Assembly (NCBI GenBank): GCA_963665775.2
Contig: CAXXTF010000001.1
Span: 768,001-832,000, forward strand
Direction: 5' to 3'
DNA length: 64,000 nucleotides
Source of the DNA: Dehalococcoidia bacterium
GTDB taxonomy: Bacteria; Chloroflexota; Dehalococcoidia; SM23-28-2; RBG-16-64-32
The translations under genes and the position numbers were made by a program. Of the stretch, positions 1 to 64,000 are shown in pieces; position 1 is the stretch's first letter; the number at the start of each line of letters is the position of its first letter. The notes beneath the pieces are model-generated. The model had not been told where the DNA came from and searched no databases. It saw nothing but the letters and a program-made list of their open reading frames with translations.

Positions 1-32
1 GCGAAGCCGTTTCCGCAGGCGGCCCGGGCGCC

Positions 33-746
33 ATGGTGTCAATCGGGGCGGCGTTCGTCATCGGCGCCGCGATGATCGTCCTGCCCTGCGGCTTCCCCTC
101 GGTGTTCGTGGTGCCCTCAATCCTGGGCTCCCGAAAGGGGCTGGCTCAGCGGAGTGTGCTGAGCGGGCTGTTCCTGCTCGGGAGCGCCCTACCTCTGGTC
201 GCGGTCGGTGTTGGCCTCGGCTTTGCCGGCGAGGCCGTGCTAGACGCGCTGAGCGAGCAATCGGCGAGGATGAGCTTCTCCGTCGGCCTCTACTCCGCTC
301 TGGGCATTTTGGCCATCGTCTACGCCCTGGGCGAGCTTGGGCTCTTCAATGTGCCCAGCCTTCTCGGCAGGATCACCGGACCCGACCTGTCTGACCAGGA
401 GAAGCCCTACCGGCGGGCGCTGGTGCTGGGGGGCACCTTCGGGGGCGGCCTGGGCATCGGCTGCCCCATGCCTACCTACTACATCCTGCTGGGCTGGGTG
501 GTGGTGGCGGGGGACCCGCTGTACGGGGCGATCCTGCTGGGGGTCTACGGTGTGGGCCGGCTGGTGCCGGCGGTGGCCCTCGGCGCCCTCATTACCGCAG
601 GGACGGACCGCCGCAAGGTGTCGCACGGGATGACCTCTTTCCGAGAGAGCACGAGCGGTCTGACCAACGGCATCCTCGGAGGCATGGGCTCCTACCTCAT
701 CGTACTATTCGGCGGCGTCGTCCTCTACCGAACGCTAACGTTGTAG
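33..746 (+). CDS. Cytochrome c biogenesis CcdA/DsbD-like transmembrane protein (may start before the window)
   Basis: Multiple TM helices with the two Cys motifs LPCGF and GCPMP typical of CcdA. Confidence 0.7.
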   Translation: MVSIGAAFVIGAAMIVLPCGFPSVFVVPSILGSRKGLAQRSVLSGLFLLGSALPLVAVGVGLGFAGEAVLDALSEQSARMSFSVGLYSALGILAIVYALGELGLFNVPSLLGRITGPDLSDQEKPYRRALVLGGTFGGGLGIGCPMPTYYILLGWVVVAGDPLYGAILLGVYGVGRLVPAVALGALITAGTDRRKVSHGMTSFRESTSGLTNGILGGMGSYLIVLFGGVVLYRTLTL

Positions 747-765
747 TCCCATATGCTAGGACGAT

Positions 766-850
766 GGCAGCCTAAAGTTCGTGAAGGTCGACAACGACGA
801 GAACGTCGACACCGCCGCTCCCTACGGTATGCGTAGCCTCGTCACACTAT
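766..850 (+). pseudogene. Thioredoxin internal fragment
   Basis: Translates GSLKFVKVDNDENVDTAAPYGMRSLVTL, matching the Trx KVDVDEN...YGIRSIPTL region; no WCGPC or start. Confidence 0.6.
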
Positions 851-977
851 GGCGCAATAGTGTCTTAACCTGGCGTATAATCCCTGATGGACGCAAGGCG
901 GCTGTGCCTGATCTGCCTGGCGCCTAGCCGGGTGCGAGTCGGTCCCGTGGCACCCCAGGACATCCGGGAATAAAGCG

Positions 978-2012
978 TTGCCTACTGCCAAGAACGTTCA
1001 TCTTCCGATGCCGAAGTCTTGGGACGAACTGGAAATTATCGTCTCGGACCTATTCAGCGAGTTTTGGAAGGATCCCTACACGCAAAGAAATGGGCGGTTG
1101 GGTCAGTCCCAGCAGGGGGTCGATATTTTCGGTCAACCAGACCAATCTAGTCGATGGGCCGGTGTACAGGTCAAGCACAAAGAGCCCGGCAGCAATGTCA
1201 CCGAGGAAGAGATACGTGCGGAAATAGCGAAGGCAGATAGCTTTAATCCCGCTCTCGATCGGTTCACAATTGTGACCACAGCTCCGAGCGATTCGGCAAT
1301 CCAAGAGGTGGCCAGGGCGATTACGGAGGAGCGCCGAGCAGTCGGTGATTTCGGTGTTCACGTGTGGGGTTGGGCGGAGGTCGAGCGTCGGCTCGCGGAT
1401 TACCCCCATCTCCTCAAAAAGCACTACTCCGAGTTCTATGAGCATGTCGACGTGGAAAAGGGCCAAGGCCGCGAACTCGAAGCTATGGCTGAGCGCGTGA
1501 GGGAAACCACTGCCAGCCGGGGCCGGGCCAAGGCCTTGGTGCGGATCAAGAACCCTGATTCAGGTCTGGTGGAGAACTGCTATGGTCGCATATCAGGCAT
1601 CATTTGGGAGATGACTAATACCGTGAACAATCAGTTGCAGGTCTGGGACTATCCCATGTACGAAGGAGATGATTTCTTCCTGCACTGGAGTGGTCATGGC
1701 TCAAGACATCACAACTTTCGCACCGAGGCGATTCTCGATGTTGCCACAATGGCGGCTGGTGATGCTGACTATGCCCTTGCAACGGTTGATTACGGCGGCC
1801 GGCCCGCGCGGCTCTCCGCAGGTCAAAGCTACCGCATCACACTGGAGATAGCAGCGGATAATGCCGCGCCGATCACTCGAACGTATCGGTTGTGCTTGAG
1901 TACTGATGCCATTGACTTGGGGACAGACGCTGGAGGGCAGCGCCTTTTCGGAATTGCGGACACAGCCGTCCCTCCCAATGTCGTATTTCAGGATGTCATA
2001 GATACGCTATGA
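978..2012 (+). CDS. PD-(D/E)xK restriction-endonuclease-like N-terminal domain fused to an unknown C-terminal domain
   Basis: SWDELE...NGRLGQSQQGVDIFG...GVQVK motif series; own TATAAT at 876-881. Confidence 0.7.
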   Translation: MPTAKNVHLPMPKSWDELEIIVSDLFSEFWKDPYTQRNGRLGQSQQGVDIFGQPDQSSRWAGVQVKHKEPGSNVTEEEIRAEIAKADSFNPALDRFTIVTTAPSDSAIQEVARAITEERRAVGDFGVHVWGWAEVERRLADYPHLLKKHYSEFYEHVDVEKGQGRELEAMAERVRETTASRGRAKALVRIKNPDSGLVENCYGRISGIIWEMTNTVNNQLQVWDYPMYEGDDFFLHWSGHGSRHHNFRTEAILDVATMAAGDADYALATVDYGGRPARLSAGQSYRITLEIAADNAAPITRTYRLCLSTDAIDLGTDAGGQRLFGIADTAVPPNVVFQDVIDTL

Positions 2013-2187
2013 CCTGATATTGATGTGATCGACAGCGCCCTCTTCTACCGCTACGGCATCTGCTTGCCAAACATCTTCCCCTAAGCGCTTTGCTTCGCGA
2101 CTGAGAGTCGGAGCAAAAGCACCAAAATTATCGGCTGTTCACAGGAATGATTTCGGGTAGAGTCCCACAACAGCCAGCATGGAGCCG

Positions 2188-2235
2188 GCTTTCATCTGCA
2201 ACCCGGATGGCACCCCCTTTGGCGTCGCCGATGAC
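2188..2235 (+). repeat. Direct repeat of coding segment 3398-3445
   Basis: TTCATCTGCAACCC(G/A)GATGGCACCCCCTTTGGCG at 2191-2224 and 3401-3434, 1 mismatch in 34 nt. Confidence 0.9.
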
Positions 2236-2680
2236 GAATCCGCTAGTGAACCGTGTAGCGCCACGCCGGGCCATTTTCGGGCGTGCGTGTGTGCGTGTCC
2301 TATTTGCGAGTGCGCAGAGGGCTTGACCGGTGTAACCTGATAACTGACAGGGCGCTGATCCCGTCCTTTCGCTACTGTCAGGCCCTCCCGCGCTGCTACT
2401 GACCCACGGCGCAGGAGGGCCAACTTCATCACAGCGAAGCGCAGTCAGCGGCCCAGGCTGCTAGCCACTCTCTGACAGGCGAGGTTTCGCTTAACCTCCG
2501 TCTCCTTGCAGGCGTTATTTCAGGAAAGAGCGGCACATGTCCTGAGGGCGAGTGAGCGTCGCCGCAAAGGGCCTCGCAAACGCCCTCAGTGCCCTGTATA
2601 ATCGGCGACGATTAACTAAGAAATATGAAACCCCCGGCCAAGTTGGCCACAGCCAACATCACGTACCAAGGGAGGGAAAG

Positions 2681-5600
2681 ATGACAGTAGCACCGCCAAG
2701 ATCTCACCTGGGAAGATTAGCCGCTGCCGTGGTAATTATGGGTGCCATCGCGGCTGGCCTCGCCGTATGGCAGGTAGCATTTGCGCATGCGCCGTTCAAC
2801 AACGTTCAACCGAATATTCAAGTGGACTTCAACGCGAGCCCGGGCGTCAGGTCCGCCTCGTCCGGCGGATTAGGCACAGACGTGTACGCTTCGGCGTAGA
2901 AGGGCTCCTCGGTGACCGTCTGTACCGCTAACAACCAGCGGATAGGCACCACCGGGACCCGCCACTTCCAGTATGACGACGGTTTCGATTGGAGTATCTC
3001 CGACCACAGTGGCGCTTCCACGAGCAACAGCGGTAATGATTTCAGTGCCGACGGCCTCCAGCTCTGTACGACTATCACTGACGACGTAGCCACGGGCGGC
3101 CATACCAGGGTCAACCTGTTGTCCGTTGACGATACGGCGGACACGACCACAACACCGTCAGCCGACGTGCGCATTTTCTGGCTGGACATCAACCACGTCC
3201 TCCACACCGGCGAGATTCTGGACGGCGACACGGCCATCAACAAGCCCAGCTCGCACCACCGCATCATCACCGACGGCTGGGACTTCGGGCGCCAAGACAT
3301 CTACTTTAACCCTGATTGGTCATTTTCCTTGAGCATCACGATCCCGGAGATCGTGAGCGCTCAACAGGATGTGGACGGTGATGGCGACCTTGACGACGCC
3401 TTCATCTGCAACCCAGATGGCACCCCCTTTGGCGGCGACAATCAACAGGCGCGGGCAGTGCAGAGTGCTAATGGCGGCGCCGCAGGAACGTTAGAGATCT
3501 GCGTGGACATCCATAGCGACGACGAGGGTACGGACAGAATCAGACTGGAGTTCGACTTCGGTGCCGGTCGTTGTAACGGAACTTGTAGCCCCATACTGGA
3601 CAGCTTTTCCAGCGAATCCATTCGTTCCAACTTCCTGTTCAAGGAGTGGACGCACACGCCGGTGGAGATCGTGCACGTGCAGAGCTTCCCGACCAACACC
3701 GACGGTCAGGTTACCCAACCCAGTCAATGCCGATCTAGAGTTAGAGGTAATCGATAGCCTGATCGACGTTAACGGCGACGGCGTCGTTGACGGCGATGAC
3801 GACGGCGACGTCTGCGGCGTGGCGGTCTTCAGCGGCGAGGTCGACATCAACGCCAGTGGAGACGTCAACAGCGCCGACGACGGCAGCGTGTGTGGAGTGA
3901 CGGTCATCAGCGGTCAGGTTGACATCAACGACGATGGAACCACCGACACCGACGACGACGGTACACTTTTTGGCAGTATGGTCGGACACGACCTGCTGAG
4001 CGTGGACTCAGATGGCGACGGCTTCCTGGACCCAGGGGACACGATCAATAACGACGACAACTGGAACATCATCGGCTCGGCGCACGTGGTGCGGACCAGT
4101 GGCTGGCAGCCGAACTTCGTGGTGGACAGCTGGGAGCTAACGCCGCAGTTCGGGGCCGTCATCACGGTGGTGGCCGGGCCGGCCAGCTGCCAGAACGTGC
4201 TGGCCGACGCCGATTTGCTGGGCGACCCCTTTTTCGCCTTCTTGGATCTGATCGACCAGGATTACGAGGATGCGATCGCCAACGAGCAGTGCATCGCGTT
4301 CATCTCCTCGCGGCCTGGGGAGACCCTGATCAGCCTGAGCTACCACGATGAGGGTGCGGTGGCTGACGGGAACGAGATCAACCAGCCGGACGACTCCGAG
4401 GTGAACGTGGTTGGCCCGCTCATCAAGGAGTGGAGCGAACTGGTGGACTCGGTGATCATCCGGGTGCCGGCGGCCGGCTTCCCGAGCAGCGTGAAGGACG
4501 GCGGCTTCAGCGGCGGGGCGAACAACCACATCGACGACATTGACTGGCAGCACAACAACGACATTCAGGGGACGACGATCACCTCCGATGTGGAGAGGGC
4601 GGTCAAGGTCATCGAGATCTCCCATGGCGAGCACCAGACGGCGTTCGGTCCGGCGGAGGGGATCGGGGTGAAGGTAGACCCGTTCGGAATCGCCCACGTG
4701 GACGTGGACAATGCGGAAGTGGAAGTGACCGTGACGAGCATCAACGGCGGCCTTTCCAAGTGCACCATTGCCACGGTGACCACCTCGCTGGGGTCAAATT
4801 CTACGCTCCTGACCAGTTCTTCGCCTGTCAATGGCCGCACGGGCAGCGTGACAGCGGGGGGCAAGACCCTGGATCACGGTGGCGCCCTGATCACGATCAG
4901 TGCCGGTGGTCCAGGACGTCGCTGTGAAGAGATCGTTGTGATAACGGTCACAGAGAAGTACCCCATCCCGGTGAGCTCCAAGTTCAACGAGGTTGTGTAG
5001 TGGTTCAAGGTGAACTGGACGACCAAGGAGATCTCCAAGCAGCCGCACGTCCGGAAGGCGGGCGAGGAGATCATCCTGGAGCACAAGTGGGGCACGCCGA
5101 GATTCAACATAATCACACAGGACTGGGTGTGCGACCTCGACAGGGGTGGCACGCTGGAGAAGGACACGCTGGTCGTCTACACCGAGTTGAGCGGTCCGGG
5201 CGCCTTGGTTGGAGGTTACGAGAACCTGGGCCAGAGCGACGGAGCCGATTTCATCCCGTCGCTCTTCGGCGGCGACGTGGCCATAGCGGAGGTTACGGTC
5301 GATGGTGACGAGGAAGACGAGGACGATGACCTAATTAACAGCCAGCGTTGCATCTCTCGCGCTCTATACTCCAGCGAAGACCCGGGTGAGGTGGACGTAG
5401 AGGCCGTCCTCTGCCCAGGCGACTGCGACGCAGGCGGCATGACCCAAATCGACCCACCGATGTTGCAGCTCATGGTTGAATCGGCAGTGAACGGTGACGG
5501 GGGCTCGGAGCTACTAGACAAGCACCCGTTCCTGGTCTTCTACGTGAAGATATACAGCGTGGAGGTAAGCCTGGTTCCGGGCGATCTGGTGTTCAGTTCC

Positions 5601-7520
5601 ACCAATAAGGCGAACACGGTGAACGATGGGTTCCAGGTGGACCCGAATGAGGCGAAGTGGAGCCCGACGCCGGACGTATATGAGCCCGGCACTGAGGGCG
5701 ATCTGCCCAGCACCGACGTACGGGACGAGACGCGGATCGTCTCCGACTACTCGCTGGTGCGGGTGAACATCAAGGATTGGGTGCGCACGGCCAACTCCAG
5801 CGGCCGTCCGGACATCTGTCTGGACATGGACGGCGATGGCGGCGGCGACCAGGATGCGGGCATCCCCTACACCAGGACCGCCGACGGCACGGCCGTCACG
5901 ACCCACGCGGGCTGTCCGGACGCTGACGACGAGCTGTTGGCGGGCGGCTACTGGCTGCTGCCTGACGACTGGCAGCGGATGGCCGGGCAGCAGCCTGAGC
6001 TGATACGAGCGGAGTGGGATGTCCTGTGTGGACCCGGTGACACCAGCTGCGGCGGTGCCGGCCTGATCGGCCCCAAGCGGATGGTGGACACCCACGACAG
6101 CAAGGTCAGGTCCTGGGTGCACTACACGACGGTGGTGGCGACATACAAGGTTATCAATGGCGGGATCGACATTAACGGCGACGGCGTGGTAGACGGGGCG
6201 GACGACGGCGTGGTCTGCGGCTTCCGGGTTATCGACGGCAGTGTGGACATCAGCGGCGGTGGAGGCGTCACCTCGTCCGACGACGGGACATTGACGGACT
6301 CCACAACGCAGGTGTACAAGTCGATTCTGTCCAACGGCAAGATCAACATCTGGGATGCCCCGATGCCGCTGGAGAAGGTATCGATCTGGATCGACGGCTC
6401 CGGCAAGCTGTTGGCGGTGGACAAGGATGCGATCTACCCGGCGGGCAACAACCCGTTCTACCAGGTGTTCATCCCGGGGAACGATCTCATACCGGCCCAG
6501 CCTGGCGGCTCTCCTGGCTACGACTGGGACAGCACGATCCAGGGGCCATACGAGTTCTGGCACGCTCTCCAGTGGCTGACGCTGGGGGAGCACGTACAGG
6601 TGTACAGCGATAACCGTGGTCAGGCGATGGCGCTGATCTACGGCGATGACAACCTGAGCTTTACAGACTGCGCCATCGATTCGATCACGGGCACGCCGGT
6701 GTGTGAGCCGGGGGATGTGGTGGGCGACACGACAGTGAGTGCGATCGTCGACTACCCCTACTTCCGCAAGCACCGGGACGTCGAGGGGAACACCGCGACG
6801 ATCACCTGGGAGTGGGCCGGCTACAAGCGGGTAACCGTGGAGCCGGTGGCGGGTGACCCCAACCACACGTACGTGGTGGCCCACCTGCTGGACCGAGACG
6901 GCGAGTGCATAGGAGAGAACCCGACCACAGCCCCCAAGAAGTGGGGAGCCGGGGTGTCTGACGTGAGGCTGGAGCCGGTACACTTCGAGGTTAGCGGTGA
7001 CGGCGTCATCATCGGGGCCGCCCTGGACGGCGGCATCCTTCCCACCCTGAAGCTGGCCGTCGCTCTGGCTGGCGCGGCGGAGGACTTCGGCGGTACGCTG
7101 CCGCGGGCCCACGCCGGCAGTGCGGACGAGTGCCAGGCCTACATCCTGGTGGAACACGGGCGAGATGCCACGGTTCAGGTGTCCATCGGCTTCAACGAGC
7201 CTGAAGGGCTGATCAGGATGTCAATAGAGTTCCCGCAGCAGGAAGTTATCTGGGGCGACATAGATAACGACGGCGATGTGGATGCGGTGGACGCCCTGAA
7301 GATCATGCAGTGGATCGTTGGTCTGCCGGTGGCGACTGATCCGGCGATCGGCGAGGAAGTAACTCTAGTGAATGGAGCGGTAGAGACGCCGGTGATCTGG
7401 GGTGACGTAGACCGAGACGGAGACATCGACTCCGTGGACGCCCTGGAGATCCTGCAGTTCATAGTTGACGGGACGTCGGACACCGATCCGGCGATCGGCG
7501 ACACGGTGACGATCATCTAG
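2681..7520 (+). pseudogene. Giant secreted acidic surface protein (~1600 aa) with DxNxDG Ca-binding repeats and C-terminal dockerin; interrupted by two in-frame TAGs and one frameshift
   Basis: RBS plus ATG 2681 and signal peptide ending AFA; TAG 2897-2899 and 4998-5000 in frame with the next ORFs; frame change near 3710; two WGD(I/V)DxDGD(V/I)DxVDALxIxQ dockerin repeats. Confidence 0.8.
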
Positions 7521-7550
7521 GTTGAGCTACAGAAGGAGGGTAAACGGGAG

Positions 7551-8225
7551 ATGATAAAGACATTGGTAGAGCGCAGGGGGTCCTGGCTAGCGTTGCTAGC
7601 CGGGGCCACCCTGCTGGCCCTGGCCGGCTGGCTGGCGGTGACGGGACTGGCCCGGGCGGACGTGAGCTCGCTGGGTATAGGCTCGGCGACGGTAGAGCCC
7701 GGGGACGAGGTGACGCTGAACGTAAGCGCGGTGGCGACTGACCCTGGGGTCGGGGCCTACACGGTGGACGTGGTGTACGACGGCTCGCTGGTGGACGCCA
7801 CGGCGTGCACGTCAGCGGCTGGTGTGTGCAGCATAGACACGGTAGGGATCAACACGGTGCGGCTGACCGGCGGCTTCGCTGCTGGGTCCTCTGGGGATGT
7901 GGGCCTGGGCTCGATCACCTTCAGTGCCGGAGCGACAGAGGGCACGGCGGCGCTGACGGTGAGCATCGTGACGTTGGCTGACCCGGAGGGTGCCGACATC
8001 CTCGTGTCGCCGACAGACGGCAGCATCGCCATCGTGGCGCCTGCGGCGACGCCGACGTCGGAGCCCACGGCAGAGCCGACGCCGACGCCGGGCGGGCTAC
8101 CGCCCACCGGTGGCAGTCCGGCAGGCGGGACTGGTTCGGCGGGCTGGCTGTTGGCCGGGATGATCGGGCTGGGGCTGGCCGCGCTGGGAAGCGGCGCCTG
8201 GGCCGTGGCGCGGATGCGCCGGTAG
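7551..8225 (+). CDS. Cohesin-domain protein with signal peptide, Pro/Thr linker and LPPTG sorting signal
   Basis: beta-rich GAYTVDVVYD...LGSITF cohesin-like core; LPPTGG plus hydrophobic helix plus RMRR tail; AGGAGG RBS. Confidence 0.8.
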   Translation: MIKTLVERRGSWLALLAGATLLALAGWLAVTGLARADVSSLGIGSATVEPGDEVTLNVSAVATDPGVGAYTVDVVYDGSLVDATACTSAAGVCSIDTVGINTVRLTGGFAAGSSGDVGLGSITFSAGATEGTAALTVSIVTLADPEGADILVSPTDGSIAIVAPAATPTSEPTAEPTPTPGGLPPTGGSPAGGTGSAGWLLAGMIGLGLAALGSGAWAVARMRR

Positions 8226-8262
8226 ATAGCGCCAGCGACAGAGGAAGTTAGGCTTTAGCGAA

Positions 8263-8289
8263 AGGGGCCCCGGTTACCCCGGGGCCCCT
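8263..8289 (+). terminator. GC hairpin after the dockerin-cohesin operon
   Basis: AGGGGCCCCGG-ttacc-CCGGGGCCCCT perfect 11-bp stem; weak U-tract. Confidence 0.6.
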
Positions 8290-8377
8290 GGGCATTTGGA
8301 AGCAGCATCCTACTCATGGCTCCTAGAGACTCTGACTGGACAGGATCAACTCTCTGGCTGAAGGGCGTGTCGCCCCT

Positions 8378-8400
8378 GCACACGATCCACACTTAGTGTG
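8378..8400. repeat. Dispersed imperfect palindrome ACACKAT-N6-WTAGTGT
   Basis: GCACACGATCCACACTTAGTGTG; 21/23 identical to 14057-14079. Confidence 0.75.
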
Positions 8401-8755
8401 TGTGTCGGCTCCTATTCGTATTCAGATTCGATAAGGTGCCCATCTTCATATGGCTGCTAGGGCTCTAGAGTTCCATCCAGCGGATGTAATCCGCCAGATC
8501 CACCAGCCATAAAACACTTTTCGCCGTTTCGCCGCCTACGCCAGCATTGATCGACTGGGACAGCAAGCAACCAGCCCAGCGGGACGCACCTGAAACTGAC
8601 ATCGCGTGCCCGCGTTCTACATAGCATGATAGGTGCTGTCATCATCCGGAGGCCTTCATGACTGAGGCCACACGCCAGTCGTTCCTCGTCGACCGGATGA
8701 TCCTGGCTGCCATGCTCTACGAAGAAGTGGAGCGTAGTCAGAGGGATCGCAACAA

Positions 8756-10222
8756 TTGAAACTGGGCAAGGACAGCGGGTTCCTGTTCCTAGCGCTGCTG
8801 GCGGTGCTGTTTCTTTGGCTCTTGCTGGACCGTGCTAGGCCCAGGCTGGAGCGGCGGGAAGCCGGGATGGCGAGGCCAGAGCCAGCGCGAGCAGGCCCGG
8901 GAAAGCGCCGGACAAGAGTGCGCAGGCTGGCCCTGGGCCTGGGCACGCTGGTGGCCGCCCTGACAGCCACGGCGGGGACGCTGGCCCTGGTCTCCGCCGT
9001 CGCCAGCCCAGCGGGCGAGCCGGCAGCGGCGCTCTCGCCGACGCTCACCCCCATCCCGACCCGGTCCCCCATCCCGCTAGCGCCCGGTCCGGCGAACGCA
9101 CCGACCCTGGTGACCGCTGGCGGCGACCAGCCGATCGGACCGCAGGCGGCGCCAACCCTGGGAGACATCGCGGAGAACGTGGACCCCTCCACCGAGTTCC
9201 TGGCCCTGAGGGACACTCTGGCCGGACAGATCGAGGCCTACCGAGCGCTCGCTGGCGACATTGAGGTGGCGATAGCGGTGACGGACCTGCAAACCGACCA
9301 GACCATCTCGATTAGCGGGAACGTCGCCCAGCGCACCGGCTGCACGATCAACATGTTCGCCCTGTTCGCGGCCGTGGATGAGTTCCAGGCGGGTCGGGCC
9401 AGCCCTTCGCCCGTCGCCTACAATATCGCCGTCGGCATCGGCCACAGCTATCCACCGCAGGTGAAGCAGCTGCTCGATACGGTGTTCGGCTCGCACTGGA
9501 CGGGCGTTGCGCAGGCCGGCGAGATGATGCGCTCCTGGGGGATGGAGGCGTCCATATTCGATCACCTCCCCTACTATGGGGACGGCAGCCAGAACAACCT
9601 GCTCACCGCCCTGGAGACAAACGCCGTCCTTACGAGGCTCTACCGCGGCGAGATGTTCGAGCCGGAGTGGACAGCTTACACGCTCTCACGTCTACGGGAG
9701 ATCAAGCCGGGGCTCAACTATATGCTGCCTGGTCGGCTGCCCTCGGCCGCCACGGTGGCCCACAAAATCGGCTACTACTGGGATACGGATGGCTGGGTGA
9801 ACAACGATGCCGGGCTCGTGACCTTCACAGGCGCCGACGGTGAGGAGAAATCATACGCCATCACTTACCTTTCACAGCGGGCGCGAACGGAGGCGACCGG
9901 ATACGCCTTCGGGAGCTGGCTCTCGGGCATCGTCTGGGATTGGTTCGACGCCACCTACCGGCTGGAAACGGAGCCCTCGACCCCGCCGCCACCACCACCA
10001 CCACCTGCGCCCCGTCCACCGGCGCCGCTGCCCGCGCCATCCCCGACACTTACTCCGGAGCAGAGCCGATCGACCCCGCCGGCGCCCTCGCCGACGCCAT
10101 CGCCGGCGCCCGAGCCGAGCGCCACACCGACGCTTCCTGCTACGCCGTCGCCAGCGCCGGAGCCCACCCCGGCGGCCACACCCACGCCCCGGCCAGCGCC
10201 GTCCGCAGATCTGGAGCGCTAG
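8756..10222 (+). CDS. Membrane-anchored class A beta-lactamase-like (serine hydrolase fold) protein with Pro-rich tail
   Basis: VAIAVTDLQT, VAHKIG, NDAGLV motifs; SxxK position reads CTIN. Confidence 0.75.
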   Translation: MKLGKDSGFLFLALLAVLFLWLLLDRARPRLERREAGMARPEPARAGPGKRRTRVRRLALGLGTLVAALTATAGTLALVSAVASPAGEPAAALSPTLTPIPTRSPIPLAPGPANAPTLVTAGGDQPIGPQAAPTLGDIAENVDPSTEFLALRDTLAGQIEAYRALAGDIEVAIAVTDLQTDQTISISGNVAQRTGCTINMFALFAAVDEFQAGRASPSPVAYNIAVGIGHSYPPQVKQLLDTVFGSHWTGVAQAGEMMRSWGMEASIFDHLPYYGDGSQNNLLTALETNAVLTRLYRGEMFEPEWTAYTLSRLREIKPGLNYMLPGRLPSAATVAHKIGYYWDTDGWVNNDAGLVTFTGADGEEKSYAITYLSQRARTEATGYAFGSWLSGIVWDWFDATYRLETEPSTPPPPPPPPAPRPPAPLPAPSPTLTPEQSRSTPPAPSPTPSPAPEPSATPTLPATPSPAPEPTPAATPTPRPAPSADLER

Positions 10223-10295
10223 GCCGGGGGCGACCGCACGCTCGTGATGACCGGCGAGATGTTCTCGAGCGTCAACGTGGCATGACCCTCTAAGA

Positions 10296-10676
10296 GTGAC
10301 GGCTCAGGCGCACACGATGCAGACATGGTGTGCGTCCATCCCGCCCTCTCGACGCGCCTTGACATATTGCAACGAACCATCAACAATTACCTCACGTCTA
10401 CGCGCGGCAAAGGGGGCGCATAGAGTGGCCTCGGGCCTAGAGCTCATCTGGGGATTCGCCTTCATCGGCACAGTCGCAGCCGTCTCAGCATTGCTTCCGA
10501 TCGTCGCCGCCAGCTGGCGCTCCGTCCATGACACTCCTCAGGCGAGAGACCCAACTGTTACACCGGTCCCTGACCCTCTGAAGGTCCCTCAACGCAGCGA
10601 ATCCACGCTGACGTTCACGATTACAACTACCTGTGGCACCCCCACATCCGACGCCTGCATGGCCGACAAGGAGTAA
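10296..10676 (+). CDS. Possible small membrane protein
   Basis: One hydrophobic segment; stop codon adjoins the RBS of the next gene. Confidence 0.25.
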   Translation: MTAQAHTMQTWCASIPPSRRALTYCNEPSTITSRLRAAKGAHRVASGLELIWGFAFIGTVAAVSALLPIVAASWRSVHDTPQARDPTVTPVPDPLKVPQRSESTLTFTITTTCGTPTSDACMADKE

Positions 10677-10682
10677 TCGCTG

Positions 10683-11430
10683 ATGCAAGAAGAGGACTAT
10701 ATCAGTGAGGCGAGACGCCTCCAATTCACCGTTCCAACAGACGCGACCCCCGAGCAACGGTTACTCGCCGCCGATATCATCACCTTAGATCACCGCGCGT
10801 ACACATGGCTGAAGCCCGGCACGCGCCAGTGGTCGGGAGTTCTTGCGCTCCTTCACGAAGCCGCGAACATGGGCCTAACAAACAGATCCCTAGAGCCCGC
10901 TCGGAAACTCTACGATCGAGCAGAGGCGACCTACGTTGTCCACCTACAGGCGAATAACAGATTGAGATACATGCTCGGGATCGTAATCGGCGGCCCAGTA
11001 GTGGCATATCTTGCTCTCCTGGTTCTCTGGGATTTGGGGTTCGGTTTCGGCAATGTTTCCAACCTCACCTATGAACTCCTTATCCTATATCCCTTTATTC
11101 GCGGGAATCGGCAGTCTGGCAAGCGTCCTGACGAGAATATCATCGATTGATTTGGGGCAGGAGGTGAGTACTCCGATTCTAATTGCGTCAGCCGCGTTCA
11201 GGCCGTTTGTAGCGATGTTCTTGGCGCTTATCGTCTTCTTCGTATTAGATTCCGAAATTGTCGATATTGAGTTGGGCGGCCTCCCTGGCAAGATAATGAA
11301 GGATGCGGATGGTAAAGTCGTAGGTTTCGATAATAAGACAAACGGATTCTATGTGGTGACCTCGTTCCTGAGTGGCTTCAGTGAGCGCTTTGCAAGAGAC
11401 ATCCTCTCGAGAGTCCCTATCGCTAAATGA
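10683..11430 (+). pseudogene. Multi-TM protein with C-terminal GFSERF motif, split by a 1-nt frameshift near 11087
   Basis: ORFs 10683-11150 and 11011-11430 join as YELLIL-IPLFAGIGSLASVLTR if one T is removed. Confidence 0.7.
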
Positions 11431-11631
11431 AAAGGAGCCGCAATCCCAGTGTGCATCTTCAATATTCGTGAACGCGTATGTGCTCGTGCGACGATCGGTA
11501 GGCGCGGTCCAAGTAGGGAGGGGTCGACGTGATGAATAAGCGCACGCTGGCGGGCAAGCCGGTTCCGCTGTTAGCATCGGATTCTGGGTAGGGGCCGGCT
11601 CTGCGTGCGAGCTGGCTAGAAAGGCGCACAC

Positions 11632-12726
11632 ATGAACACGGACAATCGCCAACCGGCTGACGCCGTCTTTGAGGGGGGCGGAGTCACAGGGATCGCCCTG
11701 ATCGGTGCCCTCAGCGTCATGGAGGAGACGTGGACCTGGGAGAACGTGGCGGGGACCTCGGCCGGCGCCATTGTGGCTGTCTTCACGGCCGCCGGCAAGT
11801 CCGCCCAGGATATCGATAAGATCCTCCGCAGCATCAGCCTGAGTGAACTCACCGACACCGGTTGGGAGGAGAAGGTGGACTGGATTCTCTCCCGGCTTTC
11901 GCCCCTCCGCCTCATTCCCGGTGTGGCGATGCTGAGAGAGCACATCTTCAGCGTCATCAAGGACTTCGGTATCTACGAGGGTGACCGATTCATGGAGCTG
12001 GTCACTGAGAATCTCCCGCCCGGCGTGCGCACCTTCGGCGACCTGTTGTACGATCCTGACCTTCCCAAAGATCATCCATATCGCTATAGGCTCCGCGTCG
12101 TGGCCTCCGACATCACCGCTAACCGGATGCTCGTGCTGCCCCAGGACATCCGCCATTTCGATAGAGACCCGGACAAGCTGACCATCGCCGAGGCCCTCCG
12201 GATGAGCATGAGCATCCCGATCTTCTTCGAGCCCTGGAAGCTGACGGACGCTAAGGGAACGGGCCACCTCATTGTGGACGGGGGGGTTCTCAGCAACTAC
12301 CCTATCTGGATGTTTGATGCTCCCATCGGCACGGATCCCACCTGGCCCACATTTGGGTTTGACCTGTACACTCCTGCGAACAAGGCGGATGGCCACCTCC
12401 CCTTTCCGAAGGAAGTAGACGAAGTCAAAAACCTCTTCGACTTCGGCAAGGGTATCTGGGACACAATGTTCTCGGCTATGGACGGCCGTTATATTGCCCA
12501 GCGCCACTGGGCCAGGACCATCGCCATTGACAACTGCAACATCTCCACGGCCCAGTTTGACCTGTCGCGTCAGGACGAAGACCGACTACGGGGGTCAGGC
12601 GTGAGAGCGGCCAGGGATTTCATGGAGGCCTGGGGAGATCCGGTAGAGGGGTTCTCGCGTTGGAAAGCCCAGTACCGTGGCGAGGTGGAGGAGGCCCAGC
12701 GATTTGCCGCCGATCTCTACACCTGA
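11632..12726 (+). CDS. Patatin-like phospholipase
   Basis: GGGVTG oxyanion loop, GTSAG nucleophile, SMSIPIFF, DGG. Confidence 0.93.
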   Translation: MNTDNRQPADAVFEGGGVTGIALIGALSVMEETWTWENVAGTSAGAIVAVFTAAGKSAQDIDKILRSISLSELTDTGWEEKVDWILSRLSPLRLIPGVAMLREHIFSVIKDFGIYEGDRFMELVTENLPPGVRTFGDLLYDPDLPKDHPYRYRLRVVASDITANRMLVLPQDIRHFDRDPDKLTIAEALRMSMSIPIFFEPWKLTDAKGTGHLIVDGGVLSNYPIWMFDAPIGTDPTWPTFGFDLYTPANKADGHLPFPKEVDEVKNLFDFGKGIWDTMFSAMDGRYIAQRHWARTIAIDNCNISTAQFDLSRQDEDRLRGSGVRAARDFMEAWGDPVEGFSRWKAQYRGEVEEAQRFAADLYT

Positions 12727-12800
12727 CCGCTGCACGTGTGCCGCTATGACAGGCTGAAGAATAGCCCATAGGGACAGGGGGTGACCCCTAATGGGCTAGA

Positions 12801-14000
12801 GTGGTCCGGACAAGGAGGCAGAAGATGGCTGGGAGTGTTCCCAAGAATTTCACTCCTGAACAGTGGAAATCTATATTCGTGGCGCTGAACGAGCAAGGTG
12901 TGTCATATGGACTGCCTGCGCAGCGAGTTGACAGTCTCGTATTGGGGAGCTGGAACCTGCGGCAGTTCGGTAACATACAGCTCGACGACAAGAATCGCCC
13001 GAGGGAGCCCGAGGCGTTCCGGTTAATGGCCTCCGTGTTGATGCACTTCGATTTGGTGGCGATCCAGGAGATCAAGGACGATCTGGACAGCCTCCGGCTT
13101 CTGCACCGCTTCTTGCCGGAATACGACCTGGTGGTGTCGGATGTGACGGGAAACTACGAACGGTTGGGGTTCTTTTCTAAGTTCGAGAGGGTGAGGAGGA
13201 CGAATCTGGCGGCGGAGATAGACGTGCCGATGGTCCAGATGCGGTCGATAATCCAGGAGAACTGGGAAGAATTCCAGGATGAGCTAGAGCGGTACGGGCA
13301 AGAGGTGACGGCGGGAAGGAAGTCCCGGATAGAGCTGCCGGCATTCTTGGGGTTCGCCCGGGCCCCGTACTGCGTGAGCTTCGAGGCGGGATGGCGGCAT
13401 GCCCCCCTTCACTTCCTGGCGTACAACGCGCACATCTATTACGGCGAAAAGCACACCGATCGGACCAACGAATTCGTGGCCCTGCTGAACTGGCTGTTTC
13501 GACGATGGGGCTACGCGGAGACGATCTTCTCGCCCAACTTCATCGTGTTTGGGGATATGAATACGGAGGTGGTGGCGAGACACGAGACGACGCTCGAGAC
13601 GCTTCGTGAGCACATACTGAAGCAGGCGAAAGCGTCGCGACGGCGCGCCCTGTCGCGGGCGCGCAAGGAGGGAGATTCACGGCTACTCGATGCGATCAAG
13701 AAGCAGCGCGCTCTCTTTCCATTTCTCACCGGACTGGAGGACATGCCTCCGCCGTCGATCGGGTCGAACCTCACCGGGACGGAGCGGTTCGATCAAATCT
13801 TTCTGCTGATGCGATCGAGAGGCTCGGATACACCGACGGTAGCGGAGTACGGCGTGTTCGACATCCCGTCGCTCGTGAAGAGCGCGCTGAAGGGGTACAG
13901 GCTAACAGACAAGACGCGGACGGATCGAATTCGCCAGCAGATTTCCGATCATATACCGATCTGGATACGGCTCAGGCTACCGGACCCGCTCACGGTGTAG
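12801..14000 (+). CDS. Endonuclease/exonuclease/phosphatase (DNase I-like) family protein; likely start ATG 12825
   Basis: SWNL, DLVAIQE, GDMN, FDQIF, SDHIP motifs. Confidence 0.88.
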   Translation: MVRTRRQKMAGSVPKNFTPEQWKSIFVALNEQGVSYGLPAQRVDSLVLGSWNLRQFGNIQLDDKNRPREPEAFRLMASVLMHFDLVAIQEIKDDLDSLRLLHRFLPEYDLVVSDVTGNYERLGFFSKFERVRRTNLAAEIDVPMVQMRSIIQENWEEFQDELERYGQEVTAGRKSRIELPAFLGFARAPYCVSFEAGWRHAPLHFLAYNAHIYYGEKHTDRTNEFVALLNWLFRRWGYAETIFSPNFIVFGDMNTEVVARHETTLETLREHILKQAKASRRRALSRARKEGDSRLLDAIKKQRALFPFLTGLEDMPPPSIGSNLTGTERFDQIFLLMRSRGSDTPTVAEYGVFDIPSLVKSALKGYRLTDKTRTDRIRQQISDHIPIWIRLRLPDPLTV

Positions 14001-14056
14001 GAATCGCGTTCGTTAGGGCGCCCTGCGGGGCTCTTTGCCAGCCCAGCCCATGTCTA

Positions 14057-14079
14057 GCACACGATCGACACATAGTGTG
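14057..14079. repeat. Dispersed imperfect palindrome, second copy
   Basis: GCACACGATCGACACATAGTGTG. Confidence 0.75.
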
Positions 14080-14384
14080 GTCACCGTGCTGGCCCCTAAT
14101 AGGCCGCATTGTACCGTCGATCCTCAAGCCCCGTATTTAGCCAGAGTACGTCCAGGCCGTATACGGCTGGGCCACTATTACTGGCCGTTTTCATGCCCCG
14201 TGACTTGACCTCGGACGTTGCGCCCTCTGTTTGCCGGAGCGGGACAAATAGCTTTCAGCTATTTCGTGTATAATCACTGCATATAGTAATTATGTGGTCG
14301 ATAGTCACAGGCGCGGCGCCATCGGTCAGTAGGGCAGCCGAGGTCTCCTGACTATAATCGGCCCTAGGCAGGACAGCGTGCAAG

Positions 14385-16949
14385 ATGGTCGTGGACAGCA
14401 ACACAGCTAAGATCACGCTAACAGAAAAAAAGAGCGACGGTAAGGTCGTTCCGTCCTTCTGCCACCTATGCGTCTATGGTCAGTGCTCCACACTGGTGCA
14501 CGTAGTGGACGGCGTGGCGGTGAAGGTGGAGGGGAACCCAGAGGCACCTCATAACCAGGGGAGGCTCTGCGCCAGGGGCAACGCCAACCTGATGGAGCTG
14601 TACGACCCCTACCGGGTCAAGGTGCCCTTGAAGCGGACCAATCCGGAGAAGGGCCTGGATGTGGACCCCAAGTTCGTAGAGATCTCCTGGGAAGAGGCGC
14701 TGGAGATAGTGGCCGAGAAGCTCAGGGCCGTAAAGGAGGAGGACTCCCGGCAGTTCCACTCCAGTGGGGGAATGGCCGACCAGGGGCTGGCTCGAGGCGA
14801 ATTTCAAGCGTTTTTCGGTGGCGCCCCGATGCAAAAGTTCGGCGGGGTCGCTGCCTGTGGCAGCTCAGAGCACGCCGTTTCGGCCTGGGCCCATAACGCG
14901 CACGTATCTGGATATGACCCCGACTACGTGGAGCTGCTTGCGCTCCAGGGCACCAATGCCGGCTTCGGGACCTGGATTGGAGCCGCCGCTGGGGGTGGGG
15001 TTAGCCGAATTGCCGATGCCCGGGCCGAGCGTGGTGCCAGGATCGTTAGTATTGATCCCCGCTGCGGCGAGGGGAGCAACAAGGCGAACGAGTGGATCCC
15101 CATCCTACCAGGCACGGACCTGGCCTTTAACCTGGCCGTACTACACGTCATCCTTCACGAGCTGAACCGATTCGACGTGGAGTTCATCAAGCTTCACACT
15201 AATGGGCCCTACCTCATCCAGTCCAACGGCTACTACCTGAAGGACGCCGAGGGCAAGCCGCTGGTATGGGACGCCGCCGCTCAGGTCGCTAGACCCTTCG
15301 ATGCCCCGGAGATCAAGGACTTTGTCCTGGAGGGTACCTACGAGGTAGACGGGGAGGCCTGCAATCCCGCCTTCCACCTGCTGAAGGAACGGATGCTCCC
15401 TTATACCCCGGAGTGGGCCGAGCAGATCAGCACCGTGCCCGCTGCCCAGATCAGACGCTTTGCCGCCGATTTCGTGAAAGCGGCGAGGATCGGTACCAGC
15501 ATCAAGATAGACGGTGTCGAGTTTCCGTTCCGGCCGGCCGCCATGATCGGCTATCACGGCTCCCAGCGCCATTACAACGGCCCCTTTACCACTATGTCAC
15601 TGCGCCTGATAAACGCCATGGTTGGCAATTTCGATGTGCCGGGTGGCAACAAGGGATGGGCTCGCGAACCGCTGATTAATTACGACACCCCCGCTCCCTC
15701 GGACGGGATGCTGGAGTTTATCCCGCGATCCGCAATCAAGTTTCCTCCGGACCCTGACCTCAAGCAGTTCTACCCGCTGGCCGTAGACACACACATTGTC
15801 TGGTTGAACTATATTCAGACAGATCCCGAGATGCAGGAGCGGTTCAAGGTCCCGTACACCCTAAAGGTGCTCTGTCTGGGGGGTACTAACCCCTTCGCCA
15901 ATCAGGGCGATCCCCACCAGACTGAGGGGGTCATGAGGGCCATCGACTTCATCTTCACGATATCCATTCATATCGACGACCCAGCACTCTTCGCCGATGT
16001 GGTACTTCCGGAGGACTGCGCAGCGGAGCGGCTGGAGGCCCGGCAGTACTCCGCCATGTTCCAGATTGGGGTGGAGATGATGCTGCTGCGGCAACCTGTT
16101 GTGCCGCGTCTATACGATACCAAGCACCCCGACGAGATGGCGATGGAACTTGCCGATAAGCTGGGCATGCTCTATGGCGAGGATGGCTACATCGACTACA
16201 TGAACAGTGTCCTCCCCCGACGTGGAAACCCTGTCAGGCTGGACATCAATAGAAAGCCAACGCTGGAGGAGCTCGTGGACACTAGGCTCAAAGCCTGGGG
16301 CGGCGAGGACAAGGGGCTGGGATGGTTCAGCGAGCGGGGACTCCTGGCTAACAAACTGCCTGTCGAAAAAGACTACCATTGGGCCCCCCTATCTGGGCGG
16401 CGCTTTCCTATCTACTTCGAGCCGGTCAAGGAGTTGGGTGACGTTCTGAAGAGCCGGGTCAAAGAAGAATACGGGTGGGACTGGGACACCTCGTGGTACG
16501 ATGCGTTACCTCGCTGGGAGCCCTGCCCGGAGCATCGCGATGAGCTGTGGCCGCCTGGCTTCGATCTGTACCTGATCAACTACAAAACGCCCTACAACAC
16601 CAATAGCCAGACCGCGGGGAACCCCTGGCTAGCCGAGGTGTACGAGGCTGATCCATACTTCCTGCGGGCCTGGATGAACGAGGAGACGGGGAAGAGGATG
16701 GGGCTGCGTGATGGCGAAAAGGTATGGATTGAGTCTACAGTCAACAAGGTGGATGCACGAGTAAAGCTCAGCGAGACGGTCCATCCTCGGGTGGTTGCGA
16801 TCGGTGGGGCTCAAGGCAGCCATGCGACCAACCCGTTCGCCAAGAAGGGGATCAGCTACGCCAGCTTACTACCGCAACAACCGGAGAATATCAATCCCAT
16901 GCTCTGTAACCTTGAGTGGTGCACCCGCATAAAGGTTACTAAGGCGTAA
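14385..16949 (+). CDS. Molybdopterin oxidoreductase catalytic subunit (DMSO reductase family), no Tat signal
   Basis: CHLCVYGQC...LCARG Fe-S motif, PLKR, PGTD, ADVVLP, C-terminal molybdopterin dinucleotide-binding domain. Confidence 0.92.
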   Translation: MVVDSNTAKITLTEKKSDGKVVPSFCHLCVYGQCSTLVHVVDGVAVKVEGNPEAPHNQGRLCARGNANLMELYDPYRVKVPLKRTNPEKGLDVDPKFVEISWEEALEIVAEKLRAVKEEDSRQFHSSGGMADQGLARGEFQAFFGGAPMQKFGGVAACGSSEHAVSAWAHNAHVSGYDPDYVELLALQGTNAGFGTWIGAAAGGGVSRIADARAERGARIVSIDPRCGEGSNKANEWIPILPGTDLAFNLAVLHVILHELNRFDVEFIKLHTNGPYLIQSNGYYLKDAEGKPLVWDAAAQVARPFDAPEIKDFVLEGTYEVDGEACNPAFHLLKERMLPYTPEWAEQISTVPAAQIRRFAADFVKAARIGTSIKIDGVEFPFRPAAMIGYHGSQRHYNGPFTTMSLRLINAMVGNFDVPGGNKGWAREPLINYDTPAPSDGMLEFIPRSAIKFPPDPDLKQFYPLAVDTHIVWLNYIQTDPEMQERFKVPYTLKVLCLGGTNPFANQGDPHQTEGVMRAIDFIFTISIHIDDPALFADVVLPEDCAAERLEARQYSAMFQIGVEMMLLRQPVVPRLYDTKHPDEMAMELADKLGMLYGEDGYIDYMNSVLPRRGNPVRLDINRKPTLEELVDTRLKAWGGEDKGLGWFSERGLLANKLPVEKDYHWAPLSGRRFPIYFEPVKELGDVLKSRVKEEYGWDWDTSWYDALPRWEPCPEHRDELWPPGFDLYLINYKTPYNTNSQTAGNPWLAEVYEADPYFLRAWMNEETGKRMGLRDGEKVWIESTVNKVDARVKLSETVHPRVVAIGGAQGSHATNPFAKKGISYASLLPQQPENINPMLCNLEWCTRIKVTKA

Positions 16950-17467
16950 GTAATCGAAACCCCTGGCTAAATACTGGCCAGCGTACGATAGCTTCCCGTT
17001 GCCGACCTCTGGGAGAAGCCGGGGGATGTCGGGATCCCGTCTGAGGCTGCGGGAATGGCCGCCGCAGAGGCAGAGGCCCATGCCATAGCCCATATGTGCA
17101 CTTCTGCGCGGCCCGGATTTAGTGAATGGTTCGACGCAGGCTGGGTTCCTATTTGCGAGGCCAAAGACCTGACGGAGCAGGGCTGGCTAGTGGCATCTGA
17201 TATGCACAAATCGGCTCACCTTGGTATGGGGGTGCCTGGCTCCCAACAGGAGGCTGCTTCATCCTTAGCGGCACCCGTCATGCCCGTCTACGCAGGTATC
17301 TAGGTGCATAGTATTGCGACCTTGTCCCGAAATACAATGTAGCGGAAGCCGCTCACTCAGTCGTAAACGCAAGGAGGTCCCCATGGCCAGCATGTTCATC
17401 CGTCGTCAGGGCTGATACTGAGAAGATAGGTCCGTCGCAACGACTACCCAGAAAGAGAGAGATTCAG

Positions 17468-17872
17468 ATGCAGGATCAAATCCCAAGGCCGCTGCCTCAA
17501 CCCAATCTCGATACACAGCCCTATTGGGACGCAGCCAAGCAGGGCAAGCTGGTCGTCCAATACTGTCCCCAGACCGGAAAGTATCAGCATCCTCCGAAGC
17601 CGTCAATGGCGGGATGCAGATTTGACTTCGAGTGGAAGGAGGTGAAGGGCATCGGTAAGATATACTCCTTCACTATCGTAGGTCCTCCTGCGCATCCGGC
17701 CTTCGAGCCGCCGTACGCGGTCATTTTAGTTGAAATCGATGACGCGCCCGGGGTACGCATAATCGCAAACATCAAGGGCGTCGAACCGGAGAAGCTGGAG
17801 ATCGGGATGCCGGTCAAGGTCCAGTTCGAGACCGTGGAGGACATAACTCTGCCCTATTTCGTCCCGGCGTAG
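17468..17872 (+). CDS. DUF35 Zn-ribbon/OB-fold acyl-CoA-binding protein
   Basis: PYWDAAKQGKLVVQYC...GKIYSFT...IGMPVKV. Confidence 0.88.
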   Translation: MQDQIPRPLPQPNLDTQPYWDAAKQGKLVVQYCPQTGKYQHPPKPSMAGCRFDFEWKEVKGIGKIYSFTIVGPPAHPAFEPPYAVILVEIDDAPGVRIIANIKGVEPEKLEIGMPVKVQFETVEDITLPYFVPA

Positions 17873-18491
17873 AGAAGCGAGACCGCTAAAAGTGCTGTTG
17901 CCCAGGATACGAGCGAGGGGCCTCGATCAGTCGAATGATGGTGGGCGAGGTGCTGAAGCTAGATGCGCTCGGGCTTGACTTTGCTGTAGCCATAAATGGA
18001 TATGGATGATGTAAGGCCGTTGAGTAATCGGGCCAATCAGAGTTGCCCTGCCACGAGTGACGACTGACGTCGATTGCGGAAGGCATGTGAAGTGTGGACT
18101 TAACCGTCGCCCATTAATGTAGCTCATCATGCTATCATGGTCTCGAACATGGGTGCTTATCGTGAGGACCTACCAGCATCTGAGAGCAACAGCCACCAAA
18201 TGTGCGCGGCCTTACGCAAGTCGAACTTGTCAATAACGGAATTCGAATGGCCCTATAGCGCCTCACTTGGCTTGGCCAAAACATCGGCGGCCCTGCCCAG
18301 CTCAACGACGGATCCTGACCACGTCGCACCACAGCTCGAACGATTTCCACTCCGCGGGCTATCCATGGGTTTCAAAACATGGTGGAGTAATTTCCAATGG
18401 TTGGAAATCAATCGCGGCCTCTGATGATGGGCGTCATGTGGATGACTGAGCAGGGCCGCGAATATGAGCAGAAGGACGACGGCGGCCCCAT

Positions 18492-19666
18492 TGTAGGGGG
18501 GCAAAATGTCATCCGTATCTGAAACAGGTCAAGCAGCCAGCCATTCGTACTCGTGATGTAGTCCGCCCAGCACCGGCCGGGCAACGATCCGCCCGACCCG
18601 CGGCGGGCTAGCCCGTGCAGGTGGCCCGGTAGGAGTCTCAAGATCCAGAGTGCGATGAGGTCGCCCGTTGTTGTAGTGGACCTCGTACTCCCCCAGCACG
18701 GCACGAAGATGCTTCTCATTGATGATGATCAGGTGATCTAGGCACTCTCTGCGGAGTGTGCGTATCACGCGTTCGGCGATGGCGTTCGCCTTGGGAGCTC
18801 GGATCGGGGTGAGAATGACTTTGATACCCAGCCGGGCCGCCCTTGGGTTGAAGCTCCCGCCATAGCAGCAGTCGCGATCACGGATGAGGTGCTTCGGCTG
18901 CTTACCCCAGGGTGTGGCCTCGATGAGCTGTCGCCATATCCACTCTGCATTAGGGTGAGCAGTCACGTTCAGGTGAACCAACCGGCGCCGGCTATGAGAG
19001 ATGAAAAGGAACACGTAAAGAGTCTTAAGGGCCAGCGTCTGAACGGTGAAGGAGTCAGTGGCCCAGATATGGGGCGCGTGGTTCTTGAGGAAGGTTCGCC
19101 AGGACTGAGATGGCGGGCCGCGCCATCTTGATCGGCGGTAGCGCCGCACCGTTCGAGAGCTGATGTCAAAGCCGAGCTTGCGGAGTTCGCCCACGATGCG
19201 CACGCTGCCCCAGCGGGGATTCTCGCGGGCCAGGCGTCGGATGAGGTCGCGGACCTGCATCGGGATGCGTGATCGGCCCAGAGATCTGTTGGACCGGTAC
19301 TTCTAGATCCAATACCGTCGCCAGGCGGTGCGTTGCCAGCGGATGACCGTCTCCGGCTGGACGAGAATCACCGCCGATTGCCAGCGAGACCAGAGCCTAG
19401 AGAGGAACGACCAGAACAGGCGGTCAGCGGGTTCCAGCCTGGGTCGACGCGGTTGGCGGGAAAGGACGGCGAGTTGCTGTCGGAGGGCAATATTCTCCAG
19501 GACGAGGTGTCGCTGAGATCTAAGGGTGACGGGCAGGGCAGAGCAGAGGAGCAGAAAGTATGTGATCAATGGCAGGCCTCCGTGGAGAAATATTGCCTCC
19601 ACGTTGGCCAAATCAGATCTGTGCGTCAACCTCCTCTAGATACGGATGACATTTTGCCCCCCTACA
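18492..19666 (-). mobile_element. rve-type (IS481/IS3-related) insertion sequence, 1175 bp; transposase inactivated by an in-frame TAG
   Basis: Perfect 29-bp IR TGTAGGGGGGCAAAATGTCATCCGTATCT at 18492-18520 and 19638-19666; ORFs 19303-19629 and 18529-19260 in the same frame; RDRD, ERVIRTLRREC motifs. Confidence 0.92.
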
Positions 19667-19879
19667 GTACCTTGAGCCGGAGTGAAGACCGTTGACATTA
19701 GGGTGGTGACTGGAAAGACAGGTTCGACAGGCGCCCTTCGTCCTCGATCACAGCAAGTTCGAACATGCCTTCGGCAATCATGCAACACCTCTTCGGGAAG
19801 CTGTCCGAGATATCGTGGGTTGGTACCGAGAGCATCCGTAATAGCGCTGATCGCGGCACAATTGGCCTGGGAATCGTGA

Positions 19880-20151
19880 CCTTGAACCGCCCCCATAAAT
19901 GCTTCCACCGCACGCTGACAGAGCAGATGAAGCTGGTGGTGTACGAGACTCCCACGGAGCTACGACAGGCGGTGGCGGCCTTCGTCGATTGCTACAACCA
20001 CCGCCGCTACCACGAGGGGATCGGCAACTTCACTCCTCCCGGAGATCTCTACTACAGACGCCGGTGCGAGATACTAGGCGGAAGCGAGAGAGCCGCCCAA
20101 GTGTCCATTAGAAAACGGGCCGACAAGTCCGAAAGTCGCTGAAGATTTACA
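19880..20151 (+). mobile_element. IS3/IS481-type transposase C-terminal remnant plus IS end
   Basis: FHRTL...YNHRRYHEGIGNFTP; end 20083-20151 repeated at 42062-42130. Confidence 0.75.
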
Positions 20152-20203
20152 GTCGGCTTCCCGTGGGTGACGCCTGCACCAATCGCCACCGCGCCTTGCA
20201 CTC

Positions 20204-22330
20204 TTAGCTGGCTTCAGAGTTGACCGGGAGCCAGACTTGAAAGCAGGTTTTGCCATGGTTAGGGATCACTTTAATATCCCCCCGGTGTTTGTTGACAACA
20301 ATGTTGTAGCTGATATCCAGGCCCAATCCAGTGCCCAGCCCGGGGGGCTTCGTCGTAAAGAAGGGGTCGAAAATCCTGGATTGAATCTCGGCCGGAATCC
20401 CGGGGCCATCGTCCTCGATTTCGATCACCACTTGTTGCCCGTCCTGGCGTGTTCGGATGGTAATTTCTCCCTGCCCTTCAAGCGCATCAGCCGCATTGTC
20501 AATTATGTTTGTCCAAACCTGGTTTAGCTCGCTGCCATTGGCCTGAATCTTGGGCAGGTGAGGCGCATACTCCTTCCGCACGCCGATGCCGGTTTTGAGC
20601 TTGTGGGCTAAGACAAGCAGGGTGTTATCCAACCCCTCGTGCACATCGACAGCCTGCACCGGGGCCCTATCCAGGTACGAGTAAGACTTGAGCGCTTTGA
20701 CGATCTCAGAGATCCGTCCTGCACCCTGGCCGACTTCTGTGAGTACGCTGTGTACCGCGTACGTCGCGACCAGCCCGCCAATGACTGCCGAGAGCTGGTC
20801 GGGGGCAAACTCGTCGGCCAGCGTTATCAGCCCGGCGGTATCGTAATTCAGATTAACTAGCGCAGGCGCGAGTTTCCAGGCGTCTGCCATCCCGCGCTCC
20901 TCCAACCAAGTTTCCAGCTCGCGCTCGCGGTCGCTACGGGCGAGCGCGTTCAACTCCGGGGGTCTCGCCGCCTGTTCCAGGGCTCGGTGCGTCAGACGCT
21001 GCAACGCCCTCTGCTGTGCTGGCGTCAGGGCCAACCGGCTCAACTGCGAATGTGACTGCCCAAACTGTGCAATGGCAGCCTCCAACTGTCTCGCGCCACT
21101 CATCACCGCCGCCGCCGGATTATTTAGCTCGTGAGCCACGCCGGCGGTGAGCGTACCCAGTTGGGCCATTTTTTCACTTTGGCGAAGCATGGTCTCACTC
21201 TCCCGCAGCTCCCTCGTCCGCTCTACCACTTTCCGCTCTAAATCTGCATAGGAGTCCTTAAGGGTGCCCGTCATGGTGTTGAATTGCTCTGCCAGATCCT
21301 GTATTTCGTCGCCGGTCTTGGCAGAGATGGTGTGGTCGAAATCACCTCCGGCAATTCGCTGGGCCCCGCGAGTGAGATCTTTGACAGGTTTCAGAATCCG
21401 GCCCACGACGAAGAAGATCAGGACACCGGACGCACCGCCTCCCACCGCTAAGAGAACCAGCAGCAACGTGCCGTAGTCTCGAACAGGTCCGGCCACATTT
21501 TCCCATCGCTCCTGAGTGACGAGTCCCCAGTCCGTCCCCGGCACCGGAGCGAAGCCGGAGATGACCTTCCTCCCTGCTGAGTCTTCCATGAACAATGCAC
21601 CCGTTTCTTTGTGTATCACTCGCATTACCGGTGCCGTGCCAAATAAATCTGCCCCTATCTGGGAGGTGTCGCGGTGGTAGCTGACGCGTCCGTCACCATC
21701 CACTAAGTAGGCGAAGCCGTCGCCGCCCGACGTCAGCTCCAGTATCTGGGAATACGTCTCTCCCAGTGGGGAAAACCTTAGCGTAGATAGTCCTGCCAGT
21801 ACTCCCTCGAACTCATTGGCGCTTCCCACAATAGGAACACCTATGAGGATCAAGTCTTCGCCAGAACGCGGATCCAGGAGCACGTTGGAGAAGGCCGGCC
21901 GAAGCGTCATTTGCACCGTCTCGAATACTGATGGTGCAAGGAAGTCCGCACCTTGCGGCTCGCTGGCAAGGGAAGGTGGCCAGAGTGTGACGCCTTCGCT
22001 GTCGTAGACAGCGACCCCCGCGTCGAAGGCACGGAACTGGTTCTCACGTCGTTCCAGTGCAACGCTGAGGCGGGCTGGCTCCAGAGACTCAACATCGTCG
22101 TCGGCGGCGGCGCTTTGCAGCACTCGATTGTGCTGACTCAGGGCCTCGGAGAGTCGAGCGGCGGTTATCCTCGCGAGCTCACTATCCCGTCCCTGGACGA
22201 CCCGCTCGGCATCGCGGGAGACCTGCTGGTAGGCATAGAGGGCGATGATTGCGACGGCCACTAGCACAATGGTGGTGGGGATTAGGGCAGTCAAGACGGT
22301 CTTCGCCCGGAGGCTCCTGAACAAGAACAC
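20204..22330 (-). CDS. Sensor histidine kinase (TM-dCache-TM-HAMP-HisKA-HATPase); start approximate
   Basis: AHELNNP H-box, NQVWTNIIDNA, DDGPG, FDPFFTTK, GTGLGL; HAMP DEIQDLAEQFN. Confidence 0.92.
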   Translation of the reverse strand: MFLFRSLRAKTVLTALIPTTIVLVAVAIIALYAYQQVSRDAERVVQGRDSELARITAARLSEALSQHNRVLQSAAADDDVESLEPARLSVALERRENQFRAFDAGVAVYDSEGVTLWPPSLASEPQGADFLAPSVFETVQMTLRPAFSNVLLDPRSGEDLILIGVPIVGSANEFEGVLAGLSTLRFSPLGETYSQILELTSGGDGFAYLVDGDGRVSYHRDTSQIGADLFGTAPVMRVIHKETGALFMEDSAGRKVISGFAPVPGTDWGLVTQERWENVAGPVRDYGTLLLVLLAVGGGASGVLIFFVVGRILKPVKDLTRGAQRIAGGDFDHTISAKTGDEIQDLAEQFNTMTGTLKDSYADLERKVVERTRELRESETMLRQSEKMAQLGTLTAGVAHELNNPAAAVMSGARQLEAAIAQFGQSHSQLSRLALTPAQQRALQRLTHRALEQAARPPELNALARSDRERELETWLEERGMADAWKLAPALVNLNYDTAGLITLADEFAPDQLSAVIGGLVATYAVHSVLTEVGQGAGRISEIVKALKSYSYLDRAPVQAVDVHEGLDNTLLVLAHKLKTGIGVRKEYAPHLPKIQANGSELNQVWTNIIDNAADALEGQGEITIRTRQDGQQVVIEIEDDGPGIPAEIQSRIFDPFFTTKPPGLGTGLGLDISYNIVVNKHRGDIKVIPNHGKTCFQVWLPVNSEAS

Positions 22331-22341
22331 GACCCCGCCCC

Positions 22342-23370
22342 CTACCCAGAGGTCTCCTCCAGAGCCTTCTTGATTTTCTCGTACTCCCCCGGCGTCACCC
22401 AGGTTTCCCACCGGTCTTCGTAGGTCTGCAGGTAGTAGATCGCCGCCTCTTCCCAACCTGCGACTTCGTTCTTCGCGGCCCAGGCCAGCGTCTCGTTGAT
22501 GGGCTCCAGGCCGACGTTCGCCTTCTTCAGCATCTCCACTACGTCTGGGGCTTTCATTTGCAAGCCCGAGTGAGCGAGCTTTTCTATCGGGAGGGTCTTA
22601 TAGGCGCAGGCCCTTTTAATGGGTCGGAGGCTCTTGTCCACGCTGGCCGCCGTGACGTTCTCCCAGCATGCCACTGTGTGGATCGGCTCTATCAGGACGT
22701 GCCAGTCGTAGGTCGCTATCAGGGCGTTCGGCGCCCAGTAATAACCGAAGACCGGATGGCTTCTCTCTTGGGCCCTCGCCAGCGCCGCCTCCAGGGCGTC
22801 ATTGGAGGCGGGCGAGGCGAGGTTGTAGTACCTGGTCAGCCCATAGGCCTCTAGCTTTACCTCATTGATCTGGGCGCACTGCGTGCCGATGGTGCAGCTG
22901 TAGAAGACGCCCTTGGAGGGATCCTGCGGGTCCTGGAACAGCTGCCAGTGGTCCTCCAGATCAAACACCGTCTCGATGTTGTACTCCTCCGCCACCCACT
23001 TGGGGATGATGAAGAACTGAGGGCCAGCCTCGAAGGTCGTGCCCAGGTTGACGATAGTCCCCTTCTGTATCTGCTCGTCGTACCAATCAGGGATATTCTG
23101 CTGCCATCCCTCCAGGTTCAGGTCAACCTCGCCCCTCGGGAGGGCCTGCTGCAGCACAGGTGTGGTCTCCACTACCGTCTCCACGGGATAGCCATATCCA
23201 TTCTCAATGATGAACTCAACGATGGCATTGTTCAGCCAATGAGAATCGGTCCCCTCCCAAACGTGGAGGTTGATGACCGGCTTTTCGTCGTCACCACACC
23301 CTGCCGTACTTAGGGCCAACAACAGTAGAACGATGACACCACCCAGGATTCTGCCGCGCGTTGTCCTCAT
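22342..23370 (-). CDS. Glycine betaine/proline-type ABC substrate-binding lipoprotein (OpuAC/ProX family)
   Basis: Lipobox TAGC; GEVDLNLEGW, GYYWAP, WETWV. Confidence 0.88.
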   Translation of the reverse strand: MRTTRGRILGGVIVLLLLALSTAGCGDDEKPVINLHVWEGTDSHWLNNAIVEFIIENGYGYPVETVVETTPVLQQALPRGEVDLNLEGWQQNIPDWYDEQIQKGTIVNLGTTFEAGPQFFIIPKWVAEEYNIETVFDLEDHWQLFQDPQDPSKGVFYSCTIGTQCAQINEVKLEAYGLTRYYNLASPASNDALEAALARAQERSHPVFGYYWAPNALIATYDWHVLIEPIHTVACWENVTAASVDKSLRPIKRACAYKTLPIEKLAHSGLQMKAPDVVEMLKKANVGLEPINETLAWAAKNEVAGWEEAAIYYLQTYEDRWETWVTPGEYEKIKKALEETSG

Positions 23371-23537
23371 TGGCCCCTCCCCTCCTGAATGACGTACGCC
23401 CGGTCGCCGGGACTACCCTCTGCGAACAGCTCCTCCCCCGCGGATAGCCGCACTTCCTCGACCACCTGACACAGATGCTCCAAGTCCGTATCGGACAGGC
23501 CGGCGAAGAGCGGCACCTTCCTCAACAATTCGTGCAT
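23367..23537 (-). pseudogene. 56-aa truncated cyclic-nucleotide-binding domain
   Basis: MHELLRKVPLFAGLSDTDLEHL...GEELFAEGSPGDRAYVIQEG; TGATG overlap upstream and ATGA overlap downstream. Confidence 0.85.
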
Positions 23538-25220
23538 CAGACGGTCTTCAGGTATTGGTGTACAAAGCTGACCACCATGCCGCCTTCACCCACTGCCGCA
23601 GCAACTCGGGTGATCGCCCCCTGTCGAACGTCACCGCCGGCGAAAATCCCCGGCACGCTGGTCTCTAGCAAGTACGGGTCCCGCTTCAGCATCCAGCTCC
23701 GAGCCATGTGACCATCGCGGGTCAAGGTCAGGTCCTGCCCCGTGCGGATGAACCCGGCCAGGTTTCGTTCCACCACGCCCGCCACGAAGGCGGTATGCGG
23801 AACGGCCCCAATGAGGCAGAACATGGCCGCGACCGGTATGGTCTTAGTTTCGCCTGAGTCGTTGTTCCTTATCGTAATATCCTCGAGCCGGTCTTCGCCA
23901 CCCACTTTAATCACCTCTGTCAGCAGCAGCACCTCAATGTTTTCCGTCGTGTTGATCTGTTCGACCAGATATTGCGACATGGCCGCACCGGCAGAGTCGC
24001 GCTTGTCTATTGCGCTACCGCGCACTAGCAGTGTTACCTTGCTCGCGTATCGCGAGAGGAACATCGCGGCCTGTCCAGCCGAGTTGGCCCCTCCCACTAC
24101 AGCTACGGGCTGGCCCTCGTAATGCACGGCTTCGGCTATCGGAGCTCCGTAGTACACCCCAGCCCCAGTAACCGCCTCTATGCCGGGCACGTCAAGCCTG
24201 AGAACTGAAACGCCGGTCGCGATCAGTAGCGCATGGCAACTCAACCTAGTTCCATCGCTCAGTGTGACAAAACGATACGAACCTTCCACACTCACCCGAG
24301 TCACCTCTTGCGCGATCAAGATCTCGGCCCCGAAGCGCTCTGCTTGGATGGTGGCCCGCCGGGCCAGATCGGCCCCGCTCAACCCCTTGGGAAACCCTAG
24401 ATAGTTCTCGATCAACGCGCTGGTGCCGGCCTGCCCACCGGCGGCCTCCCGCTCGACCATGACGATGCGTAACCCCTCGGACGCGCCATAGACGGCGGCC
24501 CCCAGTCCAGCGGGGCCGGCGCCGACGATAATTAGGTCATAGAACGGCTGGGCAGCCTGAGTTCGTAAGCCTATCTTCTCGGCCAGCGCGCGGTTGTGCG
24601 GCTCGACCAAGGTAGTGCCATCGGGGAAAAACACCACCGGAAGCCGATGCGCTTCCTTGCTCACCGCCCCCACTAAGTCCTTAGCCGGCGCATCGCATTC
24701 AAGGTCCAACCACTGGTAGGGGACTTGGTTCCGGGCCAGGAAGTCTTTAGTGTTGTGGCAGCTGGCCGACCACAGCGTGCCTGCCACGCGAATGCCGTCG
24801 TACGGCACCGGCACGGTCGCCGCCCAATCGCTCAGCAGATCGTCCAACACCGGGTACAGGTTCTGCTCAGGTGGATCCCAAGGCTTCATAAGGTAGTGAT
24901 CCAGCCCAAGCGTATTGATGCTGGCAATCGCGGCCTCGGTGTCCGCATAGGCGGTGAGCAGCACCTTGCGCGCTTCGGGGTAGAGCTTGAGCGCCTCGGC
25001 CAGAAACTCCGTCCCGCTCATGCCCGGCATGCGCTGGTCGACCAGGAACAAGGCCACCGGAGCGTTGCGTTGCTTGAGCTGCCGCACTGTCTCGAGCGCC
25101 TCCGCACCCGAGCCGGCTTTGATAATGCGATAGTCGGCGCCATACTGCTGCTGCAAGTCTCGCTCGACCGCGTTCCTGACGTGCGGCTCGTCATCGACCG
25201 TGAGAATGATCGGCTCGGCC
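23537..25220 (-). pseudogene. Response regulator receiver-thioredoxin reductase fusion; start codon displaced to 29296-29298 by the transposon
   Basis: (M)AEPIILTVDDE...VDQRMP...LLTAY...KPW receiver; GAGPAG, GGANSAG, ETSVPGIFAGGDV TrxB motifs. Confidence 0.9.
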
Positions 25221-25304
25221 GGCTTTGCACATAAAAGGCGTCCTGCACAAATAATTCTTAATGGGAACGGCGGCCTTGGACAAAAACTCTGCGACGGGTA
25301 GTAT

Positions 25305-26066
25305 TTGTGCGTGTACGCTCCCTACAAGGATCGACCCCTCAACGGCCGGGAACTAGAGAGGCTGCGCCTCACCCTGAGTAGTTTCAGGGACGGGAGCGGC
25401 CAGGTAACCTTAAAGGCTGGCGGGTCAATGCCTGGGTTCCGTGATTACGAGCGGGCATTAGCTGCTGTGCTTGAGGGCACCACGCCCGAGGATAAGGGGA
25501 TATTTGATGTCTTGATCCAGGCAGAGGGCAAGCCATTCGGTATCTCCTGCAAGATGACTGCGATGCAACCACCCAAGAACCTGTCCAGCTTCATGGAGCT
25601 TTCAAACGCAGCCGCTACGTTCAGGAAGCATCTTCTTGCTCTCCAGATCAATTGGGCCACTGATCCGACGCTCGCCGGACCCGCCATCGTGGACCTTGTA
25701 TCGGGTTGGCAAACGGCGGTTGCGGACTCAATAGACATTGCTGGCAGCCGATATAGCGTGCTCGCTCACGACGCGAAATGGCGAAAGTTTCAAGTCCTTT
25801 GCTTCCCGATCAACCTAAAGATCGCCGATCCGAAGGGTGCCGTAGATTGGCTCTTTGAAGGGGCTTCGCTCAACGGCTACATTGACGACGGAGGACGACG
25901 CCACCGGCTCTGGCAGTGCTACATGAATTCCGGTGGGCAGTTGAAATACTTCCCGCTACTGTCTTGGGCCGACTGGGTAACCGAAACGTTCTGTCTAGAG
26001 GTTGCTCCCATCATGTCTCCCCTTGCCAAGGCTCAGAATTACTTCAAGGCTCTCTGGCCTAAATAG
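25305..26066 (+). CDS. Putative type II restriction endonuclease
   Basis: RDYE...IFDV...GISCK PD-(D/E)xK-like pattern; convergent with a DNA MTase. Confidence 0.6.
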   Translation: MCVYAPYKDRPLNGRELERLRLTLSSFRDGSGQVTLKAGGSMPGFRDYERALAAVLEGTTPEDKGIFDVLIQAEGKPFGISCKMTAMQPPKNLSSFMELSNAAATFRKHLLALQINWATDPTLAGPAIVDLVSGWQTAVADSIDIAGSRYSVLAHDAKWRKFQVLCFPINLKIADPKGAVDWLFEGASLNGYIDDGGRRHRLWQCYMNSGGQLKYFPLLSWADWVTETFCLEVAPIMSPLAKAQNYFKALWPK

Positions 26067-26071
26067 CTTGC

Positions 26072-26887
26072 CTACGGCTTCACCCAAAGGACTTCAAGCC
26101 GAACTGCCTGTTTCTCTACCTTGGGTGGTTTCATAGCGACGCGGCTCCATCCGCTGAGCATATCGTCGTATATCTCGTTGCCGTAGCCGCTCACCACCAC
26201 GGGGCCGGGGTGCGCGAGAAGTGCCTTCAGTAGCAATATGTGGGCGTCGTCGTCCATCTCATCGCTGTACATGTGTTGAGTTCGGACGCAGTGCGGATAG
26301 GGTGGGTCGGCGTAAATTAGGCAATCCTCCGCAGCATGTCGCTCAATAACCTCAAGAGCATCACGATTCTCAATCTCGGCGTCTTTCAGCCGATCAGCTA
26401 GCCTTCGTAGCTGTTCAGGAACCTTATTCCATCGGTGAGACATTCCCCCTGCCCGCTGACTCGGGCCACGGTTCTTCCAGCCGGTTTTCTTAGCGAGGTC
26501 GCTTCCATGAGCCTGCCAGCAACGCACCACGAACCGACGGGCGTTCTCAACGGCGTCGGCCGTGATGATGTGCGATAGGTCGTATTCGTCTCGGGACCAT
26601 GGCGTAGCTTCCAACTTCCAACATAGTTCCTCGGTCTGATCCCGAAGGACCAAGAAAAGGTTGGTTGCCTGGCTGTTCCTATCGTTTATGACTTCGTGGG
26701 GGACTCTCGGCTTTGAGAAGAACACCGCACCCGAGCCGAAGAACGGCTCGACGTAATGATAGTGTGGCCGGAATAGCTCGATGATCCGGTCGGCAAGGCT
26801 CCATTTCGATCCTGGATACCGGATGGCAGCAGCGTGGGTGCCCCCACGGCGTTCACTGGATGGCATTAGCGGTGCTTCGATTATCAT
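26072..26887 (-). CDS. Dam-family (D12) N6-adenine DNA methyltransferase
   Basis: YPGSKW, EPFFGSG, IND, DPPY. Confidence 0.92.
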   Translation of the reverse strand: MIIEAPLMPSSERRGGTHAAAIRYPGSKWSLADRIIELFRPHYHYVEPFFGSGAVFFSKPRVPHEVINDRNSQATNLFLVLRDQTEELCWKLEATPWSRDEYDLSHIITADAVENARRFVVRCWQAHGSDLAKKTGWKNRGPSQRAGGMSHRWNKVPEQLRRLADRLKDAEIENRDALEVIERHAAEDCLIYADPPYPHCVRTQHMYSDEMDDDAHILLLKALLAHPGPVVVSGYGNEIYDDMLSGWSRVAMKPPKVEKQAVRLEVLWVKP

Positions 26888-26893
26888 GCCAGT

Positions 26894-27769
26894 CTATGCC
26901 TCACCTTGTGGAAGTTGCCTCTGGTCGCCTCTCTCGGGAAGGAAATTGCTGCTTGAGACAACAGGTCGGCCCAGTTGCCTCTCAAAGTTCTCCCTCGCGT
27001 CACCAGCAATTTTGCCTCCAGCATGAGCAGTTTCTTTATTTTCACTAAATCCTTGTGAGTCTCTCGCACGGGCCAGCTCGGCAGTAGATGTTTCACCTAG
27101 CATGGTCAAGACCAACTCCATGTCGGTCATATGGTCTCTAAGATTGTGCCCCTTGGCCAGACCTTTCACCTCTTTGTGCGTTTTGATGGCGATATTGAAC
27201 GTCTCCTGGGAAATCACGTTGGTTAATACTGCGTATTCCTTGCCCTCTGTCACCCTACGACTGGCCCACTCGCTGGTTAGTTCCTTGCGACTTAGAACAG
27301 TCCGGATACGCGCTTTTATCCAGTCGTCTGAATGTCCTTGAATTTGGTAGTCGAGTATTGCCCTCTGGATGCCGAGTTCTGGATTCTGGAATTCCTGAAT
27401 CCTCTCAAACGCTACCTTGGCGAGCCATCTCTTGAATGGCTCCGCTCTGGGCGACCCGATAGACTGGATGATGCGGAACATTGTTTCGGCATTTGCTGCA
27501 TCAGTTGGGTACTCCTTGCCGTCTGGACCGGTCATTTTCAGTTGTCCGATATTTTCGGACAACTGACCGGAGCCCTCTTTTGTCAGCTTGCGCTTGAGGG
27601 CTGACCAATACCTGGAGGGCCTGTCGGTTTCAACGATTGCGCCGACCACATCGCTAATGGAGAAAAACCATTCCCCTTCCTCGAAAACCTTCCGGATTGG
27701 CTTTCCTTTGAACTCGTTGATTCCCATTTCACCAGGGAACGAGATCATCTCTTCGCCTTTCTTTGCCAT
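26894..27769 (-). CDS. Bro-N domain / phage antirepressor-like protein
   Basis: IRKVFEEGEWFFSISDVV, RIIQSI.SPRAEPFKRWLAKV, NLRDHMT. Confidence 0.85.
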   Translation of the reverse strand: MAKKGEEMISFPGEMGINEFKGKPIRKVFEEGEWFFSISDVVGAIVETDRPSRYWSALKRKLTKEGSGQLSENIGQLKMTGPDGKEYPTDAANAETMFRIIQSIGSPRAEPFKRWLAKVAFERIQEFQNPELGIQRAILDYQIQGHSDDWIKARIRTVLSRKELTSEWASRRVTEGKEYAVLTNVISQETFNIAIKTHKEVKGLAKGHNLRDHMTDMELVLTMLGETSTAELARARDSQGFSENKETAHAGGKIAGDARENFERQLGRPVVSSSNFLPERGDQRQLPQGEA

Positions 27770-27778
27770 GCTTGCCTC

Positions 27779-27925
27779 CTAGCCGGTCTTGGTTGCTTTG
27801 CGAGGAGTGTTCCAATAAGGACTCTTGCACTTCGGGCATACCTTCGGCTCCTGGCCTAATGCCCTGGGTGCCCACTTATGCTCACATCGCTCACAGGCAT
27901 ACCCTTTCATCGCAATAATGGCCAT
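27779..27925 (-). CDS. 48-aa zinc-ribbon protein (absent from the ORF track)
   Basis: MAIIAMKGYACERCEHKWAPRALGQEPKVCPKCKSPYWNTPRK; two CxxC; immediately upstream of Bro-N. Confidence 0.8.
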   Translation of the reverse strand: MAIIAMKGYACERCEHKWAPRALGQEPKVCPKCKSPYWNTPRKATKTG

Positions 27926-27970
27926 TCTGCACCCCTAGTAGTAATCCCTTTGTAGTATATGCTCACAAGG

Positions 27971-27999
27971 TTGACATTGCAAGCCCTTGGTGGTAATAT
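27971..27999 (+). promoter_or_regulatory. sigma70 promoter for the transposase
   Basis: TTGACA-N17-TAATAT with TG extension. Confidence 0.6.
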
Positions 28000-28030
28000 A
28001 CTGCTAGGTAAGTTAAGGGGGGAAGCAGAC

Positions 28031-29263
28031 ATGGACGCTAGGCAGCAAAGAGGATTGGAGATAGCGGCTAAGAGCAGGATACGTAGACAGGATGATACCT
28101 GGTTGGTGCCGTCTCAAGCCAAGGACGGCGAGAGGTACACCGTTATACCTGGGCTCCGATGTTCGTGCCCCGATCATGAAACCCGCCAAGTGAAGTGCAA
28201 GCACCTGTGGGCGGTCGAGTATGTCATGGAGCGCGAGACTGACGAGAACGGAATGGTTACGGAGACTGAAGCGGTCCGGGTGACCAAGGTCACGCGCAAG
28301 ACTTACCCTCAGAACTGGACGGCTTACAATGCAGCGCAATCCGAGGAAAAGACTCGGTTCGGCGTCCTGTTGGCTGATCTCTGTAGGGGTATCCAGCAGC
28401 CTATCCACGAAGGCAGAGGCCGTCCAGCACTCCCGCTGGCAGACATGCTCTTTGCTTCGGCCTACAAGGTTTACACCGGCTTCTCTTCCCGACGTTTTAC
28501 CAGCGACCTTCGGGACGCTAAACCTGAGGGCCTGGTCGCCAGCACTCCTCACTTCAACTCGGTCACAAACTACCTTTCCAATCCCGATATGACACCGATC
28601 CTCAAGCACTTGGTCACCGTAAGCAGCCTCCCGCTCAAAGCCGTGGAGACTCAATTCGCCATTGACTCTAGCGGTTTCACCACGTCCCGCTTCATCCGCT
28701 GGTACAACAAAAAGTACGGGCGAGACATCGACAACCGCGAGTGGGTCAAGGTGCATCTGATGTGCGGAGTCAACACGCATATTGTCACCAGCGTCGATGT
28801 GAGCGGATGGGAAGCTCACGATACCACCTACTTCGTGCCTCTCTTGGAGCAGACCGCCAGGAACTTTCACATGTCCGAAATCTCGGCGGACAAGGCGTAC
28901 CTGAGCCACAAGAACTTGGCAGCGGTCGAGACCATTGACGCAACGCCGTTCGTTCCGTTCAAGAGCAATACGCTCCCGACCACGGAAAACTCGGCGTGGG
29001 GCCGCATGTACCATTACTTTATGCTTAACCGGGAAGCGTTTATGACTCATTACCACCGTCGTTCCAATGTGGAGACGGTGTTCTCGATGTGCAAGGCAAA
29101 ATTCGGAGATTCGGTCCGCAGCAAGAGCGACAGCGGCATGGTCAACGAAGTCCTCTGTAAGGTTCTATGCCATAATATCTGCGTGCTGATCCAAGCGATT
29201 CACGAGTTTGGAGTCGAACCTAATTTTTGTGCACAACTCGGTCTTGCACAGAAAGTAGCCTGA
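28031..29263 (+). CDS. DDE transposase (DDE_Tnp_1 type) with N-terminal SWIM zinc finger
   Basis: CSCPD...CKH SWIM; AIDSSG, KVHL, ADKAY, YHRRSNVETVFS. Confidence 0.92.
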   Translation: MDARQQRGLEIAAKSRIRRQDDTWLVPSQAKDGERYTVIPGLRCSCPDHETRQVKCKHLWAVEYVMERETDENGMVTETEAVRVTKVTRKTYPQNWTAYNAAQSEEKTRFGVLLADLCRGIQQPIHEGRGRPALPLADMLFASAYKVYTGFSSRRFTSDLRDAKPEGLVASTPHFNSVTNYLSNPDMTPILKHLVTVSSLPLKAVETQFAIDSSGFTTSRFIRWYNKKYGRDIDNREWVKVHLMCGVNTHIVTSVDVSGWEAHDTTYFVPLLEQTARNFHMSEISADKAYLSHKNLAAVETIDATPFVPFKSNTLPTTENSAWGRMYHYFMLNREAFMTHYHRRSNVETVFSMCKAKFGDSVRSKSDSGMVNEVLCKVLCHNICVLIQAIHEFGVEPNFCAQLGLAQKVA

Positions 29264-29601
29264 AAACGGGGTTTATTGTGCAAAGCCGGCTCGGCCATAT
29301 CCTATGCCTCACACCAAACTAATTTGCGCGTTCCTGAGCGGCTCCTGCGTTCAGCCACGAAATGATGCACACCCGACCGGTATGGACGGCACAACCACGG
29401 CGAAAGAGGGCTCGCGGGATTGCTCCATTGCGGTGGGCGCCATCTGGGCTGGTGATGGCGAAGAGGATTATCCCCCTGCCGGAAGAGAGCGTCAAGTTAC
29501 TGACCCGACCAGTTCAGAAGCGGAGGGTTCCCACTATCTATGTTCGCTCCGGCGCTTTGACGGGCTTTCTTTGGGACATGAAGTGACCTACGGCGGCAAG
29601 C

Positions 29602-30210
29602 CTACGCTGCGGCTTGGGGTGCCTTCGGTCCCGTGTCGATGGCGAAGGGTGGGTAACGGCCGACGAGTGAAGCATGGTAAGTGAGAAGCCTCGCCTCCCA
29701 GGGCAGCACGCCACATTGGAAATTGTAGAGCCCTTGAGGGTAGCGTTCCCGGATCAGGATCATGACGGCTGCGATAAGCCAGATCACAGCGGACGCGATG
29801 CCGATGATGGCGAGAACGAAAGCACTTGGGATGCTATAGACGAGGCGCAGGAGTGCCGAGCCGACGGTGGGAGTGCCTTCGGTCTTCACCTCGAAACGGA
29901 CGATCTCCTCGGGCCCTCCACTGGGGAAGCGGTCCGTGAGGAAGGCGAGGTAGGCGTAGAGGGCGATCAACCATCTGAGCCAGCCCGTCATCTTCGGCCC
30001 ATCTTCCTCCATGAATCTTTCGGAGCCCTTCCGGGATATGAAAATCGCGGCTAGGACCGGTAGGATTAGGTAGACGAGACCAAATAGCAGGCCAACGACA
30101 TTGCCGACAATGGATAAGATAATCAGAACAAGGACACGGAGAAAGACTTGCGGCCGCTGGAACTTCTCGGGTCGGTCAATGCCAAACGTGACAGGATAGT
30201 CGGCTGCCAT
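29602..30210 (-). CDS. DUF4389 membrane protein
   Basis: Duplicated YP/FP...YxxxLTDRFP / GRYPPF halves. Confidence 0.8.
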   Translation of the reverse strand: MAADYPVTFGIDRPEKFQRPQVFLRVLVLIILSIVGNVVGLLFGLVYLILPVLAAIFISRKGSERFMEEDGPKMTGWLRWLIALYAYLAFLTDRFPSGGPEEIVRFEVKTEGTPTVGSALLRLVYSIPSAFVLAIIGIASAVIWLIAAVMILIRERYPQGLYNFQCGVLPWEARLLTYHASLVGRYPPFAIDTGPKAPQAAA

Positions 30211-30385
30211 GATTCCTCCTTCGCGGTCATGAGACCTAGCCGTAGTGCCCGTCATACTAGGTACGACAGGGTATTCTTTATCGAGGGCTCCTGCTCCAGC
30301 TCTCTATTACCGCTATTCTAGCACTGCAGACCCGGTGTTCGCCCTCTCGTATAATGGACGCGATTTAGCGGAAGGAAGTCTGACT

Positions 30386-30619
30386 ATGCGCATACCGTTC
30401 GGTCAAGGCCGCGCCGCGGCAATCGCGGGCATTATCATCATGGCGCTGATGATCGAGGGCGCGATCGCGGTAGTGATCGATGATGCTTGGCTATGGGGGC
30501 TTCTTGCACTCTTCATCGTCTGTCTATTCTCAGGGCGTAGAGGTCGACTCCCGTGGCAGGAACGGTGGTGGTGGAAAGAATTCTTCGGTACGAAGGAGTC
30601 CAATAGCTCCGACAAATAG
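30386..30619 (+). CDS. Small 2-TM hypothetical protein
   Basis: RBS, two hydrophobic helices, upstream TATAAT. Confidence 0.55.
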   Translation: MRIPFGQGRAAAIAGIIIMALMIEGAIAVVIDDAWLWGLLALFIVCLFSGRRGRLPWQERWWWKEFFGTKESNSSDK

Positions 30620-30753
30620 TGGTGCAGATCGCTAAGTACCGAGCGGGCGATGATGCGGCCCGTTTGTGGCGGAGCGGCGCGCGGCGAAGGCGACTTTGGT
30701 ACTGGCTGTGAGGGGAGTCAACTTGGGGCAGCACCTAGGACGAGGTAGGGACA

Positions 30754-31275
30754 GTGGAACAGTCGAGTGAAGAAGCGCGGCTCAGAGTACGGGATGCCGT
30801 GTTGGACGAGTTAGACGAGATTTCAGCGCTCTTGGTGGCAGCATATAGTGAGTACGCCAGTTCCCTTCCCCAGAAAAGGTGGGAAGCATACGCCAGCAAC
30901 ATTGCCGACGTTCGGGGGCGTCTCGGAGAATCTGAGCTCATAGTCGCCGAGCAGAATGGCGAGATTGTCGGCGCCGTAACTCTCTATCCAGATCGCTCGC
31001 AATCGATGGTTGAGGGATGGCCATCCGGATATTCGGGTGTGCGGTTACTGGGAGTTCACCCGGAGGCACGAGGTAAGGGCGTGGCCCGTGAATTGATGTT
31101 CGAATGCATCCGGCGGTCCCGAGAGTGGGGAGTTCGCTACATCGGGTTGCACACGACAGAGCTAATGTCGATTGCGAGAGGCATGTATGAGCGGATGGGA
31201 TTTGAGCGCGTGCCGGAGTTTGATGCGAAGCCGGCCCCGGAGGTGCTGGTGATGGCCTACCGGCTCCACCTGTGA
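30754..31275 (+). CDS. GNAT N-acetyltransferase
   Basis: LGVHPEARGKGVA, MYERMGF. Confidence 0.92.
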   Translation: MEQSSEEARLRVRDAVLDELDEISALLVAAYSEYASSLPQKRWEAYASNIADVRGRLGESELIVAEQNGEIVGAVTLYPDRSQSMVEGWPSGYSGVRLLGVHPEARGKGVARELMFECIRRSREWGVRYIGLHTTELMSIARGMYERMGFERVPEFDAKPAPEVLVMAYRLHL

Positions 31276-31497
31276 GTCTCTTTGGGACCCCATCCGCATC
31301 TTGGCTGGATGGCAGGACATGGCGTACACATCGCAGCATGACAGAGCCGGAAGGCGATCGAGAAGCTCTTGAGTGGCATGGTGGCTGGTCAATAGCACGG
31401 GGGAAGATGTGAGCGCTATGACTTAGACCGTATCCGCCACGAACTATCTTGCACGGGTGTTCTACGAAGATAGGTACAGACTGAGAGTAGCGCAACT

Positions 31498-31737
31498 ATG
31501 GCAACGGGCACAATCAAGACTCTGATAAGCGACCGAGGCTTCGGATTCATTGTTCCAAAGGAAGCGGAAGCCGACGCCAAAGATCTCTTCTTCCACCGCT
31601 CCGATGTGCAGGGCGTGACCTACGAAGATCTGCGGGTTGGGCAGGAAGTAGATTACGACCTGGGAAGTGACGAGCGTCGCGGGACGCCCAAAGCCACCAA
31701 CGTGCGGTCCTTTCGAGTACATAGGGAAGATGGCTGA
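31498..31737 (+). CDS. Cold-shock domain protein
   Basis: RGFGFI and DLFFH RNP motifs. Confidence 0.92.
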   Translation: MATGTIKTLISDRGFGFIVPKEAEADAKDLFFHRSDVQGVTYEDLRVGQEVDYDLGSDERRGTPKATNVRSFRVHREDG

Positions 31738-31773
31738 AACCTTCAAATTGGTCACCGCCCAGGCGGAAGCGTC

Positions 31774-32023
31774 TGTAGGGGGCCAATTGTCCTCCGTATC
31801 TGAAACAGGTTAAGCAGCCAGCCATTCGTACTCGTGATGTAGTCCTCCCAGCACCGGCCGGGCAACGATCCGCCCGATCCGCGGCGGGCTAGCCCGTGCA
31901 GGTGGCCCGGTAGGAGTCTCAAGATCCAGAGTGCGATGAGGTCGCCCGTTGTTGTAGTGGACCTCGTACTCCCCCAGCACGGCACGAAGATGCCTCTCAT
32001 TGATGATGATCAGGTGATCTAGG
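31774..32023 (-). mobile_element. 3' remnant of the rve-type IS
   Basis: Near-identical to 18492-18743 including the IR. Confidence 0.9.
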
Positions 32024-32024
32024 C

Positions 32025-32198
32025 TGTGGGGTGCCAAAATGTCATCCGTATCCAGAGAGTTGAGTCGACGGGCCTGCTGGGCGAGCATTGAGACTGTCAA
32101 GACACCGGCGGCAATGCCATACTAGACTCCCTTCCTGGTAAGCAGATGGTCCAGCGGCTGGCCCTTTTAGATACGGATGACATTTTGGCACCCCTACA
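32025..32198. mobile_element. MITE, 174 bp
   Basis: IRs TGTGGGGTGCCAAAATGTCATCCGTATC / GATACGGATGACATTTTGGCACCCCTACA, no ORF. Confidence 0.8.
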
Positions 32199-32868
32199 AG
32201 ATTGGATCGAGACACTCCGGGTCGTCCCATCTGGTGCTGTTGACCCGAGGCGACACCGGGCTGCCAATCAGCAGCCCTTCCCTAGCAGGCCCCAGTAGAC
32301 CGCTCAACGCGACTGGGTCAGCCTGCGCAGGGTGTAGCCACTCGTCTACCAGCTCCTCCGGCAGTATCACCGGCATCCGGTCATGAATGGGCTGGATCGT
32401 GGCATTAGCCTGGGTGGTGACGATTGTGAACGTCGGCTCCCACACGTCAAGCACCGGCTGCCAGGACTCGTAGAGCCCGGCGAACAGAAGCAGCCCGCCG
32501 TCTTCACGATGGAACCAGATGGGCTGCCGACTACCCTTGGCGCCCGTCCACTCGTAGAAGCCGTCAGCTGGGACCACACACCTGCGCTTCCTGAAGGCAT
32601 CCCGAAACGCAGGGCGTTGGTCCATTATCTCAGCACGGGCATTGATCTGGCGGAAGCCGGCCCTGGAGTCCTTGGCCCAGTGGTTGATGAGCCCCCAGCG
32701 GGCGGGCAGGACTTCTCGGTCTTCATGCTCCATGCGCATGATCCAGTGATCCTGAGTGGGGGCGATGTTGTAGCGAGGCGAGTAGTCGCCGAAGGACTCT
32801 ATGGGGACGCCCAGCTGATGGGCCAAGAGATCAGCTTTACGGAAGGTCAGGGTAAAACGGCCACACAT
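32194..32868 (-). CDS. SOS response-associated peptidase (SRAP/YedK family)
   Basis: MCGRF N-terminus, YNIAPTQ, INARAE, GFYEW, HDRMP. Confidence 0.95.
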   Translation of the reverse strand: MCGRFTLTFRKADLLAHQLGVPIESFGDYSPRYNIAPTQDHWIMRMEHEDREVLPARWGLINHWAKDSRAGFRQINARAEIMDQRPAFRDAFRKRRCVVPADGFYEWTGAKGSRQPIWFHREDGGLLLFAGLYESWQPVLDVWEPTFTIVTTQANATIQPIHDRMPVILPEELVDEWLHPAQADPVALSGLLGPAREGLLIGSPVSPRVNSTRWDDPECLDPIL

Positions 32869-33286
32869 GGAAAGTGTACCAGAATCCGCAAGCCTCCCTG
32901 TCCATATAGATTCTTGTTCTAGGCAGTGGCACCATGGGATGCCACTGCGGGGGTGCAGTTGATGAAGGTCTGGTCTACACTGTTCTTCCAGGAAGCTGTG
33001 AGAGATAGACCGACTGCCCTAGAAGTACGTCGGGCGCGGGACGCCCTGCGCTGCTACGGCAACTATAGCGCTCAAACGCTGGGGCACGCCCTGACCTACT
33101 GTCTGCACTGCGGCGTGCTTAGAACCTGTGTGCAGAGACAGTGGCGAAAACGGGAACGCCGCAGTCGGCGCTGGATGACGGAACGACCTTAAGACCCGGC
33201 GACTGGCCCTCACCCCATCCGCCGTTCGCCAGCTGCACTTCTGGCCAGCACCACTCGACCTCTACACCTGAAATGACAGGCTACCC

Positions 33287-33315
33287 TTGACTGGGCGAAC
33301 ACCCGTTCGTATCCT
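33287..33315 (+). promoter_or_regulatory. sigma70 promoter with LexA (Cheo-type) box
   Basis: TTGACT-N17-TATCCT enclosing CGAAC-ACCC-GTTCG at 33296-33309. Confidence 0.88.
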
Positions 33316-33334
33316 CTGATCTGAGGCTCGCCCT

Positions 33335-34507
33335 ATGCTTATCGCTTGCGTCTGTATCCCCCGTTTCGCCGTCGAGGTAGAGCGTCAGCGTCGGCAGGAC
33401 CTCACCACACGTCTCATCCTCATCGGTGACGCCGCCGTCCTCGACTACTCCCTGGGTGCCGAGGCGTCGAAAGTCCGCCGTGGCATGCGGATGTCTGGGG
33501 CTATCGCCCTCTGCCAGCGAGCGGTGGTACTGCCGCCGGACCTCCCCTACTACCAGCGGCGGTTCGATGAGGTGCTGGACTCCCTTGAGAACTTCAGCCC
33601 CGCGGTGGAGGCGAGCGATCTGGGCACCACGTACCTCTCGCTGGTCGGTCTCTCCCTTGATCTGGAGGGGTTCGCTGAAGGTCTCGTCTCCTCCCTGCAC
33701 CAACGGTTCAGCTTTATGGCCACGGTGGGTATCGCAGGCGGGAAGTTCGCGGCCCAAGTCGCGGCCCAGACGACGCGGCCTGGGCTGGGGAAGGTCGTGC
33801 CGGAGGGCCGGGAGGACTCCTTTCTGGCTCCTCTGCCCGTCGACCACCTGCCGGTCAGCGACTCCCTGCGCTGGCGGCTCCGCCTCCTGGGCCTGGAGAC
33901 CATGGGCGACATCGCCCGGCTGCCCCTGGGGGCGTTCCAGTCCCAGTTCGGGACGGAGGGGAAGCGCTGCTGGGAGCTGGCCCAGGGCATCGATACAGAG
34001 CCCCTGCTGCCGCGGCTGAAGGAGGAGACCATCGTCCGGCGGCTCCAGATGCCCGCTCCGTCCGTCATCCTGGAGGCGATCCTGGTGGGCCTGGAGCGGC
34101 TGGTCTACGCCGCTTACTCCAGCCCGGATCGTAAAGGGCGCTGGGTACGGAAGGCGCTAGTACGGGCGGCCCTAGAGGGCGGCGGGGCCTGGGGGTTGGC
34201 GGTCCCCTTCCGGGAAGCCCTCGCCGATCCTCGTGACGCCTGGTTCGCCATCAAGAGCGCCATCGCCCGCAGGCCGCCGGAGCGGCCCGTCGAGGAGCTG
34301 GAGGTGGAGCTGGTGGGCCTGAGCGGAGAGTCAGGGAAGCAGGCTGCCATGTTCGAGGGGAAGGGTAAGCTGTGGCGACAGATCGAAGAGGTGGCGCGGC
34401 AGCTCCGCGCTCAGCAAGGTCAGTCCCAGATAGGGAGAATAGTGGAGGTGGAGCCCTGGTCGCGCATTCCCGAACGCAGAGCGGCCCTGGTCGACTTCGA
34501 CCCCTGA
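33335..34507 (+). CDS. imuB: ImuB-like inactive Y-family polymerase
   Basis: Y-family fold lacking catalytic acidic residues; QAAMF clamp-like motif; adjacent to dnaE2. Confidence 0.85.
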   Translation: MLIACVCIPRFAVEVERQRRQDLTTRLILIGDAAVLDYSLGAEASKVRRGMRMSGAIALCQRAVVLPPDLPYYQRRFDEVLDSLENFSPAVEASDLGTTYLSLVGLSLDLEGFAEGLVSSLHQRFSFMATVGIAGGKFAAQVAAQTTRPGLGKVVPEGREDSFLAPLPVDHLPVSDSLRWRLRLLGLETMGDIARLPLGAFQSQFGTEGKRCWELAQGIDTEPLLPRLKEETIVRRLQMPAPSVILEAILVGLERLVYAAYSSPDRKGRWVRKALVRAALEGGGAWGLAVPFREALADPRDAWFAIKSAIARRPPERPVEELEVELVGLSGESGKQAAMFEGKGKLWRQIEEVARQLRAQQGQSQIGRIVEVEPWSRIPERRAALVDFDP

Positions 34508-34743
34508 ACCGCCCGCGCCCCCTGCGGGTAGAGGCCGACGGGCAGAGCCGGCCTACCGCTGTCTGGCTCTCGGGCCGCCGCTGCACCGTGGAGGCGGTCC
34601 CGGAAAGCTGGCGCGTCGACGACGAGTGGTGGCGCGAGGGGCCGGTGAGTAGGCTGTACTTCCGCCTGCTGATGGAGGACGGGCGGACGGTGACGGCGTA
34701 TCGGGACCTGGTGACGGGACGGTGGGCGAAGCAGGCGTACTAG
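34456..34743 (+). CDS. Stand-alone ImuB C-terminal-like (DUF6504-like) protein, probable CTG start
   Basis: WRVDDEWWR...RLYFRL..EDG motif; GGAGGTG SD 5 nt before CTG 34456. Confidence 0.75.
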   Translation: MVAHSRTQSGPGRLRPLNRPRPLRVEADGQSRPTAVWLSGRRCTVEAVPESWRVDDEWWREGPVSRLYFRLLMEDGRTVTAYRDLVTGRWAKQAY

Positions 34744-34744
34744 C

Positions 34745-37700
34745 ATGGCCACCTACACTGAGCTCCATGCCCACTCCAACTTCTCCTTCCTGGACGGCGC
34801 CTCCCACATCGAGGAGCTGGTGTTGCGGGCGTGGGAGCTGGGGTACGAGGCGCTGGCCCTCACGGACCACGACGGCCTCCATGGGGCGATGGAGTTCGCC
34901 CAGTGCGCCCACGCCTGGGGTCTGCGCCCTATCACAGGCGCTGAGGTCACCCTGGCCAGCGGCCACCACCTGACGCTCCTCTGCGAGAGCCAGCGGGGCT
35001 ACGCTAACCTCTGCCGTCTCCTCAGCCACGCTCACCTGGAGCACGAGCGGGGCAAGCCCCAGATCGAGCCGGACGTGCTGGCCCGCCACACAGAGGGGCT
35101 GATCGCCCTCTCCGGCTGCCATAGCGGTGAGGTGCCGTCGCTGGTCGCCCAGGGGCAGTATCGAGAGGCAGAAGAGGCGGCCCGCCGCTACCGGCAGTGG
35201 TTCGGCCCCACCAGCTTCTTCATCGAGCTCCAGAACAACCTAGTCTACGGCGACACCCGCCGCAACCGGGCCCTGACCGACCTGGCCGAGCAGCTGGGCC
35301 TGGGCATCGTCGCTACCGGCAACGTCCACTACCACGTGCGAGAGCGCCACCGCCTCCAGGACGTGCTGGTGGCGATCAAGCACCGCACGACCCTGGACGC
35401 CTCCCACCGCCTGCGCCGTGAGAACTCCGAGTACTACCTGAAGCCACCCGCAGGGATGGCGGAGCTGTTTCGGGACTACCCGGAGGCGGTCGCCAACACG
35501 GCTCGTATCGCCGAACGCTGCACCTTCGACCTGACCCGCGACCTGGACTACCAGTTCCCCGATTACCCAGTGCCGGAGGGCGAGACGCCGGGCTCCTACC
35601 TGCGCGAGCTCTGCTACCGGGAGGCCGAGAACAGGTACGGTCGCATCACCCGCCAGGTAGAGGAGCGGTTGGAGGAAGAGCTAGCCCTGGTGGAACGCCA
35701 CGGCCTGGCCGGCTTCTTTCTCATCCATCAGCAGATACTTCAGCTCGCTTACCAGGTCGCCGAGGAGATAAGGGGCCATTGCCACGCGCCGCCGGGACGG
35801 GGCCGCGGCTCCTCCGTCGGCTCGCTCATCTGCTACCTGATCGGGCTGTCCCACATCGACCCGATCGCCAACAACCTCTTCCTGGGCCGCTTCCTCAACG
35901 AGGAGATGGCCTCGGTGCCGGATATCGATCTCGACTTTCCCCGCGACATCCGGGAGAAGCTGATCCTTCGCATCTACGAGCACTTTGGCCACGAGCATGT
36001 GGGTCTGGTGGCTACCTTCCCCACCTATCGCCTGCGGAGCGCCGTCCGCGAGGTAGGCAAAGCCCTGGGCCTGCCTCCCGCCGAATTGGACCGGCTGGCC
36101 AGGGTCAGCGAGCACGGCTCGGCCAGAACCATCCGTGAGGAGATGGGCCGCCTGGACCACTATCGGGATAAGCTGGACGCCCCCCTCTGGCGCCACCTGG
36201 CGGAGATAGTGGAACAGATCGCCGGCTTCCCTCGCCACATCTCGCAGCACGTGGGAGGCATGGTCATCTCGTCGAAGCCGCTGCTCGAACTCGTGCCCCT
36301 GGAGCAGTCGGCGATGGAGGGGCGAGTCCTCATCCAGTGGGATAAGGACTCGGTGGATGACGCCCGCATGATCAAGATCGACTTCCTGGCCTTGGGTATG
36401 CTATCGGCGGTAGACGAGTGCCTAGACCTTGTCGAGGAGCGGGAGGGAAGGCGCATCGACCTCTCCCGCATCGATTTCGAGGACGAGCGGGTGTACGATG
36501 CCATCTGCCAGGCGGACACGATGGGCGTCTTCCAGATCGAGTCGCGGGCCCAGATGCAGACCCTGCCGAGAGTACAGCCGCGGTCGCTGGAGGACCTGAC
36601 GGTGGAGGTGGCGATCATCCGGCCCGGCCCTATCGTGGGCGGCGCCGTGAACCCCTACATCAACCGGCGCCTGGGGAGGGAATCGGTAGTCTATGACCAC
36701 CCTTCCCTGGAGCCCGCACTCTCCGAAACCCTGGGTGTCATAATCTACCAGGAGCAGGTGCTCCAGGTGGCGATGGCCCTGGCCGGGTTCAGCGTCGGCC
36801 AGGCAGAGAGCCTGCGCCGGGCCATGAGCCGGAAGCGGTCGAAAGAGGCGATCGCCAAGCTGAAGGAGCAGTTCATCCAGGGATGCCTCGATAACGGAGT
36901 GTCGGGGCCAGCGGCGGAGAGCACCTTCGCCAAGATTCAGGGGTTCGCCGAGTTCGGCTTCCCCAAGGCTCACGCCGCCGCCTTCGGCCTCCTGGCCTAC
37001 CAGACGGCCTGGCTGCGCACCTACTACCCTACGGAGTCCCTGTGTGCCCTGTTCAACGCTCAGCCCATGGGCTTCTACGGCCCCCACGTTCTGGTCAACG
37101 ATGGCAAGCGTCACGGGGTGGATGTCCTGCCGCCCGCGATTAACCGCAGCGGCGCCAACTGCACCCTGGAGGGTGACGCCGTGCGCATCGGCCTCCGCTA
37201 CGTGAAGGGGCTGAGCGGGGCGACCGCCCGGGAGGTGGAGGACGAGCGGAAACAGAACGGCGATTTCCGATCGCTGTTCGACTTCCTGGAGCGCACCCGT
37301 CTCAAGCGGGAGCCCATCGAGAAGCTCATCGCCTGCGGCGCTTTCGATGAGTTCGGCCTGGAGCGCCGGGAGCTCCTGTGGCAGCTGGGCCTCATCTACC
37401 GCTCAGAGGGCCGCAACGACCACGAGCGACAGCTGGCCCTACCCTTGCCCACGGAGCAGGACATGGTGGCGCTGTCGCCCATGACCGCCTGGGAGCGTAT
37501 GACCGCGGACTACACTATCCTCGGCCTGTCGCCGACCCATCACCCGATGCTCTTCCTGCGCCCTCAGCTCCATGAAGGTGTCGTCCCCAGCCGCATGTTG
37601 GAGTCCCTGCCCGACGGGACGCCCGTGGAAGTGGCTGGCATGGTCGTCTGCCGGCAGCGGCCGGGCACGGCCAAGGGGTTCGTCTTCCTGGTGCTGGAGG

Positions 37701-37897
37701 ACGAGTTCGGCCTGGTGAACGTGATCGTGCGCCCCGCCCTCCACGAGCGGCAGCGGTCGCTGGTGCGCACGGAGCCGTTCCTTGTCGTTCGCGGTGAGCT
37801 CCAGCGGCGGGACGGCACGGTGAACGTGGTGGCCAAGGGGCTCACATCGCTGCGGGCAGGAACGGACGTAGCACCCAAGGCCCATAACTTCGGCTGA
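34745..37897 (+). CDS. dnaE2: Error-prone DNA polymerase III alpha (DnaE2/ImuC)
   Basis: ELHAHSNFSFLDG, GRGS, PDIDLD, FPKAHA, RQRPGTAKG, C-terminal AHNFG. Confidence 0.95.
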   Translation: MATYTELHAHSNFSFLDGASHIEELVLRAWELGYEALALTDHDGLHGAMEFAQCAHAWGLRPITGAEVTLASGHHLTLLCESQRGYANLCRLLSHAHLEHERGKPQIEPDVLARHTEGLIALSGCHSGEVPSLVAQGQYREAEEAARRYRQWFGPTSFFIELQNNLVYGDTRRNRALTDLAEQLGLGIVATGNVHYHVRERHRLQDVLVAIKHRTTLDASHRLRRENSEYYLKPPAGMAELFRDYPEAVANTARIAERCTFDLTRDLDYQFPDYPVPEGETPGSYLRELCYREAENRYGRITRQVEERLEEELALVERHGLAGFFLIHQQILQLAYQVAEEIRGHCHAPPGRGRGSSVGSLICYLIGLSHIDPIANNLFLGRFLNEEMASVPDIDLDFPRDIREKLILRIYEHFGHEHVGLVATFPTYRLRSAVREVGKALGLPPAELDRLARVSEHGSARTIREEMGRLDHYRDKLDAPLWRHLAEIVEQIAGFPRHISQHVGGMVISSKPLLELVPLEQSAMEGRVLIQWDKDSVDDARMIKIDFLALGMLSAVDECLDLVEEREGRRIDLSRIDFEDERVYDAICQADTMGVFQIESRAQMQTLPRVQPRSLEDLTVEVAIIRPGPIVGGAVNPYINRRLGRESVVYDHPSLEPALSETLGVIIYQEQVLQVAMALAGFSVGQAESLRRAMSRKRSKEAIAKLKEQFIQGCLDNGVSGPAAESTFAKIQGFAEFGFPKAHAAAFGLLAYQTAWLRTYYPTESLCALFNAQPMGFYGPHVLVNDGKRHGVDVLPPAINRSGANCTLEGDAVRIGLRYVKGLSGATAREVEDERKQNGDFRSLFDFLERTRLKREPIEKLIACGAFDEFGLERRELLWQLGLIYRSEGRNDHERQLALPLPTEQDMVALSPMTAWERMTADYTILGLSPTHHPMLFLRPQLHEGVVPSRMLESLPDGTPVEVAGMVVCRQRPGTAKGFVFLVLEDEFGLVNVIVRPALHERQRSLVRTEPFLVVRGELQRRDGTVNVVAKGLTSLRAGTDVAPKAHNFG

Positions 37898-37929
37898 CAG
37901 AACCCCTCAGGACGGATCATGAGGGGCCG

Positions 37930-37969
37930 CCTAGCGGGACTCCCAGGGAGGCTGGGCCTCGCCGCTAGG
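37930..37969 (+). terminator. Hairpin after dnaE2
   Basis: CCTAGCGG...CCGCTAGG stem. Confidence 0.4.
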
Positions 37970-38359
37970 GAGCCATCGCCCTATCGGTGCGGCAGAGAAT
38001 GACAGGTACGACACCTCAGGTGGTGCCACCACGAAAGACAGCTTCGAAGCATCAACGATCACCTTCTCCAATGTCTGGGGCAGCTGAGTTTGAGGCAGGG
38101 CGCGACAAATTGTCCTCTTCGGACTCCTCATCCTCAGGTGGCGGCTCCGGCGGTTTGCCCAACGGAGTATTCTGGTCCTTGGCAAGCGTAAGCTGAAGGC
38201 CTCCCTCATTCTCCCTAGTAATACCGTAGTATTGAATCAAATCTTCCTTAGATCGTCTAGCCACGTCTACCCTCCCACAAGAACAGCATCGAAGACAGCA
38301 CCAGCGGGTTTGTATACATCGCCGCTGATACCCGTAATCTCAATAGTGGAGCCTTTAGG

Positions 38360-39306
38360 GGTTCTGTCAGAACTCAGGGCGCCAATGTCGCGGAGATGAA
38401 TCTCGGTTCGAAATCCGAACCGATTACGCCGCTGCCATCTCCGCCGTCAACGCCTGCCATCGCGCGAGGAAGACTCGACGCCTCTCCGACAAAGACACCT
38501 GCTTGCCAATGGGCGGGCGGATACGTAAGTACTGACGCAGCTCTTCGAACGCCGCGCAGAAGCGCTTTGCCGACTCCATACGTCCGAACCCCAGCATGGG
38601 GTAGTAGCGTTGTTTGATGGCGCGATGGTCCTGCTCGATACGATTGTTTAGGTACCGACTCTGTCGATGTAAGACCTTCCGTCCCAGTATCCAGCGGATC
38701 GCCTTTCCATAGGCCGGATGCTGATCGGTGGTGAGGCGCAACGGCTTGTGGGATGTGACGTCGGCCAGCTGACTGAGAAAGAGGCGGGCAGCTGACCTGT
38801 CCCGCGTCTCACTCAGCATGGAGTCGAGGAGATTGCCGTCCCGGTCGATGGCACGGTACAGGTAACGCCAGCGACCGCTCACCTTCACGTAGGTTTCATC
38901 GAGATACCAGGAGTGGCTTCCCGTCTGGCCGCGGCGCCGGGTACGTAGTTGTTCGCCCAGGAGAGGAGCAAATCGGAACTCCCAGGCCCGTACCGTCTCG
39001 TGCGTGACCTCATAGCCTCGCTGAAGGAGCAGTTCGGCGACATCGCGGAACCCGAGCTTGTAGCGTAGCCGCCAGAGTACCGCCAACAGGACGATGTCAG
39101 TGGGGAACTGGAGATCGTTGTAGGGTGTGCCGGTGGGCTCGTTGAAGCGACGGTGGCAGGACCTACACGAAAACCTGACGTAGCCCAGGGTGGTGCGGTG
39201 CTTCCGTTTGCTGGTCGCTGTCGCTCGGCAGTGCGGGCAGTTCATGGGTAGCTCCTCTCCTACATTGAGACAAGCTTACCCCCGCGCCCTGAGTTCTGAC
39301 AGAACC
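38360..39306 (-). mobile_element. IS6-family insertion sequence (transposase 38424-39245)
   Basis: 23-bp IR GGTTCTGTCAGAACTCAGGGCGC; WYLDETYVKV, YLNNRIEQDHR; N-terminal CxxC pairs. Confidence 0.95.
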
Positions 39307-39309
39307 CGC

Positions 39310-39545
39310 CGCGTCGGCCCTCAGACAGCTGCCGAGTCTCAGGGAGCTACGTCCCGAAGAAAAGGGGCTGACCTTGTTCGTCAACGACGGTAACGGCGTC
39401 GTCGCCGACGTTGTCCGCCTGCTTGATTCGGCCGGAATTACGGTGGGCTCCGTCGCCATCGCCCAACCGACTCTCGACGAAGTGTTCCTGCGCACGACGG
39501 GTTCTCGCCTAGAGGGTGCAGTCCAGGATGGAGGTAGTTCGTCAT
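39310..39545 (+). pseudogene. C-terminal remnant of an ABC ATP-binding protein truncated by IS6
   Basis: VADVVRLLDSAGI...QPTLDEVFLRTTG. Confidence 0.75.
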
Positions 39546-40350
39546 GATGGAACTCACTTTCTCTCCGGCGGCGGGCCTGGCACCCTGGCGCGCCTGGCGC
39601 GAGGCGGCCCGAGCGGCTATCCTGCTTGGCGCACGCGAGGCGCGGACCGCGTTCCGGACCCCTGTCTACCTTATTCCCAATTTGTTGATCCCCATCTTCT
39701 TCTACTTCGTCATGGTGGGATCATTGGAAACGTTCGCCGGCCGCTCCGGCCTCACGAACTCGGAGGCGTTTCTGGTTCCCATGGCGATCATATTCGCCGC
39801 ACAGGGGGGTAGCGCCGGCATGAACATGGTCAGCGATATCGAGAGCGGCTATTTCGACAAGCTGATGGTTACGCCGGCCAACCGCGTCTCCATCCTAGTC
39901 GGGGCGATGGCGGCCGACTTCCTTCGGGTCATGGTGCAATCGACGCTCGTTCTTCTGGTGGCGATCGCATTCGGCCTCGACTTCGCGACCGGCTTGCCGG
40001 GAGCTATAGCCCTCGTGCTGCTCAGCAGCTTCTGGGGCGTTGCCTATTCGGGCATCGGCTTCGCTGTCGCCCTGAAGACCGGGAACGCCCAGGCGACGCA
40101 GAGCATATGGGTGCTTTTCATGCCACTGATGTTTCTCACGACGATGTTCGCACCCAAGGAAGCGCTCTCGGGGTGGCTGGAGACTGCTGCGATGTTCAAC
40201 CCGATGACCTACCTGCTGCAAGGCATGCGGGCGCTCACCATGGAAGGCTGGGACGCCGGAGACCTCGGCGTCGCGGTGCTGGCGGTCGCCGCCCTGGGCT
40301 CCGTGAGCCTGACCCTGGCGTTCCTCGCGCTGCGCGGCCGCATCCGGTGA
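39544..40350 (+). CDS. ABC-2 type exporter permease (DrrB-like)
   Basis: DIESGYFDKLMVTP, FNPMTY, 6 TM. Confidence 0.9.
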   Translation: MMELTFSPAAGLAPWRAWREAARAAILLGAREARTAFRTPVYLIPNLLIPIFFYFVMVGSLETFAGRSGLTNSEAFLVPMAIIFAAQGGSAGMNMVSDIESGYFDKLMVTPANRVSILVGAMAADFLRVMVQSTLVLLVAIAFGLDFATGLPGAIALVLLSSFWGVAYSGIGFAVALKTGNAQATQSIWVLFMPLMFLTTMFAPKEALSGWLETAAMFNPMTYLLQGMRALTMEGWDAGDLGVAVLAVAALGSVSLTLAFLALRGRIR

Positions 40351-40379
40351 GGTGACTCGACCGGCGGAGGTTCGGGGAT

Positions 40380-40970
40380 GGCTTGAAGGCGTGGCTGAAC
40401 GCAGGCGGGGTCGGCGTCGGCGGTGTTGGCGTCGGCGGGGTCGGCGTCGGCGGTGTTGGCGTCGGCGGGGTCGGCGTCGGCGGGGTCGGCGTCGGCGGGG
40501 TCGGCGTCGGCGGGGTCGGCGTCGGCTCAGGATCGGTAAAGTAGTCTACGTGACTCAGCTCCTGACAGTTCGAGCCTGGCGTCCCCGTTCTGGTCACGGT
40601 TACGGTCGAGGATCCCATGCCAGTCACCGTATAGCAGTCATTCTCCCCGTAGACTCCATCTGCTGTGATAAGACCGCTGTGACCCGTTCCTCCGAACATG
40701 TTAATACCTGATTTGATACAGATACCAGTAATTACCTGTCCGGCCGGAGCTGTGAACGAGATGATATCCACGCTTTGACCCGAGTCACTTGGAAACACTG
40801 AGGCGTTGGGACTATTACACTCAGCAGGACCACCACCCGTGCCAGCAACATGATCGCCAGGCAGCAGCATCACCGCCGCTACCAGGATCCCGGCCAGGCC
40901 CCGGGGCCAACGTAGGGCCAGTCAGCAGGTGGCCCCTTTTGTCTCTCAAGATCCCAAACCGCTCCCACAT
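40380..40970 (-). pseudogene. Truncated secreted protein with Pro/Thr linker; frameshift in the signal peptide
   Basis: Signal peptide split between frames near 40900; small Cys-containing domain then (TPTPP)n, then the sequence breaks. Confidence 0.6.
40404..40523. repeat. 15-bp tandem repeat, about 8 copies
   Basis: GGCGGGGTCGGCGTC units encoding TPTPP on the minus strand. Confidence 0.92.
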
Positions 40971-41177
40971 AGCAAATACCCTTCCCTTATTCAGACAGTC
41001 CATCATTCAATAACGACTCCGGCAGCGAATCATTTCAAAACGATAATTGCGATCGAAGACTGATTGTACCAGCCGCTCCTTTCTACTGGCTAGTGGCGCA
41101 CCCCAAAATCCCGTGTTCCCAGACCAAAAGCTCGGGGATTCGCGGTCCTGTGCCATCCGTTCTCCTCAGTGAGGCCG

Positions 41178-41384
41178 TCATAACCCGTCCTCAAGCCGCT
41201 CCAGGGCCAGCATCAGATCGCCGTGGCCGTTGCGGGGGTAGCGGGCCTGATCGCCCTCGTAGGTGCAGCTGCAGGGCCCACCCTCCGCGCAACCCGTACA
41301 GCAGAACGCCTCGCCATCCACCAGCTCGGGCAGCCCGGAGATCTCCACATCGCATGAAGCGCATCTTGGCCATTCGTTCTTCAC
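41178..41384 (-). CDS. Small Cys-rich metallothionein-like protein
   Basis: CASC...FCCTGCAEGGPCSC; AGGAG RBS before GTG. Confidence 0.65.
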   Translation of the reverse strand: MKNEWPRCASCDVEISGLPELVDGEAFCCTGCAEGGPCSCTYEGDQARYPRNGHGDLMLALERLEDGL

Positions 41385-41664
41385 CACGCAGCTCCTAGAC
41401 CGGCATCCAGTAATAGCTTCATCCTCATTATCCAGAAACAGAGGATATATTGAAGCGAAAAAGGGGGGCCGGATGGTTAAGAAACGGTGAATACGGGCCC
41501 GGGCCAAGAGGAGCTTTCCCGTGAACCGCAGCGTATCCACGCCGTGTAGCCGGCCAAATAACGGCTTGAGGGCCAGCTCTAGTCGCCCTGAACCGTGAGC
41601 CCTTCGCCGACGGTTTCCCCCTTCCATTGCGGGTTGTAGTAGGAGTAGGCCTGTGAGGCCGCAC

Positions 41665-41945
41665 CCTTGACGCCTTGACCGGCTGCGGTGGGTCGAATGT
41701 AACGCTAACCCGCACCACCACGATGTCGCTAACGTCCACGCGGGCCGTGTTGTAACCCACACTGATATCGAAGACGGCGGACGCCTCGTCTGGCTGGGCC
41801 AGGTTGTAGCGGCTCACCGCCTGCAGGACGGCCTCGCCCTTGCCCTCGGTCGTCACTTGCACCTGGCCGCCGACGGGGAGCGCCACCACTTGTATCACGT
41901 CGAAGTTTTCGGACGTGATGCGCACGTCCTTGGTGATATCGCCGG
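41665..41945 (-). pseudogene. Alpha-2-macroglobulin C-terminal region fragment
   Basis: ENFDVIQVV...EGKGEAVLQAVSRYNL...FDISV pattern. Confidence 0.5.
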
Positions 41946-42012
41946 CCCGTTGCTCACCCCGTGTTGGGTGGTCTGCCTCCCGAGTACGAGGGGCTCGCTG
42001 CTTAGCCTGTGC

Positions 42013-42130
42013 AGATACGGATGTAATTTTGGCACCCCACACTGCCATCGGCTTAGGCTCGAGCGGGAGAGCCGCCGAACGGCCCATTAGAAAACGGGCC
42101 GAAGAGCCCGAAAGTCGCTGAAGACTTACA
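42013..42130. mobile_element. Two solo IS ends
   Basis: AGATACGGATGTAATTTTGGCACCCCACA at 42013-42041; copy of 20083-20151 at 42062-42130. Confidence 0.75.
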
Positions 42131-42171
42131 TCCTAATTATGCTGACGACATACGGCGGGATCGCGTGACGG

Positions 42172-42702
42172 TCAGCCTTCGAGGGTACCACGAAGGGTCA
42201 GGAGCGCTCGATACTGGATTTCCCTGACGTCGGTCACGCTCTTGCCGATAACCGCCGCCATTTCCGTTTCGCTAAGACCATCCGTGAAGCGCATGACCAT
42301 CACGTGACGCTGATCTCCCTGTAGGCGGCTTACGGCTTCAGCGAGGGAGACATCGGATTTGGCGTCTCCGGTTGTCTCCTCTGTCGATTGCCTGGGGCGG
42401 TCATGTTGGAAAGAGGTCGCGCCGGCCTCGGTCGAACTGTAGGTGATGCGCAGGAGCCAAACGAAAAAGGAGGCCCGACCCTTCTCAAAGCTGCGGATGG
42501 ACTGGCTGGCGACGGAAAAGGTTTGTGCGGTCAATTCCTTGGCTACATCCGGATGATCTACAAGGCGAGAGATATGGCGGAACAGCTTGGAGGCGTACTG
42601 ATCGAAGAGTTGGCCGAAAGCCTTCCTGTCGCCTTCAGTTGCTCGCGATACGAGCGCCAATTCGTAACCTTCGCGGCCGGCCGGTCCAATCACTTGCCTC
42701 AT
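42172..42702 (-). CDS. ECF RNA polymerase sigma factor
   Basis: GDRKAFGQLFDQY region 2, FFVWLLRI; region 4 QRHVMVMRF...IQYRAL. Confidence 0.85.
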   Translation of the reverse strand: MRQVIGPAGREGYELALVSRATEGDRKAFGQLFDQYASKLFRHISRLVDHPDVAKELTAQTFSVASQSIRSFEKGRASFFVWLLRITYSSTEAGATSFQHDRPRQSTEETTGDAKSDVSLAEAVSRLQGDQRHVMVMRFTDGLSETEMAAVIGKSVTDVREIQYRALLTLRGTLEG

Positions 42703-42838
42703 CCTTCGCTCGGATTGCCAGGAGGTCTTCGAGGTCCAAGGTGTATCAACACTGCGATCCAGTGTAGCGGCTTGTTGAACGCACTAAAGGCCGCGTTGGT
42801 TAATGTTTGGTAAATACGTCCTACCATGGCAAATGGTT

Positions 42839-42866
42839 TGTAACATGCAGCAAAGCGACGCGTCTT
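42839..42866 (+). promoter_or_regulatory. ECF-type promoter
   Basis: TGTAAC-N16-CGTCTT upstream of 42947. Confidence 0.55.
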
Positions 42867-42946
42867 ACTTTGTGATACACGCGGAGGGCTTTCTGCCTGT
42901 CCCTAACCGGTTAACTTGAGGAGTCCATTCGCGTTTACACGTAACG

Positions 42947-43219
42947 ATGACACTTATACAAGATGCGCTGGCCGACTGCCTGAGCTCTCTAGAGAAGGGC
43001 GAGTCCGATCTCGAGGGTTGTCTCGAGAGGTATCCTGAGCATGGGGAGGAGTTATCGGCCCTCTTACACTTGTGGGCTGACCTGCCCAGACTCTCGTCGG
43101 ATATCGAGCCTTCGCCGACTTGGCGTGTTCGAACCAGAACGGCGCTTCTAGCCAAGTTCGAGGGTAAGGACCCATATACCTTATCTGAACGCAGGACTGC
43201 GTCGTACGTGTCTCATTGA
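42947..43219 (+). CDS. Anti-sigma-like N-terminal domain protein, no TM
   Basis: LADCL...LEGCLERYPEHGEELSALL...PSP.WR..TR..LL. Confidence 0.65.
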   Translation: MTLIQDALADCLSSLEKGESDLEGCLERYPEHGEELSALLHLWADLPRLSSDIEPSPTWRVRTRTALLAKFEGKDPYTLSERRTASYVSH

Positions 43220-43232
43220 GCCGCTCCTCTAT

Positions 43233-44078
43233 TGTATGGGGCATAATGTCATCCGTATCTGAAACAGGTCAAGCAGCCAGCCATTCATACTCGTGATGTA
43301 ATCCCCCCAGCACCGGCCGGGCAACGATCGGCCCGACCCGGGGCGGGCCAGCCCGTGCAGGTGGCCCGGTGGGAGTCTCGAGATCCAGAGTGCGATAAGG
43401 TCGCCCGTTGTTGTAGTGGAACTCGTACTCCAGCAGCACCGCACGAAGATGCCGCTCATTGATAATGATCAGGTGATCTAGGCACTCTCTGCGGAGTGTG
43501 CGCATCACTCGTTCGGCGATGGCGTTCGCCTTGGGAGCTCGGATCGGGGTGAGTATGACTTCGATACCCAGCCAGGTCGCCCTTGGGATGAAGCTCCCAC
43601 CATAGCAGCAGTCGCGATCCCGCGCCACGTGCTTCGGCTGCTTACCCCAGGGTGTGGCCTCGATGAGCGGTCGCCATACCCACTCTGCATTAGGGTGGGC
43701 AGTCACGTTCAGGTGAACAAGCTGGCGCCGGCCATCAGAGATGAAAAGGAACACGTAAAGAGTCTTCAGGGCCAGCGTCTGAACAGTGTAGAAGTCAGCG
43801 GCCCAGATATGGGGCACGTGGTTCTTGAGAAAGATTCACCAGGACTGAGATGGCGGGCCGCGCCATCTTGATCGGCGGTAGCGCCGCACCGTTCGAGAGC
43901 TGATGTCATAGCCCAGCTTGCGGAGTTCGCCGACGATGCGCATGCTGCCCCAGCGGGGATTCTCGCAGGCTAGGCGGCCGGATCATCGCCCGGCCTGTGC
44001 TTGGCGCCCTGCTCTACGATTACGGAAGGCAGGCAGCGTGATCCCAGAACGCTGGCGGATCAGTTTTGCACCCCCACA
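43233..44078 (-). mobile_element. Internally deleted or hybrid rve-type IS
   Basis: Homologous to 18492-19235; ends in the ~105-bp unit ...TTTTGCACCCCCACA. Confidence 0.88.
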
Positions 44079-44101
44079 GCTGATCGCAAGAAAAAGGTTC
44101 A

Positions 44102-44638
44102 CTAGTCAGGATCACGTAGGCAAAGGCAGGAGTACATTTGCCCAAGAAAGCGCGATGGTATTGCTGACAGCAGACGGCAGTCAGCAAAGCCAACTAGCTC
44201 GGCCAAACGTTTGCAGGAGGGAAAGTCGATCGGGTAGGGAACCCAGTGATTCCCAGCATTTGTGTCGTACTCAACAATGATGAGCCTCCCACGGGGCTTG
44301 AGATAGGACATGACAAGGCGAATGACCGGCTCCTTGGTCTTAACAAAGTGCAGAGAGTTGGCCATCACGATGCCATCGAGCGGGGGCAGCGCTAGCGGCT
44401 CCGTAAAGTCCGCCTTTACGAACTCTAGTGCGGCGTGCTGAGGATTTCGATCAAACATACTCTGCTGCGCCGACAGGGCAACACCGTCCTTGTCCACGGA
44501 GTAAATGTGGCCATTAGGGCTGATAAGGTTCGAGAGAGCGAGCGTGAAGATTCCGGTCCCGGAGCCCAAATCTCTCCAATGCCCGCCGCGCGTGGGGACC
44601 CCCCGGCTAATAAGACCTTGCTCCTTCGCCACAATCAT
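44102..44638 (-). CDS. Class I SAM-dependent methyltransferase
   Basis: DLGSGTG, ANSLHF, LKPRGRLIIVEY. Confidence 0.88.
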   Translation of the reverse strand: MIVAKEQGLISRGVPTRGGHWRDLGSGTGIFTLALSNLISPNGHIYSVDKDGVALSAQQSMFDRNPQHAALEFVKADFTEPLALPPLDGIVMANSLHFVKTKEPVIRLVMSYLKPRGRLIIVEYDTNAGNHWVPYPIDFPSCKRLAELVGFADCRLLSAIPSRFLGQMYSCLCLRDPD

Positions 44639-45009
44639 CGGTCGCCTCAGTCGAATGACCAGCTTGCCTTACGGACGCAAGGCATGGATACAACCAAGGT
44701 ATCAGATCCAGACATTAGATCAGAGACGTGACTGGGATCGCTGGCTCCTGAAACCCGCAACACCAATCAGGGCCTGGCAATGCCTGCTACTTGGAGATCA
44801 GACATGTCAGCGCGGTATCTGTATACTTCGCGCCGACGCTCTCAGCCCCCGTTTGAGGAATGGTCGCGTGACCGGCCGGGTCGAGTCCCTCCAGCCATTG
44901 TCCGTGCGGACCTCCGGATCCATCCCACCGCCCAGCAACTCCCATCTAATGTTGTCATCGGGTTCATCGCGCAGACGCAGGTCATATAATGGGGCCTACA
45001 GGTGGACCA

Positions 45010-45221
45010 AGCCGGAAGGGGGCATCGGATGCCACCCTTCCGACCGGCCATATCATGGCATCTCGTTCTACTGTGACGACATTGAGGCCACGGTCGCCGA
45101 GCTGGCACAGCGAGGAGTCGAGTTCAGCGCCCCAATCAGGGAGGAGGAAGGGGGCTCGGTCACGACGTTCGAGCTGCCCGGCGGAGGTCCGGTCGACCTC
45201 TACCAACCGAAATACACCTAG
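45010..45221 (+). pseudogene. VOC/glyoxalase C-terminal fragment
   Basis: ISFYCDDIEATVAELAQRGVEF...LYQP. Confidence 0.75.
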
Positions 45222-45242
45222 GGATAGGAAGCGAGGAATATC

Positions 45243-46073
45243 GTGCCCATAGATCGTGTCCTCATTACCGGAACATCGACGGGGATTGGGCGGGCAACCG
45301 CCGAGCTGCTGGCCGAGAAGGGTTACCGAGTCGTTGCCACCATGCGCAATACGGGGAAGGGCAGCGAGCTGGTGGAGAGGGCACAATCAAAGGGTTGGGA
45401 CCTGGCGATCATACCTTTAGATGTTCGCAACGATGAATCCGTGGAGGCAGCCTTCCAACAAGCTGGAGAAATCGATGTGCTAGTTAACAACGCCGGCTTT
45501 TCGGTCCGAGGGGCTGTGGAGGAGATCACCTTGGCCGACTTGATCGATCAGTTCGAGACCAATGTTTACGGGGTCTTCCGATGCATCCAGGCCGCTTTAC
45601 CGTCAATGCGAAAACGTGGCCACGGGACCATCGTCAACGTATCGTCAGTGGGCGGATTGGTTGGCCATCCGTTCAACAGCGCATACGCTTCGTCGAAGCA
45701 TGCACTCGAAGGCCTTACTGAGTCCTTGCATCACGAGATAGCTCCTTTCGGGGTGCGAGTCCACCTAATAGAGCCTGGACTCGTCGGCGGCACCGCCTTT
45801 TTCGATAATTGGCGGTCGGTTGGCGGGAGCGCCTCGGAGACGTCTTCACCTTATGCTACCTTTATCCCTGGAATCGAACACCCCACCGATCGGCCCGGCG
45901 CTGTACTATCTCCCAATCACGAGGTGGCGGAGGTCATATTGGAGGCCATCGAAAAAGGTGACAGGCTTCGGTATCCTGTCGGCCAATACGCGAGGGAGGT
46001 TTTCGCATTTCGCAAGCAGGCGAACGACGAGATCCTGAAAACTTTGGGGCCGCAACTTGGCCTTACCTCGTAA
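45243..46073 (+). CDS. Short-chain dehydrogenase/reductase
   Basis: TGTSTGIG, NNAG, YASSK. Confidence 0.95.
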   Translation: MPIDRVLITGTSTGIGRATAELLAEKGYRVVATMRNTGKGSELVERAQSKGWDLAIIPLDVRNDESVEAAFQQAGEIDVLVNNAGFSVRGAVEEITLADLIDQFETNVYGVFRCIQAALPSMRKRGHGTIVNVSSVGGLVGHPFNSAYASSKHALEGLTESLHHEIAPFGVRVHLIEPGLVGGTAFFDNWRSVGGSASETSSPYATFIPGIEHPTDRPGAVLSPNHEVAEVILEAIEKGDRLRYPVGQYAREVFAFRKQANDEILKTLGPQLGLTS

Positions 46074-46139
46074 TCTTTGTCTCTGTAACCGTTAGTGAAT
46101 AGCACCTAGACCACTATGAGTTGATAGCGTCTCCCGGGT

Positions 46140-46333
46140 GCTACGCGCGTCGACAGGCCGACGGCGCTCAACGTGAAGACCACGATCAGGATGCCCAGGA
46201 TGGTGTGGTTGCGGCGGGCGTAGCGAAACCCCTCGCTAACGTGGAGAAGCATCCCCGGCTGTCTGGAGTCGGCCGCTGCTGCATCCCTGGGGGGCATGAA
46301 CATTAGGGCCAGGAAGAGGATGGCGTTGCCCAC
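46140..46333 (-). pseudogene. MFS transporter fragment
   Basis: EGFRYARRNHTILGIL central-loop motif. Confidence 0.55.
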
Positions 46334-46590
46334 CCCGCTCAGTGCGAAGGTGGCGGCGATGCGGTAGGGTGCCCAGGGCTCCAGGACGAGATGGCGCTGC
46401 CCGGTTCCGGGACGGGAATCTCCTCACGGTCTCCCACAATGGCCTCAGTCTAGCACGGGATAATTCGAGCGATATCGAGGGGCAGCGGTTTCCAGGATCC
46501 GGACGCAGCCGATTGCCCTGAGCACTTAACTCCAGGAGACGGAATCCCAAGCGGATCAGACGCAAGACGTTGCAGGCACCCCGTCGAGCC

Positions 46591-46612
46591 CGCACTATGT
46601 GTCGATAGTCCC
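46591..46612. repeat. Dispersed palindrome, inverted copy
   Basis: Reverse complement GGGACTATCGACACATAGTGCG shares ATCGACACATAGTG with 14057-14079. Confidence 0.6.
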
Positions 46613-46850
46613 CGGGCGGCAGCCGATCACTTGAGGCAGAGGCGACCAAATGACAGAATGAGGGGGCTGCCAATTCGCCCCGAGATGGCTAATGCATCTG
46701 CCGTCTTCCGGCTAGGCACTTGCTAAAGAGATTCGGCCCGGCCGGCTGGAGGGGAAGAACCCTGTCTCTTCTCGTACCTGCCTGAGCGAGCAGGCTTACT
46801 CCGCCCAGGATGGCCAACGCTGGATCTAGACGAGCATCGATCGGAAGGCT

Positions 46851-48143
46851 GTGAACCTAGGAACTCTCGTCTCAGCGCGCACTGGTCTTTTCTTCGGCTG
46901 GTGGGTGGTCTTCGTATCCGCGTTTGTCGTTTTGTTGACCGCAGGTACTTTCTACTACGGATTCGGCACCCTGTTCGGTCCTCTAGTAAAGGAGTTTGGT
47001 TGGAGCCATGCCTCCATCTCCCTCGCCTTTTCCCTGCGCACGGAGGTGGGCGGTGTGGCAGCACCGGTAGTCGGGCTCTTGGTAGACAGGGTGGGGCCGC
47101 GGCGGCTGATGACGGGCGGCGTGATTACTGTTGCCGTTGGGTTCATCTTGCTAAGCCGCGTCCAAACGCTGGGGGCATTCTATGTGGCGGTACTCATCAT
47201 TGCGGTGGGGATGAGCGCCTCTGGCGGGACTGTCGGATACGTAGCTATCGCACACTGGTTCCGCCGCCACCGGGGCATGGCCATGGGCCTTCTTACGGTA
47301 GGAGGCGGAGTCAGCGGCATCATGGTGGTGGTCCTGGCAGCGCTGATTTCCATCACCGGTTGGCGGGACACGTTGCTTATTCTGGGCCTGACGCAGATGG
47401 TCATATGTGTACCTCTGGCGCTGAGTATCCGCAATAGGCCGGAGGATCTTGGACTGAAGCCGGACGGGATCTCGGAATCTCGCCAAGAACCGTCGCTGCC
47501 CAGTGAATCCGATAGTGCACAGGCATCGGAAGGCCTCACCGTACGAGAAGCATTGCGCTCACCGTCCTTCTGGAGATTCGGCACATCGATCGCTCTCTTC
47601 AACCTTGGGACCACAGCTATCGTCGTGCACCAAATTCCATTTTTCACCTCGGGTATAGGCTTATCTGAGGGAGCAGCGGCCGCCTCCGTGACAGCGTTTA
47701 CCTTAATGAGCATTATCGGCCGGTTTAGCGGTGGATATCTTGCAGATTTTGTCGACAAGCGATTCATCCTGGCCGGGACTTACACATTGACTGGCATCTC
47801 CATACTGCTATTCGCCTCAATATACGAGATCTGGCAGATCTTCATTGTCCTGCCGTTGTTCGCGGTCGGCTTCGGAGGAACGATCCCTGTACGAGCCGCC
47901 TTCCAGGCAGAACACTTCGGGCTGAGGGCTTACGGTGCCATTCAGGGCCTGCTGTTGACGATGGGCACTCTCGGTGGCGTGGCAGGACCGGTCCTGGTTG
48001 GGTGGATCTTCGACCAAACCGAGTCTTATCACCTGGCCTTCGCGCTCGTGTCCGCTGGCGCTCTCCTGGGAGCACCGCTCATGCTGTCGATTCCTAAGAC
48101 GGTAGGTCAGATTCGGCTGCCGAAGGACCTGATCGTCGACTAG
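46851..48143 (+). CDS. MFS transporter (OFA/monocarboxylate-like)
   Basis: GLLVDRVGPR, WFRRHRG, 12 TM. Confidence 0.92.
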   Translation: MNLGTLVSARTGLFFGWWVVFVSAFVVLLTAGTFYYGFGTLFGPLVKEFGWSHASISLAFSLRTEVGGVAAPVVGLLVDRVGPRRLMTGGVITVAVGFILLSRVQTLGAFYVAVLIIAVGMSASGGTVGYVAIAHWFRRHRGMAMGLLTVGGGVSGIMVVVLAALISITGWRDTLLILGLTQMVICVPLALSIRNRPEDLGLKPDGISESRQEPSLPSESDSAQASEGLTVREALRSPSFWRFGTSIALFNLGTTAIVVHQIPFFTSGIGLSEGAAAASVTAFTLMSIIGRFSGGYLADFVDKRFILAGTYTLTGISILLFASIYEIWQIFIVLPLFAVGFGGTIPVRAAFQAEHFGLRAYGAIQGLLLTMGTLGGVAGPVLVGWIFDQTESYHLAFALVSAGALLGAPLMLSIPKTVGQIRLPKDLIVD

Positions 48144-48240
48144 AATGTTTGACGTTGTTCCCCTTGCCTGTCAATCGTAGAGTCTGGCCCTTCAGGTCTA
48201 CATCGCCCAGGTTGAGCCCGTGCAGCTCCGAAAGACGGAT

Positions 48241-48600
48241 TGTCGGGCGCTAAAACCTCATCCGTATCTGGACGGGGTTGACTTGATGAGGTGATTGGGC
48301 CAGCTTTGGGGCATTACGTAGTCACGGAGGCCCAGCATTGATCACCTACTTTCTGCTTCTTTGCTCTGCCCTAAGCGCCGCCGTTAGATCTCAGCAGCAC
48401 CTCGTCCTGGAGAATCTCGCCCTCCGCCAGCAACTCGCCGTCCTCTCCCGCCAGTCGCGTCGACCCAGGCTGGAACCCGCTGACCGCCTGTTCTGGTCCT
48501 TCCTCTCTAGGCGCTGGTCGCGCTGGCAATCGGCGGTGGTTCTCGTTCAGCCGGAGACGGTCATCCGCTGGCAACGCACAGCCTGGCGACGCTGTTGGAC
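48241..48600 (+). mobile_element. 5' remnant of the rve-type IS
   Basis: Degenerate IR at 48241; ENLALRQQL...QPETVIRWQR. Confidence 0.85.
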
Positions 48601-48700
48601 ATCGCCGGCCACCTTCCGGGCCATGCCAGCCCGTCCACCTCGGCCATCTACGTGCAAGTCACAGAGACACAGCAGCGGAAGTTGTACGAGGTTACGGGAC
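48600..48700 (+). pseudogene. Tyrosine recombinase C-terminal remnant
   Basis: HLPGHASPSTSAIYVQV resembles LGH.S..TT.IY. Confidence 0.6.
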
Positions 48701-49735
48701 ATCGCCGGCCTGGTCCAGGTCGCCGATCTCGTCCCTCATCCCCAGCGCCACTAACGCCTCTTCCACTACCTGGACGTGCAACGCTACCCGGCGCTCCAGC
48801 GGCTGTTGCTGGCCCATCTCCACCGTAAGCACCGCAACGTCACGATAGAGGCGCCCAATACCCAGGCTTGACCGGCTGCTGCCGGAGATACCCACAGGGG
48901 CGGCGGACGCGGACTCCGGCGGCAGGAAAGACGTCCCGGCCCCGCCGCGCCACGTGAACTCCAGGAAGGTCATCTCCTCCTGGGGGGTTGTGATCTTTCC
49001 GTTTACGGATTCCACGACCTCACGCGCCAGCCTTTCCCCTTTGCCGTTGGGGTAGGCGAGGACGGTCTGGCCTAGGAACGCCGTGTCTCTGTAGGGGCGG
49101 TTCTCATAGAATCCCCACGACTCGTGGAGATCGAGCACGGCGTCGACCGCGAACTCGTCCACCAGGCTCACAATCTCGGCGGCGAGCCGGGCCATTGGGC
49201 TCCCCTGGGCGTCACCCGGGTACGAGCGATTGAGGTCGCTCAGGCCGGGGGCGGTGCGTGAGCCGGCGATTATGGCCCCTTCGTTGGCCCGCGGCACCAC
49301 CAGAAGCGCGCCAGCATCCGGTCTCATCACCTCGAGCAGTTCCTCCGCCGCCAGCCAGCCGCCGGGCTCGTTGCCGTGCACGCCTCCCAGGACCAGGATC
49401 ACCGGCCCCGGCTTGCCGCTTCCAATAACATAGAGAGCCGTCTCCTGCGGGGTGCCGACCATGAGCAGCCGTTCTTGAGTCCCGGCAGGATGCACTATCG
49501 GGGCGGGCGTCGGGGTTGGAGTCGGCGCCGGGTGGGACGGCTCAACGGACGGCGTCGAAGTGGTCGGCGGCAGCGCTCCTCTGACCGGGGTCGGCTCCGG
49601 CAGCTCAATACCAGCTGGCTCGGTGCCGGCTCCGCCGCAGGCTATGAGGAAGGCCAATACGGCGGCCGCCAGGCAGGCCGAGAACGGCTGCCGCCAGCTC
49701 TTCAATCTCGCCTTGGTCTCCTGGGATCCGATCAT
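48692..49735 (-). CDS. Succinylglutamate desuccinylase/aspartoacylase (M14-like) lipoprotein
   Basis: LIAC lipobox; GGVHGNE, DLNR, LDLHES. Confidence 0.85.
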   Translation of the reverse strand: MIGSQETKARLKSWRQPFSACLAAAVLAFLIACGGAGTEPAGIELPEPTPVRGALPPTTSTPSVEPSHPAPTPTPTPAPIVHPAGTQERLLMVGTPQETALYVIGSGKPGPVILVLGGVHGNEPGGWLAAEELLEVMRPDAGALLVVPRANEGAIIAGSRTAPGLSDLNRSYPGDAQGSPMARLAAEIVSLVDEFAVDAVLDLHESWGFYENRPYRDTAFLGQTVLAYPNGKGERLAREVVESVNGKITTPQEEMTFLEFTWRGGAGTSFLPPESASAAPVGISGSSRSSLGIGRLYRDVAVLTVEMGQQQPLERRVALHVQVVEEALVALGMRDEIGDLDQAGDVP

Positions 49736-50016
49736 TTCTGAAGCAAGCCGGAATCTAGCCGCAGACCGCGGGTCTACACACCGAGGGTCACCCGCCCATT
49801 GTAACGGGTAACGCCCCAGGTTCGCAGTCCGGCGGTTATTCACAGCCGGATGCTCGGCCCGACTCCCGCTCTTCGGGGCTGCCGCCAACGAGTAGGAGCC
49901 CGCACGACCGTCGATCACCCAGTCGGACCAGAGCCCATGACACAGGGATTTCTACTCCGGGAGTCTAGCCATGATTGGTAAGGACCACAGAGGGCCAACC
50001 CCTTACATCTAAGTGA

Positions 50017-50062
50017 TGGAGGGCCCGGTGGGATTCGAACCCACGACTCCCGGATTAAAAGT
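50017..50062 (-). other. 3' half of tRNA-Lys(UUU); att-site duplication
   Basis: CTTTTAA loop, GGGTTCGAATCCC T-arm, CGGGCCCTCCA end; 5' half absent. Confidence 0.85.
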
Positions 50063-50180
50063 TCGCTGAGGCAAGTCTACCACGGTGCCTCAGCGTTCAC
50101 CTCCGTATCTGAGAAACGGCCTTGGGTGCGCAGTCGTCCACCTGAGGTTGTCGTCATCCGCCCAGGTTGTCGTCAGGTAG

Positions 50181-50283
50181 GGCCGGATCATCGCCCGGTC
50201 TGTGCTTGGCGGCCTGCTCTACGAATACGAAAGGCAGGCCGCGTGATCCCAGAACGCTGGCGAATCAGTTTTGCACCCCCACA
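50181..50283. repeat. Solo ~105-bp IS end
   Basis: Matches 43972-44078 and 53790-53896. Confidence 0.88.
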
Positions 50284-50350
50284 GGCCTTCGACTCACTCC
50301 GCGGACTCCGGATCCCTTTTCTTCGTCGCGACCATGGGTCGGCAGCTGAT

Positions 50351-50935
50351 CTACTGGACGCTTTCGACAAAATCCCGCGAGGAGGCGATCTCGGCCAATC
50401 GGGAGAGCACGTTCTCGATGATCCGGTCATGTAGCTCAACCTGAGGGGCGGCGCAACAATCCTCGAGGAGGACGACCCGATAGTCAGCGTCCGCGGCATG
50501 GCGGGTTGCTGCTGCCACCGGGAGTTGCGTGGCCATCCCCATAATGGCCAGCGTGTCTATGTTTCCAGCGCTGAGGATCGATTGCAGTTCAGAGTTGTAA
50601 AAGGGATTGATCCGCGGTCGGCTGACCACCACCTCATGGAGGGCCGGCTTCACCTCATTACAGATCTCCATCGCGTCGCTGCCTAGCCTGAATCCGCCAC
50701 TCTGCTTGATGCGGCTGAACACCTTGTTCCGATCGCTGACCTCGGGGTAGCCGCTACGGAAGCCCATCACCGCGTGGATCACTGGTATACGGGCGGCCCG
50801 AGCGGCGTTCATGACCTTTCGCGCATTGCCTAGAATGTCGCGTTCTCGAATCATTGGGCTGTTCGCGATGCTCCCCTTGAAGAAGCTAATTGACAGAACA
50901 GCCGTTCCGGCTCTGTTAAGATTCAGATTCGACAC
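50351..50935 (-). CDS. Isochorismatase/cysteine hydrolase family protein
   Basis: AARAARIPVIH, AADADYRVVLLEDCCA; catalytic residues altered. Confidence 0.85.
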   Translation of the reverse strand: MSNLNLNRAGTAVLSISFFKGSIANSPMIRERDILGNARKVMNAARAARIPVIHAVMGFRSGYPEVSDRNKVFSRIKQSGGFRLGSDAMEICNEVKPALHEVVVSRPRINPFYNSELQSILSAGNIDTLAIMGMATQLPVAAATRHAADADYRVVLLEDCCAAPQVELHDRIIENVLSRLAEIASSRDFVESVQ

Positions 50936-51070
50936 CAGCGACCTCCGTTGTAGCTCTTCTCCCGCAACGCACGGCGGCTCAGAAAGCTCTCCAAGGAGAC
51001 ATTCGACAGGTGCGCGCCGGGCATCCCTCTGCCTCGGCCTTGGCTGCGAAGATAGAGGGCCAAAGGCTTC

Positions 51071-51448
51071 CTACGTGGCCGTGCTTTCGGCAGAGCGCGG
51101 CTGCGCAACCATGCGGTCCGTCATGGCCTCGTAGACGGCGTGGTAGACCATATCGAGTCCAGGGCCGCCGCGACCCGCGGCGGCCCACTCCCTCGCGCCC
51201 TTCCAGATGTTTGATACGACAGCCGGGGGGTCCTCGGCGTCGATCTCCCAGATGGCCAGGTACTTGCCGTGGTCTGGTTTAGCCACATTCGGGTCTGACT
51301 GATCGGCGATTTCATATCGCCTCCCTGCCACGACCCCCGCTACGCCTAGAATGTCGGGGACGTGGATGTCGGTGTACCAGTGATTGAACTCATCCTCGCG
51401 AGCCGGGTCGGCGCAGTTGCAGACCACGATGTAGACGGCGTTTGCCAT
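51071..51448 (-). CDS. EthD/DUF4286-like dimeric alpha-beta barrel protein
   Basis: EDEFNHWYTDIHVPDIL, YLAIWEI. Confidence 0.8.
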   Translation of the reverse strand: MANAVYIVVCNCADPAREDEFNHWYTDIHVPDILGVAGVVAGRRYEIADQSDPNVAKPDHGKYLAIWEIDAEDPPAVVSNIWKGAREWAAAGRGGPGLDMVYHAVYEAMTDRMVAQPRSAESTAT

Positions 51449-51931
51449 GGCGAACTCCTTTCGCTCGTACCTGGGGGACGCCTATATCTTTGCGGCCCAC
51501 ACACCTAATCCTGTCATCAAACCCTTGAGGCTCGCTGCTGGCAGCGTACAAGGCGGCACACACTTGCTGGCCCCGTAGGTCTCCGTCACCCGGCCGCGGT
51601 GCAAGGTTATGGCGGCTATGATGGCCTGTCAACTGAGGCGTCCAAGCCGTTGCCGACTGGGGGTCATGGCAACTCATTTCCTATGCGCTAGCGACACACA
51701 TGAAGTCTTAATACGCGGTCACGGACTGATGAGTCTTGATCCCCTTAGTCGGGCGGCGTCTGCGATGCGTTCAGCGTCTTGGGCCAGCGCAGCGAAGCTA
51801 TATTGGAGAATGCACCAGAGCGATATAGACTGGCTGTCCGCCTCCTTTTATCTACGGATGTAATCTGGGCACTCCCGCCTGTCCGGCGGCAGGCAGGCCT
51901 CCGGCTCTATCTGCTAGGGAACGATTCAGCT

Positions 51932-53128
51932 CTAGGCGATGGCTCCTCGCTCGCGGAGTTCGGCGACCTTCTCTTGGCGATAGCCGAATTCAGCCAGGAT
52001 CTCGTCCGTGTGCTCGCCCTTATACGGGATCGGTCGACGGTTTTCGAAGCCGTCGCCTTTCACTTTGACGGGGCTGGCCACCGTCTTGATCGTTCCATAC
52101 TGCCGGCAGTCCTGGTCCACGAACATCTGGCGAGCCTTGTACAGAGGGGACTCTGTCAACTCGTCAAGCGGGTAGTAGGGAGCACCGGCGATATTGCTCT
52201 CGATGAAGATCTTGGTCCACTCAGCCTGTGTCTTCGTGGCGAAGATCTTGATCAGCTCCTGCCTCAACTCCTCGTCGCCAACGCCGCTATCCATGCGACT
52301 CACGCTCCAGTCGCCCCGAGTCGCCAGGTCGGGCCGGTCTACGACCTCACAGAAGTGCACCCAGAAGTGTTGCTCGGTCGCCTGGATGAGCATGAAGCGG
52401 TCATCCTTGGTCTTGTAGTAGCAGTACTTAACGCTAATATCGACGTTTGGGTCCTTCCAGCCCTTTTCGCCGTCGTTGAGGACGGGCAACAGCTCCTGTC
52501 CAAGGGCGGCTACGGTTGCGTCTGCGCAGGAGATGTCCAGGTAAGAGCCCTCACCGGTAGTCTTAAACTGAACCAGGGCAGCGCAAACCGCCATGGCGCC
52601 GGCCCAGGAGCCGTAGGTCAGGCCATGAGGGAAGGGCCGAGACTGGACGTAGTTGCCGTCCTTAGTCTCATAGGGGATGGCCAGGCCGGCAACGGCATCA
52701 TAGGCACCACCATGGGTGGCCAGATGAGCGAAAGGCCCGTCCTGGCCGAAGCCGGTAATCGAGCAGTAGATGATGCCTGGATTGACGGCCCTGAAATCCT
52801 CGTAGCCCAGACCAAGCTTTGCCTCGACGCCAGGTCGGGCGCCCTCCACCACTACCTGACAGCTCTTGGCCATCTCCAGGAGTAGCTGACGCCCTTCAGA
52901 GGCCTTGATGTCCACCGAGATGTCTCGCTTGTTACGGTTCATCCACAGGAACAGGGGCATCGACCCACCCCATTTGTCGGGCTCCCTGCCAATTCGGAGG
53001 TAGTCCCCAACCGATTTCTCCTCGACCTTGATCACGTCGGCGCCTAGATCGGCGAGAAGCATGGTGAGCATGGGGCCCGGGATGAGGCGGGCCAGGTCCA
53101 GAACCTTGATTCCCTCAAGTAGCTTCAC
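51932..53128 (-). CDS. CaiB/BaiF family III CoA-transferase
   Basis: LADLGADVIKVE, NRNKR, SITGFGQDGP, GEHT. Confidence 0.93.
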   Translation of the reverse strand: MKLLEGIKVLDLARLIPGPMLTMLLADLGADVIKVEEKSVGDYLRIGREPDKWGGSMPLFLWMNRNKRDISVDIKASEGRQLLLEMAKSCQVVVEGARPGVEAKLGLGYEDFRAVNPGIIYCSITGFGQDGPFAHLATHGGAYDAVAGLAIPYETKDGNYVQSRPFPHGLTYGSWAGAMAVCAALVQFKTTGEGSYLDISCADATVAALGQELLPVLNDGEKGWKDPNVDISVKYCYYKTKDDRFMLIQATEQHFWVHFCEVVDRPDLATRGDWSVSRMDSGVGDEELRQELIKIFATKTQAEWTKIFIESNIAGAPYYPLDELTESPLYKARQMFVDQDCRQYGTIKTVASPVKVKGDGFENRRPIPYKGEHTDEILAEFGYRQEKVAELRERGAIA

Positions 53129-53269
53129 GGTGCCCTCCTTCTACAGCATCTACGCTTGTCGGTATGCAGCTATCTTCAGATATTACGATATTGTTGCCCG
53201 TTCGTGTGAGGGCGCGCTTCGCTGCATCATCGACGAGCACCCCCATACGGCGCCGGGTCCATTCTAGCC

Positions 53270-53896
53270 TCGTTCGAACATCCGGCCCACTGAACTCGAA
53301 TTGGACAGGCGGCCCGAGTGAACGCTAGTCGCTGGGCATCTGGCTGCGACGCCGTCATGAATTGTCCCGCTGGCGTTGAGGCCTGCGTCCACCTTACCGG
53401 ACCTTGGCCATCTGTGGGGCGCCAAATCCCCATCCGCGGTGTTCGCCGTATCTCCTCGGCGCTGAGCCCTCTGGGTGGGCTGGCCGAGGTGCCCGGCTTG
53501 CTCGATCCCGGCGCACCGTCGAGTTGCTCACCCTGAAGCCCAGCGCCCGTAACGCCCCGACGATGCGCATGCTGCCTCACAGACGGTTCTCTGCCGCCAT
53601 CCGTTGAATCAGCGTCTGTAGCTCTGGATCGATCGGCGGCCTTCCCCCCAGGCCAAGGCGCTGGCCCAGATGAGGCCACCATGGTGTCCGGCGCCAGCGC
53701 AATACGGTGGCCCACTACAACGCGGGGCGGCCACATCGTGCGCTGGAGCTCGATCCGCCCTCCTGAGCTGTCCACCTTGCGCTGGTTTCAGGCGGCCGGA
53801 TCATCGCCCGGCCTGTGCTTGGCGGCCTGCTCTACGAATACGAAATGCAGGCAGCGTGATCACAGAACGCTGGCGGATCGGTTTTGTACCCCCACA
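53270..53896 (-). mobile_element. Degenerate rve-type IS remnant with end unit
   Basis: ENRL.GSMRIVGALRALG region; terminal ...CCCCACA. Confidence 0.7.
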
Positions 53897-53996
53897 GGCA
53901 ACACTTTCATCGTGTTATTGACGCCTCGCGCGCCACGCTCGCCTGCGCACTGTAATATGATCTTCGGCGAGTCTGGAAGACTGTCCTGAAGGCCCT

Positions 53997-55262
53997 ATGC
54001 ATTCCGCTCACATTACGCCCCGCGAGCCAGAACCTCCCGACACGGGATATCGTTGGGTTATGCTAGCGGGCCTCTGGGTCGGCTATGCTGGCTTTGGACT
54101 GGTCGCCTCCTCCGTAGCACCTCTCATCAAGCCCATGAGCGAGGACTTCGGCCTAAGCCGAGCCGCCATGGGAAGTGTGCTTGGCGCTTGGCCCCTCGTG
54201 TACATTGCCGCCTCTATCCCTGCCGGTGTGATCGTCGACCGCTTCGGGTTGCGGCGTTCTCTGGCTGCAGGCATCTTCCTGATCGCCCTCTCTGGCGGCT
54301 TGAGGGCCGTTTCCGTGGATTACGTGACGTTGTTTGTCGCGGTGGGGGTCTTCGGCCTGGGCGGTCCCTTGGTCTCCGTGGGCGCCCCGAAGCTCGTCAA
54401 CGTGTGGTTCAGCGAAAAGGAACGCGGACTGGCCTTGGGCATTTATCTGACTGGCCCATTGATCGGGGGCATCGTGGCCCTTGCCACTGCCAACAGCCTT
54501 CTAATGCCTCTCACCGGGTCCAGCTGGCGACTCACGATAGGCATCTATGCGGCGGCGGCACTCCTGACCGGAGTGATCTGGTCGCTTCTGGCCCGGGAAC
54601 CCGAGCGCTCTTCCGAGTCCATCCCTGGAGCTGCGCCAGCCATCAGTTCCGTCCTCACGTCAATTCCCCAGCTGCTCCGCAGTAGAGTCGTGCAAATCAT
54701 CATTCTCGTCAGCTTCAGTTCGTTGCTGTACGGCCAAAGCTTTAGCAGCTGGCTGCCTGAGATCCTTCGCTCCAGGGGCATGGGTTCGGCTGAGGCCGGC
54801 TTTTGGGCGGCATTGCCGACGGCGGTTGGGATCGTTAGCACCCTCACCATCCCACGGTTGGCGACGCCCGGGCGGCGAATCCCGATACTGGTTGGCCTGT
54901 CTGTCGTTGGAGGGATCGGTCCGCTGCTAATTGGTACCACGGAAGGGGTACCACTAGCGCTAGGGTTGGTGCTCCAAGGCGCCCGCTTTAGCGTGATTCC
55001 CGTCGCCCTGCTGATCCTCATGGATGCGCCCCAGGTCGGCCCGGACAACATGGGGGCTGCCGGCGGACTCTACTTCACCGCCGGCCAGACGGGCGGTGTG
55101 CTGGGCCCGCTGCTCATGGGTATCCTCGCAGACCTCACTGGCGGCTTCCTGAGCGGGCTGATCATGCTTGCTGGGCTGAGTGTCGCTCTCTCGTTTCTCA
55201 CCCTTGGCTTAAGACTTGCTCAACGAAGCGACGCGGAACATCTGGCCGTCGCATCCACCTGA
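53997..55262 (+). CDS. MFS transporter (CynX/NimT-like)
   Basis: GVIVDRFGLRR, WFSEKERG, 12 TM. Confidence 0.92.
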   Translation: MHSAHITPREPEPPDTGYRWVMLAGLWVGYAGFGLVASSVAPLIKPMSEDFGLSRAAMGSVLGAWPLVYIAASIPAGVIVDRFGLRRSLAAGIFLIALSGGLRAVSVDYVTLFVAVGVFGLGGPLVSVGAPKLVNVWFSEKERGLALGIYLTGPLIGGIVALATANSLLMPLTGSSWRLTIGIYAAAALLTGVIWSLLAREPERSSESIPGAAPAISSVLTSIPQLLRSRVVQIIILVSFSSLLYGQSFSSWLPEILRSRGMGSAEAGFWAALPTAVGIVSTLTIPRLATPGRRIPILVGLSVVGGIGPLLIGTTEGVPLALGLVLQGARFSVIPVALLILMDAPQVGPDNMGAAGGLYFTAGQTGGVLGPLLMGILADLTGGFLSGLIMLAGLSVALSFLTLGLRLAQRSDAEHLAVAST

Positions 55263-55825
55263 CGAGGATCTAACGCTGAAGATCGATGCAGGGTGACAAC
55301 ATTGGATCATTCACGCCACTTTTCTCGATCACACATAGTATTGCCGTGAGTCAAGACTCGTGCCACCAACAGGTTCCCGCTGTGAGTCAGACCTATGCGG
55401 CTCACGTGATACTGGGCAGCCGGTCTGACATAGACGGACGGTTCACCTGGTTGCAGGCGCACGCGTGTTCTATGATAGGGGCTGAAATGACCGATCAGCG
55501 TTCGTCAATGACGACGTCTCCGATGATCACTGCTGTTGGGTGAACATAGGAGCTGGCTCCTATCCTGGGTGTCCCGCCCTCGAACTCGTAGATCGGCATA
55601 TCTATCCTCCCTTCCACCTAATATAATGACTCTTGTTTCCGGGCTCCCTCGACTGTCGCAAAACCGCTATAGGCGCACCACGGACAGAAGTATCGAGATG
55701 AATGAGTCGCGAACCATTCGGGCGTTGTTTCTTGCTGCGATCGCCATCGCGATCGCGCCGGCGGCGTTCGGTGTCTCGGTGATCGCCGGTGCCGGCGGCT
55801 GGGATTCAACCGCGGAAAGGCCTCC

Positions 55826-56749
55826 GTGAGCAAAAAGGAAGCATCAGTGGCGGAAGAGTTCATGGTTCGGTCCATCCTCTTCGTTCCGGCCATTCAGCCG
55901 CGTTTCATCGAGAAAGCACCCACTGTGGGCGCCGATGCCATCTGCCTGGATCTAGAGGATTCTGTTCCGCCAACTCGGAAGGCGAATGCTAGGGAGATGG
56001 TCGGAGAAGCCATGGCGGCGATGAGCGGGCAAGGTCTACTTCTGCTCGTGCGGGTTAACGGATTGGATACTGGGCTTCTAGAGGACGACCTTGCGGCTGT
56101 GCTGAGCCCTGAGCTCTACGGGATTAGCCTGCCCAAGGCGCATACACCCGAAATCGTCAAGGAGGTCGATGCCTCACTGGGGCGACTGGAGCGTGAGTGC
56201 GGCATGGCCGAGGGCCGGACGAAGCTGGTTCCCTGGATTGAGTCGGCCCTGGCTGTATGGCGGTCATACGACGTGTGCCATGCCAGTCCGCGGGTAGTGG
56301 GGGCGGCCTTCGGCGCGGAGGACTTTACGGCTGATATGGGTATCTCGCGCTCGAAGCAGGGACTGGAAATAGCCTGGCCGCGGGCGGCAGTCGCGGTCGC
56401 TGCCAGAGGGGCTGGCATCGTATCACTGGGTACCGTCGTGGTCGACTTCAACGACCAGGAGTTCTTGGAGGAGGATTGCCGTCTGGAGCGCTCCCTAGGC
56501 TACCAGGGAAAGTTCTGTATCCACCCCCGCCAGGTCGAGGTCGTTAATCGAGTGTTCAGGCCCGCCGACGATGAGATCGATCAGGCGAGAAGGGTGATCC
56601 TCGCGTACGAGACTGGTGAGACCCAGGGCGTAGGCGCCGTTGCTCTGGATGGCGAGATGGTGGATAGACCAGTCTATGTTCGGGCTCAGCGGCTCCTTGA
56701 TAGGGCCTCCGCATTCGAGCGCATATCTGGACTGACGGACGACCGCTAG
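55826..56749 (+). CDS. CitE/HpcH family CoA-ester lyase
   Basis: RSILFVP, DLEDSV, VRVN, FGAEDF, CIHPRQ. Confidence 0.93.
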   Translation: MSKKEASVAEEFMVRSILFVPAIQPRFIEKAPTVGADAICLDLEDSVPPTRKANAREMVGEAMAAMSGQGLLLLVRVNGLDTGLLEDDLAAVLSPELYGISLPKAHTPEIVKEVDASLGRLERECGMAEGRTKLVPWIESALAVWRSYDVCHASPRVVGAAFGAEDFTADMGISRSKQGLEIAWPRAAVAVAARGAGIVSLGTVVVDFNDQEFLEEDCRLERSLGYQGKFCIHPRQVEVVNRVFRPADDEIDQARRVILAYETGETQGVGAVALDGEMVDRPVYVRAQRLLDRASAFERISGLTDDR

Positions 56750-56919
56750 GTCTGGCGGCGGCGGCATCTAATGTGACCGCTGGGGCCATGTGAATGGTCG
56801 ACCAGGGCTCGCCGGTGCCAACGGTTGCAGGCGTAACTCCTTTGTTGGCGAAGCGATGACCGGTGGCACTAGCTGTCGTTTGCCCACTGCAGAGCGATCT
56901 CTTTCTGTGTCGTCTCAAC

Positions 56920-56987
56920 GGTTCTGTCAGAACTCAGGGCTCGGGGGTAAGCTTGTCTCAATGTAGGAGAGGGGTTCTGTCAGAACC
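56920..56987. mobile_element. 68-bp IS6 remnant
   Basis: Copy of the IS6 end (reverse complement of ~39255-39306) followed by a second GGTTCTGTCAGAACC. Confidence 0.85.
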
Positions 56988-57150
56988 TTTGATACGGAGC
57001 TAAGTACGGAGCCCTAGACCTTAGTCAAGCTGAGAGCAAACACTCTATCTGGCCGAGTCGCGCTGGTGACTGGCGCAAATGGCCCCGGTTCACCTAGGTA
57101 GGCTGCTCCGCAGATACCGATCCAATCTATGACCGCCACGCCCGTTATTG

Positions 57151-58209
57151 CTAGACGCCGGAGGCCGCCGTCCTGGTCGTCCCCGCAAGCTGAGCGATAA
57201 GCTCGATGGCCTCGGGCTCGTCCGCCTGAATCCTCAGTCCGGTCACGCCCGCCTGCTCCCACCGCCTGTACCGTTCCTTGATTCGTGTCGGCGGGCCGAT
57301 GAGGCTCATCTCGTCGCAATACTCGTCAGGTACGGCTTCGATCGCCTCCGCCCTTCGCCCGGAGAGGAAGAGGTCCTGGATGCGATCAGCGGCGTCTTTG
57401 TAACCGAGCATGATCATCGCTTCTTTATGGAAGTTCTTCTCCTTGTGTCCCATGCCGCCCACGTACCAGGCGAAGTGCTCCTTGATCGGCCGCAAGCCAT
57501 CCCGCACGTCGCCAGTGATATGGACCTTCACCATGGGGTGAATTTCTAAGTCATTGAACGACTTCCCATTCCCTGCCCTCCGAAATCCCTCCTCCAGCCA
57601 GGGGCGGAAGAACTTCATGCTGTCCGGCATGAAGTTCCCGGGCAGCCAGCCGTCGGCAATCTCCGCCGTCAGCTTCACCATTGACTCCATCCTCGTGCCG
57701 AGCCAGATCGGTATGTTCGGGTTCATGTGCAAGATCGACTTCAGCGGTTTGCCCATGTCGACCGATCCCGGGCCGGTGTACGGAAGCGATATCTCCTTTC
57801 CGCCGTGCGTAACCGGCCTCTCCCGCTTGAAGATCTTGCGCATGATCGTGACGTAGTCACGGACGCGGTAGTACGGGCGGCCCCAGGGCTGACCGTACCA
57901 CCCCTCGACGATCTGCGGCCCCGATACACCAATCCCCGCGACAACCCGGTCACCGCCGGCCAGCGCGTCGAGCGTGCCAAAGGTCATCGCCGCGGCCGCC
58001 GGCGTTCGGGCCGCGAGCTGCATGATGCCCGTGCCGAGCTTGATGCGACTGGTCGCTGCTGCCAGATAGGCGAGCGGCGTTATCGCGTCGGAGCCGTAAG
58101 CCTCCGCCGACCAGACGTATTCGTAACCCAGCCGCTCGGCCAGCTGCACCTTCTCAATCGGCAGGCGCAACTCTGCGCCGGAATACCCGATGCTCAGTCC
58201 AAGTTTCAT
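57151..58209 (-). CDS. LLM-class F420-dependent oxidoreductase
   Basis: WSAEAYGSDA, RTPA, GVSGPQIVEGWYG, EIADGWLP. Confidence 0.93.
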   Translation of the reverse strand: MKLGLSIGYSGAELRLPIEKVQLAERLGYEYVWSAEAYGSDAITPLAYLAAATSRIKLGTGIMQLAARTPAAAAMTFGTLDALAGGDRVVAGIGVSGPQIVEGWYGQPWGRPYYRVRDYVTIMRKIFKRERPVTHGGKEISLPYTGPGSVDMGKPLKSILHMNPNIPIWLGTRMESMVKLTAEIADGWLPGNFMPDSMKFFRPWLEEGFRRAGNGKSFNDLEIHPMVKVHITGDVRDGLRPIKEHFAWYVGGMGHKEKNFHKEAMIMLGYKDAADRIQDLFLSGRRAEAIEAVPDEYCDEMSLIGPPTRIKERYRRWEQAGVTGLRIQADEPEAIELIAQLAGTTRTAASGV

Positions 58210-58861
58210 TGCTGCCTCCCTGTGCCTGCGTCGTCCAAGCAGATTGGGGTTCCAAGTCGTTGACAGGTAGGTGTTGCCCCTTGCTTGATGGCTTTCGTGA
58301 CTGGTGCGCTCGACTGTGGGCACGTCACCCCGGATCTTAACACACTCAGAGGGTCTCCTTATCAGGCCGGCCCACCGCACAGGGCTGGAGAGGGTAGAGC
58401 GGGGCAAAGCACCGCAACCAGAGCTTCCGGTGATGTTCCTCTGTACCGGCGTGTGAGCTCCTCGTAGTCATGCGGAAGCCATAGAGCAGCCTGGCAAACG
58501 CGAAGGAGCCCGGTCTCAAGATCGACATCCCGCACCCCCGCTTTAATGGCCTTATGGCGGGAAGGATACCACCGACATTGGGTGCTCTGGTAGCCTCGCT
58601 TGGCGGGCATTCCACGACTCCAGACCTTGGTGTGGGATGGGCGATATTCAGACGGATCGTCATGCATGTGACGGATCGTGATGTCGCCGAGTTCGACGAG
58701 GAAATCCGGCAGGACCATACGGTCCAGGGCTTACCCTCGCAATAAGTGTTACGATTCTCGCGAGCCCGGCATTCCAACAATAGCGGCTGTGTCGGCTGGG
58801 CATCTGCTTGGCAAGTCTGCAGGTAATCGGCGAGCCGGTCTGTTGAACTAGGAGGCTTCAG

Positions 58862-59317
58862 GTGAGCGAAACCAATTGGGAGCAACTGATCCGGGACACC
58901 ATAGATGGTGGAACGCCCCTCACCAAGAATGTGTTCGGTGGAACACATTCGATGACCGCGCAAGAGGTGTTGGAATTCCTCCAGAAGAACCGAGCCATGG
59001 TCATTTCCACGGTTGCTCCGTCTGGGGCACCCCACATCACAAGCGTTGGCATCGTTGTCGTGATGGGCAATATCTATTTCAGGATCGCCCCACAATCCGC
59101 TGTTTACAGACATATTCGAAGGAATCCCAGGGTGGCTGTCGCCTTCGTAGAGCCGCCTTTCGCGGTGAACGTCTTCATTGAAGGATCAGTGCGCCTGCTC
59201 GATGAGGCAAGCGAAGCGACTTTGTCGATCCGCTCTGCCTTCAGCGAGAAGATGAGCTTTGATCCGGAGATTCTCGGCGAGCTTGTCCCCGACAAGGTTT
59301 TCACGTACCAGGACTAG
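58862..59317 (+). CDS. Pyridoxamine 5'-phosphate oxidase-like (split beta-barrel) protein
   Basis: ISTVAPSGAPH, IRRNPRVAV. Confidence 0.82.
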   Translation: MSETNWEQLIRDTIDGGTPLTKNVFGGTHSMTAQEVLEFLQKNRAMVISTVAPSGAPHITSVGIVVVMGNIYFRIAPQSAVYRHIRRNPRVAVAFVEPPFAVNVFIEGSVRLLDEASEATLSIRSAFSEKMSFDPEILGELVPDKVFTYQD

Positions 59318-59757
59318 CGCGGCATCTGCCTCGACAATGGATGGCGTTTGCTCGACGGGCAAGGAACGTACATCCGGGCTACGTCCTCAAGTTATTCCGT
59401 CAGGAGCTGGTATTGGGCTACATATTCGGGGATCGCGCTAGCCATTACGATCCAAGGGTTATTCATAGAGCTCCTCGTTGAGATTCCGTTCGTGGTGTTC
59501 AGACTGGTCGAGTAAGCCGGGTGTGTCTGCGCGTGCCCCTGGGGTGAGCCCCGGCGCCTCGTCCGACTCCTGGCAGGCCAGCAGGCCGGCGTCAGAGGTA
59601 ATCTTGGCACCCCACAGTCTTTGGCCCGGAGGCGGTGGCTGAACCCACCTTGGGCCAGCGTTGCCAACCGCCCTTCCACCCTGGCTTTCAGTTCAGCAGG
59701 GGCGACAAAGTGACCTTGCGCCCTCTCCTGGGCAGGGTCACGATCTTCGCGTGTCAT

Positions 59758-60429
59758 CTAGAGGAGCTCGATAGGTTTGAGCTGCGGGCTGAGGATGAGG
59801 CGGGGTTCCGTAAGGCTCTGCACCTCTTCTGCTGTCCAGCCCGGGGCCATCTCTTGCAGCACCAGCCCCTGGGGAGTCACCGCCATAACGGCAACGTCGG
59901 TTACGATGAGGTCTACACAGGCGGGGGCTGTCAGGGGAAAGGAGCAGCGTTTCAGAATCTTGAGCTGGCCGTCCTTGGTGGTGTGGGCCATGACGACGAT
60001 GACCCGCTTGGCGCAGAACGCCAGGTCCATGCCGCCACCCAGGCTGCCGATAGCCTTTCCGGGCAGGAGCCAGTTGGCCAGATCACCTTGTTCAGAGACT
60101 TGCAGTCCCCCTAAGACGGCCAGATCTATATGGCCACCCCGCACCATGCTGAAGCTCTCGGCGTGCTCGAAGAGGCTCATGCCGGCTTGGCGGGAGATGG
60201 GCTGGACGCCAGCGTTGATGAAGTCGATGTCCGCCTCCTCTGGGTCCTGGATGATGGAGCCAAAGCCCAGGGCACCGTTCTCAGTATGGAAAAGGATCTC
60301 TACATCGGGTGGCACGAAGTTGGAACATAGGGTCGGGATGCCAAAGCCCAGGTTGACGATCATACCGTCCTGGAACTCCTTGGCCACCCGTAAGGCCATG
60401 GTTTGTTCGTCTAACCGCTCGTCGGCCAT
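59758..60429 (-). CDS. 3-oxoacid CoA-transferase subunit B
   Basis: VNLGFGIP, TENG, GDLANW, GGGMDL. Confidence 0.95.
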   Translation of the reverse strand: MADERLDEQTMALRVAKEFQDGMIVNLGFGIPTLCSNFVPPDVEILFHTENGALGFGSIIQDPEEADIDFINAGVQPISRQAGMSLFEHAESFSMVRGGHIDLAVLGGLQVSEQGDLANWLLPGKAIGSLGGGMDLAFCAKRVIVVMAHTTKDGQLKILKRCSFPLTAPACVDLIVTDVAVMAVTPQGLVLQEMAPGWTAEEVQSLTEPRLILSPQLKPIELL

Positions 60430-60438
60430 CGCTAACTC

Positions 60439-61206
60439 CTAGAGGGGCTCATCCCAGGGTGGTAGCCGTGCGGGCCGCACCACCACTCGCTGCGCGTAGA
60501 GGCCTGGGGTGATGATCTGTTCGGAGTCCAACTCCCCCAGCTCTACTACCTCATCCACCTCGGCGATGGTGATAGTGGAGGCGCCGGCCATGGTGCCGTT
60601 AAAGGTGCGGGAAGTGCCCCTATAGACTAGGTTGCCGTAGCGATCAGCTTTGTGGGCGCGGATGAGGGAGAAATCGCCACCAAGGGCAGGCTCCAGGAGG
60701 TGGGGGCGTCCGTTGAACTGGCGGACCTCCTTGCCCGCCTCGGCGATAGTGCCGGGGCCCACCGGCGTATAGAAGGCAGCGATGCCGCTCTTGGCCGCTC
60801 GAATGCGCTCGGCTAGGGTGCCTTGTGGCACCAGCTCCAGCTCCGCTTTGCCCTCCGCTACGGCCCTTTCCACAGGCATGAGCATGGCGGGCGAGGGAGC
60901 GTCCGGGTAGGAGAAGATGCCCTTTTTCAGTTGACCGCGTTCTACCAGGAGTCCATGGTCAACGAACTCTGGCGGAAAGGCGATGAGATTGCGCATGCGC
61001 TCCCTGATCACGGGGAAAAGGTTAGTCCCCCAGCCTCCCAGGTTGCCAACGATGGTCAGCTCCTTCGCTCCCTTGCGGGCCACAGCGGCGATGAGGCAGC
61101 TGGGGCACTCGCCGGGGCCGGCGAAGCCACCAATGAGGAGGGTGGCCCCGTCGGCGACGTCGGCCACCGCTTCATCGAAGCTGCCTACTACTTTGTCTAT
61201 GGCCAT
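60439..61206 (-). CDS. 3-oxoacid CoA-transferase subunit A
   Basis: IGGF, PQGTLAERIRA, ADRYGNL. Confidence 0.95.
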   Translation of the reverse strand: MAIDKVVGSFDEAVADVADGATLLIGGFAGPGECPSCLIAAVARKGAKELTIVGNLGGWGTNLFPVIRERMRNLIAFPPEFVDHGLLVERGQLKKGIFSYPDAPSPAMLMPVERAVAEGKAELELVPQGTLAERIRAAKSGIAAFYTPVGPGTIAEAGKEVRQFNGRPHLLEPALGGDFSLIRAHKADRYGNLVYRGTSRTFNGTMAGASTITIAEVDEVVELGELDSEQIITPGLYAQRVVVRPARLPPWDEPL

Positions 61207-61302
61207 CGTATCAGTGTCTGCATCCTGGGGTTTCCCCCGTTCTGGGTGAGCGATTGATGGATTGCAGCTCTATAGCGATCTCTTCCCAGTTGGCGCGACC
61301 CG

Positions 61303-62451
61303 CTAGAAAGCGGATATGCCCAGCAGCTCTCTCCCTAGAAGAAGCTTCTGGATCTGAGTCGTGCCCTCGTATATGCTCAAGCCGATAGCATCCCCTAACA
61401 GGCCCTGGATGGGAAGGTCATCCACGTAGCCGGCTCCACCATGAAGGGAGATCGCGTTACGCGCCGCACTAACTGCTGCCTCCGTCGCAAATTGCTTGCC
61501 CATCACAATTTGCCGCGTCGGCCATTCGCCTTCATCCAGCAATCTCGCGGCCTCCAGGGTCAACAGGCGCGCGGCTTCGCAGCTGGTGGCCATGTCCGCC
61601 ACAATCTCTTGGATCAGCTGATGGCCGCCAATCGGCTTGCCCCATTGGGTGCGCTGCCTGGCGTAAGAGATGCAGGCGTCCAAGCAGGTCTGGATGACGC
61701 CGACTGCGCAGGCGGCCGTGGCCATCCGGCCAATCGTGAGGGATGTCTGGGCGATTCTGAAGCCATCCCCAACCGCCCCCAAAATGCGATCGGCGCCCGC
61801 TCTAACACCGTCGAAGTGGAGCACGGCAGTGTTAGATGAGTGAAGGCCCAGCTTGCCCGGTATGGACTCCCTACGAAGACCGGGAGAGTTCCCGTCCACG
61901 AGGAAAGTAGCGAGACCTTTGTGGCGGCTACCTGGCTCCGTCTGCGCGAAAACCACAATGAGATCGGCAATGGAGCCGTTTGATATCCAATACTTACTTC
62001 CCCTCAATTCCCAACCGCCTTCGCCTGGATTGGCAGATAACTCCAATTCAGCAGGGTCTGAGCCAACATTCGGTTCGGACAGGGCGAAGGCTCCTACTCT
62101 CCGTCCGTTCAGCAGCGCCGGCAGATAGGAGCGCCGCTGATCCTCGCTCCCGAAGCGGTGAATAGCGGTCCCAACCAAAGAGATCGGCACGGCAAGGGCA
62201 GACGTGTATACGGAGGGGCTGACCCCACCGATGGCCTCACATATGAGCGCATAGGAAACGTAATCAATCTTGACCCCACCGTACTGCTCAGGAAAAGGGC
62301 TCGGAACCAGCCCCACCTCGTCCATCTTTCTGAGGACATCAATGGGGAATGAGTCGTCGGCCTCTCGGGATTTGATGAAAGGTTTGATTTCTCGGTCTGC
62401 AAACCCCTTGGCCGCCTTGTACACCATTTGCTGGGCCTCGGTTAAGCGCAT
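61303..62451 (-). CDS. Acyl-CoA dehydrogenase
   Basis: FALSEPNVGSD, GSKYWISNG, IYEGTTQIQ. Confidence 0.95.
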   Translation of the reverse strand: MRLTEAQQMVYKAAKGFADREIKPFIKSREADDSFPIDVLRKMDEVGLVPSPFPEQYGGVKIDYVSYALICEAIGGVSPSVYTSALAVPISLVGTAIHRFGSEDQRRSYLPALLNGRRVGAFALSEPNVGSDPAELELSANPGEGGWELRGSKYWISNGSIADLIVVFAQTEPGSRHKGLATFLVDGNSPGLRRESIPGKLGLHSSNTAVLHFDGVRAGADRILGAVGDGFRIAQTSLTIGRMATAACAVGVIQTCLDACISYARQRTQWGKPIGGHQLIQEIVADMATSCEAARLLTLEAARLLDEGEWPTRQIVMGKQFATEAAVSAARNAISLHGGAGYVDDLPIQGLLGDAIGLSIYEGTTQIQKLLLGRELLGISAF

Positions 62452-62665
62452 GCTTCACTCCTTATAAGAGCATTCGGCCAACTCGTCGGCCAAGATCTTC
62501 TTCCCTTCAGTTGTCGACTCTTCGCCGTCTTGTCACTCCGGTTGTTGCCGCGAGATTGGCCGTCTTCGCGGACTAGCTTGCTTTAGAACCTCATTCTTGC
62601 GATCTGTACCATTTCCAACCCATCGGCATTACACTTGATTGGAGACTCTCCTCGAATTCGTCTGA

Positions 62666-64000
62666 TCAGATCGCCGTCCTTTGCTGGTACTCCCCGAAGA
62701 CCTCTCGCATCACGTTGCAGATCTCTCCCAGGGTGCAATAAGCTTTTACGGCGTCCAGTAGGTAGGGCATCACGCTATCAGCCCCACGGCAGGCCTTCTC
62801 CAGAGCGCGGAGGCGGCGGGCGGCCTCCCGGTTGTCCCGCTCCCGGCGGGCCCGTTTCAGCCGTTCGATCTGCCGCCTCTCCCCCTGGGGGTCCATCTCA
62901 AGGACGGGTATCTCGATGGGCTCGTCCAGGTTGTACTCGTTGACGCTCACGATGATCCGCTGCTTGGCCTCGATCTCCTGCTGGTAGCGGTAGGAGGAGT
63001 CGGCGATCTCCCGCTCGAAGAAGCCAGCCTCGATGGCTGGCAGCACTCCCCCCAGGTCGTCGATGCGGCGGAAGTATTGGTAGCACTCTTCCTCGGTCTC
63101 CCGGGTGAGGGCTTCGACGAAGAAGCTGCCTCCCAGGGGGTCCACCGTGTTGGCTACGCCCGACTCGTGAGCGATGACCTGCTGGGTGCGCAGGGCCAGG
63201 CGGGCCGCCTTCTCGCTGGGCAGGGCTACCGCTTCATCCATGGAATTTGTGTGCAGGGACTGGGTACCACCCAGGACTCCGGCCAGGGCCTGGATGGTGG
63301 TGCGGATCAGGTTCACCTCGGGCTGCTGCGCCGTCAGGGACGCCCCTGCCGTCTGGGTATGGAATCGGAGACGCCAGGAGCGTGGGTTCCGGGCCCCGAA
63401 CCGCTCTCGCACCTCTCGTGCCCAGATGCGGCGAGCGGCCCGGAACTTGGCCACCTCCTCGAAGAAGTCGTTGTGGCAGTCGAAGAAGAAAGAGAGCCGG
63501 GGGGCGAAGTCGTCGATCCGCATTCCTCGCTCCAGGCACCAACGCACGTACTCGAAACCGTCGGCCAGGGTAAAGGCCAGCTCCTGGGCCGCCGTTGCGC
63601 CCGCCTCACGGATGTGATAGCCGGAGATACTGATAGTGTTCCAGAGGGGCATCTCCCGCGCGCCGAACTCGATGGTGTCTACTACCAGCCTCATGGAAGG
63701 GTCTGGCGGAAAGATGAACTCATTCTGCGCGATATATTCCTTTAGAATGTCGTTTTGAATTGTGCCAGCGAGGTTCGTGCGCGGGATGTGGCGCTTCTCG
63801 GCGGCGGCAATGTACATCGCCCAGATGACGGCCGCCGGAGAGCTGATCGTCATGGAGGTCGTGATCTGGTCTAGAGGCAGGCCGTCCAGCAGGATCTCCA
63901 TGTCCCCCAGATGCGAGACGGCGACGCCGCACTTCCCAAATTCGCCAAGCGCTTGAGGAGCGTCGGTATCGTAGCCGTAGAGGGTCGGCAGGTCGAAGGC
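62666..64000 (-). CDS. B12-dependent acyl-CoA mutase large subunit (5' end outside the window)
   Basis: [36 protein letters not shown]; no B12-binding domain. Confidence 0.93.

Follow-up and report, generated by a model that had tools for sequence, protein, structure and literature searches.

The locus at positions 2681–8289 of the analysed window (the whole 64,000-nucleotide stretch of DNA) raises the question of whether a large dockerin-bearing protein is tethered to the cell envelope by the product of the next gene, as a sequence-only reading had proposed. Our answer, to which we assign a probability of roughly 70%, is that the locus represents one "cargo then anchor" copy within a genome-wide, non-cellulosomal cohesin-dockerin surface-display system of a Dehalococcoidia-like member of the Chloroflexota. 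The anchor half is intact and the cargo half is broken, making this a half-decayed pair of an already known kind. The records of homologues are named Dehalococcoidia or Thermoflexaceae, and the proposed Chloroflexota-like host is therefore plausible. The features of the locus are as follows.

2681–2899, forward strand: cargo piece 1, with GGGAGG before the ATG and a signal-anchor-like N-terminus (MTVAPPRSHLGRLAAAVVIMGAIAAGLAVWQVAFAHA); ends at in-frame TAG 2897–2899
2900–3757, forward strand: cargo piece 2, same phase as piece 1, lineage-specific N-terminal region; phase closed by TAG 3755–3757
3741–5000, forward strand: cargo piece 3, phase 0, closed by in-frame TAG 4998–5000; carries Asp-rich repeat modules (IDVNGDGVVDGDDDGDVCGV...) and the beginning of the stretch that homologues share
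5001–7199, forward strand: cargo piece 4, conserved, beta-rich cargo body
7200–7520, forward strand: C-terminal dockerin module with two repeats; stop codon TAG 7518–7520
7257–7292, forward strand: dockerin Ca-loop-like segment 1, DIDNDGDVDAVD
7404–7439, forward strand: dockerin Ca-loop-like segment 2, DVDRDGDIDSVD
7533–7540, forward strand: Shine-Dalgarno-like AAGGAGGG upstream of the anchor ATG, as read from the letters
7551–8225, forward strand: anchor gene (P0003), intact 224-aa ORF, stop codon TAG
Anchor residues 1–36, forward strand: hydrophobic N-terminal leader, ending ARA|DV (residues 34–38)
7659–8036, forward strand: anchor cohesin domain, about residues 37–162 (Pfam region, residues 42–161)
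8037–8096, forward strand: PT-rich linker, residues 163–182
8097–8111, forward strand: LPPTG, residues 183–187
8142–8210, forward strand: hydrophobic (TM) segment, residues 198–220
8211–8222, forward strand: basic tail RMRR
8263–8289, forward strand: G+C hairpin, 11-bp stem and 5-nt loop, 38 nt past the anchor stop codon

The anchor gene, separated from the cargo region by 30 nt, has the complete anatomy expected from the sequence-only reading (signal peptide, cohesin, PT linker, LPPTG, TM segment and basic tail) in one intact reading frame. The Pfam cohesin profile PF00963 matches its product over profile positions 4–139 of 139, with 21.3 bits against a cut-off of 24.1, and a precomputed match to the same family exists for 5 of the 15 homologues other than the protein itself. 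An AF2 model built from 14 sequences has a mean pLDDT of 78.2, and its 10-residue blocks over residues 41–170 lie at 82–97, the core exceeding 90. Foldseek comparison of this model with the PDB gave 96 matches at E ≤ 0.001; cohesin modules occupy 37 of the 38 rows among the matches listed, which are headed by 6kgf_A (E 5.2e-10, TM on target 0.74) and include the non-cellulosomal Archaeoglobus fulgidus cohesin 2xdh and ScaE 2zf9. The product of 7551–8225 is thus predicted to adopt the cohesin fold. The family is patchily distributed, with matches at E ≤ 1e-8 in 9 of 151 genomes drawn evenly from the class. The hairpin reported behind the gene was found again; a 95-nt fold containing it has an MFE of −43.3 kcal/mol (z −2.86), equalled by none of 200 shuffles. 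It is followed by no T-run (U-tract) and is absent from the terminator-scan list, and likely marks the end of the transcript.

The C-terminus of the anchor carries all three parts of a sorting signal, and 13 of the 14 aligned homologues (14 of 16 matches, two fragments being left out) keep [LIV]PxTGG with a hydrophobic segment and then a basic tail behind it. Of the 31 regex matches across the genome, 8 were judged on reading to be true LP[PGT][TA]GG signals. A search for the enzymes that such an anchor would need revealed one clear sortase, on contig 2 at about 1,116 kb (Pfam 68.2 bits, cut-off 26.6; TIGR01076 42.4, cut-off 39.35), together with four PBP transpeptidase matches, two SEDS matches and MraY. 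The nearest class of the sortase is F, with a score of 77 against a cut-off of 166, far below every NCBIfam sortase-class cut-off. The anchor product would be exported via its own leader, cut by this sortase at LPPT|GG and joined to peptidoglycan, placing one cohesin domain outside the wall on a short Pro/Thr stalk. The alternative is that LPPTGG, the TM segment and RMRR form a mere membrane anchor without sortase processing, which would keep the cohesin at the membrane instead of on peptidoglycan. In its favour, P0003 has no match at E ≤ 1 to Pfam Gram_pos_anchor or to the LPXTG-anchor models of NCBIfam, the weakly classifiable sortase gene adjoins no substrate and lies about 1.1 Mb into another contig, and to our knowledge sortase action on a Chloroflexota envelope is undocumented. 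However, the motif keeps its P, T and GG and varies at X, which argues for selection on a recognition motif, not a spacer; seven other ORFs of the genome share the identical LPxTGG/TM/basic design, and the sortase exceeds both the Pfam and TIGR01076 cut-offs. We therefore regard the membrane anchor as unlikely and the sortase-type anchor as the better description.

The cargo gene gives a different picture. The proposed secreted protein of about 1600 aa is not encoded by a single ORF: region 2681–7520 has a length of 4840 nt, not divisible by three, and is interrupted three times, by an in-frame TAG (2897–2899), a +1 frame change from codon phase 2 to phase 0 at about 3700–3740, and another in-frame TAG (4998–5000). 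The longest intact piece (P0021), starting with GTG at 5010 and ending at 7520, encodes 836 aa, and no signal peptide was found in it. GC3 indicates that the coding signal runs through both TAGs, with values of 0.70–0.81 in phase 2 over 2700–3450, a phase switch near 3700 and phase 0 thereafter. The second TAG lies within a block that is contiguous in all five homologue alignments read, opposite Q in two and E in three of them; the alignment to the contig-2 paralogue is unbroken over 4056–6089, spanning this codon. All three breaks occur in contigs from three samples of two studies: Logan contigs of runs X1, X4 and X5 span 2600–7604 with no gaps and 0–1 differences. The assembly may derive from one of these runs, and the number of independent contigs may thus be below three.

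The sequence-only reading was correct as to the anchor gene, the hairpin, the dockerin repeats and the Asp-richness of the cargo (11.4% D over 1611 read-through codons), and failed as to the single cargo ORF. The N-terminus of piece 1 is similar to that of the intact contig-2 paralogue (P0001 residues 1–46 against P0019 residues 1–45, 38% identity, blastp E 0.055); P0001 matches nothing in 40 relatives, nor any of 30 family proteins at E < 0.05. Since the N-terminal third lacks a homologue, the ancestral reading of 2900–3700 and the precise position of the frameshift are provisional. The body at 5001–7199 probably consists of tandem Ig-like sandwiches; in the AF2 model of the paralogue, the equivalent region has a mean pLDDT of 63 and a weak likeness to Gram-positive pilins and adhesins (Foldseek E about 1e-3, TM 0.2–0.3). 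No Pfam family besides Dockerin_1 was detected in the big reading frames at E ≤ 1, and the reported absence of a catalytic CAZy domain was confirmed.

The cargo gene is probably a recent pseudogene, because TAG is the commonest stop codon of the genome (950 of 2004 long ORFs) and neither PylS (20.5 bits against a cut-off of 178) nor a CUA anticodon (among 50 tRNAs found) was detected. Continued function, via readthrough of the TAGs and ribosomal frameshifting, or as separate products such as the 836-aa ORF with its dockerin, appears very unlikely. The pieces are, it is true, still long and without further stops, with coding-like GC3 throughout; TAG is the codon at all three phase closures, stepping by +1 at CGA-TAG-C (3752–3758) would lead into the downstream phase, and the identical sequence persists in samples dated 2023–2025. 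Yet TAG also terminates both genes of the locus, and comparison of the internal repeats places the true reading in phase 0 already before 3755; the shift is therefore not at TAG 3755–3757. The dockerin of the 836-aa piece, without a signal peptide, would stay intracellular. Read as a pseudogene broken three times, the window copy of the cargo probably displays nothing of its own.

Its last 106 codons before 7520 nevertheless retain the two dockerin repeats described in the sequence-only reading, each with a 12-residue EF-hand-type loop of the pattern D-x-D-x-D-G-x-[VI]-D-x-x-D and a helix-type segment after it. Dockerin_1 scores 17.1 bits on the protein, below the cut-off of 22.9, and 32.9 bits when its two stretches in frame are summed; profile searches thus recovered both expected families, Dockerin_1 and Cohesin, with protein scores below the gathering cut-offs. 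An intact paralogous pair is present on contig 2, with a cargo of 1043 aa and an anchor 72% identical to that of the window. Besides this pair, a dockerin-tipped cargo homologue directly precedes a cohesin-LPxTG gene at four loci of three relatives (G019, with two loci, G036 and G015), so that the order recurs in five other loci. In a further metagenomic relative, P0020, the cargo is fused directly to the LPPTGG tail of the anchor, with dockerin and cohesin missing: it matches the contig-2 cargo at 77% identity as far as "KSVQFP", which immediately precedes the dockerin, and its final 55 residues match the PT-linker/LPPTGG/TM tail of the anchor from contig 2 at 86% identity. This replacement of dockerin and cohesin by a direct join supports the tether idea; P0020 may be a chimeric assembly, its source being a single 11.8-kb metagenome contig.

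The genome encodes 19 dockerin ORFs and three cohesins, one of them a cohesin-dockerin adaptor, and the locus is therefore not the minimal two-gene system that had been suggested. The dockerin ORFs include proteases, an esterase and a dehydrogenase-like protein, and 17 of them belong to another subtype, marked by a Cys in position 4 of the loop and a CP motif that follows the helix. These enzymes need a docking site, only three cohesins are available for 19 dockerins, and the window cohesin is intact despite its broken neighbour. It could thus be proposed that the wall-anchored cohesin binds the Cys-containing dockerins, or is an Ig-like stalk with another ligand, gene adjacency reflecting co-regulation only. 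We consider this improbable: the only two Cys-free dockerins of the genome are exactly those adjoining the LPPTGG cohesins, the gene order is kept in the five other loci, and the partner of the anchor tail in P0020 is a member of this cargo family rather than an enzyme. Pairing with the neighbour is thus preferred, and the ancestral cargo (2681–7520), an Asp-rich secreted protein of about 1600 aa, probably with Ig-like domains, would have plugged its C-terminal two-repeat Ca-loop dockerin into the anchor cohesin, presumably in a Ca-dependent manner. The tether interpretation agrees with the cohesin fold, the sorting signal, the sortase and the recurring gene order, and probably does not hold for the broken cargo of the window. 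The intact contig-2 pair probably carries on the function, while the window cohesin may still serve other dockerin proteins.

The arrangement is not new in kind; the closest known system is found in the Ruminococcus flavefaciens cellulosome, where ScaE-CttA (and ScaE-ScaB) form an anchoring pair. In the portions available of the sources, ScaE is described as a single cohesin with a C-terminal LPXTG, linked to peptidoglycan and holding a large non-catalytic dockerin-ended protein, CttA, at the cell surface (PMC12484212, PMC4266597). As far as these portions describe it, that pair shares with the window pair, known from sequence and models, an LPXTG single-cohesin anchor and a large non-catalytic dockerin protein. 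The fold matches of the window anchor include the cohesin of ScaE, 2zf9_A (Foldseek E 3.5e-6), although the anchor is nearer type I cohesins (TM on target 0.72–0.74) than ScaE (0.51). We take cttA to lie directly before scaE in the sca cluster, the same order as in the window. Unlike CttA, the window cargo has no X-module before the dockerin and no CBM or other Pfam domain, and its copy is broken. The host is a Chloroflexota-like bacterium instead of a Firmicute, and among the 19 dockerin ORFs neither a CAZyme nor a multi-cohesin scaffoldin was found, unlike in the R. flavefaciens cellulosome. Small cohesin proteins in the ESM Atlas, with Gram_pos_anchor in CPR bacteria or PGF-CTERM in archaea, likewise comprise a leader, one cohesin, a linker and a sorting signal, whereas their cargoes and sorting enzymes differ from those of the window system. 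Clusters like the anchor score 0.90–0.92 as feature-based look-alikes, without alignments; one of them comprises 294 members, of which 81% carry Cohesin and 12% Gram_pos_anchor. The survey of Peer et al. of 2009 reportedly found cohesin and dockerin modules outside cellulosome-bearing organisms, on proteins such as proteases. Dockerins of the window genome also occur on proteases, and the A. fulgidus cohesin 2xdh is fold match no. 6 of the anchor (E 4e-9, TM on target 0.72). In contrast to such isolated modules, a defined and conserved pair, a sortase-type anchor and a cohesin-dockerin adaptor occur together here and constitute a testable assembly scheme.

The anchor gene downstream of the cargo gene is a single intact ORF, and its product, P0003, has the layout ascribed to it by the sequence-only reading, namely a leader, cohesin-like domain, Pro/Thr linker, LPPTG pentapeptide, hydrophobic segment and basic tail:

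7551-8225, plus strand: anchor gene, one intact ORF, 224 aa
Residues 1-36: leader, basic then hydrophobic, ending in ARA and followed by DV
Next about 125 residues: cohesin domain
Residues 163-182: Pro/Thr linker
Residues 183-187 (nt 8097-8111): LPPTG
Next 11 residues: G/S/P spacer
Residues 198-220: hydrophobic segment
Residues 221-224: C-terminal tail RMRR

The gene begins 30 nt after the cargo stop codon, with AAGGAGGG located 5' of its ATG. The hairpin noted earlier behind the gene was found at 8263-8289 as an 11-bp G+C stem (95-nt fold with z of -2.86, equaled by 0 of 200 shuffles); it has no T-run and is absent from the terminator scan output. A sigma-70 promoter scan of 2000-9000 returned no sites.

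The Pfam Cohesin profile PF00963 matched P0003 almost from end to end (profile positions 4-139 of 139, E 3.3e-4) with 21.3 bits against a cut-off of 24.1, and with 22.3 bits in the genome-level profile search; a precomputed match to the same family is present in 5 of the 15 non-self anchor homologues. In the AF2 model, computed with 14 homologues, the beta-sandwich core is confidently predicted, with pLDDT mostly above 90. Among the PDB matches listed by Foldseek, 37 of 38 are cohesins, including the non-cellulosomal cohesin of Archaeoglobus fulgidus and ScaE of R. flavefaciens, and the best match has an E of 5.2e-10, a TM on target of 0.74 and an rmsd of 2.3 A over 143 columns. Because of the confident core and of these matches, the objection that this region might lack a cohesin fold fails, and the anchor is predicted to form the nine-stranded beta-sandwich (jelly-roll) of cohesins. 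The predicted complex of the cohesin (residues 36-166, alignment A1) with the dockerin (alignment A2) and two Ca ions (score 0.20, mark 0.32) weighs neither way on binding. A search for related loci with P0003 alone found four, the cohesin domain being covered in just one, from an Anaerolineales MAG (29% identity).

The presence of a leader, an LPXTG-like pentapeptide, a hydrophobic segment and a positively charged tail identifies the anchor as a putative sortase substrate. In an alignment of 14 of the 16 homologues found, from which two fragments were excluded, the motif [LIV]PxTGG occurs in 13 proteins, with P, E, D, K, A, S or Q at the variable position, and the hydrophobic segment and basic end occur in all. 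P0003 gave no match at E<=1 to Pfam Gram_pos_anchor (PF00746) or to the NCBIfam LPXTG-anchor models; the curated models of this kind are short and derived mostly from Firmicutes and Actinobacteria. Both kinds of genes that the proposed anchoring called for, sortase and peptidoglycan genes, are encoded in the genome. One clear sortase (contig 2, C2:1116237-1116680) scores 68.2-69.5 bits with Pfam and 42.4 bits with TIGR01076 (cut-off 39.35), the nearest NCBIfam class being F, at 77 against a cut-off of 166. Peptidoglycan synthesis is represented by four PBP transpeptidase, two SEDS (FtsW/RodA) and one MraY matches. Eight ORFs of the genome carry LP[PGT][TA]GG/TM/basic ends; they come from 31 regex matches read by eye, of which the remaining 23 were judged to be non-coding frames or chance.

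The upstream giant gene (2681-7520, plus strand), taken previously for one ORF of about 1600 aa, turned out to be interrupted. Its 4840 nt are no multiple of three, and it contains an in-frame TAG at 2897-2899, a phase change near 3700 and another in-frame TAG at 4998-5000, the first phase ending at TAG 3755-3757. Between about 2700 and 3700 the GC3 coding signal follows phase 2 (0.65-0.81), and between about 3750 and 7520 it follows phase 0 (0.72-0.91), so the region was formerly one long gene, the frame of which is now broken, and not four genes. The TAG at 4998-5000 lies well inside a stretch that runs uninterrupted in homologues, where it is aligned with Gln in the genome's own paralogue and in relative G036, or with Glu in relatives G033, G031 and G040 (five alignments read of eight loci matched). 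The paralogue, located on contig 2, aligns unbroken over 4056-6089. The signal anchor survives on a 72-codon piece alone, and the dockerin-bearing piece (5010-7520, 836 aa) has no leader.

Such breaks could also arise from errors in the assembly or be apparent only, if TAG were read as an amino acid in this organism. Against an assembly error, Logan contigs from three runs (three samples, two studies), one of which may be the assembly's own source, span 2600-7604 without gaps and with 0, 0 and 1 differences from the window, the single one being G>T at 3780. Among the sequencing runs listed as containing the sequence, none was an RNA run. Against reassignment, TAG terminates 950 of the 2004 long ORFs and both genes of this locus, the best PylS match reaches 20.5 bits against a cut-off of 178, and a CUA anticodon is found in none of the 50 tRNAs predicted by ARAGORN. 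Since the breaks are present in the contigs of all three runs and TAG is not reassigned, we regard the cargo gene as having recently become a pseudogene. The other long ORFs (counted as stop-to-stop frames of 250 codons or more) end in TGA (727) or TAA (327); TAG as the commonest stop is unusual at the 63% G+C of this genome (G000), in which ARAGORN also found a tRNA-SeC (anticodon TCA). The 5' part of the cargo gene and the DNA before it share a 45-nt direct repeat (2188-2232 and 3398-3442, 89% identical); a cargo coding fragment (AFICNPDGTPFG...) is thereby found again about 450 nt 5' of the cargo start, which points to the remains of an earlier copy or to a rearrangement at this end. The G+C content is reduced to 0.56-0.59 across about 1000-4000.

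The final 106 codons of the cargo gene encode the two repeats reported from its sequence, each with a 12-residue loop, acidic at positions 1, 3, 5, 9, and 12, and a helix-type segment. The loops, DIDNDGDVDAVD and DVDRDGDIDSVD, are followed by ALKIMQWIVGL and ALEILQFIVDG, respectively, the helix being suggested by the sequence pattern. Pfam Dockerin PF00404 scores 17.1 bits on the cargo protein against a cut-off of 22.9, and 32.9 bits when summed over both in-frame stretches. Dockerins comprise two tandem EF-hand-like segments of about 22 residues, with acidic or amide residues at loop positions 1, 3, 5, 9, and 12 and a helix, and the cargo C terminus accordingly has the appearance of a two-segment dockerin.

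The cargo protein contains 11.4% Asp and internal repeats of the type IDVNGDGVVDG..DDG.VCG. Degenerate tandem repeats of 60-78 nt at 3763-3918 and about 6170-6300 encode Asp/Gly-rich modules (IDVNGDGVVDGDDDGDVCGV...), and a similar module reappears later in the protein; some members of the cargo family match Pfam TSP_3 (thrombospondin type 3, Ca-binding). The cargo body was assigned to no family of Pfam or NCBIfam, and phmmer against PDB gave nothing beyond weak dockerin matches (E 0.26-0.86). The AF2 model of the 351 conserved residues of the paralogue has a mean pLDDT of 63, and Foldseek revealed a weak likeness to tandem Ig-like domains of the Gram-positive pilin/MSCRAMM/AgI-II type (E about 1e-3, TM 0.2-0.3). 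On these models the body may be taken as "tandem beta-sandwiches," with no family membership claimed, and its features would fit a structural or adhesive surface protein. A homologue of the N-terminal cargo piece, P0001, was found neither in 40 relatives nor, with E<0.05, in the 30 proteins akin to the contig-2 cargo body.

In the genome (2.35 Mb, two contigs), a paralogous pair with both genes intact stands at the beginning of contig 2. Its cargo (1043 aa) shares 52% identity with the window cargo in the C-terminal 400 residues and begins with an N terminus of similar type, and its anchor, ending with LPPTGG, is 72% identical to the window anchor. This arrangement, in which a dockerin-tipped homologue immediately precedes a cohesin that carries an LPxTG-type end, occurs also in relatives G019 (two loci), G036 and G015, so that the gene pair is conserved, in two families of the order, as judged from loci uncut by contig ends. 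In three further relatives the cohesin gene is at or near a contig end, and in G001 the 690 nt 5' of the cohesin gene contain no long same-strand frame. The locus G019:C1:3175-6303 comprises a cargo-anchor pair and then a 306-aa cohesin-dockerin adaptor ORF, thus aligning three module types in one row. The cohesin family is patchy in the class, with matches at E<=1e-8 in 9 of 151 genomes; about 14 of the 40 nearest relatives have, among the matches listed, some that span the cohesin domain. The neighbors of the pair in the window look unrelated to it:

978-2012: 344-aa ORF, weak match to Mrr-type nuclease, low-G+C stretch
8756-10222: 488-aa protein, Beta-lactamase2 domain and weak DUF5671 match
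11632-12726: patatin-like phospholipase

All 30 relatives of the paralogue body (P0019-P0048) are unnamed or "hypothetical," the source records being Dehalococcoidia for three and Thermoflexaceae for one. Five of the 30 end in a dockerin and the others in different modules, the family thus exchanging its C-terminal module: most of the remainder end in a conserved non-dockerin domain of about 60 residues, of which there are two kinds, and P0031 terminates in its own hydrophobic/RRRR end. One member, P0020 (969 aa), is 77% identical to the contig-2 cargo as far as "KSVQFP," immediately before the dockerin, and its final 55 residues match the contig-2 anchor's linker/LPPTGG/TM/basic tail at 86% identity. 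Dockerin and cohesin are both missing, and the cargo appears to be joined straight to the wall-sorting signal. P0020 is possibly a chimeric assembly of its 11.8-kb metagenome contig; as a natural fusion, it is what would be expected if the dockerin-cohesin contact merely ties this cargo to that anchor.

A search for other dockerin proteins with profiles from the alignments of this analysis revealed 19 dockerin ORFs and three cohesin ORFs in the genome, each of the latter with a single cohesin. The third cohesin ORF and its surroundings are:

C1:19974-20693, minus strand: leader, cohesin 52% identical to that of the window, dockerin replacing the LPxTG end
G000:C1:17999-22880 (L021 2000-6875), minus strand: second cohesin-dockerin cluster, with protease, adaptor and esterase

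Because a dockerin stands where the LPxTG end would be, the product of C1:19974-20693 (238 aa, without LPxTG) is predicted to be an adaptor. Flanking it are a dockerin-bearing M10-like metalloprotease at C1:17999-19870 (616 aa, with an FN3-like part) and a dockerin-bearing PHA-depolymerase-like esterase (650 aa), which has a long PT linker and also a C-terminal hydrophobic/basic end of its own. Among the remaining dockerin ORFs are examples with M23, trypsin-like or S8 peptidase domains, with a GSDH/beta-propeller, and with a GmrSD_C/Excalibur pair. The absence of a catalytic CAZy domain, noted before for the window pair, extends to the whole set: comparison of the 19 ORFs with Pfam at E<=0.001-0.01 yielded no CAZy family of any kind, glycoside hydrolases and CBMs included. 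In 4 of the 19, the dockerin is N-terminal or internal rather than C-terminal. A Cys at loop position 4, usually with "CP" after the helix, is present in 17 dockerins and may form a disulfide clasp. The two Cys-free dockerins are exactly those of the window cargo and the contig-2 paralogue, both beside anchored cohesins, which hints at a private pairing.

In the proposed working of the pair, cargo and anchor would both be exported, and the sortase would cut the anchor after Thr186 and link it to peptidoglycan. The cohesin would be raised on a Pro/Thr-rich stalk some 20 residues long, and the Ca-loaded dockerin of the cargo would plug into it. As the window cargo is dead, the intact pair of contig 2 probably continues this function; the window cohesin may serve other dockerins or be in the course of being lost. 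The modeled fold, conserved motifs, breaks, gene order, fusion variant and sortase and peptidoglycan genes are observations. A wider reading, with a probability of roughly one in three (0.35), is that a family-level lineage of Dehalococcoidia-like Chloroflexota possesses a complete cellulosome-style "plug and socket" without a role in plant wall degradation. Two wall-anchored single cohesins would hold giant Asp-rich Ig-like proteins via private Cys-free dockerins, the adaptor and the disulfide-type dockerins would arrange some 17 secreted enzymes, proteases and esterases among them, as a surface "degradosome" for proteins and polyesters, and the cargo genes would turn over fast by duplication, decay and anchor fusion. 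The window, with a dead cargo gene beside a live anchor, would illustrate this turnover.

The original proposal is partly confirmed in its observation and partly supported in its interpretation, with the cargo gene broken in this copy. What makes the finding valuable is less the window pair itself than the system across the genome, together with the two dockerin subtypes and the natural fusion. For annotation, a "giant adhesin" becomes a pseudogene and a 224-aa hypothetical protein a putative wall-anchored cohesin. The building and decoration of the envelope in Chloroflexota, notably in Dehalococcoidia-like lineages, are little known; if the pair works as proposed, sortase anchoring and cohesin-dockerin docking retain large surface proteins on these cells, and possibly also proteases and esterases, unconnected to cellulose breakdown. 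The locus and genome offer a small set of parts (three cohesins, two dockerin subtypes and one sortase), and the fusion variant and decayed copy illustrate gain and loss of such modules.

Cohesins and dockerins outside cellulosomes are known from surveys, and ESM Atlas contains clusters of small cohesin proteins, in CPR bacteria with Gram_pos_anchor and in archaea with PGF-CTERM. In the literature on dockerins and cohesins in Chloroflexota and Dehalococcoidia, covered outside subscription journals, no description of such a system was found, the papers on Chloroflexi being, judged by title, lignocellulose or metagenome surveys; one published passage reports that dockerins are absent from five Anaerolineae genomes. 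The closest known system is the anchoring scaffoldin ScaE of R. flavefaciens, described as a single cohesin with an LPXTG motif, linked to the wall by sortase (PMC12484212), and as holding the non-catalytic CttA via an X-dockerin (PMC4266597). Unlike ScaE-CttA, the system found here has no X-module and belongs to a different host phylum, and its modeled cohesin fold appears closer to type I cohesins. In a cellulosome, dockerin-bearing carbohydrate-active enzymes are assembled on a scaffoldin with several cohesins and, as a rule, a CBM; because, in contrast, the cargo has no CBM and the genome neither dockerin-bearing CAZymes nor a multi-cohesin scaffoldin, the present system is no cellulosome. 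If the proposed reading is true, the ScaE-type anchoring scheme reaches another phylum and another purpose.
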